From the NCBI GenBank assembly GCA_965216875.1, contig OZ244207.1, positions 1,504,001-1,568,000 of the forward strand: DNA of 64,000 nt. Direction: 5' to 3'. Both the position numbers and the translations under genes were made by a program. Position 1 is the first letter of the stretch. Each line of letters begins with the position of its first letter. Below, piece by piece: positions 1-64,000 of the stretch. The stretch is from Rubripirellula sp. (lineage in GTDB: Bacteria; Planctomycetota; Planctomycetia; Pirellulales; Pirellulaceae). Under the pieces are notes generated by a model. It saw only the letters and a program-made list of their open reading frames with translations. It was not told where the DNA came from and searched no databases.

Positions 1-1
1 G

Positions 2-703
2 TTCGCCGGCCTCGAAGGTGTCACCTTTTTTATTAAGGACGACGAAGGTCGGTTCATGGGCTTCAGTCCCAGTCTCCGGCAGGGGCTCGACTTCGGATTG
101 GAGCAAGACATTCTTGGCCTAACCGATCGTGACCTCTATCCGGTGAGCGTGGCGAAACGCGTGATCGCCGATGACAAGCAGGTGATGGAGTCACGCCAGC
201 CGTTGCTCAATATCGTTGAGTTATTGGTCAACCCAACGCACAATGCGATCGGCTGGTACGTTACCAACAAGTTTCCAGTCGTTGATCAGGACGACAAGGT
301 GATCGGGATCATGGGCACTGTTCAGCACTACGAGGGAAGGCGACGTCGGTTACTGGCTGGCACTCGACTTGATGAAGTGGTCGAGCGTATTCGGCGCAAC
401 CCCGAAGCGCGGCACAAAGTGGATGACCTTGCTCGGCTTGCTGCGATGTCGCCACGCCAACTTGGGCGGCATTTTCAATCGGTCCTCGGAATGTCACCGC
501 GTGATTTCATGATGCTTTGTCGCATGCAAACCGCTTGCGAATTGCTCATTCAGCCGGAGAGTTCGATTTGTGACATCGCGTTGGCAACAGGCTTCTGTGA
601 CCAAAGTGCTTTCGCCCACCAATTTCGCCGCAGCATTGGGATGGCTCCGCTCGAATACCGAAGGCGCTACCAAAACGCCGCCAACGCGCAAATCGGTCGT
701 TAG
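2..703 (+). CDS. PAS-domain AraC-family transcriptional regulator (5' end truncated by window edge)
   Basis: The frame is open from position 2 (FAGLEGVTFFIKDDEGRFM...). It has a PAS-like N-terminus (FFIKD..GRF; GLTDRDLYP; WYVTNKFPV) and a C-terminal AraC double HTH (LARLAAMSPRQLGRHFQ; IALATGFCDQSAFAHQFRRSIGMAPLEYR). Confidence 0.9.
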   Translation, partial: FAGLEGVTFFIKDDEGRFMGFSPSLRQGLDFGLEQDILGLTDRDLYPVSVAKRVIADDKQVMESRQPLLNIVELLVNPTHNAIGWYVTNKFPVVDQDDKVIGIMGTVQHYEGRRRRLLAGTRLDEVVERIRRNPEARHKVDDLARLAAMSPRQLGRHFQSVLGMSPRDFMMLCRMQTACELLIQPESSICDIALATGFCDQSAFAHQFRRSIGMAPLEYRRRYQNAANAQIGR

Positions 704-726
704 TGCCACAACCACTCATCAGTCTT

Positions 727-777
727 CGTGAGCCTCACGGCCGGCGGCTCACGGCCATTGCCTGAGTTGCACAAGAA
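727..777. repeat. Partial copy of repeat family B with an 8-bp-stem hairpin
   Basis: 732-777 matches 51282-51327 at 37/46 nt by manual alignment. CGTGAGCC (727-734) and GGCTCACG (746-753) form a perfect inverted repeat. Confidence 0.7.
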
Positions 778-798
778 AACGCGAGGAGTAAAGAGGTG

Positions 799-870
799 TG
801 TCCGAAAGTTGCCCAAAACTGTCGGATACCTTCAAGATTTTGCGTCTTTTCTCGAGTAGCCTTGTCCCAA
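799..870 (+). promoter_or_regulatory. Candidate AraC-type operator (phased TGTCSSA direct repeats)
   Basis: TGTCCGA at 799, TGTCGGA at 820 and TGTCCCA at 863 (21- and 43-bp spacing) lie between the AraC gene and the gene at 938. Confidence 0.3.
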
Positions 871-937
871 TCGCACAAAACGCGATTCCCACCACGGCTC
901 TGCTGTCACTGCTACTCCCTCTCTCCGAAAGCGAAGA

Positions 938-2191
938 ATGAAGACCGACGTCCGGCAACTTGAAACCGTCACCACAAACGTCAAAGGGATCGCCGAATCA
1001 GCACTCGAGGCTGGCGGCGGACTTTTGCGTCTCGCGCCGAACTGGGTTCCACGGTCTTTTCTTCAGCCCGGCCTGCGTCTGAAACTCCACCCCGACGATA
1101 CCTATGCGTTTGGTCTCGATCGAGGTGGGATCGATGAGCGCTGGTTTGGCTCGACAACCGAGGCGGCCAACGAAGGTCGCGTTCATGACGAGGGCCTTTC
1201 CTACTGCGTTCATGATGGTCAGCAATTCCTTCTTCGCGATGTCGTGTCCGAACTGCAGGGAACCATCATTGGTGATTCGATTTGGGACACCTACGGCAAG
1301 TGGCCCGTCTACTCGAAGTTCTTTGACAACATGGGGCCGATTCCTCATCACATGCACCAGAACGCCGAACAGGCCGCGTTGGTTGGTCAAGAAGGAAAGC
1401 CCGAGTCGTATTACTTTCCACCGCAGCACAACAACGTTGGCAACAATTTTCCGTACACGTTCATGGGACTCGAGCCGGGTACCACACGCGCCCAGTTGCG
1501 ACGTTGCATCGAGGACTGGAACAAGGGTGACAACGGGATTCGCTATTTGACGCGCGCCTACATGCTCAAGCCGGGAACCGGTTGGTTGATCCCACCCTGT
1601 GTGTTGCACGCACCGGGTTCACTTTGCACCTATGAACCGCAATGGGGCAGCGATGTCTTTGGGATGTATCAAAACCTTGTCGAGGGCCGCGAAGTTCCTT
1701 GGTCGTTGCTCGTTAAAGACATGCCTGAGGAGAAACACCAGGATATCGATTTCATCATCGACCAACTTGATTGGGAGCGGAACCTCGACCCGAACTTTAA
1801 AGACAATCACTACCTTGAACCGATCGTCGACACCGAAGACGACGCTCATGCGGATCGCTGGATTGTCTACGGTCGCATTGAATCACGCCAATACTTCTCG
1901 GCCAAAGAGTTGACCGTTCGCCCCGGCGGCTCCGTGACGATTCACGACAAGGGTGCAAGCTCGATCATCGTGACCCAAGGCAAAGGGCGAATCAACGACA
2001 TGGTGTTGACTTGCCCGCGCCTGATTCGATTCAACGATTTGACGCAAGACGAAGTCTTCGTGACCGCGGCTGCAGCCACGGCTGGTGTGACTTATGAAAA
2101 CACATCAGACACCGAAGACCTGGTTTTGCTTCGCTATTTCGGACCCGAGGTTAACCCGAACGCACCCGAAGTGGGAAGCTACGCAAGGTAA
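938..2191 (+). CDS. Cupin-fold protein, mannose-6-phosphate-isomerase-like (conserved hypothetical)
   Basis: 417-aa ORF with cupin metal motifs PHHMH...GKPESYY and VLHAPG...EPQ, plus a second cupin-like C-terminal barrel. Substrate unknown. Confidence 0.65.
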   Translation: MKTDVRQLETVTTNVKGIAESALEAGGGLLRLAPNWVPRSFLQPGLRLKLHPDDTYAFGLDRGGIDERWFGSTTEAANEGRVHDEGLSYCVHDGQQFLLRDVVSELQGTIIGDSIWDTYGKWPVYSKFFDNMGPIPHHMHQNAEQAALVGQEGKPESYYFPPQHNNVGNNFPYTFMGLEPGTTRAQLRRCIEDWNKGDNGIRYLTRAYMLKPGTGWLIPPCVLHAPGSLCTYEPQWGSDVFGMYQNLVEGREVPWSLLVKDMPEEKHQDIDFIIDQLDWERNLDPNFKDNHYLEPIVDTEDDAHADRWIVYGRIESRQYFSAKELTVRPGGSVTIHDKGASSIIVTQGKGRINDMVLTCPRLIRFNDLTQDEVFVTAAAATAGVTYENTSDTEDLVLLRYFGPEVNPNAPEVGSYAR

Positions 2192-2199
2192 CGACCCTC

Positions 2200-2313
2200 G
2201 TCGCCCGGCGCTCCGTTGAAAGTCGCGTTTCCGGCAACACTGTCGCTCGTGCGATCGTAGCGGACACTCACGAGAAGGCATGCTGACGCTACTTTCGCGG
2301 AGCGAAAGGCGAC
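2200..2313. repeat. Repeat family C doublet (REP-like GCTACTTTCGCGGAGCGAAAGGCGAC)
   Basis: The 26-mer at 2288-2313 is identical to 27863-27888 and folds as CTTTCGC-GGA-GCGAAAG. A degenerate inverted partner lies at 2200-2226 and a decayed direct copy at about 2321-2340. Confidence 0.8.
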
Positions 2314-2366
2314 GTTCACAACCTCGGAACGAAGGGCGACATCATTGCTACGAAGGAGATAGGAAG

Positions 2367-4256
2367 ATGATCCGTTTGGGCTTTCTCGCAATCGTTGCCT
2401 TTGTGTCTGTTCTCGGAGCGACCGAGAGCTTTGCGGAACCCGATACGCTGCCGCCGATCGAGAAAGCTCCCTCGAGCTATACCGAGCTATGGGCTGGCTT
2501 TGATCCGCGCGCTGAGCCACTTGAAACCGAAGTGCTTGGGCAGTGGGAAGAAGACGGCGTCGTCTTGAGAGTGGTGCGGTTTCGCATCGGCGTGTTCAAA
2601 GGGCAAAAGGCGACGCTTGCGGGCGTCTATGGCCATCCGAAAGATGGCACGCGACTTCCCGGGTTGTTGCAAATCCATGGGGGTGGCCAATACGCCGACG
2701 CGAAGGCTTGCCTTCTGAATGCCAAACGTGGCTACGCAACTTTGTCGATCGCCTGGGCTGGCCGCATCAGTTCCTCGAAGTATCGGCTTGGTCCCAACGA
2801 AGTGAAGTTGTTTTGGGAAGGTGATCGCGACAATCCCAACTATCGGGCGACGACGGATTGGGGCGCCGTCGATGGTTATCACGCTCCGTCACGCAACCCA
2901 GGAAACGTCTTCCCAAGTGCGAAGGCGGCGCCGTGGACGATCGACGAAATTGAATCAGCGCGAAATAGCGGCTGGTTTCTTTGCGCATTGGCCGCGCGCC
3001 GTGCGTTGACTTTCTTGGAACAGCAGCCCGAAGTCGATCGAGATCGACTCGGCGTCTACGGCCATTCGATGGGCGGTAAGTTAACGGTGATGACGGCGCC
3101 CGATCCTCGGGTCAAAGTCGCAGCACCCTCATGCGGTGGGATTAGCGATCGGTACAACGAGAGTGAGATCTTTCGCGCAGGGCTCGGTGATGACGTGAGC
3201 TTGAAGGAGATCACCTGCCCAATCATTTTCTTGAGCCCAGCGAACGATTTTCACGGACGACTGGGCGACCTCCCGAAAGCGATCGCGGAAATTCAAAGCA
3301 GCCAATGGCGCGTCACCTGCTCGCCCCACCACAATCACCAAGACACCGCCGAATACGAGGCGGCAACGATGGTTTGGTTTGATCACTACCTCAAAGGTTC
3401 CGGCGCCATCCCCCAGGCACCCGAACTGACCATCCGTTTCGAGCAGCAGGCCGGCCTCGAGCCGGCTGTCGCGACACCCGTCGCGACGATCAAAATCGAC
3501 GATCGTTTGCCCATCGAATCGGTCGACCTCTTCTACAGCCAAGACGGCAAGGACAACGAGCAGCCGTCCGATCGTGACGACGTGGTTCACCGGTTTTGGC
3601 ATCACGCTTCGGCTACATTGCAAGATGGACGTTGGCAAGGTTCGTTGCCGGACGTGGCGAGTGATCGCCCGCTTTGGGTTTACGCGAATGTCGTTTACGA
3701 ACTTTCCGAACCGGTCTCGGGCGCCGGCTACTATTACCGGCCCTACGTCACCGACACGTTCAACCTTTCGTCACTCCTTGTTTCGATTTCGCCTGACGCA
3801 CTCGAAAAGGCGAAGGTGCAACCGTCAATTGCCGCGACACGATTGATCGATGACTTCGAAGGGGATTGGCGCAAAGAATGGTTCAGCTACCGGCCCGACG
3901 ATTGGGCGCTCACAACAAATAAACCGAACACAATTCCCTTTCGCGCGGGCGACGCGGACGCGTTGGTGTTGGAAACACGATCCGAGCAAGCCAATGCCTT
4001 CGTCGTGGTGTCGGGAGATTTTGCCGCCGAGGTGCAATTGGTAGGTGGCAACGAGTGGCAGCGTGTGAAGCTGTCGGCGGATGACTTTCGGAACATCGAT
4101 GACGAGCCGCTTGGAGATTTAGAATCTGTCAGGCAGGTTAAGTTTTGCGCGAGCCATCGTTTGAGGTCGAAGGGTGGGGGACGCAATGAAACCAAACTTG
4201 TCGGAGGCCAGTGGAATGGGCCTCCACCCGAGTACCGTCAATTGCGATGGGAGTGA
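2367..4256 (+). CDS. Secreted alpha/beta hydrolase (dienelactone hydrolase/esterase-like) with C-terminal carbohydrate-binding-like domain
   Basis: ATG 2367 follows GGAGATAGGA and begins a signal peptide (MIRLGFLAIVAF...ESFA). Contains HGGG, nucleophile elbow GHSMGG, and Asp/His candidates (ANDFHG, PHHNH). Confidence 0.8.
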   Translation: MIRLGFLAIVAFVSVLGATESFAEPDTLPPIEKAPSSYTELWAGFDPRAEPLETEVLGQWEEDGVVLRVVRFRIGVFKGQKATLAGVYGHPKDGTRLPGLLQIHGGGQYADAKACLLNAKRGYATLSIAWAGRISSSKYRLGPNEVKLFWEGDRDNPNYRATTDWGAVDGYHAPSRNPGNVFPSAKAAPWTIDEIESARNSGWFLCALAARRALTFLEQQPEVDRDRLGVYGHSMGGKLTVMTAPDPRVKVAAPSCGGISDRYNESEIFRAGLGDDVSLKEITCPIIFLSPANDFHGRLGDLPKAIAEIQSSQWRVTCSPHHNHQDTAEYEAATMVWFDHYLKGSGAIPQAPELTIRFEQQAGLEPAVATPVATIKIDDRLPIESVDLFYSQDGKDNEQPSDRDDVVHRFWHHASATLQDGRWQGSLPDVASDRPLWVYANVVYELSEPVSGAGYYYRPYVTDTFNLSSLLVSISPDALEKAKVQPSIAATRLIDDFEGDWRKEWFSYRPDDWALTTNKPNTIPFRAGDADALVLETRSEQANAFVVVSGDFAAEVQLVGGNEWQRVKLSADDFRNIDDEPLGDLESVRQVKFCASHRLRSKGGGRNETKLVGGQWNGPPPEYRQLRWE

Positions 4257-4370
4257 GTGGGACTTGACGGTTGCACAACCTCCACCACTCCTATCGCCTT
4301 CGAAGGGAATGCACGACAATCTGAGTCTCTTCAAAGTTCAACGACCTGACTCGGATGGCGCTTCTTGACG

Positions 4371-5858
4371 ATGTGTTCCTTCAATCGGCTTCCAACGTTC
4401 TTGTTGTGTTTGATTTGGGTTGGCGCGGCCTGCAATGTTACATCGGCCGAGAAAATCGCTCCGCTCGCAGCGAGTCGTCCGAACATCATTTTGGTGATGA
4501 CCGACGACACGAGCCCCGCCGAGTATTCGTGTTATGCGACCGATGCTTACCCGGCGGCAAATAAGACACCGTTCATCGACCAAATGGCGTCGGAAGGGAT
4601 TCGCTTCGACTCGTGTTGGGCGACGCCGGTTTGCACTTCAACACGTGCGATGCTGCTGACGGGGAAATTCGGAAGTCGCACGGGGGTTTATGGCCTTGGC
4701 ATTCGTCATGTGAGCCGTGGTTTTGCGGCCAAACACACGCCCATTTCGAAGCATCTCGCAGACGCCGGGTATGCGACCGCGTTTTCAGGCAAGTGGCACC
4801 TTCCCGGTTCTCCTGCCCAACCAACGTACGGCTTCGACACCTATTCAGCACTCGGCGGCTACTTGAATACGTCGGGACCGAACGTCCAATGGGACGGTGA
4901 CTGGTTTTCGTGGGACAAGCCTGCCGAGCAGATTCAAGGATCGGGCGTGATCGGTAAGCGGCATGGGTGGTACCCGTCGCTGTATTGGAATGGATGCGTT
5001 GTCGAAGATGGCCAAGTGGTGCCGAGTGATGCGGACACATACGGGCCCGATTTGAATCAAGCGTTCGTTCTTGACTTCATTGACGATCAAACTTCCGACC
5101 AACCCTTTTTCGTGTACTACGCGTCCGTGTTGACTCACATGCCTTGGGTTGAGACGCCAAGCGTTGACGATCCAAGTGTACGAGTTGGACCGGGAATCAA
5201 GCCCCAGGTTGCCCTTGTCGATAAGCACATGCGACAGCTCGTCGAGCGACTCAAACGCAAGGGGCTGTATGAAAACACGATCATCTTCTTTTGCAGCGAC
5301 AACCCAACGCAAGGTTACGGCAAGGAGGCGTTTTCGGAGTTCGGCGCACGCGTTCCGTTGATCGTCTGCGGTGGTCCCATTGCGGCGCGTCGGCCGTCGA
5401 CAGCGCTGGTGAGTTTGGCCGACTTCTTTCCCACCTTCGTTGAGTTGGCAACGGGTTCAAAACAGCAGGACGAGACGATCGACGGTGTCAGCATGTTGGG
5501 CGTGCTCGAAGGAGACACCGACTCGGCCCGGGAGTGGTGTTTTAGTTTTTGTGACTATGCACGGATGATTCGGACTCAGAGTCACAGCCTCGATGGCCGC
5601 GGCGGCGTTTGGAAAACGCATCCGTCGGGAGACATGCGCGACTATGAACCACTTTCCGAAAACGCCCAAACGGCAGCCATTCGGCAACGGCTGACCGCCT
5701 TGATGGCTCATTTGCCAGAGCCCACCATTCCAGTCGAGAAAGCTCGTCGCGCTCGTTGGTCCAAATGGGACGGACCACCGACGATCGATCAAAACACGTT
5801 GCGTTTGATCCGATGGGGGAACGATTGGATGAACGATCCCCGTCGCCTTGAGCCCTGA
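4371..5858 (+). CDS. Sulfatase-like hydrolase
   Basis: Signal peptide, RPNIILVMTDD, GKWHL and SDN motifs. The modification motif is the variant CTSTR followed by AMLLTG. Alternative start TTG 4365. Confidence 0.9.
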   Translation: MCSFNRLPTFLLCLIWVGAACNVTSAEKIAPLAASRPNIILVMTDDTSPAEYSCYATDAYPAANKTPFIDQMASEGIRFDSCWATPVCTSTRAMLLTGKFGSRTGVYGLGIRHVSRGFAAKHTPISKHLADAGYATAFSGKWHLPGSPAQPTYGFDTYSALGGYLNTSGPNVQWDGDWFSWDKPAEQIQGSGVIGKRHGWYPSLYWNGCVVEDGQVVPSDADTYGPDLNQAFVLDFIDDQTSDQPFFVYYASVLTHMPWVETPSVDDPSVRVGPGIKPQVALVDKHMRQLVERLKRKGLYENTIIFFCSDNPTQGYGKEAFSEFGARVPLIVCGGPIAARRPSTALVSLADFFPTFVELATGSKQQDETIDGVSMLGVLEGDTDSAREWCFSFCDYARMIRTQSHSLDGRGGVWKTHPSGDMRDYEPLSENAQTAAIRQRLTALMAHLPEPTIPVEKARRARWSKWDGPPTIDQNTLRLIRWGNDWMNDPRRLEP

Positions 5859-6026
5859 TGCCCAGTGCCGGAAGCTTTGGCGTCCGCTATCTCGAAACTG
5901 GTAACAGATCTCAGAGGGCTCGCCGCGTCTTCTCATAGCCCTGTTGATGATTGACGTTAGGATGGGCCTGCGAAGGTCTTGGTAGAGACGATCGCAAAGC
6001 ACGTCACACGAGTCGGAGGTCTTGGA

Positions 6027-7595
6027 ATGGATCGGTGTTTACTTCTTTTGGCAATCGTTGCACTTGCGCCGAGTCTGCCAAAGGCCACCGCGGCGGAGCG
6101 TCCCAATGTGGTCATCATCATGGCCGACGATATGGGTTACTCCGATATTGGATGCTACGGTGGTGAGATTCAGACGCCGAACCTGGATCGTCTTGCCGCG
6201 AACGGATTGAGGTTCACTCAGTTCTACAATACGGCTCGTTGTTGCCCGACGCGAGCGGCGTTGTTGACCGGATTGCATCAGCATCAAACCGGCATCGGCG
6301 CGATGACCGAAACGCCCAAGGGGCCACGCGACGATGCTCGGCCAGCGTACCAGGGCTATTTGAATCGCAACTGTGTGACGATGGCCGAAGTGCTCGGCGC
6401 ATCGGGGTATCACACTTACATGGCGGGCAAGTGGCACCTTGGATACCACGGCAAAGAAAAGTGGCCGCGGCAACGTGGGTTTGATCGCTTCTACGGCGCG
6501 ATCGCTGGCGCGACCAGTTACTTCATACCTCAAGGTGGCCGAGGCGTCACGCTTGACAACCAGAATCTCGAACCGCCGACCGATCCCGACTACTACACGA
6601 CCGACGCCTTCACCGATTATGCGATCGAATTCTTGGGCGAGCAAAGTGATGATCGCCCCTTCTTCCTTTACCTCGCTTACACCGCTCCTCATTGGCCGCT
6701 TCACGCTCGCGAGGCAGAGATCGCCAAGTACGTTGGCAGCTACCGCGATATCGGATGGGACAAGCTGCGCGAGCAACGGCTGAGACGGCAAAAGCAACTG
6801 GGCATCGTCGATGATTCCGTTGAATTGCCCACCCGCGACGAGGGTGCGCGGCCATGGGTTGAATTGAACGACAAGCAAAAGGACCAGCTCGACTATCGCA
6901 TGGCCGTCTACGCCGCGATGGTGGACCGGATGGACCAGAACATTGGCCGCGTCGTCCAATGGCTACAAGAACACGATCAGCTCGATAACACACTTCTGCT
7001 GTTCCTCAGTGACAACGGCGGTTGCGCCGAGCCCTACAAGGACCTTGGTGGCGGCAAGTTTTCCGACATCAACAATCCAAACCAATCAGGCGCCATCAGT
7101 TACGGACAGGGCTGGGCCAACGCCAGCAACACGCCCTTTCGCAAGTTCAAAGTCTTTAGTCACGAAGGTGGTATTTCGACGCCGTTGATTGCTCACTGGC
7201 CAGCTGGGCTCAAATCCAATCCGGGTGCAATCACCAGCGCGCCTGCTCAATTGATTGACTTGATGCCAACGGTCCTTGATGCGTGTGGCGCGAGTTATCC
7301 GAAAACGTTTGCTGGGCACAAGATTCACCCTTTGGAAGGTGTGAGCCTTGGGACAACCCTTGCGGGCAAAAAACGGAAGCAAGCTGAATGGATGTATTGG
7401 GAACACGCGGGGCATGCCGCAGTCCGCCATGGCGATTTCAAAGCACTCCTGCCGAGACGAACCAAGGCATGGCAACTCTACGATCTAGCCATCGATCGCC
7501 AGGAACAAAACGACCTTGCTTCCGAAAAGCCGGAGTTGACGAAAACGATGGCCGCGCAATGGGAACGTTGGGCAAAAACGCACGGCGTCAAGTAA
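6027..7595 (+). CDS. Arylsulfatase (formylglycine-dependent)
   Basis: GGAGG at 6015 precedes ATG 6027. Contains RPNVVIIMADD, canonical CCPTRAALLTG, GKWHLG, YTAPHWP and SDNG. Confidence 0.95.
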   Translation: MDRCLLLLAIVALAPSLPKATAAERPNVVIIMADDMGYSDIGCYGGEIQTPNLDRLAANGLRFTQFYNTARCCPTRAALLTGLHQHQTGIGAMTETPKGPRDDARPAYQGYLNRNCVTMAEVLGASGYHTYMAGKWHLGYHGKEKWPRQRGFDRFYGAIAGATSYFIPQGGRGVTLDNQNLEPPTDPDYYTTDAFTDYAIEFLGEQSDDRPFFLYLAYTAPHWPLHAREAEIAKYVGSYRDIGWDKLREQRLRRQKQLGIVDDSVELPTRDEGARPWVELNDKQKDQLDYRMAVYAAMVDRMDQNIGRVVQWLQEHDQLDNTLLLFLSDNGGCAEPYKDLGGGKFSDINNPNQSGAISYGQGWANASNTPFRKFKVFSHEGGISTPLIAHWPAGLKSNPGAITSAPAQLIDLMPTVLDACGASYPKTFAGHKIHPLEGVSLGTTLAGKKRKQAEWMYWEHAGHAAVRHGDFKALLPRRTKAWQLYDLAIDRQEQNDLASEKPELTKTMAAQWERWAKTHGVK

Positions 7596-7821
7596 CGTGT
7601 GTGCTTGCACGCACTGAGCCAGAGCCAGTTGCCGATCTCGAAACGGAGCCGATCTCAGCAGGGGGCTTGCGAGTTGAGTGTCGCCGGTTCGACTGAAAAG
7701 TAGTTGATCAGGTACACCCGGTCATTGCCGGCAAACGCCTCTACCTACGCGAGCAGGACCAATTGCATTGCTACGACATCTCGGCAGCGCCATAGAATCG
7801 GTCGCGAGCGAGGCATGCGTC

Positions 7822-8967
7822 TTAGCAGAGGGCGGCTTCGCGTTCGGTTGCCACTGGATCACTGAACTCGTTTTCAATTTCCAGGATGGTGTCCAGCGCG
7901 GCGACAAATGCATCGACGACGTGAGGGTCGAAATGACTTCCCGCGTCGTTTTGGATGATGCCGATCGATTTTTCGATCGAGAATGGCTGTTTGTACGGGC
8001 GCTCGCTGCGCAGGGCATCGTAAACGTCGGCAACGGCAACGATGCGGCCAACCAAGGGGATTGCTTGTCCAGCCAAACCGTTCGGGTATCCCTGGCCGTT
8101 CCATTTTTCGTGATGAGAGGCCGCAATGGTTGCGGCAAGCTCAACGACTGGATTCGCGATTTGACCGCGTGCACTTACGCCCAAGCCTGGCGCGCAGCCT
8201 GCGGCGACACTCGAGAACCGACATGGATCCGTGAGAATCGCGACACCAATGTCACAGTGGGAGCGCATCACCGACCACTGCTCGTCGGAGAGTTTTCCCG
8301 GTTTGAGTAGGACGGAGTCAGGAATACCGATCTTTCCGATGTCATGTAGCGGCGCGGCCAAGAAAAGGTCATCAGCCAGCGATTGCTCGAGGCCCATCTC
8401 TTCGGCGATCACTTTCGCGTAGCTTCCCACGCGAACGACGTGGTTCCCGGTTTCTTCGTCCCGATATTCGGCCGCTTTCCCAAGCCGCCAAATGATGTCG
8501 ATCTGTGAGAACGCGAGCTCGGCGGTTCGTTCTTTCACCCGGCGCTCGAGAATCTGGTTGTGGTCTTTGAGTTGGTCCAAGCAGTCCTTGAGCCTCAGCG
8601 AAGAGCGGATGCGGGCGACAAGTTCGTCAATGTCGACTGGCTTGTTCAGCAAATCGTCGGCGCTTCGATCAAGGGCTCGGCGTTTGAGTTCGCGGTCCGC
8701 TTCGCCAGTCACGATCACAAAAGGAATGTCAGCCGTCTTTGGATTGTTCTTAACTGCTTCAAGAAGCTCCAATCCCGTCATGCCCGGCATTCGGACATCA
8801 GAGATGATTGTGTCATAGGCGGTTTGGCGAATCTGCTCGAGTGCATCGATGGGGCAGCTGCAAAAATCGAGCTGCCATTTTTGTCGAAACTCACGAAGTG
8901 ATCGCTCATAGGCTTTCAGCACATTGGGTTCGTCATCAACAAAAAGAATGCGTTTGCGGTTGATCAT
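7822..8967 (-). CDS. Response regulator with HD-GYP c-di-GMP phosphodiesterase domain
   Basis: REC domain (LFVDDE, SDVRMP, KP) followed by ETGNHVVRV, PLHDIGKIG, HHEKWNGQGYPNGL and ADVYDALRSERPYK. Confidence 0.95.
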   Translation of the reverse strand: MINRKRILFVDDEPNVLKAYERSLREFRQKWQLDFCSCPIDALEQIRQTAYDTIISDVRMPGMTGLELLEAVKNNPKTADIPFVIVTGEADRELKRRALDRSADDLLNKPVDIDELVARIRSSLRLKDCLDQLKDHNQILERRVKERTAELAFSQIDIIWRLGKAAEYRDEETGNHVVRVGSYAKVIAEEMGLEQSLADDLFLAAPLHDIGKIGIPDSVLLKPGKLSDEQWSVMRSHCDIGVAILTDPCRFSSVAAGCAPGLGVSARGQIANPVVELAATIAASHHEKWNGQGYPNGLAGQAIPLVGRIVAVADVYDALRSERPYKQPFSIEKSIGIIQNDAGSHFDPHVVDAFVAALDTILEIENEFSDPVATEREAALC

Positions 8968-10091
8968 GCGTTGACTGGCTCAAGGTTACTCGGATTTCGA
9001 ATCGTTCGAACCAAGATTGGTTCACGCACGCCGCTGGCGGATTGCCTGACAACCTGCAATTTCTGTAGCATCGCTTCATGGACTTCGTTGCCCGCAGCGA
9101 CAAGGACACGTCCTTCCTGGTCTTCCACATGCGATTCCAAGACCATGCCAACTTTCAGGTCGGCAACGGCGACCTCGACAACGTCTTCGGGTTCCGAAGT
9201 TACCTCTTTCAGAGCGGCCAATACCTGTGGATCGTATGCCGGGTCATTGCTCAGGTGCTCGATCGCCATTTCGTTGGTCCATTTCACAACCAAACGCTGG
9301 TAGTCGCCGACTGCCTTCAGGATGCGTGACGCAATGGGCGTCTCTTCTGTGGGGGCTGCGTTTTGCTTTGCAATGATCTCTGCGACGGGCTTAAGACGGG
9401 GAATGGCTGCGATCAGCTCGCTGCCCGAACTGGGCGTACTGCCGACAAGGTCAGCCTCTTCGTCACTAAGGGGTTCGTTGCGCAAATAACGAACGAGCAA
9501 GTCTTGGGGGACAGAAACACAGCCGAGCCGCATCAGCATCGATGCCATTTCGATCTGCCACGCCGGTCCAACGCCGATGCGCGTTGCGATATCGGTCGTC
9601 AAGCGACGTGTTTCTTGGCACATGCCAAAGGCTTCGGGGATTGCCAAAGATAGAACCTGTGTCAGCACCTGGACGCTACCGGCAAGAGTGCTGTTGAGCA
9701 GCTCGGCCTCGGCGGTGATCAGTCGGTACTGTTCCAATCCGGCATCAATCGCTTGGGCGAGTGCTTCGGGTGGGCAGGGTTTGTTCAGGAATCGAAAGAT
9801 GTTTCCTTCGTTAACGGCATCGACTGCAGTTTTTTGATCCGCGTTGCCGGTGAGCATCATGCGCACGGTTTGCGGGGATCGTTCTCGAACCTTTAAAAGC
9901 AATTCGACGCCAGACATTTCGGGCATTTGCATGTCCGATACGACCACGGCGAAAGGCCCGCCTGTGTTGAGAGCTTCCAGCGCTTCGTGGCCACCCACGG
10001 CGAGCGTCAGGTCAAACCGTTTGCGCAGATGACGCTTGAAACCTTTGAGGACATTGGGTTCGTCATCGACGAGCAAGATCTTTGGCGTCAT
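8964..10091 (-). CDS. Response regulator with degenerate HD/HD-GYP-like output domain
   Basis: Intact REC domain (LLVDDE, SDMQMP, KP). In the HD-like region HDIGK is replaced by MRLGC and the GYP segment is absent. ATGA overlaps at both ends. Confidence 0.85.
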   Translation of the reverse strand: MTPKILLVDDEPNVLKGFKRHLRKRFDLTLAVGGHEALEALNTGGPFAVVVSDMQMPEMSGVELLLKVRERSPQTVRMMLTGNADQKTAVDAVNEGNIFRFLNKPCPPEALAQAIDAGLEQYRLITAEAELLNSTLAGSVQVLTQVLSLAIPEAFGMCQETRRLTTDIATRIGVGPAWQIEMASMLMRLGCVSVPQDLLVRYLRNEPLSDEEADLVGSTPSSGSELIAAIPRLKPVAEIIAKQNAAPTEETPIASRILKAVGDYQRLVVKWTNEMAIEHLSNDPAYDPQVLAALKEVTSEPEDVVEVAVADLKVGMVLESHVEDQEGRVLVAAGNEVHEAMLQKLQVVRQSASGVREPILVRTIRNPSNLEPVNA

Positions 10092-11302
10092 CCCGCAGCC
10101 TCCGCAACGAGTTCGTCCCATGTTTCAAAATCGGTCTTCAACGAAAGCGATTGAAGGTATTCGCGATCGGGGCTCGGACGGTCGACACGTGCTTCGTCTG
10201 GCAGTCGGTGAGAGTGAATGACATTGGCGACGTGCACGGCCGTCAATGGACTGAAGTCGGTGCCCTTTGCGGCTGATGGTTGATGGTGAAAAGCAACGGC
10301 TTCAACGATCGGATTGGGAAATCCCCAAAGTCCAAGCAGGTGTGCGCCCACCTCTGCGTGCGTTGTCCCGAACTCATCGCGTTCGGCGTCGGAGACGGAA
10401 ATGGATTCGGCTTGGGCACGGGTTACCGCTTGGCAATACCGCTCGGGCAGATTCGCGGCAAGCACCAACTTGCCGAGGTCATGGATCATGCCTGCGATGA
10501 AGGCGTCGTCGACGAGCTGTGAGTCGCTTGCTTCCGCTTCAGCAATCGCCTTTGCTGTTGTGGCAACTGCGAGACCATGATCGAGTGATGCTCGCAGCGA
10601 ATAGCATTCGAGTTCCGGTTCTTTGAACGCGGCGAACGCGTTGGCTGTGAGGACCAAGGGTTGGATCACGTTGATGCCAAGTAGCGTCACTGCATGCTGA
10701 GGACAGGTTACATGTTGCGGCAACCCAAAGAATGACGAATTCACCAATTGCAGCACCTTTGCGGTCATCGCAAGGTCCGCGCTGATGATCTCGCCGACCG
10801 TCTCGATCGACGGTTCATGCGAGTTCAACTCAGCCAAAAGCTCTTTGTAAACGCACGGTAAACTTGGCAATGAATTGATTTGTGACGTCAGCCCCTTGAC
10901 GGCCGGATCGTCGAGTTGGGCACGCAACTCACAAGCTCTTTCGATCGTGCTGACCAAGACATCGGGTTCACATGGCTTGGACAGGAATTGATGCGCTGGG
11001 CCCACGGCGCGCATGATCTTCTCATGCTCGGATTGGCCGCTCAGAACAAGGCGAACCGTGTGAGGGTAGAGATCGGACACTCTACCGAGCAACTCAGCGC
11101 CGTCGATTCCGGGCATCCGCATGTCGCTGACGACGACGTCAAACGACTCAGTTTCCATCAAATCAAGTGCAGCGGCGCCGCCATTGGCGAACTGCATCTC
11201 CCAAACCTTTCTCTGGCCACGCAGCATGCGCCGCAATCCAGAGAGCACGTTTGCTTCGTCATCAACAAATAGGACTTTTGTCTTCGCTGTCATCGCTTTC
11301 AC
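10088..11302 (-). CDS. Response regulator with HDOD domain
   Basis: REC domain (LFVDDE, SDMRMP, SKP) followed by LPSLP, AKVLQLVNSSFFG, HDLGKL, HAEVGAHLLGLWGFP and FHH. Alternative start ATG 11293 after GAGG. Confidence 0.93.
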   Translation of the reverse strand: MKAMTAKTKVLFVDDEANVLSGLRRMLRGQRKVWEMQFANGGAAALDLMETESFDVVVSDMRMPGIDGAELLGRVSDLYPHTVRLVLSGQSEHEKIMRAVGPAHQFLSKPCEPDVLVSTIERACELRAQLDDPAVKGLTSQINSLPSLPCVYKELLAELNSHEPSIETVGEIISADLAMTAKVLQLVNSSFFGLPQHVTCPQHAVTLLGINVIQPLVLTANAFAAFKEPELECYSLRASLDHGLAVATTAKAIAEAEASDSQLVDDAFIAGMIHDLGKLVLAANLPERYCQAVTRAQAESISVSDAERDEFGTTHAEVGAHLLGLWGFPNPIVEAVAFHHQPSAAKGTDFSPLTAVHVANVIHSHRLPDEARVDRPSPDREYLQSLSLKTDFETWDELVAEAAG

Positions 11303-11311
11303 CTCGCCTTC

Positions 11312-12589
11312 TTAGCCCTCATTTCTGACCAACGCCGTGTCACTCACCCCGGCATTACTCACCCCGGCATTACTCACCGCTGCGTCTCGCTCTTGCGATT
11401 CGGTCTCTTGCACGAGCGGAATGCAGATCACGAAGGTCGTTCCGACGCCGAGTTCGGTTTCGACATTGATTGTGCCGCCATGCTTTTCGACGATCACGCT
11501 ATGTGCGATCGCAAGTCCTTGACCCGTTCCACGGCCCGCCGCTTTGGTTGTAAAGAATGGCCTGAAGATTCGGTCAAGGTGTTCTTCAGGGATGCCAGTT
11601 CCGCTGTCGCTTATCCGCAATTCGGCGTGTGAGCCAACTGTGCGAGCGGAGACCTTGATCCTCCCTTTCGATTCAGGGGATTCGCCCAACCGCGTCCCGA
11701 TGGCGTGTGCCGCATTGACCACCATGTTCAAGATGACCTGATTCAGTTCACCTGGCAGGCACGGGACGAGCGGAAGTGACTCGTCGAAATCGGTTTCGAG
11801 GTCGGCGACATACTTCCATTCATTTCGGGCGACCATGAGAGTGTTTTCAATCGCACGCGGAAGATCGATTGGCGTCATCTCGGCGGCGCCGGGATGTGCG
11901 AACTCTTTCATTGCTCGGACGATGTTCGTCACTCGCGTGATCCCCTCGAGGCTCTGTTCGATCGCGTTGGGTATTTCCTCGGACAGGTACTCAAGATCAG
12001 CGTTTTCCACTGCGTCACGAAGTGTTTTAGTCTGCTCGCCCAGCGGATGCGTTCCCTCGGTGGCCGTAAGTAAGTCTTGGCAACATGTCAGCACTTCCGA
12101 AAGGTCTTCGCACGCTTCCTGGATGAAACGAGTGTTGTCACCGACGTATTGAATGGGCGTGTTGATCTCGTGCGCAATTCCCGCCGCAAGCTCGCCAATC
12201 GATTCGAGCTTTTGTGCTTGAGCAAGTTGCGACTGCAGGTCACCGACGCGTCGAGCGACCTCCAGCTTTGAACGCAGTTGCGAGCGCGTCACCTTGCCGG
12301 TGATCGCATCATCAAATCCTTGTTCCGTCCAATCAACGTCACAGTCGCCACACCCACAGGCTGCAATGATCCAGGTTGCTCTTGGTCGCAGTTCCTTTGC
12401 GGACGTGCTGGCCTTTTCGATATCGGTGCAATCACTTTGAATCAGTGCGAAACCGGCAGTGCGTTGGTCTCCATGAACGTTCAGTTCGTCCAGGCTGGCC
12501 GCGGCAACCGGTTCGACGTTTAGTTCAGAAAGGGATTGGGCAATCTCCTTTCGGCGTTGGGCGTCACTGTCAATCAGAATGCTTAGCAT
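11312..12589 (-). CDS. Cytoplasmic histidine kinase with N-terminal pseudo-receiver-like domain
   Basis: H-box [14 protein letters not shown]-box [16 protein letters not shown] and [15 protein letters not shown]. The N-terminus is REC-like but lacks the acidic pair and DxxMP. Confidence 0.9.
11342..11378. repeat. 15-bp coding tandem repeat (about 2.5 copies)
   Basis: ACTCACCCCGGCATT twice plus ACTCACC, encoding VSNAG repeats in the kinase C-terminal tail. Confidence 0.9.
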
Positions 12590-13965
12590 GATGCCGCCCC
12601 TTCTTTTTGAGGTTGATGGGTCAGCGGAAGTCGAACAATGATGGTTGTTCCGGTGTCTGACGACTGCACTTGGATCGATCCGTCATGTTTGTCAACGACG
12701 ACGTCGTAGACGAACGCCAGGCCCTGGCCCGTTCCCTTACCGACTTCTTTGGTCGTAAAGAACGGGTCGAAAACGCGCTCCTGAATGTCAGGCGGAATAC
12801 CTGGTCCGTTGTCACTGACTCGGATTTCGATCGCGTCGCCATCGGTCGCTGTTTCAATGCTGACGACGCCAGCCCTCGTGTTGCCGTGCTTTTCTTGTAT
12901 GGCTTCTGCGGCGTTGGTCAACACATTCAACAGCGCTTGGTTCATTTGCCCGGGCAAACAAAGGACTTGCGGTAATGCCGAGTCGAATTTAGGAACGACT
13001 TCCGCGACGTCTCGAAACAGGTTTGCGGAAACGGTGATGACATTGTCGAGTGTTCGATTGAGGTCGACCGATGCTTTTGATTCGGCGGCCGGTTGCGAGA
13101 ATTCTTTCATCGCTCGGACAATCGAGGACACGCGCTCGATCCCTTCGACCGACTGCTTGATCGCATCGGGAAGCTCTTCGCGGAGAAACGGCAAATCTGC
13201 CAATTCGCTCTGCTCGTCGATTTGATCCAGGATCTTGTCGTCGGCCGTTCCGCTTTGAACGGAATGACGCAACGACTCATAAAGCTCCAGCAAATTGGTC
13301 AAGTCGTCAAAAGCTCCTTCCAGGAAGGAAACGTTATCTCCGACGAACTGAATTGGCGTGTTGATTTCGTGTGCGATGCCCGCCGCGAGCTGGCCGATCG
13401 ATTCCATTTTTTGCGCTTGCGATAACCTCGCTTCGAGCTTCTTGCGTCGTGAGAGGTCGCGCACCAACATCGTGAATGAAGTTGCACCTTGACGGTCGAC
13501 TCGGCTGATCGCGACTTCCGCGACGAAGGTCTTGCCCGTTGATCGGAAGGCGTTGATTTCGACGGGATCGCGGCCTTCGGGTTCCGTGTCGGCCTCTTCG
13601 TCGAGTTCGATGTCAAGGTCGGGAACCCTGTCGGGAAACAGCAGCGGCTCGTGACTCTGTTTTTTCGAAAAGAGATCCCTCACATTTGCCACCGAATCGA
13701 TGCCGAACCGGAAGATTCGGGCAGCCGATGGATTCATCGAGTCGATCTCGCCGGACTCGCCATAGGTGATGATGCCTTCAGCGGCGCCATCAAAAATGGC
13801 TTTGTACGACTCTGCCTGTTCGCCCAGCCGATCCGCCATTTCTTTGAGGTTGAGGTTGGCGTGATAGACTTCGCGAGTTTTCTCTTCGAGCAATTGTTCC
13901 GCCTGCTTGCGAGCTGCTCGTTCCCTTGCGCAGCGGCGCTTGAGCAGTTCTACGTCGTCGGACAT
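12583..13965 (-). CDS. H-NOX-associated PAS histidine kinase (HnoK-like)
   Basis: N-terminal coiled coil RERAARKQAEQLLEEKTREVY, a PAS domain (AEGIITY..NPSAARIF), H-box [16 protein letters not shown] and FFTTKEVGKGTGQGL. Overlaps the H-NOX gene by 16 nt. Confidence 0.92.
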   Translation of the reverse strand: MSDDVELLKRRCARERAARKQAEQLLEEKTREVYHANLNLKEMADRLGEQAESYKAIFDGAAEGIITYGESGEIDSMNPSAARIFRFGIDSVANVRDLFSKKQSHEPLLFPDRVPDLDIELDEEADTEPEGRDPVEINAFRSTGKTFVAEVAISRVDRQGATSFTMLVRDLSRRKKLEARLSQAQKMESIGQLAAGIAHEINTPIQFVGDNVSFLEGAFDDLTNLLELYESLRHSVQSGTADDKILDQIDEQSELADLPFLREELPDAIKQSVEGIERVSSIVRAMKEFSQPAAESKASVDLNRTLDNVITVSANLFRDVAEVVPKFDSALPQVLCLPGQMNQALLNVLTNAAEAIQEKHGNTRAGVVSIETATDGDAIEIRVSDNGPGIPPDIQERVFDPFFTTKEVGKGTGQGLAFVYDVVVDKHDGSIQVQSSDTGTTIIVRLPLTHQPQKEGAASC

Positions 13966-14534
13966 GCTGCTGTCTCTTCAGGTGCGTTGGCAGCCGACCG
14001 AGGACACAATGCAAAACGCGCTTCGGTGCCGTTTTGCTCACCAAGGTCTTCGCGTGCAACGTCAAGGTCATCATCGAAATAGTCGACGGCTGCACGAACC
14101 AAGCCTTCGGCCAAGTCGGCGAATGGGCGTTTGGACCGATAGGTCATTTCGAGTGTGCCATCGCCCTCGACGCAATCGAAGCTTGGTAGTTCGGCGTCGG
14201 GGTAGAGCTTACGAACCTCGACGTGGATGTAACTTTCCACGAGCGGCAAGAACTTGAGTGCGGAGTCAATGCCTTGGAAAAACTGTGGATAGAGTTTTGA
14301 GAACTGGGTGAAGAGGTGCCGCCCAAAGGTTTGCACGAGCTCGGCAACCGGAATTCCTGTCTCCTTGCTCAGCGACACGACCAGCTTGATCAGTTCACCG
14401 TGGTCGTAGGTTCCCACGGCCGTGTAGGCGCCATCTTCTTTGGTCTGCGCTCCGGCGATCATGCGGTCAGCGATCTCCAAACCGAGATCCTCTTCGACCA
14501 TTTCGATCAGCTCTGTAAAAACGATCCCTTTCAT
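13950..14534 (-). CDS. hnoX: H-NOX (haem nitric oxide/oxygen binding) protein
   Basis: MKGIVF start, YTAVGTYD, proximal His in YIHVEVRKLYP, conserved Pro in LPSF, and YxSxR haem motif (YRSKR). Confidence 0.95.
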   Translation of the reverse strand: MKGIVFTELIEMVEEDLGLEIADRMIAGAQTKEDGAYTAVGTYDHGELIKLVVSLSKETGIPVAELVQTFGRHLFTQFSKLYPQFFQGIDSALKFLPLVESYIHVEVRKLYPDAELPSFDCVEGDGTLEMTYRSKRPFADLAEGLVRAAVDYFDDDLDVAREDLGEQNGTEARFALCPRSAANAPEETAACPTT

Positions 14535-14578
14535 CAGTCTGCCCCTTTCATTTGTGACGGGTTGTTTTTGCGGAGGAC

Positions 14579-15022
14579 TTAGCCCCGCGTTTGTTGTTGT
14601 TTCAGTTCACTGAGTCTGTCATCCCGGCGCTGCAGCGGAATGAACCGTTGCACTTCGCTGGCCAGTTCTTCTGGCGACACTGGTTTCTCAAGGAAACCAC
14701 TTGCCCCAGCATCGATTGCCTCTGCATGTGTGTGAGGGCCGCCGTTACCGGTCAGAATGATCAGCGGGATGTCACGCACCGATTGGTTGTTGCGCATCCA
14801 GCTGAGCATTTCGATGCCTTGAACGCCTGGCATCTTGACGTCGCAGATCACCAGGTCAGGCTTTCGATTCGTGATTCTGCGAAAAGCTTGAATCGCGTTG
14901 TAGCAACTGGCGAAGCGAACAACGTACTTGCGAAAATAGCGGTGAAGCCCGCTGATAAAGTTTGGGTCGTCGTCGACGCACAGCACCCAGGGCGCATCAG
15001 CAAACGCAATTTCAGTATTCAT
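14579..15022 (-). CDS. Single-domain response regulator (CheY-like)
   Basis: ATG 15022 follows GGGGAGG. Contains VLCVDDD, DLVICDVKMP, ILTG and EKP. Confidence 0.92.
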   Translation of the reverse strand: MNTEIAFADAPWVLCVDDDPNFISGLHRYFRKYVVRFASCYNAIQAFRRITNRKPDLVICDVKMPGVQGIEMLSWMRNNQSVRDIPLIILTGNGGPHTHAEAIDAGASGFLEKPVSPEELASEVQRFIPLQRRDDRLSELKQQQTRG

Positions 15023-15042
15023 CGGATTCTGCCTCCCCGCGA

Positions 15043-15522
15043 CTAGCAGTTCGCCTCTTGCGACTGACAACTTCGACGCCAACGACCACGGCGAAAACCA
15101 TCGAGAATGCGACGCATTCGGCGCGAGTCGCCTTCCAGGTCAACGAACGTGCGTCCGTCAAAGAAGTCAACAAAGCCCGGCAACGTTTCGACAGTCGATG
15201 CATCGCTTACAAAGCCCATGCTCCATTGTCCGAAGTTGCGTTGCTCAATCTCTTCTTCAACCAACATCAGCACGGATGTGTGACGCTGGTCCTGAGAGAT
15301 CTTTTCGAAAAGCGATTCAACGACGCTTCGCTCACCTTCAAGGACTTGAAAGAACGTTGCGTCTTTGAAAAGCAAGACTCCGGTTACGCCCAGTCGCGTG
15401 TTGTTTTCTCGAGCTGCGTCAAGAAGGTTTGCAAGTTCCGCATCACTCATCGATACGGTTGCCGCGCTGGCGTAGACCAACTGAATCAGATCCCCGCCTG
15501 TGCCCAACTGGTTCGACATCAT
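15043..15522 (-). CDS. Stand-alone BLUF blue-light photoreceptor
   Basis: LVYAS (Tyr), ARENNTRLGVTGVL, FFQVLEG (Gln), DQRH and RNFGQWSMGF (Trp/Met). GGAG lies upstream of ATG 15522/15519. Confidence 0.95.
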   Translation of the reverse strand: MMSNQLGTGGDLIQLVYASAATVSMSDAELANLLDAARENNTRLGVTGVLLFKDATFFQVLEGERSVVESLFEKISQDQRHTSVLMLVEEEIEQRNFGQWSMGFVSDASTVETLPGFVDFFDGRTFVDLEGDSRRMRRILDGFRRGRWRRSCQSQEANC

Positions 15523-15909
15523 CGAACTCCGGTCGAGGTAGAAACTGCCCTCAACGACCAAGAAAGAGTCGTTGCCCCTGGCTCAAAAAAGAGCCTTATC
15601 CACTGGAAGCGTTGGTCGCGGCAGACAGGCTGGCAACGCGATGTGCGACGAAGTCTCACGGTTTGCCGCAAGCGAATCCGTGACCTTCTCGGTTGCACCG
15701 GTCGCACCGTTTGTGCCGCGGCAAGCAAGGCCAATTCGGAGAGCAAGGGCCAAAAAGCAAGGGAAAGAAAAGATCGGTTTCTTGGTTTCGGTTCGTGGCG
15801 CGCACGGCGGCGTTCGGTCCTTGCTTTGTAACCCCGCTGCACGGGTTGTCGATAAACGGATGCGGCAGGCAGCGAGCCAAGCACACACCAATCTTTCTAA
15901 GGTTGCGCC

Positions 15910-17268
15910 ATGAGTCGTCGTAAGAAACGTCGAGCGGTTTTCGTTGAATGTCTCGAAGCACGTCGCTGCCTCACAGCGAGTTTCGGATGGGACGGGCCAG
16001 GGCAGGGATCTGCCGAGTTGTCCTATCACATCGGCCAGGCGCCCTCGGGATTGTCACAGGGCCAATACGAACAAGCGATCGAATCCGCGCTTGAGGCCTG
16101 GAGCGACGTCGTCGACGTGACCTTCACCCGAACGGAAGTGCCGAACCAACGCGACGCCATCGACTTTCGGGTACGACCGATCGATGGCGCTGGCGGAACG
16201 CTCGCGCAAGCCTACCTGCCCGACGATGTGAATCCGGCCCGAATCGCCGGCGATGTCGAATTTGACGCTGCCGAAACTTGGGAGATTGGGAATGATCTCG
16301 GCAATCGAGCGTTCGATTTACTTCATGTGGCCGTTCACGAAATTGGTCACGCGCTAGGCATCGAACATCTTGATCATCACGACAGTGTCTTGGCACCGTT
16401 CGTCAACGCGGCACAAAGTTTTACGGCCTTGTCTGCGCATGACATCGATGCCGCGCTCGCACTCTATGCACCCGCTGATCCTGCCATTGAGCAACCGAAT
16501 GAGGGGCTTGATCACGATAGTCATTCGCACGAAGACCATGAGCATGGCGAAGACGTCGTCGATGAGACAACACCGGCCGAAGAGGATGCATCCGACGAAC
16601 CGCAAGACACGGACTCCACGTCGAACCAACCAAGACGGTATTGGCGTCCGTGGTTCGGTTTCTTTGCGCGATGGCGGGGCGGATGGCCTTGGTTCCGCGC
16701 AGGAGCAAATGCGACACCAGCCCATAACGCGGACAATCCGGCAGACGTTGATGGGGACGGAGAGATTTCGTCACGTGACGCCCTCTCGGTGCTTGTCCAT
16801 CTTGTTGATCCGAACGCAACCGAAGGCATGATGACGGATGCGAACGGCGACGGCATCACCTCCCTTGCGGACGCACTCGTGGTCATCAATGCAATGCGTC
16901 AAGAAGCAGCCTCGGATGAGATGGAAGGTGCTGACATCGAAGACGATGAGAATGAGACGGCCGACCAACCTGAGGACTTCGATGAGACCGAGGGGCCTCT
17001 CGATGATCACGCTGATGAATCAGACGACGAGCCTGAGCCCAAGATAGATGATGATCCAGTGATCGACGAGGAGGACGACGATGATGACGAGTCAGAGGAC
17101 GACCTCGATGGAAGCGGTGAACCAGACGTCGCTGGCGGCGGAACCGACGAGGAAGAGGATGATTCAGAAGATGAGGAGGACGACCTCGAAGAGGATCTAG
17201 ACGAGGACAACGAGGACAACGAGGACAACGAGGTTGAACTCGACGAATACGGATGCCCGTTAGCCTAG
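15910..17268 (+). CDS. Secreted matrixin (M10-like) metalloprotease with dockerin-like repeat and acidic tail
   Basis: Planctomycete export motif (ECLEARRCLTA), DGAGGTLAQAY and zinc motif HEIGHALGIEH. Dockerin-like DVDGDGEISSRDAL / DANGDGITSLADAL, then an Asp/Glu-rich C-terminus. Confidence 0.88.
   Translation: MSRRKKRRAVFVECLEARRCLTASFGWDGPGQGSAELSYHIGQAPSGLSQGQYEQAIESALEAWSDVVDVTFTRTEVPNQRDAIDFRVRPIDGAGGTLAQAYLPDDVNPARIAGDVEFDAAETWEIGNDLGNRAFDLLHVAVHEIGHALGIEHLDHHDSVLAPFVNAAQSFTALSAHDIDAALALYAPADPAIEQPNEGLDHDSHSHEDHEHGEDVVDETTPAEEDASDEPQDTDSTSNQPRRYWRPWFGFFARWRGGWPWFRAGANATPAHNADNPADVDGDGEISSRDALSVLVHLVDPNATEGMMTDANGDGITSLADALVVINAMRQEAASDEMEGADIEDDENETADQPEDFDETEGPLDDHADESDDEPEPKIDDDPVIDEEDDDDDESEDDLDGSGEPDVAGGGTDEEEDDSEDEEDDLEEDLDEDNEDNEDNEVELDEYGCPLA
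17201..17233. repeat. 9-bp coding tandem repeat (about 3.7 copies)
   Basis: ACGAGGACA repeated, encoding EDN repeats. Confidence 0.85.
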
Positions 17269-17284
17269 TGCTGCGTCTAGCCTT

Positions 17285-17323
17285 GTAGGCCGGATCAAGG
17301 AGCGACAGCGACGCAGATCCGGC
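17285..17323 (+). repeat. Solitary GTAG-type REP (family A, subtype b)
   Basis: GTAGGCCGGATCAAGGAGCGACAGCGACGCAGATCCGGC with a GCCGGATC/GATCCGGC stem, between convergent genes. Nearly identical to the REPs flanking the RAYT. Confidence 0.92.
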
Positions 17324-17365
17324 GTATGTGAGCTGAACGCGCTACCCCGATTACGTTTTCCGCTG

Positions 17366-19870
17366 CTACTCCTTCCAGCGGATGTCGCCTTTGCGTTGAC
17401 GGATCTTCCATTTTTCGATCCCTGGTTCGCGGCGGACCGGGTTGTCTTGATCGGCTCGGAAATAGAGCGTCGTCCCGGTGATGCGTTGCAGGTTTTCCAA
17501 GGCAAACGCACGAACGGCCATCGAAGAGGAGTCGAGATACGCGACAAGTTCTTTATCGCCGCCCGCTTTGAGTTGTTGTTGTGAGTAACCAACAAGCATG
17601 CGTTGCAAATCGCGCGCATGGGCTGAATCGAGGTTCACGATCGCTCGGTTGATCGATTCGGCGCTGACCGAATTGAGGTCGATTGCGTCAAGAAGCGATT
17701 GGAAATGGCTTCCCCAATAGAGTCTTTGTTTGGGTTGGTTCATGATCCCATCACCGCCGAAATAGATATCCGCCCGACCCATCAGCAGGAGAGTTCGTGC
17801 GGCGAGGGCAGCGACTTCGGATCGACGAAACGATGTTGCTTCGGTGAGTGCGAGCTCAAGCGACGGCGCGCCCTGCAAGACAGCGAGCAATCCATCGCGC
17901 GCACTCGACTCAATCGACACCACACCGCTGGCCGGCGGATCGATCCATGGCAAGATCGAATCAACAGGGCTTGTCTCTTCGGACGAGTCGCCTTTTCGGA
18001 TCCATTGCACTCCTGTCGCGAGTTCATGTTCTTTGCTTTCGCTTGTGATGGTGAGCGGACCCTGTACGGCCAACGCTGCCATGAAGCGAGTGCGATTCTT
18101 CACGACGAGAGGATCCAGGCCTGGTGGTCGACTGAATTTCACACTCGCTGCGGCAGTTGCTCCCGCATCTTTAAATTGAAATTTAACGGGATGCCCTCCG
18201 AGGATGACCGTCATGTTGACACCCGGTTCATTGGCCTTGATGAGCACGCGACCGAATTGAACGTCGACGGTGAGTTGGCCACCATCGTCCTTGAGCACTA
18301 AACGACTGGCGCCGACCGAAGTGATTTCGGTGTTGTTGCTTGCTTGGAACGTCGCGCGGAAGGTCGGTGCAACAACAAGCGGCGTCCCGTCGCCGATCGC
18401 GGCGCCCGGTTTCAACCGCGTCCAATTGCCGCCGGATTGGCCTGTGACAATCAATGTTGGCCCATCGCCAAGCTTGGCAATTTCGACGGCTGGCGGTTTG
18501 GCCAAGTCATCGGGGTCGACGGGGGCCTCTTGCCCATTGGGATCATCAACGGGGGGTGGAGGCACAGGGGCGCCGGCTTCGCCAACCGTTGGTGGCACCG
18601 GCGGCGCGTCATTGGAAGCTGAATCCAACTTGTCGAGCGGAATCAATTCCATCTCGCCGATCGGCTTGACCTCTTCGCTAACCTCAACCGAAGCGGGAGC
18701 CCCGTTGGGATTGGGATCGACCGCAACGGGAATGGATTCGCCCGTGTCTTTGTCTGGGGCAGGCATCGGCAATGCATCGCCACCCGGAACTGGCGGCGCG
18801 AGATCATCAACATCGATCATGGCTTCTTCGATGTCCACGGATGCTTCGCCGCTGTTTTCGTCGTTTTCGTTGTCGACGGCGGCCGGCAGTACATCCGCTT
18901 GTTCGACCGGTTCCTGACCTTCGTCAACCGCGGGCGCCGGAATCACTTCCGCCCCCTCAGACGTTCCGATCTCTTCTGGGTTTGCATTCGTTTGATCGGT
19001 CGCGCCATTCGTTTGGTCGGATTCTGGCTCACCATCGGCTTGTTGGTTGTTTTCAACGATGGGGGAAAGATCGCCGTCCGCCTCGGCCAGCTTGCCATTG
19101 TCCAACAACGGGTAGAAGATTCGCGCGAGCGCAAAGAGGGTCACCGCGGTAAGGGCGAGGGTGACCAGCCAAGGTGTGATTCGTGAGGTTCGAACCGTTC
19201 CCCCGTAGAGAGAAGTTTCATCGGTCGCTCGCGGTTTAGTCCCGGCGATGGCGGGACCGGTTCCCGCGTTTGAAAGCGCATCATCGACCACGCCTGCTTC
19301 GCGCAGACGCGTTGGTGCGTCGGACACACCGGAATCTGCGATGCCAACCGGTTTGACGTCGCTTGGAGGTTCAGCCGCATTGGCATCGGCGGTCAGGATG
19401 TCGTCCTGCGAAGGGCCTAGATCGGGGCTTTCGGGAATGGAGACTGCCGAAAAGCTGCCAGAGGGCGTTGCGATCGATTCGATATTCTTTTCCGGGAGTT
19501 CGTAAATTCGTTGTCGCAGTTCGGGCGAAACCTCTGCCGACTTTCCCAGAATCAGAGTCAAAATTTGGTGACACGCGGCAGCCTCGGCCAGATGCGTGTC
19601 GGATTCCAAGCAGGCACGCTCGATTTCCGCAACCTGCTCGGGGGTCAACGTGCTGTCTAAGTACTCGCTGATCACATTGGCGTCTTCAACCGGGCCAACT
19701 GAATCGGGAGTCGGCGCGGAAAGTTCTCCATTGACCAAGCTTTGGCGAATGCGTTGAACGAGCGTTGTCGCAAATCCACTCTCGGACAGCTTGTCACGCA
19801 ATGCGCTGGCATCATCGGGGTCAAGCGTGTTGTCGAGATAAGCCAGCAGCGTACGCAGAGTCAATCGCAT
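17366..19870 (-). CDS. Conserved planctomycete single-pass membrane protein (anti-sigma-like N-terminus, acidic/Pro-rich linker, globular C-terminus)
   Basis: 834-aa ORF with MRLTLRTLLAYLD..SEYLDSTL..EAAACHQIL, one TM segment (WLVTLALTAVTLFAL) and a long low-complexity linker. Confidence 0.75.
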   Translation of the reverse strand: MRLTLRTLLAYLDNTLDPDDASALRDKLSESGFATTLVQRIRQSLVNGELSAPTPDSVGPVEDANVISEYLDSTLTPEQVAEIERACLESDTHLAEAAACHQILTLILGKSAEVSPELRQRIYELPEKNIESIATPSGSFSAVSIPESPDLGPSQDDILTADANAAEPPSDVKPVGIADSGVSDAPTRLREAGVVDDALSNAGTGPAIAGTKPRATDETSLYGGTVRTSRITPWLVTLALTAVTLFALARIFYPLLDNGKLAEADGDLSPIVENNQQADGEPESDQTNGATDQTNANPEEIGTSEGAEVIPAPAVDEGQEPVEQADVLPAAVDNENDENSGEASVDIEEAMIDVDDLAPPVPGGDALPMPAPDKDTGESIPVAVDPNPNGAPASVEVSEEVKPIGEMELIPLDKLDSASNDAPPVPPTVGEAGAPVPPPPVDDPNGQEAPVDPDDLAKPPAVEIAKLGDGPTLIVTGQSGGNWTRLKPGAAIGDGTPLVVAPTFRATFQASNNTEITSVGASRLVLKDDGGQLTVDVQFGRVLIKANEPGVNMTVILGGHPVKFQFKDAGATAAASVKFSRPPGLDPLVVKNRTRFMAALAVQGPLTITSESKEHELATGVQWIRKGDSSEETSPVDSILPWIDPPASGVVSIESSARDGLLAVLQGAPSLELALTEATSFRRSEVAALAARTLLLMGRADIYFGGDGIMNQPKQRLYWGSHFQSLLDAIDLNSVSAESINRAIVNLDSAHARDLQRMLVGYSQQQLKAGGDKELVAYLDSSSMAVRAFALENLQRITGTTLYFRADQDNPVRREPGIEKWKIRQRKGDIRWKE

Positions 19871-20084
19871 TGGTTCAGTCTCATCGGAGCGGAAAAACGT
19901 GCCGTTTCTCTATTTGTGTCCAATGCCCGACCAACCCGTGCGAGATTTTGCAGTTTTTGCAAAAAGAGTTTGAAATTGCAGGCGATCGTCGATGCGAAGC
20001 GATCTCTCTGAATCGTCACAAAAACACCTGTGGGCAACGGGGTAGGGTGCACCGACCATCACCCAACTCGGTTACACTCTATGC

Positions 20085-20978
20085 ATGTCAGCATCCACTG
20101 AATCCATTCCATTGTTGTCACCCGATTTGCTCGCTCGGCTCGAACGTCTTGAGTTGGTGTCGCGCAAAGTGTTCCGCGGTCGCATGAAAGGTGAACGACG
20201 CAGTCGACGGAAAGGTCAAAGCGTCGAGTTTGCCGACTTTCGAAACTATGTTGCCGGTGATGACCTGCGGTTGATCGACTGGAATCTGTACGCGCGACTT
20301 GATCAGCTCTTCCTAAAGCTCTTTTTGGAAGAGGAAGACCTGCACTTTTATGGCATCTTCGATTGCAGCGAATCGATGAACTTTGGTGATCCCACCAAGT
20401 TGCATGTTGCCAAGCAGCTTGCCGCGGCACTGGGATACGTCGGCCTTTGTCGCGCGGACCGAGTGAGTGTGTCGGCGCTTGGGCCTCAGGGGCGGACCGC
20501 ACCGGTGCTTCGCGGCCGAGCGAGCCTTTGGAAGATGCTCAACTACCTCGAGTCGGTCGAAGCTGGCGGGAACGTTTCCCTTTACGACGGCGTACGCGAT
20601 TTTTCGATTCGCAACTCGGGAACGGGGATCGCCGTTTTGCTGACTGACTTGATGGACAAAACGGGGTACGAATCAGCGCTGCGGATGCTCGTCGGGCGTC
20701 GCATGGATGTTTTTGTCATGCATATCCTTTCGCCCGAGGAAATCGATCCGCCGCTGCGTGGCGATCGCAAGCTGATCGATGTCGAAGACGCCGACGAAGC
20801 TGAGATCACGATCAACGCCTACGTGTTGGAAAAGTACAAGGAAACGCTGCAGTCTTTCATCGGATCGGTCAAGACTTTCTGCAGTCGACGTTCGATTGTC
20901 TACATTCCGGTGAGAACGGACACGTCGGTCGAGACCATTGTGACTCACTATCTTCGTGAACGTGGGGTGGTGCGATGA
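20085..20978 (+). CDS. DUF58 domain protein
   Basis: GQSVEFADFRNYVAGDDLRLIDWNLYAR and DCSESM. Confidence 0.93.
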   Translation: MSASTESIPLLSPDLLARLERLELVSRKVFRGRMKGERRSRRKGQSVEFADFRNYVAGDDLRLIDWNLYARLDQLFLKLFLEEEDLHFYGIFDCSESMNFGDPTKLHVAKQLAAALGYVGLCRADRVSVSALGPQGRTAPVLRGRASLWKMLNYLESVEAGGNVSLYDGVRDFSIRNSGTGIAVLLTDLMDKTGYESALRMLVGRRMDVFVMHILSPEEIDPPLRGDRKLIDVEDADEAEITINAYVLEKYKETLQSFIGSVKTFCSRRSIVYIPVRTDTSVETIVTHYLRERGVVR

Positions 20979-23077
20979 GTTGGATTTCGGCACTCCAACC
21001 CTGGCAGTGGGCTCTGCTTTCTGCGATTCCGGTTGGAATCATCCTGCTTTACTTTCTGAAACTTCGACGCGAGCCGGTTCAGGTCCCGAGTACCTACCTC
21101 TGGTCTCGAACGATCGAGGATCTGCACGTCAACAGTTTGTTGCAACGTTTGCGCCGCAACATTCTGCTGCTGTTGCAACTGTTGGCTGTGGCCTTTGCCG
21201 CAATCGCACTGATGCGTCCGGGGATTCGTGGCGAAGACAAAGACCAACGTCGGATCGTGTTCTTGCTTGACACGTCGGCCAGCATGCAGGCGACCGATGT
21301 CGAAGACGATAAGAGTCGGTTCGAGCAGGCCAAGCGAATGATTCGCGAACGCATCGACTCGATCAGTGCAAACGAAAGTTTGATGTTGGTGACTTTCAGC
21401 GATCGCGCCGAAGTGTTGCAGTCGTTCACGACCGACCGATCTCGCCTCCGTGACGCGCTCAATCGCGCGAGCGTGACCAACCATCCCACCGATATACTTG
21501 GCGCACTCAAGGCCGCCGACGGGTTAGCGAACCCACGCCGCTCTTCGGAAGTTGGCGATGTGAATGACGTGCAGGTTGCTGATGCGCTGCCGGCAGACTT
21601 GCTCATCTACAGTGATGGCGGCTTTCAGAGTGTTACTGAATTTGACCTTGGTAACCTGATCCCGCAGTACATCGCGGTCGGTGAGAAGACCGTCACCAAC
21701 TTGGCGATCACTGCATTTTCAGCCGAGCGGAATGTCGAGAATCCCTCTGAGGTGCAGGCGTTTGCGACGATTGTGAATCTCGGGACCGTCGATGCCACTG
21801 CCGTGGCGACGCTCACACGCGAAAGCAGTGAAGAGGATCTTGAGGGCGCCGAACGCGTTTCGCTTGAACCGGGTGAACAGGTGGGGATCGAATTCAGTTT
21901 GGACAGCGAAGACGCGGTGTCCCTGAAATTGAAGCTGACCAACGAAGGCTCGGACGATTTGTACGACGACGACCTTGCCATCGATAACGTTGCCTTTGCA
22001 GGTTTGACGCCGATGCGAACGGTTTCGGTGTTGGTGATCACCGACGGCAACACGCCGCTTCGGCTTGGAACCAGTACGGACAAGGCGGCCAAGATTTGCG
22101 ATGCCGAATTCAAATTGACGTCCTACCTCGATACGGATGAATACGCCCAACGTGCCAGGACCGGCAACGATGATTTGATCATCTACGATCGATGCTCACC
22201 GTCGCAGATGCCGCTCACCAACACGTTCTTCATCGGTGCGCTTCCGCCCGATCCCGATAGCGTTGATGACGAATCGGAAAGTGAGTCACCGCCCGAGGCA
22301 GAGGAATCGGAGACGGCGTCCACCGACGAAGGGGCAACCAACACCGGTGTTCCCGGCAAATGGGAATGGGCAACCGAACGGTCCGGCGTGGTTCTGATTG
22401 ATATGGATCGCACGCATCCGATCATGCGCTTCATCGAAGTCTTTTCGCTGCTGATTTTTGACGGACGCGCGATCACGGGGCCTCCCGGATCGAGCGAGTT
22501 GGTGGGGGCTGACATTGGACCAATGATGGTCATCGCACCTCGCGATGGTTTTCAAGACATGGTGCTTGGCTTCGATATCGTGGCCGAAATGGACGGCAGC
22601 CTGCAGGCCAACACGAACTGGTATGCCGAGCGGTCGTGGCCCGTGTTTGTTCTTAATGTGCTTCGTTACCTGGCCGGTGCGGCCGAATCGAGCGGTGCCC
22701 CTTCGTTCCAGCCTGGCCAGGTCGTGCAACTGCGTCTGGAAAGTGCCATCACCGATGCGGAGTATTCACGGATCGGAGGTAAGAAGGAGAAGGTGCAGCC
22801 TGGTGCCAGCGGCATTGTTGAGGTTGTCGAGACCGAAGAGGTGGGCAACTACCGCGTGGAGGCGGGCGGCCAGCTTGCCGACTTGTTTACGGTGAATCTA
22901 TTCGATGGCGTCGAGAGCCAACTCGCGGTCGCCGAAAGCGTCGACTTGGGCTACGAAAAGGTTACTGCCGTGACAGCCGGGATCGAACAACGTGTCGAGT
23001 ATTGGCGGTTAGTCCTGCTGGTGATGCTTCTTCTTCTGGCTGGCGAATGGTGGCTCTACACTCGTCGCGTTGCCTAG
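20975..23077 (+). CDS. BatA-like N-terminus / VWA domain membrane protein
   Basis: N-terminal IILLYFLKLRR..VPSTYLW double-TM segment, MIDAS DTSASM and C-terminal TM ending GEWW. ATGA overlap with the DUF58 gene. Confidence 0.9.
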   Translation: MSWISALQPWQWALLSAIPVGIILLYFLKLRREPVQVPSTYLWSRTIEDLHVNSLLQRLRRNILLLLQLLAVAFAAIALMRPGIRGEDKDQRRIVFLLDTSASMQATDVEDDKSRFEQAKRMIRERIDSISANESLMLVTFSDRAEVLQSFTTDRSRLRDALNRASVTNHPTDILGALKAADGLANPRRSSEVGDVNDVQVADALPADLLIYSDGGFQSVTEFDLGNLIPQYIAVGEKTVTNLAITAFSAERNVENPSEVQAFATIVNLGTVDATAVATLTRESSEEDLEGAERVSLEPGEQVGIEFSLDSEDAVSLKLKLTNEGSDDLYDDDLAIDNVAFAGLTPMRTVSVLVITDGNTPLRLGTSTDKAAKICDAEFKLTSYLDTDEYAQRARTGNDDLIIYDRCSPSQMPLTNTFFIGALPPDPDSVDDESESESPPEAEESETASTDEGATNTGVPGKWEWATERSGVVLIDMDRTHPIMRFIEVFSLLIFDGRAITGPPGSSELVGADIGPMMVIAPRDGFQDMVLGFDIVAEMDGSLQANTNWYAERSWPVFVLNVLRYLAGAAESSGAPSFQPGQVVQLRLESAITDAEYSRIGGKKEKVQPGASGIVEVVETEEVGNYRVEAGGQLADLFTVNLFDGVESQLAVAESVDLGYEKVTAVTAGIEQRVEYWRLVLLVMLLLLAGEWWLYTRRVA

Positions 23078-23214
23078 CTCGCGTTGGGTGCGAACCAGCC
23101 GCTGTGTGAGGTTTCGGAATCGGGGCCGACGCGCGGCCGAGATTTGGCTTACAATGGGCATCCCTCCAAGATCCCACCTATTTCCGCCGTTGGCTCGCAG
23201 CCAACTCAAGCGAT

Positions 23215-26200
23215 ATGAAAAGCCAACCTACGAGTGCGCGGGCACGAAACGCATCGATCGGATGTGTTTCACTTGTACTCTCAATGCTTTTCGCCGTGCC
23301 CTCGCGCGGCGATCAGAACGAAGACTTATTCGAAATCCATGTTCGTCCTGTTTTTGTCTCCAAATGCATTCGATGCCATGGACCAGAGAAAGCGGAGAGT
23401 GGACTCGACCTGACAACCCTCGACGGACTGCTTGAAGGGGGCGATTCGGGGGCCGCGATCGAACGCGGCCAGCCCGAAGCGAGCTTGCTGATCGAAGCAC
23501 TTCGGTACGAGTCCTTCGAAATGCCTCCCGATGGGGAGCTCGAGAAGAAGACGATTGCTGGGATCGCAAAATGGATCGAGGGTGGCGCGACCTGGCCACA
23601 GGGAACCGTCCTAAAGGCTGGGCCGAAGATCAGCGAAGAAGATCGCCAGTGGTGGTGTTACCAGCCGATTCAAGATCCGATTCTTCCCGCTGTTTCGACA
23701 ACCGATTGGCCACGCGGCGGCATCGATCACTTCATCTTCGCGAAACTCGCGGAGAATGAAATCGCTCCGGCGGACCAGGCCGACATGTTGGCATTGGTGC
23801 GACGCGTTCATTTTGCGGTCACCGGTCTGCCGCCGTCGAATGAGGTTTGTGACGAGGCGCGGAAGCCAGGCTTCGACTACGAGGCCTTTGTGGATCGCTT
23901 GCTTGGTAGTGAGAGCTACGGAGAAAACCAAGCTCGCTATTGGCTTGATCTGGTGCGCTACGCCGAATCCGATGGGTATCGGGCCGACCATGCTCGCCCC
24001 GAGGCGTATCGCTACCGCGACTATGTGATCAAGGCGTTCAACGACGACAAGCCTTACGATCAATTCATTCGCGAACAGATTGCCGGGGATGAAATTGCGC
24101 CCGGCAACCGCGAGGCGCTCACTGCAACGATGTACTTGCGTCACTGGATCTACGAACACAATCAGCGTGACGTCGAAACTCAGTGGCACGAAATCTTGAG
24201 CGACATCACGGAAACCACCGGTGATGTCTTCTTGGCCCAGGGACTCAAGTGTGCACGCTGCCACGACCACAAGTTCGATCCGATCTTGCAAAAGGACTAT
24301 TTTCGCATCAAGGCGTTTTTTGCTGCGTTTCAACCGGACGAGGCGCATCCTGTTGCGGACGTCGAAACGTTAGCCAAATACCACGCCGAATACAAAGTTT
24401 GGGAAGAGGCGACCGAGTCGACTCGGAAAGAGCTTCGTGAACTCGAACAGCCAGTCCTGCTTGAACATGCGACCCGCGAAGGTTTTGCCAAGTTCATTCC
24501 GAAGATCAAAGAGATGATTCGGGCCAGGCCGGTCGATCGCTCTCCCTATGAACATCAAATCGCTTCCCTTGCGTCGCGGCAGTTCGATCTGCCGCATGAC
24601 AAGATCGAAGAATGGCTAAGCGACGAGCAGAAAGAAAAACGGAAACGGTTGCGCGAGAAGCTGGCAGAGCTTGATTCGCTCAAGCCCGAGCCGCTGCCAA
24701 CGATGAAGTTTGTCGCCAGCGACATTGGGCCAATTGCGCCCGCGACCTTTATCCCAGACGACGAAACCAAAACGGAGATTTCACCGGGCTACCTCACGCT
24801 GCTGGACCCTCGCGATGCGGAGATCGTTGACGTTCCCGCCGCGCTTCGGTCGACCGGACGACGCACGACACTTGCGAATTGGATTGCCAGTGACGCGAAT
24901 CCCCTGACCGCTCGAGTGATCGTCAACCGAATCTGGCAACAACACTTTGGCGTGGGACTCGTCGACACCTCGAGTGACTTTGGCCATCTTGGCACTCCCC
25001 CAAGCCACCCGCAGTTGTTGGACTGGCTTGCGACGCGTTTCATGAAGGATGGCTGGAGTTTGAAAAAGCTCCATCGGCGCATTCTGTTGTCAGCAACGTA
25101 TCGGCAAACGTCGCATCGTCTCGCTGACGAGAACCTTGCAAAGCTTGATCCGGCCAATCGCTTGCTGTGGAAGATGAACCCGCGACGGCTTTCAGGTGAA
25201 GAAATCCATGACGCTATCGTGTCGGCAAGTGGGGAAACCAAGAAACTCAAACGCGCGATCTACAAGCCTGTTAGGCGAAACAGTCGTGATCCGTTGCTCG
25301 CTGCCTTTGACGGTTCGGATCGCATTCGCAGCACGGGTAAGCGGCATCGGACGACGACTTCGACCCAAGCATTGCTGCTAGCCAACGGTTCTTGGGCGCA
25401 CGAAAGGGCCGAAGCGATTCGCAAACGTTTCGGACCGTCGGCCACCGACAACGGCGTGTTTGTTCGAAATGCGTACCGCGCAATGTTCGGGCGTCAGCCG
25501 TCCACAGAGGAAGTCGCTTTGGCCAACGAGTTTGTATCGCAATATGAACAAGCGACTCCACAACCCAAGCCAGCGAAAGATTCCTTACTTGTGCAAATGC
25601 CGGGGACAAAGGGGAACTCCATCGATTTGGATCCGAAGCGTCCGACGTCAGTAAAGATTCCCGCGGCCGACACGTTGCCTGATGGAGACTTTACGGTTGA
25701 GGCTGTTGTGTTGCTTCGATCGCTGTACCCTGACGCTACGGTGCGCACCATCGTTTCGCATTGGGATGGCGACCGAAAGCACACGGGTTGGGCCTTCGGT
25801 GTGACGTCGACCAAGAGTGCATTCAAGCCACGCAATCTGATTTTTCAGTTTGTGGGGCGAAAGAAGAAGGGTGATGCGCTTCAATACGAAGTGGTGCCGT
25901 CAAATCTACGTCCCGAACTCAATAAGCCGTACTACCTGGCCGCACGCGTCAAACTTGATGATCCTTCCACTGCGGGTGTCACCTTCTACATGAAGGACCT
26001 ATCGGACAAAAAGGCAAAACTGCAAACAGCGTCTGCGAAGCATAGCGTCGTGCGAGACATCCGTCCGTCAAATGAACTGATGGTTGGCGGACGCAAAGGC
26101 AAACATCTCTGGGATGGGCTGATTGACTCGGTCCGCATCGAGGCGGCGGCGCGCGACTTGGAAGTACCTGTCACTCAATCGCCTGAGCCGGCGGAATACG

Positions 26201-26373
26201 TAGTCGATCTGCAATTTGATTCGAAAGAGCAACTTGGCCAGGACGCTTCGACCTACGGCAACCATGCGGAAATCTCGTTCAAGACCAATCCGGTGATCAC
26301 GCCACGCGAACGGGCGCAAACGGCATTGGTCCATGCACTGCTAAATTCAAACGAATTGATCTATGTCGACTAG
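23215..26373 (+). CDS. Planctomycete cytochrome c / DUF1549 / DUF1553 protein with inserted LamG-like domain
   Basis: CIRCH and CARCHDHKFDP haem-type motifs, WLDLVRYAESDG, ARVIVNRIWQQHFG and PPSHPQLLDWLA. A LamG-like DFTVEA...GLIDSVRI segment precedes the terminal LLNSNELIYVD. Confidence 0.92.
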   Translation: MKSQPTSARARNASIGCVSLVLSMLFAVPSRGDQNEDLFEIHVRPVFVSKCIRCHGPEKAESGLDLTTLDGLLEGGDSGAAIERGQPEASLLIEALRYESFEMPPDGELEKKTIAGIAKWIEGGATWPQGTVLKAGPKISEEDRQWWCYQPIQDPILPAVSTTDWPRGGIDHFIFAKLAENEIAPADQADMLALVRRVHFAVTGLPPSNEVCDEARKPGFDYEAFVDRLLGSESYGENQARYWLDLVRYAESDGYRADHARPEAYRYRDYVIKAFNDDKPYDQFIREQIAGDEIAPGNREALTATMYLRHWIYEHNQRDVETQWHEILSDITETTGDVFLAQGLKCARCHDHKFDPILQKDYFRIKAFFAAFQPDEAHPVADVETLAKYHAEYKVWEEATESTRKELRELEQPVLLEHATREGFAKFIPKIKEMIRARPVDRSPYEHQIASLASRQFDLPHDKIEEWLSDEQKEKRKRLREKLAELDSLKPEPLPTMKFVASDIGPIAPATFIPDDETKTEISPGYLTLLDPRDAEIVDVPAALRSTGRRTTLANWIASDANPLTARVIVNRIWQQHFGVGLVDTSSDFGHLGTPPSHPQLLDWLATRFMKDGWSLKKLHRRILLSATYRQTSHRLADENLAKLDPANRLLWKMNPRRLSGEEIHDAIVSASGETKKLKRAIYKPVRRNSRDPLLAAFDGSDRIRSTGKRHRTTTSTQALLLANGSWAHERAEAIRKRFGPSATDNGVFVRNAYRAMFGRQPSTEEVALANEFVSQYEQATPQPKPAKDSLLVQMPGTKGNSIDLDPKRPTSVKIPAADTLPDGDFTVEAVVLLRSLYPDATVRTIVSHWDGDRKHTGWAFGVTSTKSAFKPRNLIFQFVGRKKKGDALQYEVVPSNLRPELNKPYYLAARVKLDDPSTAGVTFYMKDLSDKKAKLQTASAKHSVVRDIRPSNELMVGGRKGKHLWDGLIDSVRIEAAARDLEVPVTQSPEPAEYVVDLQFDSKEQLGQDASTYGNHAEISFKTNPVITPRERAQTALVHALLNSNELIYVD

Positions 26374-27796
26374 CCGCAAGCGAAATACCAATCGATCGCT
26401 TCTTTCGCGCCGTGCCATGCTCGCCCAAACCGGCACCGGTTTCGGCGCGCTCGCACTGGCTGGAATGGCTGGTCGTAAGAGTGTGGCTTCCACCCCCGCT
26501 CCGTCTCCCTTGGCATCCAAACTGACGCATCACCCGGCGTCGGCAAAAAGCGTGATCTTCCTGTTTATGGAAGGCGGGCCAAGCCATGTGGATACGTTCG
26601 ACCCCAAGCCCGAGCTGCAAAAACTCGCTGGTAAACCGCTCCCGGACAGTTTCGGACGGGTGATCACCGCGATGGGCGAATTCGATTCGCCCGTGCTCGA
26701 ATCGAAACGGAAATGGAAACAGCATGGCGAAAGCGGGCTTTGGATTTCTGATTGGTTGCCACACATGGCAACGAGGGCAGACGATCTTGCTGTCGTCCGT
26801 TCCTGTTGGACCAACGGGATCAATCATTCCGGCGGTGTCTGCCAAATGAACACCGGCAGCCAGTTTGCTGGGCGACCATCGCTTGGAAGCTGGGTCACGT
26901 ACGGTCTAGGAACCGAAAACGAGAATCTGCCCGCATTCGTTGTGATGCAAGACAAGGGAACGGTCGTCAACGGTCCGCGCAATTGGAGCACCGGGTTCAT
27001 GCCCGCGGTCTACCAAGGGACGGCGATGGCAGCCGAGGGGATGCCGTTTGCAAATTTGCAAGGTCCCAAGTTCGTGCGTGACGAACAACAAAGGATGTCG
27101 CTCGATTACCTTGCGCAAATCAACCAGCGGCACTTTGAAACGCGAAGCGACAACAACGAGCTTGAAGCGCGGATCCGCAGTTACGAACTTGCCTACCAGA
27201 TGCAGAGTCACGCTCCCGACGCGGTCGACCTATCGCAAGAATCTGCTGAGACTAAGTCGCTTTACGGGCTCGATGAAAAAGAAACGGCCGTGATGGGACG
27301 CAACTGTTTGCTTGCCCGCCGAATGGTCGAACGCGGGGTTCGCTTCGTTCAGGTCTATCATGGGGCAGGAAGCAAATGGGACGCACACAGCAAGATCGAG
27401 TCGAACCACACGAAGATGTGCCGCGAAATGGACAAGCCCGTCGCCGGTCTGTTAACTGACTTGGCACGACGAGGTCTGCTCGATGAGACGTTGGTGGTGT
27501 GGGGCGGCGAATTCGGCCGCACGCCAATGAGCGAAAAAGGGGATGGCCGAGATCACAATCCAACGGGGTTCACGATGGTGATGGCTGGCGGAGGCGTCCG
27601 AGCTGGCCAAGCTTACGGTTCAACCGACGAAGTGGGGCTGCACGCGGTCGAGGATCGAATCCACGTCCACGACTTTCATTCGACCATTCTGCACTTGATG
27701 GGACTCGACCATCGTGAACTGATCTACCTACACAAAGGTCGCCCCGAGAGAATCGATATGAATGAAGGGCACGTCTACAAGGACGTCATCAGCTAG
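26363..27796 (+). CDS. DUF1501 domain protein (Tat substrate)
   Basis: SRRAML Tat motif, FMEGGPSHVDTFDPKP, LLARRMVERGVRFVQ, GEFGRTP and GRDH. Confidence 0.95.
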   Translation: MSTSRKRNTNRSLLSRRAMLAQTGTGFGALALAGMAGRKSVASTPAPSPLASKLTHHPASAKSVIFLFMEGGPSHVDTFDPKPELQKLAGKPLPDSFGRVITAMGEFDSPVLESKRKWKQHGESGLWISDWLPHMATRADDLAVVRSCWTNGINHSGGVCQMNTGSQFAGRPSLGSWVTYGLGTENENLPAFVVMQDKGTVVNGPRNWSTGFMPAVYQGTAMAAEGMPFANLQGPKFVRDEQQRMSLDYLAQINQRHFETRSDNNELEARIRSYELAYQMQSHAPDAVDLSQESAETKSLYGLDEKETAVMGRNCLLARRMVERGVRFVQVYHGAGSKWDAHSKIESNHTKMCREMDKPVAGLLTDLARRGLLDETLVVWGGEFGRTPMSEKGDGRDHNPTGFTMVMAGGGVRAGQAYGSTDEVGLHAVEDRIHVHDFHSTILHLMGLDHRELIYLHKGRPERIDMNEGHVYKDVIS

Positions 27797-27821
27797 AACG
27801 CGTTAGCGTCATCCCAGCAAG

Positions 27822-27888
27822 CACCCTCCCGGGTGCGGGGAGGGGTGGCGCTAAGTCCGGAGGCTACTTTCGCGGAGCGAAAGGCGAC
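27822..27888. repeat. GC hairpin plus repeat family C copy between convergent genes
   Basis: Imperfect CACCCTCCC...GGGAGGGGTG hairpin at 27822-27847. The 26-mer at 27863-27888 is identical to 2288-2313. Confidence 0.8.
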
Positions 27889-27913
27889 ATTCAACCGCGA
27901 AGATTGCTCCGCT

Positions 27914-29725
27914 TCACTGGGTGACTGGGAGCTTGTAGCAGACGGCTTCTTGCGAGTTCCTCAGGTAGAGGCGATCTCCAACGACCACTGGGTGGCTCCA
28001 CGATTTGCCGTCGATCGCCTTGAACTTACCGAGCTCGACGTGTTCGTTGCGATCTGCTTTTAGCAACACCAAGTCTCCCTTTTCCGCTGCAACGAGAAGC
28101 AACTTGCTTGCTTCGAGCAAAAGGACTTGCCCTTTGCCATAACGGCCTCGCTTCCATTTGGCGTCGCCCGATTCAAGTTCAATGCACGTGAAGATCGTGC
28201 CGTCGAAACCGAACAGGTGCTGATCGTAGACAACATAATCGTTGAAGTCGGATTTGAGGCGTCGTGATGTCCAAACTTCGTCCGCTTGCCAAACACCTTC
28301 GTCGTCAATCGAAACTTCGATCAAGCGTGTCCCCATTCCCATGCCGGTGGGAATGACGATTTGCTTGTTGTTGACAATCTGTGGTTGAAGCGAGCGGTAG
28401 CCGCTGAAGGGCCACTCATAGCTCAGCAGCATTGTGCCTTCGCTTGGGTCGATGATGTCGATGCCTTGATTGGTCAACATCATCGCGACAACCACACCAT
28501 TGAGCACACCGGGTTGAACGGAACTATACGAGTCTTTTCCAGCAGGGAGCGACCACTGCAGTTCGCCAGACCTTGCGTCGAAGGCGAGCGTTCCCTTGTC
28601 GCCTTTTCCGCCTGCCCAAACCAACACCTTGCCATCGACCACCAAAGGCGATGATGAAAAGCCCCAAACTGGGACATCGCGATCGGCGACTTCTCGAAGA
28701 TCTTGCGACCAAATCTCCTGACCGGTTTGAAGGTCGAGCCGCGCAAGTTGCCCCTTGGCACCGAGCACAAACAATCCGTTGTCGGCGATTGTTGGCGTTG
28801 CACGTGGACCTGGGCCGCCAAGTGGGTCGTCAAAGCGAGTTTCGTTCACCCGCGTCCAAAGCTCTTCGCCAGAGTCAGCGAGATAACAAACAACCGTTTC
28901 AAGTTCACCACGTTGCTCGAGTGTGAACAGCAAGTTGCCTGAGACGGCAAAGGAGGACCAGCCGGGGCCAACGGGGATTTTCCATACGAGTTCGGGAGGT
29001 GTTGGATCCCAGGTGGACGCAATGACTGAGTCGCCGTTGCGCCCTTTCATGGCGGGGCCTCGGAACTGCGGCCATTCTGGGGACGCGAGCCATTCGTTTA
29101 GTTGCTCACTTGTTGCCGAGGCTTGTGTTGCTGTGCCGTCCGCCTTTGCTGCGAGCATCACGTCCTCGGGCGATGGCGCGAAACGCCAATGAAGGCCGAG
29201 TGCAAAGTTGCCCCAGAATCCATCCGACCGAAAGAGGATTGAGACGGAGAATCCAAGCAGGGCGGCAAGTGACAAGAGCCAGGTTCGTCGCGCCGAAAGC
29301 GTGCGCGAGAAGACAGCTGCCATCACCGCCATCGCTGCGAATCCCATCGGAATGGTCATCACCATCGTGCCGGGCCCCCGCATGGTTGGATGCAGACAAG
29401 CGACGACCGCGATCAATCCCGCAAACACGACCACCGCGCCCAGCAGTCGCTCACGCCATGTTGCACGACTAAAGGCAAGCCACCAGATCAAGATCAAGAC
29501 CGAGCAGAGGAGCGGGCCGAATGCGGAGGACATCCAAAGGTAGGCCGGTCCATCTTCAATCAGCGATGGCAACGCTCGAAGAATCATCATGCCGACGACG
29601 AGCAGCAGGGCGGGCCATACTCGCAGGGGGCGGAATGAACTGGGGGCCGCTTCGTCGGCGGGATTCTTCGCCTCCTGGTCCGAATCGAGCTCGGTTTGCT
29701 CGCCGCCGTGTTCTTGATCGCTCAT
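27914..29725 (-). CDS. Membrane-anchored PQQ-binding-like beta-propeller protein
   Basis: About five N-terminal TM segments, then WPQFRGP, WKIPVGPGWSS, GPRATPTI, WGFSSSP and WSHPVV. Confidence 0.9.
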   Translation of the reverse strand: MSDQEHGGEQTELDSDQEAKNPADEAAPSSFRPLRVWPALLLVVGMMILRALPSLIEDGPAYLWMSSAFGPLLCSVLILIWWLAFSRATWRERLLGAVVVFAGLIAVVACLHPTMRGPGTMVMTIPMGFAAMAVMAAVFSRTLSARRTWLLSLAALLGFSVSILFRSDGFWGNFALGLHWRFAPSPEDVMLAAKADGTATQASATSEQLNEWLASPEWPQFRGPAMKGRNGDSVIASTWDPTPPELVWKIPVGPGWSSFAVSGNLLFTLEQRGELETVVCYLADSGEELWTRVNETRFDDPLGGPGPRATPTIADNGLFVLGAKGQLARLDLQTGQEIWSQDLREVADRDVPVWGFSSSPLVVDGKVLVWAGGKGDKGTLAFDARSGELQWSLPAGKDSYSSVQPGVLNGVVVAMMLTNQGIDIIDPSEGTMLLSYEWPFSGYRSLQPQIVNNKQIVIPTGMGMGTRLIEVSIDDEGVWQADEVWTSRRLKSDFNDYVVYDQHLFGFDGTIFTCIELESGDAKWKRGRYGKGQVLLLEASKLLLVAAEKGDLVLLKADRNEHVELGKFKAIDGKSWSHPVVVGDRLYLRNSQEAVCYKLPVTQ

Positions 29726-29921
29726 CGCTTTCGCTACCTCCTGATCCGCCAGAAATACCGCGTGAAGTTTCTTTGAACGACAGGTGTTGTCGCTTTTTGT
29801 GCGTGCGGGGGTCGCACATAGGTCCGCGGCGCGGCACTGTGATCAGGGCCGATCGCAGGTTTTCTTCGCTCCGCACGACCGTCATGATCGCTTCTTAGGG
29901 GGGCGAATTGACGACCTAAAG

Positions 29922-30012
29922 GTTGCATCCTAGGCAACTGGAAGCACGTTTTTCAAGTAGCACGACCGAGCACTTGCAGCCGAATTGCAACCGCGTACGA
30001 TTTGTGGTTGCA
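29922..30012. promoter_or_regulatory. Cluster of TTGC/GCAA palindromes upstream of the ZIP transporter (candidate metalloregulator boxes)
   Basis: GTTGC-N7-GCAAC (29922-29938), TTGCA-N7-TGCAA (29974-29990) and TGCAACC...GGTTGCA (29986-30012). Confidence 0.35.
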
Positions 30013-30092
30013 GCTTCACCGAAATTTCATTCTTTCCCGCGGGCGACCTTTCCCGCGGCGGTCCCAACCCATAGCGTTGGGCCTCGCACTTC

Positions 30093-31007
30093 ATGTACCT
30101 CACTCTGCTTGTTGTCTACTGCGTTCTGATCGTTGCCGGCTCGGTAGCCGGTGGTTGGTTGCCTGCGCTGGTCCGAATGACCCACCTACGCACGCAGTTG
30201 TTGATGAGCTTCGTGGCGGGGTTGATGCTCGGGATCGCGCTGCTGCACATGTTGCCCCACGCGTCTCACACGATGACGTCACAAGCTGCGACCGGCGGGG
30301 CCGTCTTGTTCGGCATCATTGCGATGTTCCTTTTGATGCGTGCCTTCCACACCCACGCTCACGGTGACATCGACGATCACCATCACCATCATGGCGACGA
30401 TCATCACGATCACGACGATCAGCACGGTCACGAACAGGGTGAACATGATCATGAACATCATCACGATCATGACCATTCCAAGGGGCTCGGTTGGGTTGGC
30501 ATGCTTTTGGGGTTGGGTTTGCACACATTGATGGACGGCGTAGCGCTCGCTGCAAGTGTTGCCGCCGATGCCAATCATTCGCCCTGGCTTGGGCTCGCTG
30601 GGTTCGGAACCTTCCTGGCGGTCGTGCTGCACAAACCGCTCGACGCTTTTGCGATCACTTCGGTGATGAAAAAGGACGGTTGGACGCCGGCTCAGCAAAC
30701 CTTGGTGAACCTGACCTTTTCGTTCGCCTGTCCGGTGGGTGCACTCCTTTTTTACTTCGGCGCGACTCACTTTGCCGACGACGGCCAAGTGCTGGGCCTC
30801 GGGCTCGCGGTGTCGGCCGGTTTCTTCATCTGCATTGCGCTCGCCGACCTGCTTCCCGAAGTCGCGTTCCATGATCACGATCGAATGAAATTAACCACGG
30901 CGCTGCTTGTTGGCGTCGGCCTTGCCGTGGTGATCGAGAACCTGCCGGGGCACCAGCACGCCACCCCAGTGGCGCCTCCGACCGAACAGGTTGAACCACC
31001 GGTTTGA
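30093..31007 (+). CDS. ZIP-family divalent metal (Zn/Fe/Mn) transporter with His-rich loop
   Basis: About eight TM segments, LHMLPH, LHTLMDGVAL, VLHKPLD and ADLLPE, plus a long His/Asp-rich loop. Confidence 0.93.
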   Translation: MYLTLLVVYCVLIVAGSVAGGWLPALVRMTHLRTQLLMSFVAGLMLGIALLHMLPHASHTMTSQAATGGAVLFGIIAMFLLMRAFHTHAHGDIDDHHHHHGDDHHDHDDQHGHEQGEHDHEHHHDHDHSKGLGWVGMLLGLGLHTLMDGVALAASVAADANHSPWLGLAGFGTFLAVVLHKPLDAFAITSVMKKDGWTPAQQTLVNLTFSFACPVGALLFYFGATHFADDGQVLGLGLAVSAGFFICIALADLLPEVAFHDHDRMKLTTALLVGVGLAVVIENLPGHQHATPVAPPTEQVEPPV

Positions 31008-31197
31008 TCGATTGGCCCAGCGTGAACGGGCAGGTCGCGTTGGGTGAAAACAGGCGGACCGGAGAGGCGAAATCGGTTTGTTGACCGAGAGCGTTGCGTC
31101 AACGAAAATGTGCCTCCCCCGTTGCCTCCCTATGATCGAGGCATCCCCCAGCCACCTCTTGGTCATGATTCTGGCCAACTCTTTGAAAGGAAAGACC

Positions 31198-33084
31198 TTG
31201 ATCTTCTTTCGACGCCACCACACCACCACAAAACCTCTTGCGCTCATCGCAGTAGCATTCCTCGCTGCGATTTGCCTGGCTCAGCGCCCGGTCCAAGCAA
31301 ACACGGACCGCCCCAACATCCTGTGGATCACGAGCGAGGACAACAGCGTCAACTGGGTCAGCTGTTACGGAGGCACGAATGCCCAGACACCTGCGATCGA
31401 CCAATTGGCCAAGGAAGGTTTTCGCTATACCCACTGTTTCGACAACGCGGCTGTTTGCGCACCGACGCGATCGTGCTGGATCACCGGGATGTTCGCGATC
31501 TCGAACGGTACCCAACCGATGCGGAGCCGAAACCTGATCCCACATGACCGGATCAAGTACTATCCCGACCTGTTACGTGCGGCCGGTTATCACACATCGA
31601 ATCCGAGCAAGACCGACTACAACATCGGAGGGCGCGAGGACAAAGCTTGTTGGGACTACGCGGGTAAGAAACCGAAAACCCAATACGGTTGGCGTTTGCG
31701 AAAAGAAGGACAGCCGTTTTTTGCGATCGTCAATATCACGGAAAGTCACGAAAGTCGCGCTCATGGCGACGTCGAAAATCCCGGCAAAGACCCGGCCAAG
31801 ATGACGCTCGCATCGTATCACCCCGATCTGCCCGCGATTCGGAAGAACTACGCCAAGTACGCGACCGCCGTCGAGCGAATGGATCGAAGGGTCCAAGATG
31901 CGATCGATGCGCTCAAGGCCGACGGACTGTATGACGACACGATCATCATCTACAACTCGGACCATGGTGGGGTCATGGCGCGAAGCAAACGATTTGTTTA
32001 CGCCAGCGGAATCCATTGTCCGCTTGTTGTGCGCATTCCTGAAAAGCTCAAGCACCTTTACCCAGCGGACAAGCCGGGGACGACAGTTGACCGTATCGTC
32101 AGCTTCGTAGACATGCCCAAAACCTGGCTCAGTCTTGCCGGTGCCGAGATCCCCGAAACGTTTCAAGGCACTGTCTTCTTGGGCAAGAACGCGGAACCAG
32201 CACCGCAATACCATTTCGGATTTCGGGAGCGAGCCGACGAACGATTGGATAGTGTTCGGATGGTTCGTGACGAGCGATTTGCCTATCACAAGAATTACAT
32301 GCCCTACGCCCCTGCCGGGCAACACTTGGCCTACCTTTGGAAAGCTCCCGCGACGCCCGCTTGGGAACAGCACCACCGTGAGGGGAAGACAAACGATATC
32401 ACGGGCCGTTTCTTTCGTCCCCGCGTCAGTGAAGAGTTTTACGACAACGACGCCGACTTTGATAACGTTCACAACCTGATCAACAAGGCCGAGCATCAAG
32501 CCAAGATCGCTGAACTGAAAGCGGAGATGCGGCGCCAGCAGCTTGAGCTCTACGACTCGGGTCTGCTGCCGGAGAAGATGCGAGAGCGACGAGCCGCCGA
32601 AAATGACATGACGATCTACGACATGATTCGTGATCCATCGCTCTACCCGCTCGCGAAATACCTCGATGCAGCCGATTTGGCCCTCGAACGCGATTCGAAG
32701 CACTTGGCCACCTTCACTCAATGGCTCTCTGACGACGACGCCGGCATGCGATGGTGGGGGGTCGTTGGGCTTCATCTTCTCGAAGGCGATTCGGCCGCGT
32801 CAAAAGCTCAGCTTACCGAAGCTCTCGATGACTCGGCGCATGAAATTCGGATGATGGCTGCGTGGACGTTGATCAAACTCGGCGAGAAAGAAAAGGCACT
32901 GGCTTGCTTGGACAATCTGCTGTTTGAAGGGACGCACAACGAAATCATGTTGCAGAACGTAATTGATTGGATGGGCGAGCCTGGATTGCCGTTGGTCAAG
33001 AAGTTCGTCGAAAGCGGCCAGACGCGAAAAGGTAAATACGGCATCAGCATCTTTGGCCGTATCGCCGAGCTTCAAGGCTGGTAA
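31198..33084 (+). CDS. Sulfatase with C-terminal HEAT-like repeats
   Basis: TTG 31198 follows AAAGGA and begins a signal peptide. Contains RPNILWITSED, VCAPTRSCWITG and SDHG. The C-terminus has LSDDDAGMRWW / LDDSAHEIRMMAA repeats. Confidence 0.92.
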   Translation: MIFFRRHHTTTKPLALIAVAFLAAICLAQRPVQANTDRPNILWITSEDNSVNWVSCYGGTNAQTPAIDQLAKEGFRYTHCFDNAAVCAPTRSCWITGMFAISNGTQPMRSRNLIPHDRIKYYPDLLRAAGYHTSNPSKTDYNIGGREDKACWDYAGKKPKTQYGWRLRKEGQPFFAIVNITESHESRAHGDVENPGKDPAKMTLASYHPDLPAIRKNYAKYATAVERMDRRVQDAIDALKADGLYDDTIIIYNSDHGGVMARSKRFVYASGIHCPLVVRIPEKLKHLYPADKPGTTVDRIVSFVDMPKTWLSLAGAEIPETFQGTVFLGKNAEPAPQYHFGFRERADERLDSVRMVRDERFAYHKNYMPYAPAGQHLAYLWKAPATPAWEQHHREGKTNDITGRFFRPRVSEEFYDNDADFDNVHNLINKAEHQAKIAELKAEMRRQQLELYDSGLLPEKMRERRAAENDMTIYDMIRDPSLYPLAKYLDAADLALERDSKHLATFTQWLSDDDAGMRWWGVVGLHLLEGDSAASKAQLTEALDDSAHEIRMMAAWTLIKLGEKEKALACLDNLLFEGTHNEIMLQNVIDWMGEPGLPLVKKFVESGQTRKGKYGISIFGRIAELQGW

Positions 33085-33087
33085 AGG

Positions 33088-33188
33088 CGAGGCCGGATCT
33101 AGGAGCGACAGCGACGCAGCTCCGGCAATCAACACAAAAACGTCCCCCATGCTGGATCAGCGTCGCTGCGCTCCTTGATCCGGCCTAC
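33088..33188. repeat. REP doublet (REPIN/BIME-like), family A: subtype b arm plus subtype a arm
   Basis: Left arm 33088-33127 (GTAG degenerated to CGAG), a 22-nt spacer, and an inverted arm 33150-33188 ending CCGGCCTAC. Confidence 0.9.
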
Positions 33189-33446
33189 GGCCCCGCGGCC
33201 GAGTCATCTCCAGCGCCCCTGCTCGGCCGGGGGACACTTGTGCATCATATAGATTCATGATGTCTTGGCGGTCGCAATGGCGTACCATCAATGCTTGCTG
33301 GCCTCTCCTCAAGGTCGCCCAAACACATCAAGCATGGTTGCCATTATCTATCCAAAATTCTGAGACACGAGATTAGCGAGCTGAACCCCGAGGAGATCCG
33401 CTGCCACGTCTGAAGCCCGACACACCACTTTGTGAGGTTCTGGAAG

Positions 33447-34667
33447 ATGAGAGTGCATCGATCGAGAAACGCGTTCACGTTGGTCGAACTGTTGGTTGTG
33501 ATTGCAATCATTGGGGTCTTGGTTGGGTTGCTTTTGCCTGCCGTTCAGGCGGCTCGCGAAGCAGCCCGACGAATGAGTTGCAGCAACAACTTCAAGCAAA
33601 TTGGCTTGGCGCTTCACAACTATCATTCGACCTACAAGCAGATCCCAAAGCACGGCACTGGCACAAATCCCACGCCCGCCGATGCTTGGTTTCGACCCTC
33701 TGACCTCGGCAACCGCTTTCGCCTGGGCGCTCTTGTTTCGATGACTCCATTCATTGAACAACAAGCACTTTGGGAACAGATCGTTTTCCAAAACGCAGCG
33801 CGCACCGACGGCGGCGTTCAAAACCCACCCTGGCCTGCGATGGGGCCGACACCTGACCGAATCCAGTACATTCCCTGGGTGAATGAGATTCCGACCTACC
33901 GATGTCCAAGCGATCCGGGCGTCGGGCTTCCAGCGTTGGGGCGAACGAATTACGCCGCCTGTTTGGGAGATTCGATGTGGTTGTTGCACGTTGCGCCCTA
34001 CAACAACAATCGAACGAGGATCACAAACGGACGGTACCGTCACGCCAGGGCGGCGCACCGCGGCTTCTTCCAGCCGTTCCAAGATGGCAGGTTCCGCGAT
34101 GTTCTTGATGGACTCTCGACCACCATCGCGATGGGCGAAATCATCACCGCACTTCAGGATGGCGACAAACGCGGCAACGGTGTGGCAACCAACGGGGGCA
34201 ACTCGGGGCCGTTCGGGTTTGCTGCTCTTCGCAACAATCCCTCGCTTTGTGAAGACAATGGCTATATCGACCCAGAACGCCCGCAGTTTTGGTTGCCTCA
34301 ATGGCAACAGCAAAATCGGCGGAATTTCGCACGAGGGCATCGCTGGGCAAGCGTTTATCCGATCATGACCGGCGTCCTCACCATTTTGCCACCGAATCGA
34401 GAAACATGTGGTCGGTACAATGCGTTGGGAACCACACTTGTCGCTCCGCCTTCGAGCCGGCATCAAGGTGGCGCCCATGTTTTGATGGGCGACGGCGCAG
34501 TGATCTTCATCTCCGATTCGATCGAAGCGGGCAACTCACGCGCTCCAATGGTTTGGCTCAATGGCACCGGCGATGCGGCACCAGGCGCGCCAAGTCCGTA
34601 TGGGCTCTGGGGTGCATTGGGAACACGTGATGGCAAAGAAACGATTGAAGAGGAGCTGAACCAATGA
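33447..34667 (+). CDS. DUF1559 prepilin-type N-terminal cleavage/methylation protein
   Basis: [44 protein letters not shown] and the H-X9-DG motif [14 protein letters not shown]. Confidence 0.96.
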
Positions 34668-34852
34668 AACGCTTGAGCACGCTTGTTCTGATCAGCTTCG
34701 TCCTGGCGTTGGGTTGCGGTCGCAAAGAGAATCCGCTCGCAACCGACGGCGCGACTGCGGAAGACTTTGCCAAGTACGAAGCCGAGCTCGCCGCGGTCTC
34801 TGGCGGCGATAGCTACGAAGATGCCGAAGGAGGCGACGACGAAGTGGAGTGA
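34664..34852 (+). CDS. Small acidic lipoprotein coupled to the DUF1559 gene
   Basis: ATGA overlap with the DUF1559 gene; signal peptide with lipobox ALGC; 62 aa. Confidence 0.8.
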
Positions 34853-34862
34853 CGGTTCTGCT

Positions 34863-34962
34863 GTAGGCCGGATCAAGGAGCGCAGCGACGCTGATCCGGC
34901 ACGCAACACGAACTCGCTCACGATGCCGGATCAGCATCGCTGCGCTCCTTGATCCGGCCTAC
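34863..34962. repeat. 100-bp REP doublet (REPIN) downstream of the RAYT
   Basis: GTAGGCCGGATCAAGGAGCGCAGCGACGCTGATCCGGCA (34863-34901), a 22-nt spacer, and an inverted copy at 34924-34962 with one mismatch. Confidence 0.97.
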
Positions 34963-35510
34963 GGTTCACCCCAGTCGTCGTCGAGGCCGGTCAGCGCCTT
35001 CCCTCCCCAGTCGATGTCATATTGCCCTTGTTCGACAAACCGATGAAACGACGACCAATTCCAGTCGCGTACGCGCTCGACGAGCTGGTGTCTCCGGGGA
35101 TTCCAATGAATGTAGTCGGCACAGCGTTCAAGATCTTCTTCGTCGGCGACGGTGTGTTCCCAGAATCGCGGCTGCCAGATGCCGCGTTCCCCACGGACAC
35201 GCTGGGACTGGGTAACTTGTGGTTCCGCTAATCCAGAATCGAGCCATTGCCTCGTGAACTCAGATTTGATCTGTCGCAGCCGCAACGAATAGCGATCGTC
35301 GCCCGGTGGCAATTGCATAATCAGATGCCAATGATCTGGCAGCAGCACGGTTGCCACGAGGGCGAAGGGATGACGCTGCTTTACCGACACAATGGCTTTG
35401 TGGAGGAACAGGCGGCCAGATGCTGTCGTGAGGATTCTTCGCCGTCCGTAGATCACCAACGTGAAGAAGTATGTACCGCCTGGTACGAAGTACCTGCGAA
35501 AGTCTGACAT
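34959..35510 (-). mobile_element. rayT: REP-associated tyrosine transposase (RAYT/TnpA-REP; IS200/IS605 Y1 HUH superfamily)
   Basis: MSDFRRYFVPGGTYFFTLV, HUH motif LPDHWHL, IWQPRFWEH, catalytic Tyr in DYIHWNP and WNWSSFHR. Flanked on both sides by REP doublets. Confidence 0.96.
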
Positions 35511-35573
35511 GATCGGGTGCCCCGTTGCGTACGCCATGCCGTCAATAGCATCCCCAATATAGCTGGAATCGCC

Positions 35574-35673
35574 GTAGGCCGGATCAAGGAGCGCAGCGAC
35601 GCTGATCCGGCACGCAGAAAAGTGGATTTGGAAATGCCGGATCAGCGTCGCTGCGCTCCTTGATCCGGCCTAC
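35574..35673. repeat. 100-bp REP doublet (REPIN) upstream of the RAYT
   Basis: 39-nt arm at 35574-35612, a 22-nt spacer, and a perfect inverted arm at 35635-35673. Confidence 0.97.
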
Positions 35674-35761
35674 CTTGCTATGTTGCTTGGATGTTGGGCG
35701 GGATTACATTCTCGAAGTCGTTCGCCGCCGCTTCATTCTCATCTCCCCTTTCTAAAACGTC

Positions 35762-37129
35762 ATGATGACCGAGCCACATCCAGCGGAACCTGCAGACGAA
35801 CTTCGCGACGCCATCGAAGCTGCTGACGCCGAGGCCGCGGAATCGTGCCTCGAGGAAATCTCGTCCAGCGAGTCTGCGCTGGCAGTGACAAGACTTGACG
35901 ACAAGAGCCAAACGGAACTTCTCACAATGCTGCCTGCTGAAAGTGCGGCCCAATTGCTTGAGGAGTTACCCGAATCGGAGTCAGCGGAAATCGTTCGGCA
36001 CCTACCTTCGGACGATGCGGCCGAGATTCTGGATGTCGTTCGAAGCGATGCGCAAGCCGATATTCTTGGGCGACTGCCCGAAACGGAAGCGGAAGCCATT
36101 CTCAATGAGATGTCGCCCGAGCATGCAGAGGATGCGCGGCAGCTCATGCAGTATGATCCGCAAACGGCCGGCGGGCTGATGGTGCGCGAGTACCTGCACT
36201 ACCGCAAGGAGGAGACGGTCAACGACGTGTTTACCGATCTGCGCGGTAACGCCGATCGTTACCGATCCTACGACGTACAGTATGGCTACGTGCTGTCATC
36301 GGACGATCACCTCGTTGGCGTACTGCGTCTGCGAGATATGTTACTGGCCGACGGCGACGATCAACTCGCGAATTTGATGATCGAAGCTCCCTTGCATGTC
36401 GCGACGAACGATGACCTCAGCAGTCTTAGCGCGTTTTTCGATCGTTACGATTTTCTTGGTGTGCCGGTCGTCGATGACCAGCGACGAATCGTTGGCGTGC
36501 TCCGCCAGAGCGATGTTCGGGAAGCGGTTGCCGAATCAGCTGACCGAACCCTCTTGAAGTTGACCGGTATTTCAGGTGGCGAGGAATTGCGCACCATGCC
36601 GCTTCGCGCCCGAAGCACCCGGCGACTCTCTTGGCTTAGTATCAACATCGTGTTGAATATCATCGCCGCCAGTGTGATCGCAATGTATCAAGAGACACTT
36701 GAGGCTGTGATCGCGTTGGCCGTCTTTCTGCCGATCATTTCTGATATGAGCGGCTGCAGTGGCAACCAAGCGGTCGCAGTCAGCATGCGAGAACTTTCAC
36801 TCGGGCTCATTCGTCCAAACGAATACTTGCGCGTGCTCTGGAAAGAATCGGCAGTCGGGATCGTCAACGGCATCGCCCTCGGCCTGTTGCTTGGGACCGT
36901 GGCGATCCTTTGGAAAGGTATCCCGGCGCTGGGATTGGTTGTGGCGTTGGCGCTGATGGGCAACACAATCATCGCCGTTTGTATCGGCGGCAGCGTTCCA
37001 CTTTTGCTCAAAGGGTTGAATCAGGATCCTGCGCTTGCTTCGGGGCCGATCCTTACCACGGTGACCGATATGTGCGGATTCTTCTTGGTGCTTTCTCTCG
37101 CGACATTGATGCTGCCGATGTTGACCTAG
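35762..37129 (+). CDS. mgtE: Magnesium transporter MgtE
   Basis: Acidic N-domain, YDPQTAGGLM, a CBS pair, RRLSWL, PIISDMSGCSGNQA and DPALASGPILTTVTD. Confidence 0.96.
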   Translation: MMTEPHPAEPADELRDAIEAADAEAAESCLEEISSSESALAVTRLDDKSQTELLTMLPAESAAQLLEELPESESAEIVRHLPSDDAAEILDVVRSDAQADILGRLPETEAEAILNEMSPEHAEDARQLMQYDPQTAGGLMVREYLHYRKEETVNDVFTDLRGNADRYRSYDVQYGYVLSSDDHLVGVLRLRDMLLADGDDQLANLMIEAPLHVATNDDLSSLSAFFDRYDFLGVPVVDDQRRIVGVLRQSDVREAVAESADRTLLKLTGISGGEELRTMPLRARSTRRLSWLSINIVLNIIAASVIAMYQETLEAVIALAVFLPIISDMSGCSGNQAVAVSMRELSLGLIRPNEYLRVLWKESAVGIVNGIALGLLLGTVAILWKGIPALGLVVALALMGNTIIAVCIGGSVPLLLKGLNQDPALASGPILTTVTDMCGFFLVLSLATLMLPMLT

Positions 37130-37154
37130 CCAGGTGTTGACCGGAGGCTGGCAG

Positions 37155-38348
37155 CTATGGCGAAGCGCCGGAGGGTCCTGAAGACTTTCGACGCGGCCAG
37201 ACCACCAACGCGAAAGCAAACGCAGCCAACATTCCAAGCGAAACCGCGCCTATTGTTTTCGCAGAATACGACGAACTGGTATCGGCCGACGGGGCCGGAT
37301 CAGGCGACGGGGCCGGATCAGGCGACGGGGCCAGATCGGTCGAGTCCGCGTCGCCGCCACTTGGGATCGCTAGAAGTTGCGGATCGGTGATGGCCATCGA
37401 TTCGGCAACCACCACGTGATCACCGAGCAACTGTTGCCAGTTCGCGGCGATCATGACATCGATTCCTGGGTTAAGCGATTTGACGCTGCAACTGCATTCT
37501 TCAAACAGGTAGCTGCAGACGGAAACGACGGATGCTTCGCTGAATTCGGATTGCGACAGAGGTTCGATCATGCGTCCTCGGCCGAAAATGGGTATTGCAA
37601 AGGGTGGACGCGTGTCGCCGGCGATCCCGTCGGCCATTGCTTTGAGTGCGAGTTCGTTTGGATCATCGTTGCGAAGAACCACGGTCGCAAATTTGACTTG
37701 CAAAGGAATGTCGCAGCGCAGCACATCGTCCATCGAAGCCGACGGGTCTTCTTGCAGAACGCGGGCTGCGTCCTGCCGTTTGATCGCGCCCGCCGGGATG
37801 GAAAGCTGCGACTCTGCCTTGGCAAGGGCTTGGTTGAGACGCGAGCGGAATTGATTGTTCTCGGAAGGATCAGGCCCCTCGATGACGACCCAAACCGCAG
37901 AAGCACCTGACCCAAGTTCGGCGACAATTTGCTCCCGCACAGGAGACGATTGCCAGCGCCGAATGTTGCTGGTGGTCAAATCGCCCGTCCAGCAAATCTG
38001 TCGTTGCTTTGCGTCATTCTCGGGATAAAAGACTTGCAGCATCGGCGCGTCGTCGGTGCTGGCCAAGCCCTCGACCGACCAAAGTTCGGCATCGGTCAGC
38101 TTTGCAAGGTCGATCACCTCAACATTGACGTTAAGGCGTCGGCGGTCGATCGCCTCAAGCTCTCGTAGCGCGACTTGGACGCTTTCGCTTGGCTCGCCGT
38201 TGACGATCGCGACCATGCTGTAGTTGTCAGCGGGCCACCGCTCAAGCGCGTAGCGAAAGACCGGGATCTTGCAGGCATGCGCGATACTCAAGGAAACGAG
38301 CCAGGTGCCTAGTAGAACGGAAAGGAAAAGGGAAGAACGTTTCATCAT
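37155..38348 (-). CDS. Exported, C-terminally anchored hypothetical protein with Cys motifs
   Basis: ATGA overlap with the upstream gene. Signal peptide ends AHA-CKIPVFRYALERW; contains PIFGRGR, CSYLFEECSCSVK and a C-terminal TM segment. Confidence 0.8.
   Translation of the reverse strand: MMKRSSLFLSVLLGTWLVSLSIAHACKIPVFRYALERWPADNYSMVAIVNGEPSESVQVALRELEAIDRRRLNVNVEVIDLAKLTDAELWSVEGLASTDDAPMLQVFYPENDAKQRQICWTGDLTTSNIRRWQSSPVREQIVAELGSGASAVWVVIEGPDPSENNQFRSRLNQALAKAESQLSIPAGAIKRQDAARVLQEDPSASMDDVLRCDIPLQVKFATVVLRNDDPNELALKAMADGIAGDTRPPFAIPIFGRGRMIEPLSQSEFSEASVVSVCSYLFEECSCSVKSLNPGIDVMIAANWQQLLGDHVVVAESMAITDPQLLAIPSGGDADSTDLAPSPDPAPSPDPAPSADTSSSYSAKTIGAVSLGMLAAFAFALVVWPRRKSSGPSGASP
37287..37337. 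repeat. 18-bp coding tandem repeat (about 2.8 copies)
   Basis: CGACGGGGCCGGATCAGG repeated, encoding the APSPDP linker. Confidence 0.9.
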
Positions 38349-39712
38349 CGAGCCGAAAACGCGTAGATGTGCCCCTGGCCCGTGCTCACAAAAAGCATCT
38401 CTTGGGCGACGGCTAATCCGTGGGCGACCCCTTCGACATCGTGACGCCATTGCAATTTGCCACTTTCGGCATCGTAGGCACGCACTTCGTGGTTGAGTCC
38501 GACGATGATCGAGTTTGCTGTCTTGATCAATCCACTCGGTGGTGGGCAGGCAACTTCCCATCGCCACGCGGCGGCTTGTCTCTTCGTCGCCTCGTTGAGT
38601 GCCGCTTGCGCTTTCTCTTTAATGTTGCCGTCGGTCACCTTTTTGTCCCCGAGGATCTGACGGTTCGTCGCTGCATCGATTTGGGCTTGAACGTATTGAG
38701 ACCGACTGAGGCGTTTCAACTGGTCGGCGATCGGCACCCACGCATCATCACCGTCGACGAGGATTCGGTTGGCACCACTAAAGGTTGCAACGTGTTGCCG
38801 ATCGTCGGCGGTTGCGACGCGCACTTGTTCGTCATTGGCCCGTTGGTGTTGCGGTCCCGCCAAAAGCATTTCATCCTCGGTCAACACACAGAAGACTCCG
38901 CCCGCTTCACCGATCGCACCAAGAGGTTTTCCATTGTCGATGTCAAACGTGAGCGGCGCGGCACGGCCCTGAGGCACGTAGATGCGTTTCGATGAAGCAA
39001 GGAGAGCGCCCTGCAGCGTGACGCCCGATAGATCTCGCTGGAAGCAACCATCACCGTCGACGCTGCCGTCACTCGCATCGACACTCCACAGATACGAGGG
39101 TTCCCACGGAACGAGTGAAGCTGCAAACGATGCCGTTCCGCCGCGCAGCATCACTGTCGTCCGTACCGGCCACATCGAAATGATCTTACGGTTGCTGGTG
39201 ATGTGGCGGTTGTTGGGCGACGCGCTGCGTTTCCAAACAACGTTGCCGGTTTGTTGGTCGCAACAGTAGACGTGCCCGTCGTCGGACCCAAAATAGGCGC
39301 GGCCCGAATCCAACGTGGGTGGCAAACGTACCGCTGAATCAGTGAAGCAGACCCATTGTTCGTCACCGGTTGCCGCATCGAGTGCATGAACTGCGTCGTC
39401 GACTGAAGAACCGAAAAAGACGAGCCCATTTTCTGCGGTGACATAAAAACAGGGATCAAAGTTCCGCATCGACTGCAGACCGCTGTTCGTCGAATAGGCA
39501 TCCCACTTGGCAGGCCCCGTCCATGCCATTTGCGGTCGGTGTTTTGAACGCCGGACCCAAGTTTGTCGCAGCGGGAAATCGAGACGGTCGGTCGTCACGC
39601 CGCTGCGACGATTGTCGTGGCGATAGGTCGGCCAATCTTCAGCGAGTGATGCATTGCACGCGACCAACGAAGCGAAAAGTGCGAACAGGATGCCTCGATT
39701 TCGCTGCATCAT
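38345..39712 (-). CDS. Secreted PQQ-binding-like beta-propeller protein
   Basis: Signal peptide, DWPTYRHDNRRSG, and ALDAATGDEQW / CCDQQTGNVVW / AYDAESGKLQW repeats. Confidence 0.88.
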   Translation of the reverse strand: MMQRNRGILFALFASLVACNASLAEDWPTYRHDNRRSGVTTDRLDFPLRQTWVRRSKHRPQMAWTGPAKWDAYSTNSGLQSMRNFDPCFYVTAENGLVFFGSSVDDAVHALDAATGDEQWVCFTDSAVRLPPTLDSGRAYFGSDDGHVYCCDQQTGNVVWKRSASPNNRHITSNRKIISMWPVRTTVMLRGGTASFAASLVPWEPSYLWSVDASDGSVDGDGCFQRDLSGVTLQGALLASSKRIYVPQGRAAPLTFDIDNGKPLGAIGEAGGVFCVLTEDEMLLAGPQHQRANDEQVRVATADDRQHVATFSGANRILVDGDDAWVPIADQLKRLSRSQYVQAQIDAATNRQILGDKKVTDGNIKEKAQAALNEATKRQAAAWRWEVACPPPSGLIKTANSIIVGLNHEVRAYDAESGKLQWRHDVEGVAHGLAVAQEMLFVSTGQGHIYAFSAR

Positions 39713-41886
39713 TTTTCACTCCCTTCGAGGTCCGGCATCGGAGCGAAACCAATCGATGTTTCCATCCAGCCACCGCAAGAACATCCGCCGCCCCCTTCGG
39801 GCGAAAAGAGCATGCCTTGGGCAGGGACTGTACTGAGCCAACAACTGGGACGTAACCGTGCGAACTCGCTGCGGCTATCATTCTTGAGCGACCAGAGACT
39901 GAGTGGTCCCGATCCGCCGCGATAGATGATTGAATTTCCCGCACCGATTGGCGTTGCGCATCCGCGACGTTTGCCGAGCGTTCCCGATTTGACGATTTGG
40001 CCGTTGGTCGCATCAAGGATGTGAGGCTGAACAAAGAGCTGCCCATTCATCAAGACGGCGTGTTGAACGTGAGCGCCGTGATGGTCCTCAGGCCAGGCGA
40101 CTGACCGAGTCCACCGCGGCTGGCCTGAATCGGCTGTCATCGAGACGAAGTGAAAAGCGTTCTTGCCGGAGGTCTGCAAAATGAACTGTTCGTCATCTGC
40201 GATCCCAAAGCTAACGATTGCCTCGTGATCTTGCGGCGGTACTTTGGCTTTCCATAACTCTTCACCAGTCGTGAGGTCGAGGCAAACGACCGATGCGGCG
40301 TGCCAGAGCTTGGCGTTCTCGAGTTTTGACGATTCGAGTTCTCGCAGTGACGGGTCGTCGATCTGGACGAAGTAGATCTTGTTGCCGTTGATGGTGATTG
40401 TGGAGTTCACGATCGCATCGGCGGCATGCTGCCACTCAATACTGCCGTACGCTTTGTCGTATCCGACGACGAGGTTGCTGCAAACCTTGGCGGTTGCTGC
40501 ATCGTCTTTGCCATCGTACCACGCCGCTTTGTTCCAAAAGGTCGAATACGCGCTCCCCTGCTTGACCGCTGTTCCCACCACGCGATCGTCTGTCACCGCG
40601 ACATAACCCCACTGATACCCTTGTTGCCGTTCCTCGGGCAAATACAAAGTCCGCTCGACGTTTCCATTGGCGGCATCGATCATCCATAGCTTGTCTCGAA
40701 CCGCAGCAAAAACGTTCGTTTCATCGGCGCACCAATTGGCTGAATCACGGGGGATGTTGACGCGTCGCAGGTCTGGTATTTCGAGCGACCACAGCACCGC
40801 ACCGTTGAAAGCGTCGAGTGCGATCACCCGGTTCATGCCTTGGTGGAACAGCCGACCACCGACGGCCAGCGGCGCGGGCATGCGCGGGTTACGATCAATT
40901 CCAAAGTCAGCGCCCGGTTTACCAAGCCACTTGACCTTCAGTTCACTCGCATCATCAACACCGCCCAACGTCTCGCCCGAATAGGACGTGTTGGCAGCCG
41001 AGCCATATTGGTGGCCCCAAGCGGGCAGGGAAGGAGGATCAGAACGTGTACCGACTTGCCCTTGGCTCGGTGAGACTCCCGCGATCTCGACCCATTCGAA
41101 TCCCGCGTCGTGTGGCGGGCTGCCCAGGGAAATGACTTTGCCCAGCGGCGCAAGAAGATCGGCGACTTTCGCAATGTCATCCTTCGGCGCGACCAAGATA
41201 TTTGCAAAGGATTTTGGCAGTGCATCGAGTCGCTTGACATTCAACCGGATGCCGTAATCCTCGTCGGCGTACCAGGAGGCTCGAAGCGACTGCTGAAGTG
41301 ATTCATCGTTGGTCGCATAGACGACCGTCATCGAGGTTTCCGATGCGATCAATTTGGCCCAGTCTGGATTGACGCCATCGACCACAACAGCGAACCCACC
41401 TCGTTGAGGTAAGTGTTTGACAATGGCGCGAGGAACGCTGGCGTTTACCTTTGTCTTGACTACGGGTGGCGCATAATTCATCGCACCTTCGAGTTGAAAG
41501 ATATCACTAAACAAGCGCGTGCTGTCGCGCCGAATTCCGAAGCGGTACCAATAGTCTTTGCCCGGAATCAGTTGGTCAACGATGACGGTGTGAACGGTGT
41601 CCTTCGATTTCGAAACGGCAAGCATGCCCATTCTGCGCGTCGGCCCATAAGCGAGGACCGATGGTCCCGGCGCGTCGGTTTCCCATCGAAACTCGGCCGA
41701 TGTGGGGGTGAGAAAGCGGACGCTCGGATTGACCTGCAACGATTCGGATTGAGAATTGCTTCGCTTGGGCTCGGGGGACTCATCGGCAAACAACGGGCAC
41801 CACGCAACGAGCGAGCCTATCGCAAAAAGAAAGGTGCTCGTTGCTGCACGAAAGTTATCGTGGGACCTTCGAAACCTGGCGGGCAC
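39709..41886 (-). CDS. Secreted protein: FN3-like domain, middle domain, and PQQ-like beta-propeller with Cys-rich C-terminus
   Basis: Signal peptide, FRWET..HTVIVDQLIPGKDYWY (FN3-like), WGHQYG, ALDAFNGAVLW repeats, and RRGC, RPSCW, GGCSC. Confidence 0.85.
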   Translation of the reverse strand: MPARFRRSHDNFRAATSTFLFAIGSLVAWCPLFADESPEPKRSNSQSESLQVNPSVRFLTPTSAEFRWETDAPGPSVLAYGPTRRMGMLAVSKSKDTVHTVIVDQLIPGKDYWYRFGIRRDSTRLFSDIFQLEGAMNYAPPVVKTKVNASVPRAIVKHLPQRGGFAVVVDGVNPDWAKLIASETSMTVVYATNDESLQQSLRASWYADEDYGIRLNVKRLDALPKSFANILVAPKDDIAKVADLLAPLGKVISLGSPPHDAGFEWVEIAGVSPSQGQVGTRSDPPSLPAWGHQYGSAANTSYSGETLGGVDDASELKVKWLGKPGADFGIDRNPRMPAPLAVGGRLFHQGMNRVIALDAFNGAVLWSLEIPDLRRVNIPRDSANWCADETNVFAAVRDKLWMIDAANGNVERTLYLPEERQQGYQWGYVAVTDDRVVGTAVKQGSAYSTFWNKAAWYDGKDDAATAKVCSNLVVGYDKAYGSIEWQHAADAIVNSTITINGNKIYFVQIDDPSLRELESSKLENAKLWHAASVVCLDLTTGEELWKAKVPPQDHEAIVSFGIADDEQFILQTSGKNAFHFVSMTADSGQPRWTRSVAWPEDHHGAHVQHAVLMNGQLFVQPHILDATNGQIVKSGTLGKRRGCATPIGAGNSIIYRGGSGPLSLWSLKNDSRSEFARLRPSCWLSTVPAQGMLFSPEGGGGCSCGGWMETSIGFAPMPDLEGSEK

Positions 41887-41969
41887 AACAAGCCTTTCTG
41901 GTCAGAGACAGACAACGGAACACAGGGGAGGGCGCCGCAGCTGCGCTCGCCATCACGATGGGTGGGACT

Positions 41970-42019
41970 GCCCTTTCGGGCAAATGGCAGCAACGCCCTT
42001 TCGGGGAAAAGGCAGCAAC
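41970..42019 (-). repeat. Tandem 25-bp direct repeat forming GAAA-tetraloop hairpins on the minus strand
   Basis: GCCCTTTCGGGCAAATGGCAGCAAC / GCCCTTTCGGGGAAAAGGCAGCAAC (23/25 identical). Confidence 0.8.
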
Positions 42020-42111
42020 GAGGACAGCTACGGAGGGGATGCGAATATTCTAGCAGATCACGATCACGAAGGACGCGTCGATGATCTGATGGGACCCTTG
42101 AACCGAGCGGG

Positions 42112-42642
42112 CTATCGTTCGCCATTCGGGTCGATTCTGAAGTCGAGTCGATCGATTTCAACGATGTCGTTGCCGTCACCTGAAAGGAGAATGTTACTTG
42201 CACCGCTGTGTTGGGATCGGAAAAGGATGTCCTGCGCGGGTCCACTCATGTCGTGGCCAGCACCGCCCTCCAGGAATCGGTTTTCACGAACCAGCAGGTC
42301 GCTACCGGCCTCGCCCAGGACGATGTCGTTGCCAGCTCCGCCAAACAGGATGCCATCGGGCTTTGCGTGCGGTCCACCACCGGGTCCAGGGGCCGTGATG
42401 ATAGTGAGCGCCGCATCGACGGATTGAGCATCAAGTGCCGTCACATTTGCACTGGATGACGAATGATTAGCAACGATTTTCTGGACCGCGGGAAGGAGCA
42501 ATTGAGCCTCGCTGGGCTCGGCGACCAATTGGGGAGCTTCGCCAATGTCGGCTGCCATCAAGCGGCGGTCTTCACAGCGTTCCAAATTCAGTTTGCGAGG
42601 TGCGGGGCGATGTGGCGCGGTTTTCTTTGTTGATCGAAACAT
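42112..42642 (-). CDS. Small secreted protein with planctomycete export motif and RTX-like Ca-binding repeats
   Basis: ATG 42642 follows GAAGG. Contains LNLERCEDRRLMAAD, GGAGNDIVLGEAGSDLL, GGAGHD and GDGND. Confidence 0.78.
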   Translation of the reverse strand: MFRSTKKTAPHRPAPRKLNLERCEDRRLMAADIGEAPQLVAEPSEAQLLLPAVQKIVANHSSSSANVTALDAQSVDAALTIITAPGPGGGPHAKPDGILFGGAGNDIVLGEAGSDLLVRENRFLEGGAGHDMSGPAQDILFRSQHSGASNILLSGDGNDIVEIDRLDFRIDPNGER

Positions 42643-42876
42643 GGTCTTGCCTTCAGGAATTGCGTGCTTGGCGTGCCAGCCGTTTTGCTGGCCATCGAAA
42701 GCAGGTACGACGGCCAAGAGAAAACCTTTCAGAGAAATGTGAAAACTTCCGAAAGGCCGTAATTCCCGGGGCTAGAGCAATCTTTGAGGGAAACGCTGGA
42801 GAGAAAAAACGACTAGAATTGGGATCTCGTTCCCTTTCCATTCCGCGAGCGGCCGGCGATTGACCTCGAATTTGCC

Positions 42877-43467
42877 ATGACGGACCAAATGCAAACTCGG
42901 GCGTCGTTGCTACTCAAGCTACGTGATCCCGACGACGAACAAGCTTGGTCGGACTTTGTCACCCTCTACGCCCCACTGATCCACGCGTACTTACGGAAAC
43001 GGGGTGTTCAAGATGCGGATGCTGCTGACTTGACCCAGGAGGTTTTGCAAACGGTCTCGCAGCAAGCGCATGCCTTTGATTACGACAGCGCCAAAGGCAA
43101 GTTTCGGGGGTGGTTGTTCACGATCACGCTCAACAAACTTCGCGACTTTTCTCAGCGACGCAAACGCCAGGCTTCGGCTTCGGGAAAGACGGAGGTGGTT
43201 GAGTTGCTACACGACCTTCCCGAACGTGAAGCCGAAGACCTCTGGGACAAAGAGTATCAGTGGCGGCTGTTCCATTGGGCGGCTGATCGGGCTCGGCCTG
43301 ATTTTCGAGGCAACACGTGGGATGCCTTTTGGAAGACGGCGGTCGAGGATCTCCCCGTTAAAGCCGTTGCCGAGGAACTAGGGATGTCTGTTGGCGCCGT
43401 CTACATTGCCAAGAGTCGGGGGCTGTCGCGAATTCGCCAAATCATCGAGGAAGTCGCCGATGAGTGA
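42877..43467 (+). CDS. ECF RNA polymerase sigma factor
   Basis: TRASLLLKL..AWSDFVTLY, DAADLTQEV, KFRGWLFTI and VAEELGMSVGAVYIAKSR. Confidence 0.95.
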   Translation: MTDQMQTRASLLLKLRDPDDEQAWSDFVTLYAPLIHAYLRKRGVQDADAADLTQEVLQTVSQQAHAFDYDSAKGKFRGWLFTITLNKLRDFSQRRKRQASASGKTEVVELLHDLPEREAEDLWDKEYQWRLFHWAADRARPDFRGNTWDAFWKTAVEDLPVKAVAEELGMSVGAVYIAKSRGLSRIRQIIEEVADE

Positions 43468-45721
43468 GGCGCAGAGCAGAAACGATTCGGGAGATGCACA
43501 AGATTGCCCAACCGAATCCGAGTTCAGCAAGCTTCTCACTGGAGACTTGTCGCCGGTCGACGAACGCAAATTCGAAGAGCACATCAGTGGCTGCGAGGCG
43601 TGTCAATCAAGGCTTGAACGCCAACTCGATTCGGTTCACACCATTCCTCCGGATGCTCAGCTTGGTTTCCAGCCTCCCAGTTCAGGCGAACTGGAAAGGG
43701 TGATGCAGGCGCTCAAAGGCGACCAGACTCGGCCCCAGTCCAAGCGAGCCTCAACCACAGAAGTCGTTGGTCGGCTGTTGACCGAATCGCCGAATCGTGA
43801 CGCCCTTGGACGGCTCGGTGATTACGACGTCCTTGAAGTGCTTGGCCAAGGTGGCATGGGAATCGTTTTCAGGGCTCAAGACTTGACGCTCGATCGGATC
43901 GTCGCGGTCAAAGCGTTATTGCCCGCCTTTGCCGCAGATTCCTCGGCGCGTGATCGTTTCGTGCGCGAGGCGAAAGCGGCGGCATCGATTCAACATCCGA
44001 ACGTGGTCACGATGTTTGCGGTGGGTGAAAGCTTGCAGACGCCGCTGTTGGCGATGGAATATGTCGAAGGCGAAACGCTTGCGGATCGAATCGAACGTGG
44101 CAGTCTTGAAAGTGAAGAACTGCTGCGAGTCTCGCTTGACCTCGCATCGGCGTTGGAGGCGGCGCATGGGCGAAACCTGATTCATCGCGACATCAAACCC
44201 TCAAACGTTTTGGTCGATTCATCAACAGGTCGGGCAAAGATCTCCGATTTCGGCTTGGTCAAAGCAGTTGATGATTCGTCGCAGTTGACCGTTAGCGGTG
44301 CGGTCATGGGCACGCCTGAGTTCATGTCGCCCGAGCAAGCCGGTGCATTGGTGCCTCTGGATGAACGCAGTGATCTTTTTAGCTTGGGCGTTCTGCTTTA
44401 TGCCGCAGCAACAGGCAGCTCGCCATTCCGTGGCGCATCCATGGTGGCCACTCTTCGGCGCGTTTGCGACCACCACCCACAACCACTCGCGTCGGTCGCG
44501 CCGAACCTGCCCGGTTGGTATTGCCAATTGGTTGATCGCCTGTTGCAGAAGTCTCCGAGCGATCGAATTCAAAGTGCACAAGAGCTTTCCGAGGCACTCA
44601 ATCGCCGATCGCTCTCCGAATCCGCGGAGGTCAAACAGACGATGGGGCGGCGCGCTGCCATCGCAGGCGCCATGGCGACGGCCGCTTTGGGTATGGGCTA
44701 TCTGCTAACAAGACCCGGTAAGGAGGAGGCGACCGATGAGCTTCCCGAAGGGTTTTATACCGCTGGAAATCGGCGGCATGACGACCTCGTTGCTGCGATC
44801 GAATCAGCCGAGGATGGAGACACGATCGTCGTTCGCAGTAACGATGAGCACGCGTTCGAAAGTGTGCGATTGGAAACCAAAAGGCTGACGATTCAGGCCG
44901 GCAAAGGGTACATGCCCGTCTTTGTAGGAGGCGACGATCATGGCCAGCCCGCGTTTCACACCGATTCGGATTTGAAGGTCGAAGGTTGCGTTTTCAAGTG
45001 GTCAGTCTCCGATTCGGACGGGATTGGTCTCGAACGCGCGGTCATCGTCGGCGACGGTGGATCGCTCACGATTCGCAATTGCGAGTTCGAGATTGCTGGG
45101 CGGTTTAGCGCCGTCGCTTCACGCGGCGAAGCGTCGATCGAGAACTGTGTTTTCCGCGCGCCCGAGGGAGCAGCCGTCACGCTGTTTACTTCCGACGCCG
45201 GAAGACTGAACGTCGACAACACTCGATTCGATGGACGCGTCGCGTTGGTTCTGTTTGCGGAACAAGCCGAGCGTCCGACGACCGCAAAACTGACCGGGTG
45301 TTTGTTTCAAACTGCCAGCGCGATGGAAATCCGGCAATGGCCCACGGAAGGACATTGCCTGGACATCGACGCGTCATCGTGCACATTCGCCGTATCGTCG
45401 CATGTGCTTGGCGACGAAAATTTGTTTGGGTTCGCCGATCGCGGCGATGTGATGAAGCGACTTGCCCAGCACTTCAGTTGGGTCACGGACCGAGCGAACC
45501 GTTACGTCGGAATCAACCATTTCGTTCTGTTGAAACGACGCCGCGGTCGTTTCTCGTTCTCCATCGACGCCGTCAACGACTGGAATGATCTTTGGCAGAT
45601 CGACAATGAAGCAATGCTGATGCCGAGGGATGAAGCGGTGTTGGCCGTGGAGGACCCACAATGCCTTGGCCCTGGGGCCCGCTTTGATACTTGGCGGTCA
45701 CAGTCCACGGCTAGACCTTAG
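43460..45721 (+). CDS. Membrane Ser/Thr protein kinase with N-terminal ZAS-like zinc finger and extracytoplasmic beta-helix-like domain
   Basis: HISGCEAC, GQGGMGIV, VAVK, HRDIKPSN, DFG and GTPEFMSPEQ, followed by a TM segment and IRNCEF/IENCVF/LTGCLF repeats. Overlaps the sigma gene by 8 nt. Confidence 0.94.
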   Translation: MSEAQSRNDSGDAQDCPTESEFSKLLTGDLSPVDERKFEEHISGCEACQSRLERQLDSVHTIPPDAQLGFQPPSSGELERVMQALKGDQTRPQSKRASTTEVVGRLLTESPNRDALGRLGDYDVLEVLGQGGMGIVFRAQDLTLDRIVAVKALLPAFAADSSARDRFVREAKAAASIQHPNVVTMFAVGESLQTPLLAMEYVEGETLADRIERGSLESEELLRVSLDLASALEAAHGRNLIHRDIKPSNVLVDSSTGRAKISDFGLVKAVDDSSQLTVSGAVMGTPEFMSPEQAGALVPLDERSDLFSLGVLLYAAATGSSPFRGASMVATLRRVCDHHPQPLASVAPNLPGWYCQLVDRLLQKSPSDRIQSAQELSEALNRRSLSESAEVKQTMGRRAAIAGAMATAALGMGYLLTRPGKEEATDELPEGFYTAGNRRHDDLVAAIESAEDGDTIVVRSNDEHAFESVRLETKRLTIQAGKGYMPVFVGGDDHGQPAFHTDSDLKVEGCVFKWSVSDSDGIGLERAVIVGDGGSLTIRNCEFEIAGRFSAVASRGEASIENCVFRAPEGAAVTLFTSDAGRLNVDNTRFDGRVALVLFAEQAERPTTAKLTGCLFQTASAMEIRQWPTEGHCLDIDASSCTFAVSSHVLGDENLFGFADRGDVMKRLAQHFSWVTDRANRYVGINHFVLLKRRRGRFSFSIDAVNDWNDLWQIDNEAMLMPRDEAVLAVEDPQCLGPGARFDTWRSQSTARP

Positions 45722-45783
45722 CAAACAACTGGCTTTTCTGTCGCTGCGTAATCTGCGCCACGCAGTGACGGCGGCTTGTTTGC
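45721..45783. terminator. Extended imperfect stem-loop after the kinase stop codon
   Basis: GCAAACAA/TTGTTTGC outer stem and CTGTCGCTGCGT/ACGCAGTGACGG inner stem. There is no strong U-tract. Confidence 0.4.
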
Positions 45784-45931
45784 ATTTCTACATGTGGCCT
45801 TCACACTCCCGGCTGCGCTTTCTGATAGATTTCAATGAGTGAATGCAGGAACCGGTGGCGGCTGATACCGCGTCGGCTCGTCGACGCTCCTGCTGCTGAT
45901 TGATCTGTTTCAGAGCGAAAGGAGCTCTTCA

Positions 45932-46294
45932 ATGTCGGTAGAAATCGTCGAAGATGTTGCCGGAAAGCTGCTCACCATTCAAGTCAGTGGCAAGCTATCA
46001 GCGGAGGACTACGAAACGCTGGAGCCCCGTGTTGACGCCATGATGGAGTCTTGTGGGCGAATCAACATCCTGTTCTTGATGCACGATTTTCACGGATGGG
46101 AACTCGGTGCGGTTTGGGAAGACATCAAGTTTGCGACCAAGCATTGCAGCGATATCAACAAGGTCGCGATGGTTGGCGAAAAGTCCTGGGAAAAGTGGAT
46201 GGCTACCATCTGCAAGCCATTCACCAAATCGTCGATCAAATATTTCGACGCTGATGACAGCGATGCGGCACGCGAATGGGTAAACTCGGAATGA
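45932..46294 (+). CDS. SpoIIAA-like (STAS/SEC14) domain protein
   Basis: AAAGGAG RBS; SGKLSAEDY, DFHGWELGAVWED, KVAMVG..W and AREW. Confidence 0.9.
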   Translation: MSVEIVEDVAGKLLTIQVSGKLSAEDYETLEPRVDAMMESCGRINILFLMHDFHGWELGAVWEDIKFATKHCSDINKVAMVGEKSWEKWMATICKPFTKSSIKYFDADDSDAAREWVNSE

Positions 46295-46333
46295 CGCTCC
46301 ATCACCGGTCCATTAGATAAGAAGGGTCTTGGC

Positions 46334-47563
46334 ATGTCGAAACTCTCTCGCCGATCGCTCCTCGCCGCCGCTGCTGCAACCACCGCCGCAAGTTCCTCCA
46401 AACTGGGGTTGGCTCAAGAACGCAAAGTCATCCAAGGATTCGATCAAACGGCGACCGAGATTGACGCGACGCAAACGTGGCAGCCGTTTAGTGATCGCAA
46501 AGTGCGTGTGGGGATCGTCGGTCACGGTGTTTGCAAGTTTGGCTTGAAGTTCGACTTGCAACAGCACCCGAATGTTGAACTGGTTGCTGTCAGCGATTTG
46601 TTTCCTGATCGGTGTGCTGAGATGGCGCGACTGGCAAACTGTGACAAGACGTATCCATCGCTCGAAGAAATGGTCAAGGACGACACAATCGAAGCGATTT
46701 TCTGCGCGACCGATGCACCGTCTCACGCGAAACACGCCATCCTGTGTATGGAACACGGCAAGCATGTCGCAACGGCTGTTCCCGCGTTCTATGGCGACAT
46801 CGATGATGCGGAACGGCTGCTGGCGTGTTGCAAGAAGAACAAAGGGCTTGTCTATGCAATGTTCGAAACGTCCTGTTTCCGCGACGATCTATATGCGATG
46901 GAAAAACTCTACGCGGCCAACGTCTTTGGCCGAATCGTTTATTCCGAAGGCGAGTACTGTCACCCACATGTGCTTGGGACGCCCCCGCTTGGGTCGCACA
47001 AAGACTGGCGCGCAAACGGTTGCCCGATGTGGTACCCGACCCATGCTACCGCCTATTACGTGGGTGTCACCCACCAACCGCTGCTCGACGTGACCTGCCG
47101 GGGAACGGCTCCGTTTGAGAAAGAGCTGCGCGTGCCCAACGAGAATGGAAACACGTTCAATTCGGAAGTCGGGCTTTTCCGCACGGCCGAGGGCGGCATG
47201 TCGCGAATGATCGTCTGTCATTCGCAGGGCGAGTTTCTTGAAGCCGGACGAGTACGTGGCGAGCACGCTGGGTATGACAAGTCGTTTGTCGCCAAGCAAG
47301 TCGGCAAGCAACGTTATCGCGACGCAGTCGATGGTGGGCTGCGGCTAAAGAAATACGCGTTGCCACCAGGAGTCCGGCCGGGAGGTCACGGCGGTTCACA
47401 CGGTTATCTGGCGGAAGACTTCATCGATTCGATCTTGCGAAGCCGCAAACCTCGAGTCGACATTATCGATGCGCTCAACATGACCGTCCCCGGCTACTAC
47501 GCCCATCTGTCATCGATCAAGGACGGAGAAACGATGACCATCCCGCAGTATTCGATTGCATGA
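46334..47563 (+). CDS. Tat-exported Gfo/Idh/MocA oxidoreductase
   Basis: SRRSLL Tat motif, VGIVGHG, ATDAPSH, HGKHV, GEYCH and GGHGGS. Confidence 0.92.
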   Translation: MSKLSRRSLLAAAAATTAASSSKLGLAQERKVIQGFDQTATEIDATQTWQPFSDRKVRVGIVGHGVCKFGLKFDLQQHPNVELVAVSDLFPDRCAEMARLANCDKTYPSLEEMVKDDTIEAIFCATDAPSHAKHAILCMEHGKHVATAVPAFYGDIDDAERLLACCKKNKGLVYAMFETSCFRDDLYAMEKLYAANVFGRIVYSEGEYCHPHVLGTPPLGSHKDWRANGCPMWYPTHATAYYVGVTHQPLLDVTCRGTAPFEKELRVPNENGNTFNSEVGLFRTAEGGMSRMIVCHSQGEFLEAGRVRGEHAGYDKSFVAKQVGKQRYRDAVDGGLRLKKYALPPGVRPGGHGGSHGYLAEDFIDSILRSRKPRVDIIDALNMTVPGYYAHLSSIKDGETMTIPQYSIA

Positions 47564-47598
47564 TGCGTTTCACCCGAAAGTGGGAGGATTTCCAAACG

Positions 47599-48723
47599 TT
47601 ATCGGCGGCGGCGCTGAGCGGGTGGTTGCTGGGCGGGGATGAACCGGAACTGGCCGTTCTTTGACGCGGCGATGTTCTGCATCAAACTCTTGGAGCTGTT
47701 GCTCTCAAGGGCGATTGTGTTGACAACAATTTCGGGCGCATAGGTGTCGAGAGCCTGTTTGGGAAACACCGTTCGCGGATTCATCGGACGCAACGCACTC
47801 GGTCGTGCGGACCCAAAGCCGGTCAAGAAGTCGCCGAACGGATCGATCGCGCCCTCGTAAACGAATTCGCCGTCAGACAAGAAGAAGACGGCATCGGGCT
47901 TCAGGGCTCCGGCGATCATCAATGCGTTGCCTGGCATCGTGCCGCCTTGCGGACGTACGACGCGAATCCAGTTTGCGACACGACGCTTGTTTTCCGCCGT
48001 CGCCGGAATCAAACGGGGCGAGTCGTTTGCTCCAAACATCTTGATTGTGTAGCTGCTGTACAGCACCACGTAAAACGAGTGATCCTCGGTCAACTGCTGG
48101 ATCGCTCGGATTGCTTCTTCGCGAGCACGTCGCAACCTTCTTCCGCTTCCAGCCGCCATGCTGCCTGACACGTCCAGTACGAACACAAAGCGATTGCCGT
48201 AGCCATGTGTTCCAAAGAAGGAAATGTCAGGCTTGTTCTCTGCGTTCGGGTCACCTTTTGCGCCGCCTTGGGCACCACCTGCTTCGCCGGAGGGTGGGCC
48301 GTCAATGGACAGCAATTCCGGTGTCTCAACGGCATCCAGATCGAGCGATTCCATCGCCAGGAGGTCAAGCTCTGCTGCTTGATCAAATTCGGATTCGGCT
48401 GCGTCGGGTTCGAGCAAGGAAAAATCGAACGCATCGAATTCGCTCGCTGGTTCGTCCGACGATGGAGCCGCGGAGAGTTCAATCAGCTGACGCTTGTGCG
48501 GTTGGTACATCAAAAGCGCGAGAATGACCAGCAACAACAAGTGCACGGTGAGTGACGCCAAGAAGCCAACGGTGGGCCGAAACCATCCTTCGTTGGCATC
48601 GTCGTGCGATCGACTCTTCCGATCGTCGCGCACATTGACCCCCAATTCGTTCGCTTGGGGAGCAACGGGTGGCGCAGACAACGTGGGCGTTGGGTGCGTC
48701 TCGATTGGAGGCGGAACGATCAA
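47599..48723 (-). CDS. Membrane-anchored VWA domain protein
   Basis: TM segment ASLTVHLLLLVILAL, an acidic linker, SFFG, MIDAS DVSGSM, GGT and FLSDG. Confidence 0.88.
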   Translation of the reverse strand: MIVPPPIETHPTPTLSAPPVAPQANELGVNVRDDRKSRSHDDANEGWFRPTVGFLASLTVHLLLLVILALLMYQPHKRQLIELSAAPSSDEPASEFDAFDFSLLEPDAAESEFDQAAELDLLAMESLDLDAVETPELLSIDGPPSGEAGGAQGGAKGDPNAENKPDISFFGTHGYGNRFVFVLDVSGSMAAGSGRRLRRAREEAIRAIQQLTEDHSFYVVLYSSYTIKMFGANDSPRLIPATAENKRRVANWIRVVRPQGGTMPGNALMIAGALKPDAVFFLSDGEFVYEGAIDPFGDFLTGFGSARPSALRPMNPRTVFPKQALDTYAPEIVVNTIALESNSSKSLMQNIAASKNGQFRFIPAQQPPAQRRRR

Positions 48724-48879
48724 GTGGCACTCGGGGAAAAGATGGGCGACACCACAGCCTGATCGTGCTGGCGATAAGTCCCTTGAGCCAACACAGCTCT
48801 TTCAGGGTATCACCTCGATGCCCAATGGACAAATCAAATCGGGGTGCCGCGTTCGTTGGGCCATGGTCTTGATCGGGGT

Positions 48880-49044
48880 GGGCAGTGCCCGTGAGCCGCT
48901 GGCCGTCAGGCCTCGGGCCCTTGCCACCGCGCAGCGAGTGTGAAGTCGATCAAGGCCCGGCCGCTTACGCGATCGCGGCTCCGTTGTGTGAACTTGGGCA
49001 AGGATTTCCGTTGTTGGAAGCGTAGTTGCAATCCGCAGCACTAG
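48880..49044. repeat. Repeat family B element (108-bp core plus 19-nt cap)
   Basis: Core 48880-48987 matches the reverse complement of 51206-51313 at 97/108 nt. The cap TTGCAATCCGCAGCACTAG (49026-49044) overlaps a TAG stop codon. Confidence 0.9.
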
Positions 49045-49805
49045 TTTAAGTCCAACAGCGCCGTCGCGACGAGGAAACGGTCACAACCGACTTGGCGGAG
49101 ACGACGAATGTCTTCGGTGTCGCGTATGCCGCCGCCTGAATAGATCGTCATCTCAGGTGCAAATTGACGGTAGCGACGACAGAGTTCAATTGTCGAAGCC
49201 CCTCGGCCAGTCCCAACTGAGGCGATGTCCAGGACAATTGCCCCGGACACCCGGGCTTCTGCAATTGCCGCAAACCAGTCGGCTTCGGCGGCATCGAGTT
49301 GCTGAAGCAACACGCCGTCTCGGTAGTCCAGACTCGCGACGGTGTTCTCGGCCCCAACACATTGGGCCAAGCGACTTGGGGCGTCCAAGACGACAGCCGA
49401 TTCCGATGCAGCGACGAATCGAGCCTGAGGGAACTGTCTTGAGATCGATTCGAGGGTGTCGCGGTTGGTTGCCGCTTCGTCGCCGCGCCAGCCGATGTCC
49501 AAGATCACCTGAGCTCCGCCAAAACCCGATGTGATTTCACAAATCAGATCGCGCTGCAGCGGCTTTCCACGGATGGCATCGAGGTCGGCGAGGTAGAGAG
49601 AAGTCAGCCCAAGGTCACGATAGTAGCGAGCTAGCTTGGGTGCATCGCCGATGTTTCGAATGTCATCGACTGGAAACTCGATGGGTTGATACTGATCGCG
49701 GTTTCCCGCAACCGCGTGAACGGCAAAACCGTTTTTTAGGTCAATCACACCGACAAGAGAATCGATGTGGTCAGGTTCGAGCAGTCGCGATCTTGGGCGA
49801 CTCAA
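49041..49805 (-). CDS. HisA/HisF-related TIM-barrel protein
   Basis: VIDLKNGFAVHAVAGNRDQYQP, LYLADLDAI, SLDY, VLDIASVGTGRG, GGGIR and LVATAL. Confidence 0.85.
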   Translation of the reverse strand: MSRPRSRLLEPDHIDSLVGVIDLKNGFAVHAVAGNRDQYQPIEFPVDDIRNIGDAPKLARYYRDLGLTSLYLADLDAIRGKPLQRDLICEITSGFGGAQVILDIGWRGDEAATNRDTLESISRQFPQARFVAASESAVVLDAPSRLAQCVGAENTVASLDYRDGVLLQQLDAAEADWFAAIAEARVSGAIVLDIASVGTGRGASTIELCRRYRQFAPEMTIYSGGGIRDTEDIRRLRQVGCDRFLVATALLDLN

Positions 49806-50356
49806 TCGTCGTCGCCTGATCCGGGAAGCGAAAAGAGCGACTCGACTTTGACGATCGCGTAGTCGTCTGGGAACGTGTGGATGGCTTGGATCAGCATCGA
49901 CTTTTGGCGTGTCTCGACGTTGACATAGCTCATCGCACCGAGCGCCATTCGGCCGCTCGCATCGAAGGTGTGCAATAGGCCTTCCATGGGCCCCGTGCCG
50001 AGTTGCTGTTGGACCATCCAGAACATTTTGGGTTCAACAGGTTCAAGCTGAAAACTTGTGCGGTACTCGATACCGCCGTGACAGCTCGCTCGCTCGGTGC
50101 GGCTTCCCTTGAGTGGCTGGGAAATCAAGCAGCGGCGTTTGGGGAGCGGCTGGTGGGCACTGGTGGCAACTTCACAGAGAGTTACCCCCCCTGCTTTCCA
50201 AGTGATCACATGCCCACAATTGGTGATGTCGATTTGTGCTTCGTAGGTACCACGTTTGATCTGTCGGCTCTTGTGCAACCGGTAAAGCTCCGGATGCAGC
50301 GAGCGACTAAAAACGTGAAACGCCAATTCGGCGACTTTGGGGCGAACCGAAAGCAC
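49802..50356 (-). CDS. Conserved hypothetical protein (DUF2617-like)
   Basis: GTG start; LSVRPKVAELAFHVFSRSLHPEL, GHVITW and HTFPDD. ATGA overlap with the downstream gene. The family name is from recall. Confidence 0.7.
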   Translation of the reverse strand: MLSVRPKVAELAFHVFSRSLHPELYRLHKSRQIKRGTYEAQIDITNCGHVITWKAGGVTLCEVATSAHQPLPKRRCLISQPLKGSRTERASCHGGIEYRTSFQLEPVEPKMFWMVQQQLGTGPMEGLLHTFDASGRMALGAMSYVNVETRQKSMLIQAIHTFPDDYAIVKVESLFSLPGSGDDD

Positions 50357-50587
50357 AGGGCGAGGTCCAATCACGAACGTGTATCTATGATCCGAACGTC
50401 GTTCGGGTATTGTTTGCTGGTAAATCGAGGCCGCACAACGCGAGCCAAGATGCAGTCAGCTGTGTCAGGCCCATTATACGCAACGCCTCGAAACTGGCTA
50501 AAGACCGTTTACGGTAAGAGGCAAGAAGAATATCTTTTTTGGCTCACCCACAAAATTCCCATTGACATTGGCTGACGAGATTGCCCC

Positions 50588-51166
50588 ATGGTCGTCGTGA
50601 TCGACAACTACGACTCGTTTACATACAACTTGGTCCAACGGCTCGGCGAAATTGATGCGTCGCAAGACATTCGTGTCTTTCGCAATGACGAATTGTCGGT
50701 TGCGCAACTTGCCGAACTTTCGCCATCACGTGTGCTTGTTTCACCAGGCCCTTGCACGCCAAACGAAGCTGGAATCAGCGTCGAGTGCGTGAAACATTTC
50801 GCAGGAAAGGTTCCGCTGCTCGGAGTTTGCCTTGGTCATCAGTCGATCGGGCAGGCGTTTGGTGGCAACATCATTCGCGCTCCCGAGCTGATGCATGGCA
50901 AGACCGACGAGATCGTGCATGACGACAGCGGATTGTTCGCCGGCATCACGTCCCCGTTCGTCGCAACGCGCTATCACAGTCTCGTGATCGAACCGGAATC
51001 GCTTCCCTCTGAACTGAGCGTGTCGGCTTGGACAGACACGGGTGGAACGCGTCAGATCATGGGGGTCAGGCACAACGAGTACAAACTCGAAGGTTGGCAG
51101 TTCCACCCCGAGAGTTTTTTGACCGAACCGGGCATTGAGCTGCTGACGCGATTCCTTCAGTGGTGA
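50588..51166 (+). CDS. trpG: Anthranilate/aminodeoxychorismate synthase component II (TrpG/PabA glutamine amidotransferase)
   Basis: IDNYDSFTYNLVQ, SPGPCTP, GVCLGHQ, RYHSL and QFHPES. TrpG and PabA roles cannot be distinguished from sequence alone. Confidence 0.95.
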   Translation: MVVVIDNYDSFTYNLVQRLGEIDASQDIRVFRNDELSVAQLAELSPSRVLVSPGPCTPNEAGISVECVKHFAGKVPLLGVCLGHQSIGQAFGGNIIRAPELMHGKTDEIVHDDSGLFAGITSPFVATRYHSLVIEPESLPSELSVSAWTDTGGTRQIMGVRHNEYKLEGWQFHPESFLTEPGIELLTRFLQW

Positions 51167-51183
51167 AAGAAAAACGCGCGCGA

Positions 51184-51367
51184 TAGCGCCACGGCTCGTG
51201 ACGCAACAACTGAGCCGCGATCGCGTAAGCGGCCGGGCCTTAGTCGCCTTCGCCCTAGCTGCGCGTCGGCAAATGCCCGAGGCCTGACGGCCAGCGGCTC
51301 ACGGGCACTGCCCAAACTGCGCAAGAAGTTGCTCTGGTGGCACCAAGATTGCAATCCGCAGTACTAG
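51184..51367. repeat. Repeat family B element (inverted core; caps at both ends)
   Basis: Core at 51206-51313. Right cap TTGCAATCCGCAGTACTAG (51349-51367) is 18/19 identical to 49026-49044. A degenerate inverted cap TAGCGCCACGGCTCGTGA starts at 51184. Confidence 0.88.
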
Positions 51368-52389
51368 AGCACGCGAGCTGGTGCGGCTGACTGTTCTTTG
51401 ACCAATCGAGCGATCAAGTCATCAACCGTGATGCCGTCCGCTTCGGCGGCGAAAGTGGGCACGATTCGGTGACGCAAGACGGGATGGGCCAACACTTCCA
51501 CATCTTCGATCGTGACATGCGGTCGGCCATGAATGAGGGCTCTCGCTTTGGCCGCGAGCACGAGTTGTTGGCTAGCTCGAGGACCGGGGCCCCATTCGAT
51601 CAGTTCTTTTGCCCAAGGCTTGCTCGATTCGTCTCGTGGACGCACCGCGCGAACCGCATCGAGTACCCAATCTTTGACATGTTGCGGCAACGGAACGCGG
51701 CGCACCGTCTTTTGGTATTCGATGATTTCATCGCCCGAGACCACCGCCTCGACGGTGCTGTCGAACGTTCCCGTGGTACGGTCAACGATTTCTTCCTCTT
51801 GGTCGCGTGACGGATAGTCGACCACAACGTGGAAGAGGAAGCGGTCTCGCTGCGCCTCGGGAAGCGGGTAGGTGCCTTCCTGTTCAATCGGGTTCTGGGT
51901 CGCCAGTACGAAAAACGGCTCGTCCAAGTGATAGGTTTTTCCGGCTGCGGTTACCTCGTGTTCTTGCATCGCTTCGAGCAACGCAGCTTGAGTTTTCGGT
52001 GGCGTCCGATTGATTTCGTCGGCCAGCAGCATTTGGGTAAAGACAGGGCCTTTTTCGAAGACGAATTGACGGTGCCCCGTCTGCGGGTCTTCTTGGATGA
52101 TTTCTGTTCCCGTGATGTCACCAGGCATCAAGTCGGGCGTGAACTGGATACGGCGAAACGTCAGGTGCATCGACTCGGCGAGCGTTCGAACCATCAGGGT
52201 CTTGGCCAGTCCTGGCACGCCCTCGAGCAAACAGTGGCCGCTAGCCAAAATCGCGATGAGGAGTTGCTCGATCACATCGTCTTGGCCGACAACGACTCGA
52301 CCGACTTGTTGGCGGATCGCATCGCAAGCCGCAACTAGTTTTTCGGCTGCGACAGAGTCCTCGTTGGCAGCGGGATTCGAATCGGACAA
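51364..52389 (-). CDS. moxR: MoxR-family AAA+ ATPase
   Basis: TTG start after GAGGA. Contains [42 protein letters not shown] and [22 protein letters not shown]. Confidence 0.95.
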
Positions 52390-52705
52390 AGCGGGATCCT
52401 CTGTGTTCGGTCGTTCTGGCGGGTGGCTGGGGCGGGAGCAATCGAAGGCAAGACTCGAAAAGCGATCCGGTTGGTGAATCGCGCCAGAGAATGAACGTGC
52501 GCGGTCCCAACTTGGACTCCGGTTTTGCAAAGTTTTTCGCAAGCCGATTGGCAATGAGCCATAGCCTTTTTGCAGCGAGCCTTGCTGATTGCCACTTCAG
52601 TTTAATCAGTTCGGGCGGGCTTGGGGGCCACCTGTGATCGCGCTGCTGCCTGTCGTATGCTAGTGACTTGCTCAGCTCCCTCGCCTCCTTTGTGATCCTT
52701 TTTCA

Positions 52706-54454
52706 ATGGCCTCGCTTTTTGTCGTTCGTGGCAGAGACCAAGGAAAGCACTTTCAGCTTTCTGCGGCCGTCCAGAAAATTGGGCGTGAGGCGTCAAGTGA
52801 GATTCAACTTTTCGATTCGGAGGCCTCTCGCAGTCACGCCGAAGTCCGCATCAGCGACGATGGCAAATGCGAGCTGGTCGACCTGGGCAGCAGCAATGGC
52901 ACACGGATCAACGGCAAGCGGGTCGTGCAACATGCGCTTGCCAGTGGCGATCGAATTGAAATTGGCACGACGCTGCTGATCTTCACCGGCACGGGGCCAC
53001 CAAGCGCACTCGATGCGGCTCATGGTGTCGATATCGTTCTGAAGAGTCAGGACGAACTTGATGGTAGCCGAATCGTTTCGTCGCTTTCTCAATCAGGCGC
53101 TGGGCATGCGATCACGGGAGTGCAGTCGCAAAGCGACGCGGACCGATCGTTGGAAGTGATGTATCTGACCGCGCTCGCCGTGGGGCGAACGGACGATCTT
53201 GATGAAGTGCTCGATCGCGTGCTGCACCTTGTCTTTGACTGGGTCGAAGCCGATCGTGGCTGTGTGATGCTACGCGACAACGAGACGGGGCAATTGCAGC
53301 CAGCAGCCCGTTGCGACCGCGAGGGCAGCCAGGCTGGCGAAAGTCGGCAGATGTCGATCAGCCGTACGATCCTTGATTATGTGATTTCGCACAAGGAAGG
53401 CGTGCGAACCAGCGATGCAAAGGATGACTCGCGTTTTGATGCGGCCGCGTCCATTGTTCACGCCGGTGTTCGTGAAGCGCTTTGTGTGCCGCTGCAAGGT
53501 CGCTACGACATCGTCGGCACGCTCTACATCGACACGTACACGCCGCCAGGACAGCTCATCGCAACGGGAAACCATCAACGTTTTACCGACGACCACCTGC
53601 GGCTGATCACCGCGATCGGACATCAAGCGGCGCTCGCCATTGAAGACACGTTCTACTATTCAGCCGTTGTGCAAAGCGAGCGGCTCGCGGCGATGGGGCA
53701 AACGATCGCAACGCTTTCTCATCACGTCAAAAACATCCTCCAAGGTATTCGCGGCGGCAGTTACCTGATCGAAGCGGGGCTTGATCGCGGCGACACCAAT
53801 GCCGTGCGCAAAGGCTGGGGAATTGTCGATCGCAACCAGGATCGTATTTCGAACCTCGTGATGGACATGTTGACCTTTTCAAAGGAGCGTGAGCCCGAAA
53901 AGGTCGAAGCGGACCTCAATGAGACGGTTGGCGATGTCGTTGAGCTCATGCAGACACGCGCCGAAGAAATGGACGTCGAACTTGGCGCTGGACTCGACGA
54001 AAAGCTCCCTGCAGCACACTTCGACCCCGAGGCAATGCATCGAGCAATTCTGAACTTGGTTACCAATGCGATTGACGCTGCATCGGGCACCATGAACGTC
54101 GAAACCGAATTCGAAACCATTGATTCGGAAGCACCCGAAGAGGAACCGACGCCGGGGAAAGTGTTTGTCACCACGCGGTTTGATCACCAATCGGGTTGGC
54201 AAATCGATGTGGTCGACAATGGACCCGGAGTTTCCGAGGAAGATCGCGAAAAAATCTTCTCGTTGTTTGAGTCGCGGAAAGGCGCGCGAGGTACGGGATT
54301 GGGATTGCCTGTGAGTGCCAAAATCATGCGAGAACATGGCGGCAGCATTCAGATCTTGGACGCGCCGCACGGACGCGGGTGCTGCTTCCGTCTGTTGCTA
54401 CCGCTTTCGGGTAGCGACACTTCCGATGTGATCAGCTTGGAAACGATCCTCTAG
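52706..54454 (+). CDS. FHA-GAF histidine kinase
   Basis: FHA domain (IGR, SRSHA, DLGSSNGT), GAF domain (ALCVPL..GTLYID..HLRLITAIG), H-box LSHHVKN, DNGPGV and GTGLGL. Confidence 0.93.
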   Translation: MASLFVVRGRDQGKHFQLSAAVQKIGREASSEIQLFDSEASRSHAEVRISDDGKCELVDLGSSNGTRINGKRVVQHALASGDRIEIGTTLLIFTGTGPPSALDAAHGVDIVLKSQDELDGSRIVSSLSQSGAGHAITGVQSQSDADRSLEVMYLTALAVGRTDDLDEVLDRVLHLVFDWVEADRGCVMLRDNETGQLQPAARCDREGSQAGESRQMSISRTILDYVISHKEGVRTSDAKDDSRFDAAASIVHAGVREALCVPLQGRYDIVGTLYIDTYTPPGQLIATGNHQRFTDDHLRLITAIGHQAALAIEDTFYYSAVVQSERLAAMGQTIATLSHHVKNILQGIRGGSYLIEAGLDRGDTNAVRKGWGIVDRNQDRISNLVMDMLTFSKEREPEKVEADLNETVGDVVELMQTRAEEMDVELGAGLDEKLPAAHFDPEAMHRAILNLVTNAIDAASGTMNVETEFETIDSEAPEEEPTPGKVFVTTRFDHQSGWQIDVVDNGPGVSEEDREKIFSLFESRKGARGTGLGLPVSAKIMREHGGSIQILDAPHGRGCCFRLLLPLSGSDTSDVISLETIL

Positions 54455-56586
54455 GCGGCAAACGCTTCCGGGAGTTGGCCGCTGTATCGCGCACCCGCGT
54501 ATTGCCGATACCACTGAGCGATCGATCGCAGTTGAGGCTCGTTGTCGCGTTGGTTTTCGGCCGCTTGCTCAATCCGCGCCGCGAATTGATGGAGCGTTTC
54601 GGAGCGATTCCGAATCAACCGTTGTTTTCGTGTCAGGCGGTCGACCCGTCGCAGCATCTTTCGGCTTTGAATTTCGAGTGGGTCGTCGCCGCCTCGTTTG
54701 GCTCGGTGACGACGGTACCAAAGCAATCCGACCAGCCCAAAAAAGAGTGGCAGTTGTAGGTAACGGAAGATCACAACCAATGGGTCGGTCGCACGTTGTG
54801 ACGAGATCCAGCCCCAGATGTATCCAAACAGCGTATCCGACTCGTCGAGATCATCGGCCGCTTCGATGTCGGAATCAACGGTCTCATCTTCGTCAACGCC
54901 AAAGGGATCGATCGTCGAGTAGGTTCGCCCCGGTGTGGATTCGACAGGAAACCACTGGCCCGTTTCATCGTCAAAGGCTTCCACCCAGGCGTGAGCGTCA
55001 CCGTTGCGTGCCAGCCAGCGTTCGTTTTCGTCGTTGTATTCGTCAGCAACGTAACCGGTCACATAACGCGTCGGGATTCCTTCGTGCCTTAACAGCAACG
55101 CCGTCGCAGTGGCGAAGTATTCACAGTGGGCCGGGTGTGGTTGGTCTAAGAACGCGGCGATCGGGTCGACGCCGCGCGGAGCGCGAGTTCGTTGCAGCGT
55201 GTAGCCGTAGTTCGCCTGGAAATAGTCCTCGCAAGCGACTGCTTTTTCGCGTGGTGAATCGTCAGGATCAAAGATCACCAGCGCCTTCCTTGCGACCGCA
55301 TCAGCGCATCTTCGTGGAATGACTGTCGCAGCCTGACGTCGCAATCCCGTTACTTGTTTGCGAGTGACTTCGGTGGCGACGCCGGCAACGTAGGGATACC
55401 GTGGGTCGACCCCCATCCGAATCACGTCATGGTGACCAACGATCAATTCTCCACTGCGTGCCTCGAGCCAGTCGGTCGCAAGCGGCAGGAATATTCGGTT
55501 TCCTTTTTGCGGGTCGAGAATGACTTCGATCGGCACGGTGGGTCGACGATTGACTCGATTCAAATCAAACCGACTAAGTTCACTGCGGTTGGCCTGTTCA
55601 AGAGGCGTCTGTGCGTCGCCAACCGACCGCAGGATGCGATCAGAAAACGCTTGGTCGCTGATGTTTGCCGAGTTACGCGTCGTTTTCCACACACTTGAAC
55701 GGTAGAGGTCGAAGACCTTTCCGCGTAGATAGCCAGGTGCTCGGTCACTATAGACGCGAAGGGCGATTCCTTGCGGGTCGCCTTCGAGATGCCGTCGCAC
55801 ATCGCCAAGATTGCTGCCGTTCACATAGCGTGTTCCGCTGATCGTCGATTGTTGTGCGATGGGATCGAAACGTGACTTGAGCTGCTCTTGCAAGATGTCG
55901 CGCACACCTGGCAGGACTTCGTTTGTGCCGCGAGCGACAGCGCTTGTCGCGATCATGATCAACGAAAGTGCCAGCAACGAGTAGAGTTGACCCGTTCCCG
56001 CAAACAATGACTTGAACGTGAAGGGTTGAGCACCGGCGTGGCTGATCCTTTCGCTTTCCGTTTCGCCGTTCTTTTGGCGATAGCGCGCCGACAGCACGAT
56101 TTGTGATGCAATCGCAAAGCCGATTGCCGTGGTGATCCCAACGACCGTTTGAGCGCCGAGGTATTGGCTGACACCACCGGCCGCGACGCAACAGAGCAAG
56201 ACGCAGAGTCCAAGGCCGAGCATTGCTGGATGTCCCACTTTGGGTCGCATCGCCCAAAGCAGCAACACCCCGAAAACGCAGGAGTGGGCAAGCATGTCGA
56301 TGCCGAAGGACAAGATGTTGATCGTTTCGCTGAAGTGGGCCGTGAGTCGCCAAGACGAGACCGCAGCAACAAGCCCGATTACCCCTAACGCGGTCATCGC
56401 CCAGCGTTGCCATCGAGGGCGAATCTTCTTGGGCTCAACCACCGTTCGACGACTGCGCCACAGGACCAAAAGGAATGACAGAGCCGCGATTCCGCCGGTC
56501 ATTGACCAGGTCTCAAACGTCGCACAAACGAATAGAACCAAGCAAGCGACGAGCAAGGCCAAAACGCGTGTCTCGGTAACTCTCAC
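54451..56586 (-). CDS. Membrane transglutaminase-like (TgpA-type) protein
   Basis: About six N-terminal TM segments, YLRGKVFD, catalytic HCEYFATA, RYVTGY and AHAWVE, then a C-terminal TM and RSETL. Confidence 0.92.
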   Translation of the reverse strand: MRVTETRVLALLVACLVLFVCATFETWSMTGGIAALSFLLVLWRSRRTVVEPKKIRPRWQRWAMTALGVIGLVAAVSSWRLTAHFSETINILSFGIDMLAHSCVFGVLLLWAMRPKVGHPAMLGLGLCVLLCCVAAGGVSQYLGAQTVVGITTAIGFAIASQIVLSARYRQKNGETESERISHAGAQPFTFKSLFAGTGQLYSLLALSLIMIATSAVARGTNEVLPGVRDILQEQLKSRFDPIAQQSTISGTRYVNGSNLGDVRRHLEGDPQGIALRVYSDRAPGYLRGKVFDLYRSSVWKTTRNSANISDQAFSDRILRSVGDAQTPLEQANRSELSRFDLNRVNRRPTVPIEVILDPQKGNRIFLPLATDWLEARSGELIVGHHDVIRMGVDPRYPYVAGVATEVTRKQVTGLRRQAATVIPRRCADAVARKALVIFDPDDSPREKAVACEDYFQANYGYTLQRTRAPRGVDPIAAFLDQPHPAHCEYFATATALLLRHEGIPTRYVTGYVADEYNDENERWLARNGDAHAWVEAFDDETGQWFPVESTPGRTYSTIDPFGVDEDETVDSDIEAADDLDESDTLFGYIWGWISSQRATDPLVVIFRYLQLPLFFGLVGLLWYRRHRAKRGGDDPLEIQSRKMLRRVDRLTRKQRLIRNRSETLHQFAARIEQAAENQRDNEPQLRSIAQWYRQYAGARYSGQLPEAFAA

Positions 56587-57875
56587 GACACACCTCCAGC
56601 CAACGCGGAAGGTCGACGTTGGTGGTGCGCCGAGTTCGGATCGGAAGACACTTGAGGTGCGAGGTTCGGTTTCGGAGGCGACGCATGTGCGCTATCCGCC
56701 CTGAGGATGGAGACTTGGTGACCGCGGCCATCCCAAATGTCGTCGTCCGGGCGCAGCGTCAACACAAGCACTGGGGTGGAGCCAACACTCTCGAAGAGTT
56801 TTTCCAACGCCAAGTCTGCTTCACCGGCGGAAACATCGTGAGCCATCGCGAGACGAATCAAGTACGTCTCGCGATCGCCGGATGCGGTTGCAACCGAGAC
56901 GCCGTCCGTATGGTCGCCCGGCTGGGAACTTAAAAACATCTGCAGTCGCACCATCTTTGCCGTTAGCTCGGTTACCGCGCTGGCAGCGAAGGACAAAAGG
57001 CGTTCCAGGTCTTCGCGGTGCGCTGCATCGCAAACGGTATCCACAACCAGCACGACCGTTTGAACGGATGGTGATTGAAACTCACGCACGATCGGTTTTC
57101 CGAGTCGAGCCCACGACGCAAAATCCCATCGTCGAACAGGCATCCCCTGTTGGTACTCGCGACTTCCGGTGTAATCGAGCGCATCGCCCGAGAGCAATCG
57201 CCGTGACCAAGCACCCAGTGCGGACAACATCCCCATGGCAGCTGCGTCGTCACCGTCTAGAAGGCGAGGAGTGATTGCGATCGTTGCGTCACTCGCGATC
57301 TTCTGGCGGTTTCGAAACAAATGAAAAGGAAACATCGAATCAACGAGCACGGCTGGGATCGAATGCAAACCGCGGTGATGAAAGAGCAGCGTCGTTCTTA
57401 CAGAAACGTTCTCCTGATGGGCGATGTAGCTAATTGCCCGAGACGTTTCGTCGCTTTCGTAGAGTGGCAGCTTGCCCTTGGCACGCATGCGTTTGACCGA
57501 CCTGGGATGGGCGAAACGCGAAAAGCGAACGAACATATCAATGGCAGGAAGCGGACTGCGATTGGCGACATGCATGGTTACCGAAAACGGTTCGCCAGCG
57601 GGCGCACTATTGGGGAGCGTGTGGGTGACACGCAGCCTGGGGCTCATGAACCGATTGGAGAGCCACCCAATGGCGAGCAGCGAAACGGACGCCGAGAAGA
57701 TTCCCATCCAGGGATAGCCCCAGACGATGTTGAGTGAGATGATCGCGACAAGCAGCAAGCCGACGGACGCCGTTGTCATCGATTGACGAAAAGAAAGCAG
57801 AAGTCGCAGCGGCCAAATCGCCAAAGCGAAGATCAGCTTGATCGATCGCAAACCGAATCGAAACGCGGCGTTCAA
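56583..57875 (-). CDS. DUF58 domain membrane protein
   Basis: TTGA overlap with the moxR stop. N-terminal TM segments, FPFHLF and SREYQQGMPVRRWDFASWAR. Confidence 0.88.
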   Translation of the reverse strand: MNAAFRFGLRSIKLIFALAIWPLRLLLSFRQSMTTASVGLLLVAIISLNIVWGYPWMGIFSASVSLLAIGWLSNRFMSPRLRVTHTLPNSAPAGEPFSVTMHVANRSPLPAIDMFVRFSRFAHPRSVKRMRAKGKLPLYESDETSRAISYIAHQENVSVRTTLLFHHRGLHSIPAVLVDSMFPFHLFRNRQKIASDATIAITPRLLDGDDAAAMGMLSALGAWSRRLLSGDALDYTGSREYQQGMPVRRWDFASWARLGKPIVREFQSPSVQTVVLVVDTVCDAAHREDLERLLSFAASAVTELTAKMVRLQMFLSSQPGDHTDGVSVATASGDRETYLIRLAMAHDVSAGEADLALEKLFESVGSTPVLVLTLRPDDDIWDGRGHQVSILRADSAHASPPKPNLAPQVSSDPNSAHHQRRPSALAGGVS

Positions 57876-58897
57876 ACCGGAACCTCCACTTGCTGTACCA
57901 GTTCTTCGATGACCATCGTTGTTTCGCTGGCCTTCGCCGAAACGCTCCGCGCTGCGACGCGATGGGCAAGTGTCGCGACCGCGAGTGCTTGGATATCGTC
58001 TGGCATGACAAAGTCGCGACCGTCGAGCGTTGCTTTGGCTTGAGCGGCTCGCAGTAGCATTTTTGAGCCGCGCGGGCTGCATCCAACACGTAATCGAGTG
58101 TCGCGCCGCGTCGCGTTGACGAGTTCAACAAGGTAGTGTGCAACATTCCGCTCGACCTTGACGTGCCGAACCAGGTTTTGAAGTGCGACCAGGTCGTCGC
58201 CGTGCATCACCGGCTGCAAGGTTGAATGAGGGTCGTTTGCCGCCTGGTCAAGCAGCAGGTCGACTTCGCTTTCGGCGTCCGGGTAGTTCATCGACAAACG
58301 CAACAAGAAGCGGTCAAGCTGCGACTCGGGTAGCGGAAACGTCCCCTCAAAGCCACTCGGGTTTTGTGTGGCGATGACAACAAAGGGTTGTCGTAAATCA
58401 CGACCGACACCATCGATCGTGACTTGAGCCTCGGCCATCGCCTCGAGCAGTGCACTTTGCGTCCGCGGAGACGCACGATTGATCTCGTCGGCAATCAAGA
58501 GGTTGCAAAAGATCGGGCCAGGACGGAATTCAAAGGTCCCACTTGAAGGCTGAAAGATCGAGCTCCCCAAAATGTCCGCCGGCAAAAGGTCGGGCGTGCA
58601 CTGCACTCTCTGGAAGTCGAGGTCGATCAATGCGGCTAGCGATTTTGCCAAAGTCGTTTTGCCAACTCCAGGAACATCTTCCAACAGCACAGAGCCTTCG
58701 GCGAGCATCGCGGTCAAGACGAGATCAATCACCTCCTCTTTGCCGCGGATCACCGTTTGAATCTTCTGACGTACGGTTTCGATCTGGGCCAGTAGCTCGG
58801 GGGCGCGTGCTCGTGCGCGATCACTGGCTTCGCGGTCGTTGGCTTCGTCGGGGTGTTCTTCCACTGCCGATTCCATGTCGCTGGCTCTAGCATCCAT
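57872..58897 (-). CDS. moxR: MoxR-family AAA+ ATPase
   Basis: LEDVPGVGKTT, VQCTPDLLP, ADEINRASPRTQSALLEAM and EGTFPLPESQLDRF. The start could be 58897 or 58876. Confidence 0.95.
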   Translation of the reverse strand: MDARASDMESAVEEHPDEANDREASDRARARAPELLAQIETVRQKIQTVIRGKEEVIDLVLTAMLAEGSVLLEDVPGVGKTTLAKSLAALIDLDFQRVQCTPDLLPADILGSSIFQPSSGTFEFRPGPIFCNLLIADEINRASPRTQSALLEAMAEAQVTIDGVGRDLRQPFVVIATQNPSGFEGTFPLPESQLDRFLLRLSMNYPDAESEVDLLLDQAANDPHSTLQPVMHGDDLVALQNLVRHVKVERNVAHYLVELVNATRRDTRLRVGCSPRGSKMLLRAAQAKATLDGRDFVMPDDIQALAVATLAHRVAARSVSAKASETTMVIEELVQQVEVPV

Positions 58898-59376
58898 CAA
58901 TACATCTTCCCTGCCGATCGAGTTATCGCGAAGCCTCGCCAATGCACACCTTGGGCTCTCACGCGCTGAAGGTTTTCCTCAGCGGTGACAAGTTGCATCG
59001 ACGAAGACAACACATCGCGTCGCCTCAGGTATGCAAGATACCCACAGTCGCGAACGATGTGACGAGTGTTGGTTGAAAAAACTGCGACGAGTGATGAAAA
59101 GGTTGGCGTCGAAAGCGGATCGATGATGGATGTGAAGAAGCAATGAATGAAAATCGATCGGCGACGTGAAGACAGCAAGCCGTTGGTGAATCCGAATTCA
59201 GATTCGACGACTCGTCTGCCTCCCTTGACGCAACGCAAGTAGTTTACATTGGGCGGATCGAATTGGTTCACGTTGAAACCGCGATTTTTTTGGCCTGCGT
59301 GCTTTCGAGAGTCACTTCCATTCTGTTGAAGTTTGCGGCGCCTCCTTTTTTGAACCTTGTGTCCTTTTCTTGAACC

Positions 59377-60153
59377 TTGCGTCCTCATCATCCGCATCGC
59401 GAGCAGTTGCCAGTCGGCCATCGGTCGCTCGAAATCCAAGTCACCGACGATGGCTCGCGGACATTGATCGATACGAGCCAATTCGAGCCCTTCCATGCGA
59501 CAGGGGTGGCATTCCACAGTGCCTCGGGAGCGCTCGCCGAAACCAAACACGTTTACCTTTCCAACAGCGGCGTCGCCCGTCGACTTGAATCTGGCCAGCA
59601 GACTTCGGTCCTTGAGGTTGGTCTCGGCACTGCAATGGGCATGCTTGTGACGGTTGATTTGGCGGTCACCAATGGGGCTTCTGTTAACTATCTCGCACTT
59701 GAACGGCAATGGCTTTCGGCCGACGTCATCCGCCAACTGCAGATTGGTCATTGGGTCGTCAATCAAGCGATCGCCGAAAGCTATTTGCACTGGCGGTCGA
59801 CATTGCCCGAGTCGGTGCCTGAGGGCGTCTATCAATGGTCGCCGACGGACGAAGTGTCGGTGGCGGTCCAGGTCGGTGACGCATTGGATTGGCGTCCGGA
59901 ACAAGAGGGTTGTTTTGACGCGATCTATTTCGATCCGTTCGCGCCCGAGGAGAATGCCGAGCTTTGGACATGCGACTATCTCAGACGCATGCGTGCGGCG
60001 TTGGCGGACGACGGCAAGCTCACGACTTACTGCGTCAGTCGGTTGGTGCGCGACAACCTCGTCGCTGCGGGCTTATCGGTCGACGTGGTTGCTGGACCTC
60101 CCGGCGGCAAACGGAATGTTCTGATTGCCCAGAGGGAATCGGCGGCAGGGTGA
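59377..60153 (+). CDS. mnmD: tRNA mnm5s2U methyltransferase, stand-alone MnmC N-terminal (MnmD-type) domain
   Basis: TDDGSRTL, FHSASGALAETKHVY, LEVGLGTA, DAIYFDPFAPEENAELW, LTTYC and GPPGGKR. Start uncertain. Confidence 0.88.
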   Translation: MRPHHPHREQLPVGHRSLEIQVTDDGSRTLIDTSQFEPFHATGVAFHSASGALAETKHVYLSNSGVARRLESGQQTSVLEVGLGTAMGMLVTVDLAVTNGASVNYLALERQWLSADVIRQLQIGHWVVNQAIAESYLHWRSTLPESVPEGVYQWSPTDEVSVAVQVGDALDWRPEQEGCFDAIYFDPFAPEENAELWTCDYLRRMRAALADDGKLTTYCVSRLVRDNLVAAGLSVDVVAGPPGGKRNVLIAQRESAAG

Positions 60154-60169
60154 ACTAATCGCTGGTGAG

Positions 60170-61087
60170 TTAGTCGCCGGTAAATTCTGCGACCTTGTCG
60201 GCAACCTCGGTGAATCTGTTCATCGGCAGGGCATCGTTGTGCCCCATACCGTCGACAAGGATCCAATGCTTGGGCTGGCAGGTGGCCAATTCGTACAAAC
60301 TGCGCCCTCGTTCGGTCGGCACCACGCGGTCGGGAGTTCCATGGACAACCACAAGCGGTCCGTCGTATTGCTGCAAACGCTGCGCAGAATTGAAACGATT
60401 ACGCATCAAGGTGCGAACCGGGACGATCGGGAATTTGGTCGCAGCCACCTCGGGCAGACTGTCAAAGGTGCGTTCCATGACCAATGCCTTTGCACCACCA
60501 TCAGCCGCAACCGCCGCGGCGCAACCACCACCCAACGACCGTCCATAAAGGATCAGGTCGGTCGGTGCCACATTGTGACGCTCGCACAAGTAGTCTCTTG
60601 CAGCCAAGCAGTCGGCGATGATCGCATCTTCGCTCGGAGATCCTTCTTCGCGAAAACCGCGGTATTCGACGAGCAGGACCGACGCGTCGAACGCCTCGGA
60701 GAGTTTACGTGCGAGCGGATCGAGCCAGATGGCTTTACTCGCATTGCCATGAAAGAACATGACGTTGCGATCGGTGCGTTCATGGATCAGTAGGCGTCCG
60801 GTGACCTCGACGCCGTCGGCGGCGGTGTAGGTGACATCCTCGATACGTCGATCGAGCATCGACTCGGGCAACGCTCGCGAGCCATCACTCATGTAGGCTC
60901 CGGGGAAGACTAGTCGCGATTCCATCATCACGAGTGAGACTAAGATGGTGACGTAAGAAACGATGGCCAAGCGAACCATCGCTACGCCCGCACGCGCAGG
61001 CAAGGAGCGGTGGCGGCGAGCTGGCTTGGCCTTGCTGCCCCTTGTCACATTCTCGTCGTCTGAGTTTTGGTTGTCCTTTTCTGTCAC
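60170..61087 (-). CDS. Alpha/beta hydrolase (ABHD13/Bem46-like) with N-terminal anchor
   Basis: FFHGNA, EYRG, GRSLGG, HGTPD and GHND. Start uncertain (GTG 61087 or 61048, or ATG about 60979). Confidence 0.88.
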   Translation of the reverse strand: MTEKDNQNSDDENVTRGSKAKPARRHRSLPARAGVAMVRLAIVSYVTILVSLVMMESRLVFPGAYMSDGSRALPESMLDRRIEDVTYTAADGVEVTGRLLIHERTDRNVMFFHGNASKAIWLDPLARKLSEAFDASVLLVEYRGFREEGSPSEDAIIADCLAARDYLCERHNVAPTDLILYGRSLGGGCAAAVAADGGAKALVMERTFDSLPEVAATKFPIVPVRTLMRNRFNSAQRLQQYDGPLVVVHGTPDRVVPTERGRSLYELATCQPKHWILVDGMGHNDALPMNRFTEVADKVAEFTGD

Positions 61088-61173
61088 GTTCGCGTACCCT
61101 GGTGCCAGAAGGTTTGCCAAGTCTGTCACGGCAAGCGTCATCAAAGCAAAGTTCTACGTCCGAGTCAAAACCC

Positions 61174-62337
61174 TTGTCCGAACCGAATTCCCAACCTGAC
61201 GCTTCCGAAGGCGAGTCCGACGCGAGTGGCCAAGCGGTACGACCGATGCGAGAGATCAACTTTGAACACAGTTCAAAGTTCGTGCCGATTTTGCAGCACC
61301 TCGGTGTGTCGTTGCTCGTGTCGACCTACGCAGCGGGAAAAGTGGCTTGCGTTGGCACTGGCCCTGACGGATTGCGTCTCGGCTTTTCGAACTTTCAGCG
61401 TGCGATGGGGATGGCGATCGATCAAAACCGGCTCGCCATTGGTGGTCCCAATTTGATTTGGCTGATGCGAGACGCCGAGCAACTTGCGTCCCAAATCGGC
61501 CCGCCCGGCCGACACGATCGCGCCTTCCTTGCTCGCGAGTCGTTTGTCACCGGCAACATTTCGATTCATGAAATGGGCTGGGGCAGCGAGGGAGAGCTTT
61601 GGGTCGTCAACACGCTCTTTTCGACCCTCTGCACGCTGCACGAAGATTTCAATTTTGTTCCCCGCTGGCAGCCGCCCTTTATCGACGCACTGGCACCCGA
61701 GGACCGGTGCCATATGAATGGCATGTTGATGGTCGATGGCAAGCCGAGGTACGTCACGGCGTTGGGAACGAGCAACGAAGCGCGCGGATGGCGAGAGAAG
61801 AAAGCCAACGGCGGAGTGCTGATCGACATTGAAAGTGGCGAGCAGGTCGCGAGCGGATTCTGCATGCCGCACTCACCGCGAATGCACCAAGGAAAGCTGT
61901 TCCTGCTCGACAGCGGCCATGGCAGATTGGTTGTTGTTGACCCTCAAAGTGGCAGCTACGAGATGGTGACCGAGTACCCGGGCTACGGTCGCGGGATGGC
62001 ACTTCATGGTCAGTTTGCGTTCATCGGGATGAGCAAAGCACGCGAAACCTCCGTCTTTGGGGGGGTGCCGATTTGCGCGGATCGATCGAAAATGCGTTGC
62101 GGAGTGGTTGTCGTCGATTTAGTCTCGGGTAGTTGTGTCGCTTATTTGGAATTCAAGACGGGAGTCGAGGAACTCTTTGACGTCCAGGTCGTCAGTGCTC
62201 AGAGCCCGGTGATTTGTGGCCCCTATCCAGTTGAAGATGAGCAGCCACCCGTTTGGGTCATTCCGCCCCACTCGCAAACTAACGCGCTGCTTGCCAATTC
62301 TTCCGGTAGGACCGTTCGCAGGAAACCTACGGCTTAG
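61174..62337 (+). CDS. TIGR03032-family (DUF4915) protein
   Basis: SLLVSTYAAGK, TGNISIHEM, VNTLFSTLC, WQPPFIDALAPEDRCHMNG and MPHSPR. Start is TTG 61174 or ATG 61246. Confidence 0.9.
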   Translation: MSEPNSQPDASEGESDASGQAVRPMREINFEHSSKFVPILQHLGVSLLVSTYAAGKVACVGTGPDGLRLGFSNFQRAMGMAIDQNRLAIGGPNLIWLMRDAEQLASQIGPPGRHDRAFLARESFVTGNISIHEMGWGSEGELWVVNTLFSTLCTLHEDFNFVPRWQPPFIDALAPEDRCHMNGMLMVDGKPRYVTALGTSNEARGWREKKANGGVLIDIESGEQVASGFCMPHSPRMHQGKLFLLDSGHGRLVVVDPQSGSYEMVTEYPGYGRGMALHGQFAFIGMSKARETSVFGGVPICADRSKMRCGVVVVDLVSGSCVAYLEFKTGVEELFDVQVVSAQSPVICGPYPVEDEQPPVWVIPPHSQTNALLANSSGRTVRRKPTA

Positions 62338-62444
62338 TTTTCCCACCCCATCGTTGGATTCTGTACACTAAGCCACCACAAAGGTGCTCCCACCTTACTT
62401 TTCCATCTTATCTATTCGGTACTGCTTTTCTGAGACGTCCCAAT

Positions 62445-64000
62445 ATGCTGCGCTCCTCAAAGGTCTCAACCGATCACAAGTCGCGGTCCAAAACCACTCG
62501 TGGCCGCAAAGCACGCAACAAAGCAAAACGCCAACGTCGACAACTCACCGCTTCAATGGAAGCGCTTGAGCCTCGGCATCTGCTTGCCTTTTCATCCGCC
62601 TTGCTCGGGGACATCAATCAATTCGGCGTCTCGCCGTTGATTGATACGATGATCGAATACAACAACCAGGCCTTGTTTGTTGCCGACGACGGGCAAACGG
62701 GCGCCGAGTTGTGGATCAGTGACGGAACCGAAGGTGGCACCGTCCAGGTTGCTGACATCCTTCCCGGCCAAGATGGCTCACAACCAAGCAATCTTACGAT
62801 CGTGGGCAGCGAAGTTTTCTTCACCGCGCTCGATGCTGATGATGAGTTTGATTTGTGGAAAACGGATGGCACAACCCTTGGCACGGTGAAAGTGTTTGAT
62901 GCCGATGCCAACGGAGTCTATTACCCCAATCATTTGACCGAGTCGGGCGGCAAGCTTTTCTTCACCGCATACGAATACGCAAGCGGCTACGAGCTATGGG
63001 CAAGTGATGGTTCAAGTTCCGGCACGCTGTTGTTGGCCGACATCAACCCGGTCCAGGACATTGGTGAAGGGCCGCGCGAGCTGACCGACGTCAACGGAAC
63101 GTTGTTCTTTTCGCAGTACACCAATGGCTACGACAACCGCGAGCTGTTCAAGAGCGATGGGACTCCAGCCGGTACGGTGCTTGTCCGAAACATCGACGGG
63201 GACGCTTACGATAGTTCGTATCCCGAAAACCTGACCAACGTCGGTGGCGTTTTGTACTTCACGGCGACGACACCTACCGATGGCGTCGAGCTGTACAAGA
63301 GTGACGGAACGGAACTCGGAACGGTTCAAGTCCAAGACTTGAATCCAGCTGGCGATTCCTATCCGCGCGAATTGACCGAGTTCAATGGGCAAGTGTTGTT
63401 CTCGGCCGACGCCGGATTGGGACGTCAACTTTATCGAAGTGACGGAACCACCATCACGTTGGTCGCCGATACGACTGGGGTTGGCGATCCATCCGATCCG
63501 ACTGAATTGACGGTCGTCGGAAACGAGCTGTTCTTTTCGTCCTTTGGCGGGGGAATCCCTGGTCCGACGTCCGCCATCTCGCCAACGCTCAACCCTTCAC
63601 CAAATAGCAACTCACGAAACTCAAGTGGCCGCGCAGGCGTTGTGCACTCGGTCTCGACCGATGGTTCAGGCTACGCCAATGAAGGCGTGTTGCGGACCGC
63701 GACCTCGCTAAGCAACTTCACAACCATCACCGGCGGTGCCGGCAAGATCGGAGCACCTGGAGTTGGGTTGACCCATTTGGAGCCTGGCGATCTGTACCTC
63801 CAGGACATTGATGCGGGGGAATTGCAGGTTCACGCTTGGGATTGGGAAATCAGTGACCCAGCCGGTTTGACCAATATCGATTTTTCTGGGTTCATCTCAG
63901 GCAACGAGTTCTTCCGCCTGCAAAACGATCCAGCAGGTCCTGAGGGTGCGATCTTTGAGCTCTTCTTGAATGGTTCCACGAACCCAACGACGACACTCCT
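62445..64000 (+). CDS. Large secreted ELWxxDGT-repeat protein (3' end truncated; absent from the ORF track)
   Basis: Manual translation is open from ATG 62445 to the window end. Basic leader, EALEPRHLLA export motif, and repeats ELWISDGT, DLWKTDGT, ELWASDGS, ELFKSDGT, ELYKSDGT, QLYRSDGT. Confidence 0.93.
   Translation, partial: MLRSSKVSTDHKSRSKTTRGRKARNKAKRQRRQLTASMEALEPRHLLAFSSALLGDINQFGVSPLIDTMIEYNNQALFVADDGQTGAELWISDGTEGGTVQVADILPGQDGSQPSNLTIVGSEVFFTALDADDEFDLWKTDGTTLGTVKVFDADANGVYYPNHLTESGGKLFFTAYEYASGYELWASDGSSSGTLLLADINPVQDIGEGPRELTDVNGTLFFSQYTNGYDNRELFKSDGTPAGTVLVRNIDGDAYDSSYPENLTNVGGVLYFTATTPTDGVELYKSDGTELGTVQVQDLNPAGDSYPRELTEFNGQVLFSADAGLGRQLYRSDGTTITLVADTTGVGDPSDPTELTVVGNELFFSSFGGGIPGPTSAISPTLNPSPNSNSRNSSGRAGVVHSVSTDGSGYANEGVLRTATSLSNFTTITGGAGKIGAPGVGLTHLEPGDLYLQDIDAGELQVHAWDWEISDPAGLTNIDFSGFISGNEFFRLQNDPAGPEGAIFELFLNGSTNPTTTL

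What the first reader, a model, noticed from the sequence alone, without database searches (positions are those of the whole stretch)
7822..15522. Candidate light + nitric oxide integrating operon: BLUF - CheY-like - H-NOX - two kinases - HDOD / degenerate HD / HD-GYP
Seen: eight co-oriented genes with tiny gaps or overlaps (20 bp, 44 bp, -16, -7, 9 bp, ATGA, ATGA). The first is an intact stand-alone BLUF protein and the last an intact REC-HD-GYP phosphodiesterase; none has an obvious TM segment. Established: H-NOX/HnoK phosphorelays control c-di-GMP and biofilm in Shewanella and Vibrio, and short BLUF proteins act through partner proteins. Inference: one cytoplasmic circuit combines blue light and NO to set c-di-GMP, plausibly timing attachment or swarmer release on algal surfaces. 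I do not know of a described operon joining BLUF and H-NOX inputs, or of a characterised planctomycete H-NOX pathway.
Basis: partly seen in the sequence, partly recalled or inferred. Interest (0 to 1): 0.85.

Follow-up and report, generated by a model that had tools for sequence, protein, structure and literature searches.

The report
Blue-light gene on nitric-oxide signalling cassette
In one group of planctomycete bacteria a blue-light sensor gene sits at the head of a nitric-oxide-sensing kinase gene cluster and stays there across seven genera, which suggests, without yet showing, that light and nitric oxide feed one signalling circuit.

Summary
BLUF and H-NOX are each single-copy in the genome and 508 bp apart. 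The linkage is conserved. Of 401 family genomes, 39 carry both genes, and 19 of these (7 genera) have BLUF just upstream of H-NOX on the same strand. The flanking genes differ, and BLUF-H-NOX-kinase stayed together through a rearrangement. The linked genes form matching clades, so this is probably one origin. It was not seen outside the family.

Two corrections. The CheY-like gene between BLUF and H-NOX is peculiar to this genome (0 of 18 relatives). The active HD-GYP phosphodiesterase is optional (7 of 19); the constant outputs are REC-HDOD and a degenerate REC-HD-GYP. Distant relatives of this BLUF mostly sit beside EAL genes, so it looks like a PapB-type sensor recruited to an Hno-type relay.

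Best reading (0.55): light and NO both tune this phosphorelay. The BLUF partner, co-transcription and the algal-surface role are untested. Verdict: new variant of a known kind; interest 0.6.

The parts
15602..15621 (-). Conserved upstream element (consensus about TGACACAnnTTTC), about 80-100 nt before the BLUF start; candidate promoter or operator part
   Evidence: in leave-one-out 12 of 15 non-redundant linked loci beat all 60 random genome windows; not enriched between genes genome-wide
15043..15522 (-). Stand-alone BLUF protein, 159 aa (158 from the second ATG), with Y17, N41, Q59, W100, M102 and a conserved C-terminal cap ending GFRRGRWRR
14579..15022 (-). Single-domain receiver (CheY-like), 147 aa, phospho-Asp61, Thr91 and Lys113 present; found at this position only in this genome
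13950..14534 (-). Stand-alone H-NOX, 194 aa: His104, Pro117, Y132-S134-R136; Leu141 at the distal-Tyr position, so predicted NO-selective
12583..13965 (-). Soluble histidine kinase HK1 (HnoK-like), 460 aa: N-terminal RERxARKxAE helix, PAS with an acidic insert, H199 in AHEINTP, intact N/G1/G2 boxes
11312..12589 (-). Second soluble kinase HK2, 425 aa, H140 in AHEINTP; poorly conserved N-terminal 115 aa (inferred decayed receiver)
10088..11302 (-). REC-HDOD response regulator, 404 aa (Asp60; HDLGK and HH kept); present in 19 of 19 linked cassettes
8964..10091 (-). REC plus degenerate HD-GYP (HD replaced by MR, HHE and GYP loop lost) plus a small C-terminal beta domain, 375 aa; present in 18 of 19 (one locus cut by a contig end)
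7822..8967 (-). REC-HD-GYP phosphodiesterase, 381 aa, with the E185-equivalent, HD, HHEKWNGQGYP, ADVYD and RPYK intact; optional 3' member (7 of 19)

Best explanation
A soluble Hno-type phosphorelay that has acquired a dedicated blue-light input. SHOWN (sequence and comparison): the core cassette BLUF - H-NOX - HK1 - HK2 - REC-HDOD - REC-degenerate HD-GYP - small REC is kept as a unit in varying genomic places in one Pirellulaceae lineage, with BLUF as its first gene. INFERRED from the Shewanella HnoX/HnoK system: ferrous H-NOX binds NO and then inhibits HK1, which lowers phosphoryl flow to the receivers. INFERRED and untested: BLUF uses its conserved C-terminal cap to bind a cassette protein (best single guess the H-NOX/HK1 sensor complex; a receiver protein is the next guess), so that light shifts the same phosphoryl flow. 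Output runs mainly through the two probably non-hydrolysing regulators, REC-HDOD and REC-degenerate HD-GYP (HnoD-like, by protein contact). In 7 of 19 genomes, this one included, it also runs through an active REC-HD-GYP that would degrade c-di-GMP. The extra CheY-like protein here is a local addition, perhaps a phosphate sink in place of the missing small REC.
For: 19 of 39 family genomes with both genes have BLUF directly upstream of H-NOX on the same strand, in 7 genera. Matching clades: 19 of 23 rows of one H-NOX clade are linked (SH-aLRT 99, quick tree), and 19 of 21 rows of one BLUF clade (SH-like 98, FastTree). The first flanking genes differ from locus to locus (GGDEF-FHA, PQQ_2, ROK, AAA, sulfatase, PGK, S1, esterase). 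In G025 and G151 the cassette is permuted and BLUF-H-NOX-HK1 moved as a block behind the other genes. BLUF stop to H-NOX start is 9-242 bp, 70 bp or less in 14 of 18 relatives. Among the 23 cassettes of the clade BLUF is kept more often (19) than the HD-GYP (8). Photo-active residues are kept in all 19 linked BLUFs, and the cap is as conserved as the core (mean pairwise identity 0.61 vs 0.60). No EAL gene was found in any linked locus, although EAL is the usual neighbour of the wider subfamily. Stand-alone BLUFs act through partners, and NO-bound HnoX inhibits HnoK (PMC8846402, passages).
Against: The linked copies probably descend from one event, so 19 genomes are not 19 independent tests. 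Four cassettes of the same H-NOX clade lack BLUF without a remnant (G277, G335, G389, G412), so the relay exists without it. Two BLUFs of the same clade stand away from any cassette (G412; second copy in G378) and keep the same cap. The basic GRWR cap is ancestral to the subfamily and is shared with EAL-associated BLUFs, so its conservation is not specific to this cassette. No linkage was seen outside the family: 0 of 5 other phylum genomes with both genes, 0 of 80 metagenome BLUF loci, 0 of 5 plasmid H-NOX regions.
Confidence: 0.55

Rival explanations
1. Co-expressed but parallel: BLUF is transcribed with the cassette but acts in trans, PapB-like, on an EAL phosphodiesterase or another target encoded elsewhere. 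Light and NO would then meet only at c-di-GMP or behaviour, not in the relay.
For: 37 of 80 metagenome relatives have an EAL gene directly downstream (33) or fused (4) (Pfam confirmation of a subset). The two best longer homologues are BLUF-EAL fusions. PapB acts on the solo EAL PapA through its C-terminal helices (PMC8846402 passage). G000 has two EAL-type proteins.
Against: Neither G000 EAL is close to the EALs that neighbour these BLUFs (best E 1.7e-25, 91 bits, for a profile built from eight of them). The linked BLUFs form a clade apart from the EAL-linked ones. A trans-acting sensor has less reason to stay fixed to H-NOX through a rearrangement.
Confidence: 0.25
2. Passenger: a BLUF gene with its own upstream element once landed in front of an H-NOX cassette and has been inherited with it, with no functional tie.
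For: One origin is likely. The upstream element travels with BLUF: it scores 16.8 before the detached G378 copy and only 4.6-8.3 before BLUF-less cassettes. Four in-clade cassettes lack BLUF.
Against: The adjacency is kept while H-NOX diverged to 61-76% and BLUF to about 60% identity, while all flanks changed and the 3' HD-GYP is absent from 11 of 18 complete linked loci. In the permuted loci BLUF sits inside the operon without the element and is still intact.
Confidence: 0.13
3. Light plus redox rather than light plus NO: the H-NOX reports heme oxidation or another ligand, so the cassette is a photo-oxidative-stress relay, functionally like AppA.
For: AppA integrates light and redox (PMC4844311 Table 2 passage). 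Redox sensing by some H-NOX proteins is recalled, not checked here.
Against: The closest solved relatives are stand-alone H-NOX proteins, including entries named NO-binding sensors, and all heme-binding motifs are canonical. NO control of HnoK is the established mode.
Confidence: 0.07

Closest known systems
Shewanella oneidensis Hno network (HnoX, HnoK, HnoS, HnoB, HnoC, HnoD)
   Same: Stand-alone H-NOX next to a soluble kinase, a second kinase, and branching to several response regulators including a degenerate REC-HD-GYP (PMC6335343 and 10.1101/2021.11.05.467447, passages).
   Different: No REC-EAL (HnoB) and no DNA-binding regulator (HnoC) in the cassette. It has REC-HDOD and an optional active REC-HD-GYP instead. 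Everything is in one cluster, headed by a BLUF gene. No direct sequence comparison with HnoK or HnoD was made.
Rhodopseudomonas palustris PapB-PapA (short BLUF + solo EAL)
   Same: Short BLUF with a C-terminal helical cap acting through a partner; the wider subfamily of this BLUF is mostly EAL-adjacent.
   Different: No EAL in any linked locus; the neighbour is H-NOX. PapB itself was not compared.
Rhodobacter sphaeroides AppA
   Same: A BLUF domain combined with a second (redox) input; its heme-binding SCHIC domain is recalled.
   Different: One polypeptide acting as an antirepressor, not a stand-alone BLUF beside an H-NOX kinase relay.
Burkholderia NosP-NosK-NosR
   Same: An auxiliary NO sensor controls a sensor-less kinase that phosphorylates a degenerate REC-HD-GYP (PMC12570481, passages). 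NCBIfam NosR is the best model for genes 6-8.
   Different: The sensor is FIST, not H-NOX; scores of 142-204 bits are far below the 400-bit cut-off; no light input.
Synechocystis PixD-PixE (short BLUF binding a receiver-type protein; PixE recalled)
   Same: Precedent for a short BLUF acting on a two-component-type protein; PixD is among the fold matches.
   Different: No heme/NO sensor or c-di-GMP enzyme involved; only about 31% identical over the aligned fold.

Membership tests
BLUF photoreceptor | Pfam BLUF above cut-off and BLUF fold with C-terminal helices | tested here: met
   114.8 bits vs 25; AF2 model pLDDT 85, Foldseek top hits BlrB, BlsA, PixD
BLUF photoreceptor | Photo-active Tyr, Gln, Met plus Asn and Trp | tested here: met
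   LVYAS, RENN, FFQVLEG, QWSMG aligned to BlsA, BlrB and AppA; kept in 19 of 19 linked copies; residue roles recalled
BLUF photoreceptor | Flavin binding and red-shifted photocycle | not testable with these tools
   needs purified protein
H-NOX | Proximal His, conserved Pro, YxSxR | tested here: met
   H104, P117, Y132-S134-R136; aligned to 6OCV, 6BDE, 2KII
O2-binding H-NOX subclass | Distal-pocket Tyr five residues after the YxSxR Arg (Y140 in Caldanaerobacter; numbering recalled) | tested here: not met
   L141 here and Leu in all 23 clade members shown; the Caldanaerobacter alignment itself was not printed
H-NOX | Heme and NO binding | not testable with these tools
   needs spectroscopy
Hno network (HnoXK-B/C/D) | H-NOX gene coupled to a soluble histidine kinase | tested here: met
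   16-bp overlap, H199 and ATP boxes intact, no TM
Hno network (HnoXK-B/C/D) | Degenerate REC-HD-GYP regulator (HnoD-like) | tested here: met
   HD to MR, HHE and GYP lost; orthology to HnoD not tested
Hno network (HnoXK-B/C/D) | REC-EAL (HnoB) and DNA-binding (HnoC) regulators | tested here: not met
   none among the eight genes; no EAL in linked loci
Hno network (HnoXK-B/C/D) | NO-dependent kinase inhibition and phosphotransfer | not testable with these tools
   needs in vitro assay
PapB-PapA module | Solo EAL partner encoded beside the BLUF | tested here: not met
   no EAL hit in the window stretch or the 18 linked loci
PapB-PapA module | Sequence kinship with PapB itself | not tested
   PapB sequence not available from any call
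HD-GYP c-di-GMP phosphodiesterase (gene 7822-8967) | E185-equivalent, HD, HHExxNGxGYP, D, RxYK | tested here: met
   aligned to PmGH 4MCW, E 1.3e-53; motifs as defined in 10.1101/2021.11.05.467447
NosR family (NF053512) | NCBIfam cut-off 400 bits | tested here: not met
   141.7, 203.5 and 196.4 bits for genes 6, 7 and 8

The most novel reading that the evidence does not exclude
A PapB-type BLUF has swapped its EAL partner for the H-NOX/kinase complex and binds it directly, forming a two-input sensor in which light gates NO signalling. This could let a surface-living planctomycete treat NO met in light differently from NO met in the dark (photochemical NO production in sunlit water is recalled, not checked). 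It would be a stand-alone BLUF acting as the accessory regulator of an H-NOX kinase, which the library searches did not find described.
Probability: 0.25. Interest if true: 0.85.

Novelty: new variant of a known kind. Interest (0 to 1): 0.6.

Why it matters
Every part is a known family, but the pairing was not found in the searched library. If BLUF acts on this relay it would add a kinase pathway to the short list of known partners of stand-alone BLUF proteins, and give a defined case of light and NO integration in one bacterial circuit. It would also offer a first handle on H-NOX signalling in planctomycetes. All proteins are soluble and small enough to reconstitute. Natural variants with and without BLUF (4 cassettes lack it) and with and without the HD-GYP (11 lack it) serve as controls. 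The constant REC-HDOD output makes it a way to test what HDOD regulators do.

Tried and rejected
Complex prediction of BLUF(8-152) with H-NOX and two copies of HK1(1-295), each as an alignment: no verdict (scores 0.30 and 0.01, mark 0.32; controls not folded). It counts neither for nor against; HK2 and the regulators were not tried as partners.

Sequencing runs: no RNA holder listed; three guessed-RNA runs laid no contig on the stretch. Not evidence on expression.

Sigma-70 promoter scan: 0 found vs 2.4 expected; terminators 10 vs 11.8 expected, none on the minus strand between BLUF and H-NOX. Uninformative.

The upstream element as a genome-wide promoter motif: rejected, hits are not enriched between genes.

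Electrostatic match between the basic BLUF cap and the acidic HK1 PAS insert: the insert is more acidic in linked kinases (-3 to -12 vs +2 to -6), but it is poorly conserved and the basic cap is ancestral. Lead only.

Mirror-tree correlation: highest partial value with H-NOX (0.40), but pairs are not independent and adjacency explains it. Not used.

BLUF-H-NOX or BLUF-kinase fusions: none among 3 longer hits of 1304 candidates; weak test.

REC orthologues: 1 weak hit (38%) in 300 family genomes, but only about 13 candidates were scored per genome.

Fold search of the degenerate-HD protein returned only receiver-domain matches, and its C-terminal part had no PDB sequence hit. The ESM Atlas gave only generic BLUF clusters. 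The careful H-NOX tree did not finish; the quick tree was used. Plate and Marletta 2012 is not held.
Full report
Observation. Pfam calls them BLUF, REC, HNOB, PAS-HisKA-HATPase, HisKA-HATPase, REC-HDOD, REC-HD_5 and REC-HD/HD_5. No protein has a 19-residue hydropathy mean above 1.55. BLUF and H-NOX each match once in the genome. The two same-genus genomes searched (84% and 97% complete) share the DNA from about window 17400 onward but gave no match to the cassette, H-NOX or BLUF, so the cassette lies in a variable region.

Residues. BLUF keeps Tyr, Asn, Gln, Trp and Met when aligned to BlsA, BlrB and AppA, and folds as a BLUF with C-terminal helices (pLDDT 85). H-NOX has His104, Pro117 and YxSxR, with Leu where O2-binding members carry a distal Tyr (numbering recalled). 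Both kinases have AHEINTP and ATP-binding boxes, and the four recognisable receivers have the phospho-Asp, Thr/Ser and Lys. The last gene has all HD-GYP motifs including the E185 equivalent. Gene 7 has lost HD, HHE and the GYP loop in the 8 of 22 orthologues printed, and in the consensus. The HK2 N-terminus is the least conserved part (28% mean identity); that it is a decayed receiver is my inference.

Synteny. In 401 family genomes BLUF matched in 87, H-NOX in 110 and both in 39. By coordinates of all 104 BLUF and 134 H-NOX matches, 19 genomes (this one included; genus codes g1, g15, g24, g82, g88, g102, g110) have BLUF upstream of H-NOX on the same strand within 700 bp. The other 20 have no pair within 20 kb, many on separate contigs. 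All 18 relatives carry BLUF - H-NOX - HK1 - HK2 - REC-HDOD; 17 also carry REC-degenerate HD and a small REC, and the 18th is cut by its contig end. BLUF stop to H-NOX start is 9-242 bp. The nearest flanking ORFs scanned (52 proteins, a selection of the 87 listed) belong to unrelated families from locus to locus. In G025 and G151 the order is HK2 - HDOD - degenerate HD - REC - REC - CheX-kinase - BLUF - H-NOX - HK1, so the first three genes moved together. Named records place this in Pirellulaceae: L018 (Rubripirellula sp. MAG) has the whole cassette and L019 a BLUF-less one, and close BLUF homologues are named from Rubripirellula, Stieleria, Crateriforma and Roseiconus. L018, L019 and L037 duplicate other loci and were left out of counts.

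No relative has a REC between BLUF and H-NOX (0 of 18), and this genome lacks the small REC that relatives carry after the degenerate HD gene. No close orthologue of the window's REC was found (limited scoring). The active REC-HD-GYP is in 7 of 19 linked cassettes, absent in 11 and undetermined in 1. Whether those genomes use HD-GYP or EAL enzymes elsewhere was not tested.

Trees. A quick IQ-TREE of 73 H-NOX rows puts all 19 linked ones in one clade of 23 (SH-aLRT 99). The rows were the 19 linked plus 54 others, chosen mainly among stand-alone matches; most fused or fragmentary matches were not fetched. The 4 unlinked members (G277, G335, G389, G412) have the same downstream genes and no BLUF remnant. 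A family-only BLUF tree was unresolved. A FastTree of 104 rows, with 12 of the 20 unlinked BLUFs fetched and 73 metagenome rows, gives a clade of 21 (support 98): 19 linked, one from G412 and a second copy in G378. Only 19 of the 85 unlinked family BLUF matches were fetched, so more detached clade members may exist. One origin with some losses is the simplest reading; the root is not established.

Range. Outside the family, 5 of 351 phylum genomes had both genes and none was linked (two 300-430 kb apart, three on separate contigs). Of the best 80 among 506 metagenome BLUF relatives (40-50% identity; 44 loci of 5 kb or more), none had an H-NOX, whereas 33 had an EAL gene directly downstream, 4 were BLUF-EAL fusions, 29 had neither and 14 were too short. 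Five of 20 plasmid H-NOX records were inspected and none had an annotated BLUF within 6 kb; one shows HD - HDOD - H-NOX - kinase, so H-NOX with HDOD alone is not special. No EAL lies in the linked loci, and the genome's two EAL-type proteins are distant from the BLUF-adjacent ones. Other phyla were not surveyed genome-wide.

Upstream element. A motif of about TGACACAnnTTTC lies 100-140 nt before the QLVY codon. Its mean site score was 17.0 vs 11.9-13.5 in 8 shuffles, which were run with fewer restarts. In leave-one-out 12 of 15 loci beat all 60 random windows, one nearly did and two failed. It is absent where BLUF is internal (G025, G151), weak before BLUF-less cassettes and present before the detached G378 copy. 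It fits a promoter at the head of the operon but also a BLUF-specific element.

Mechanism. By analogy with HnoX/HnoK, NO-bound H-NOX inhibits HK1 (PMC8846402). The two kinases feed several receivers, and the constant outputs act by contact, as HnoD does (PMC6335343; 10.1101/2021.11.05.467447). BLUF most likely touches a cassette protein through its cap, as PapB does with PapA (PMC8846402), but the partner is unknown. I give 0.55 to integration in the relay, 0.25 to parallel action in trans, 0.13 to a passenger gene and 0.07 to light plus redox. Attachment, swarmer release and algal surfaces are not addressed by any result.

Literature. Searches: BLUF + H-NOX (4 papers); H-NOX + planctomyc (2); BLUF + planctomyc (27, 20 listed); BLUF + histidine kinase + nitric oxide (14); HNOB/HNOX/BLUF/Rhodopirellula/Pirellula, at least 2 terms (242, 25 listed); H-NOX + photoreceptor + blue light + operon (3). 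No listing or abstract start described a BLUF-H-NOX operon or a planctomycete H-NOX pathway. I read passages only of PMC8846402, PMC6335343, PMC4844311, PMC12570481 and 10.1101/2021.11.05.467447; all others as listings. No supplements were opened, and supplementary operon tables could list this neighbourhood. Most subscription papers are not held, including Plate and Marletta 2012. The scan's earlier notes held no BLUF + H-NOX finding; one note on a sensor-less kinase/HDOD/HD-GYP operon was seen and not checked.

Verdict. A real, conserved, lineage-restricted cassette; a new variant of the Hno-type relay with a probable light input. Interest 0.6.

Noticed in passing
L116:4067-5662 (G245); about 20 other family genomes show H-NOX in 500-620 aa frames: H-NOX fused to a Ser/Thr protein kinase domain (HNOB E 1.9e-31, Pkinase E 6.2e-45). 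Only this one was confirmed; a possible NO-regulated Hanks-type kinase family in Pirellulaceae.
   Followed up: partly
L012:5704-7206, L027, L070, L082: Some cassettes carry an extra CheX-like-domain kinase and a second CheY-like gene.
   Followed up: partly
L047:8903-10097 (G378): A second copy of the clade BLUF with the upstream element, followed by a REC protein and a 2900-aa DUF4347/SdrD-B adhesin-like gene on the same strand.
   Followed up: partly
metagenome loci L135-L197: BLUF directly followed by a solo EAL gene in 33 of 80 loci; in some of these the BLUF and EAL frames overlap, and some loci have tandem BLUFs.
   Followed up: partly
L059-L108: The N-terminal RERxARKxAE helix of HK1 recurs in the protein after H-NOX whatever follows it (kinases, hybrid kinases, others), suggesting a portable H-NOX docking helix.
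   Followed up: no
L026, L030, L036, just 3' of the cassette: A tandem CBS-domain gene follows the small REC on the same strand in three related genomes.
   Followed up: no
L033, L036, L096 (HK1), L022 (HDOD), L114: Apparent frameshifts split cassette genes in several assemblies, and L114 holds a decayed H-NOX cassette; sequencing error or real decay not resolved.
   Followed up: no
window 15910-17268 (+): Divergent matrixin (M10) peptidase with a dockerin-like repeat and a very acidic tail; its match in G002 lies 175 kb from the rest of the syntenic block.
   Followed up: no
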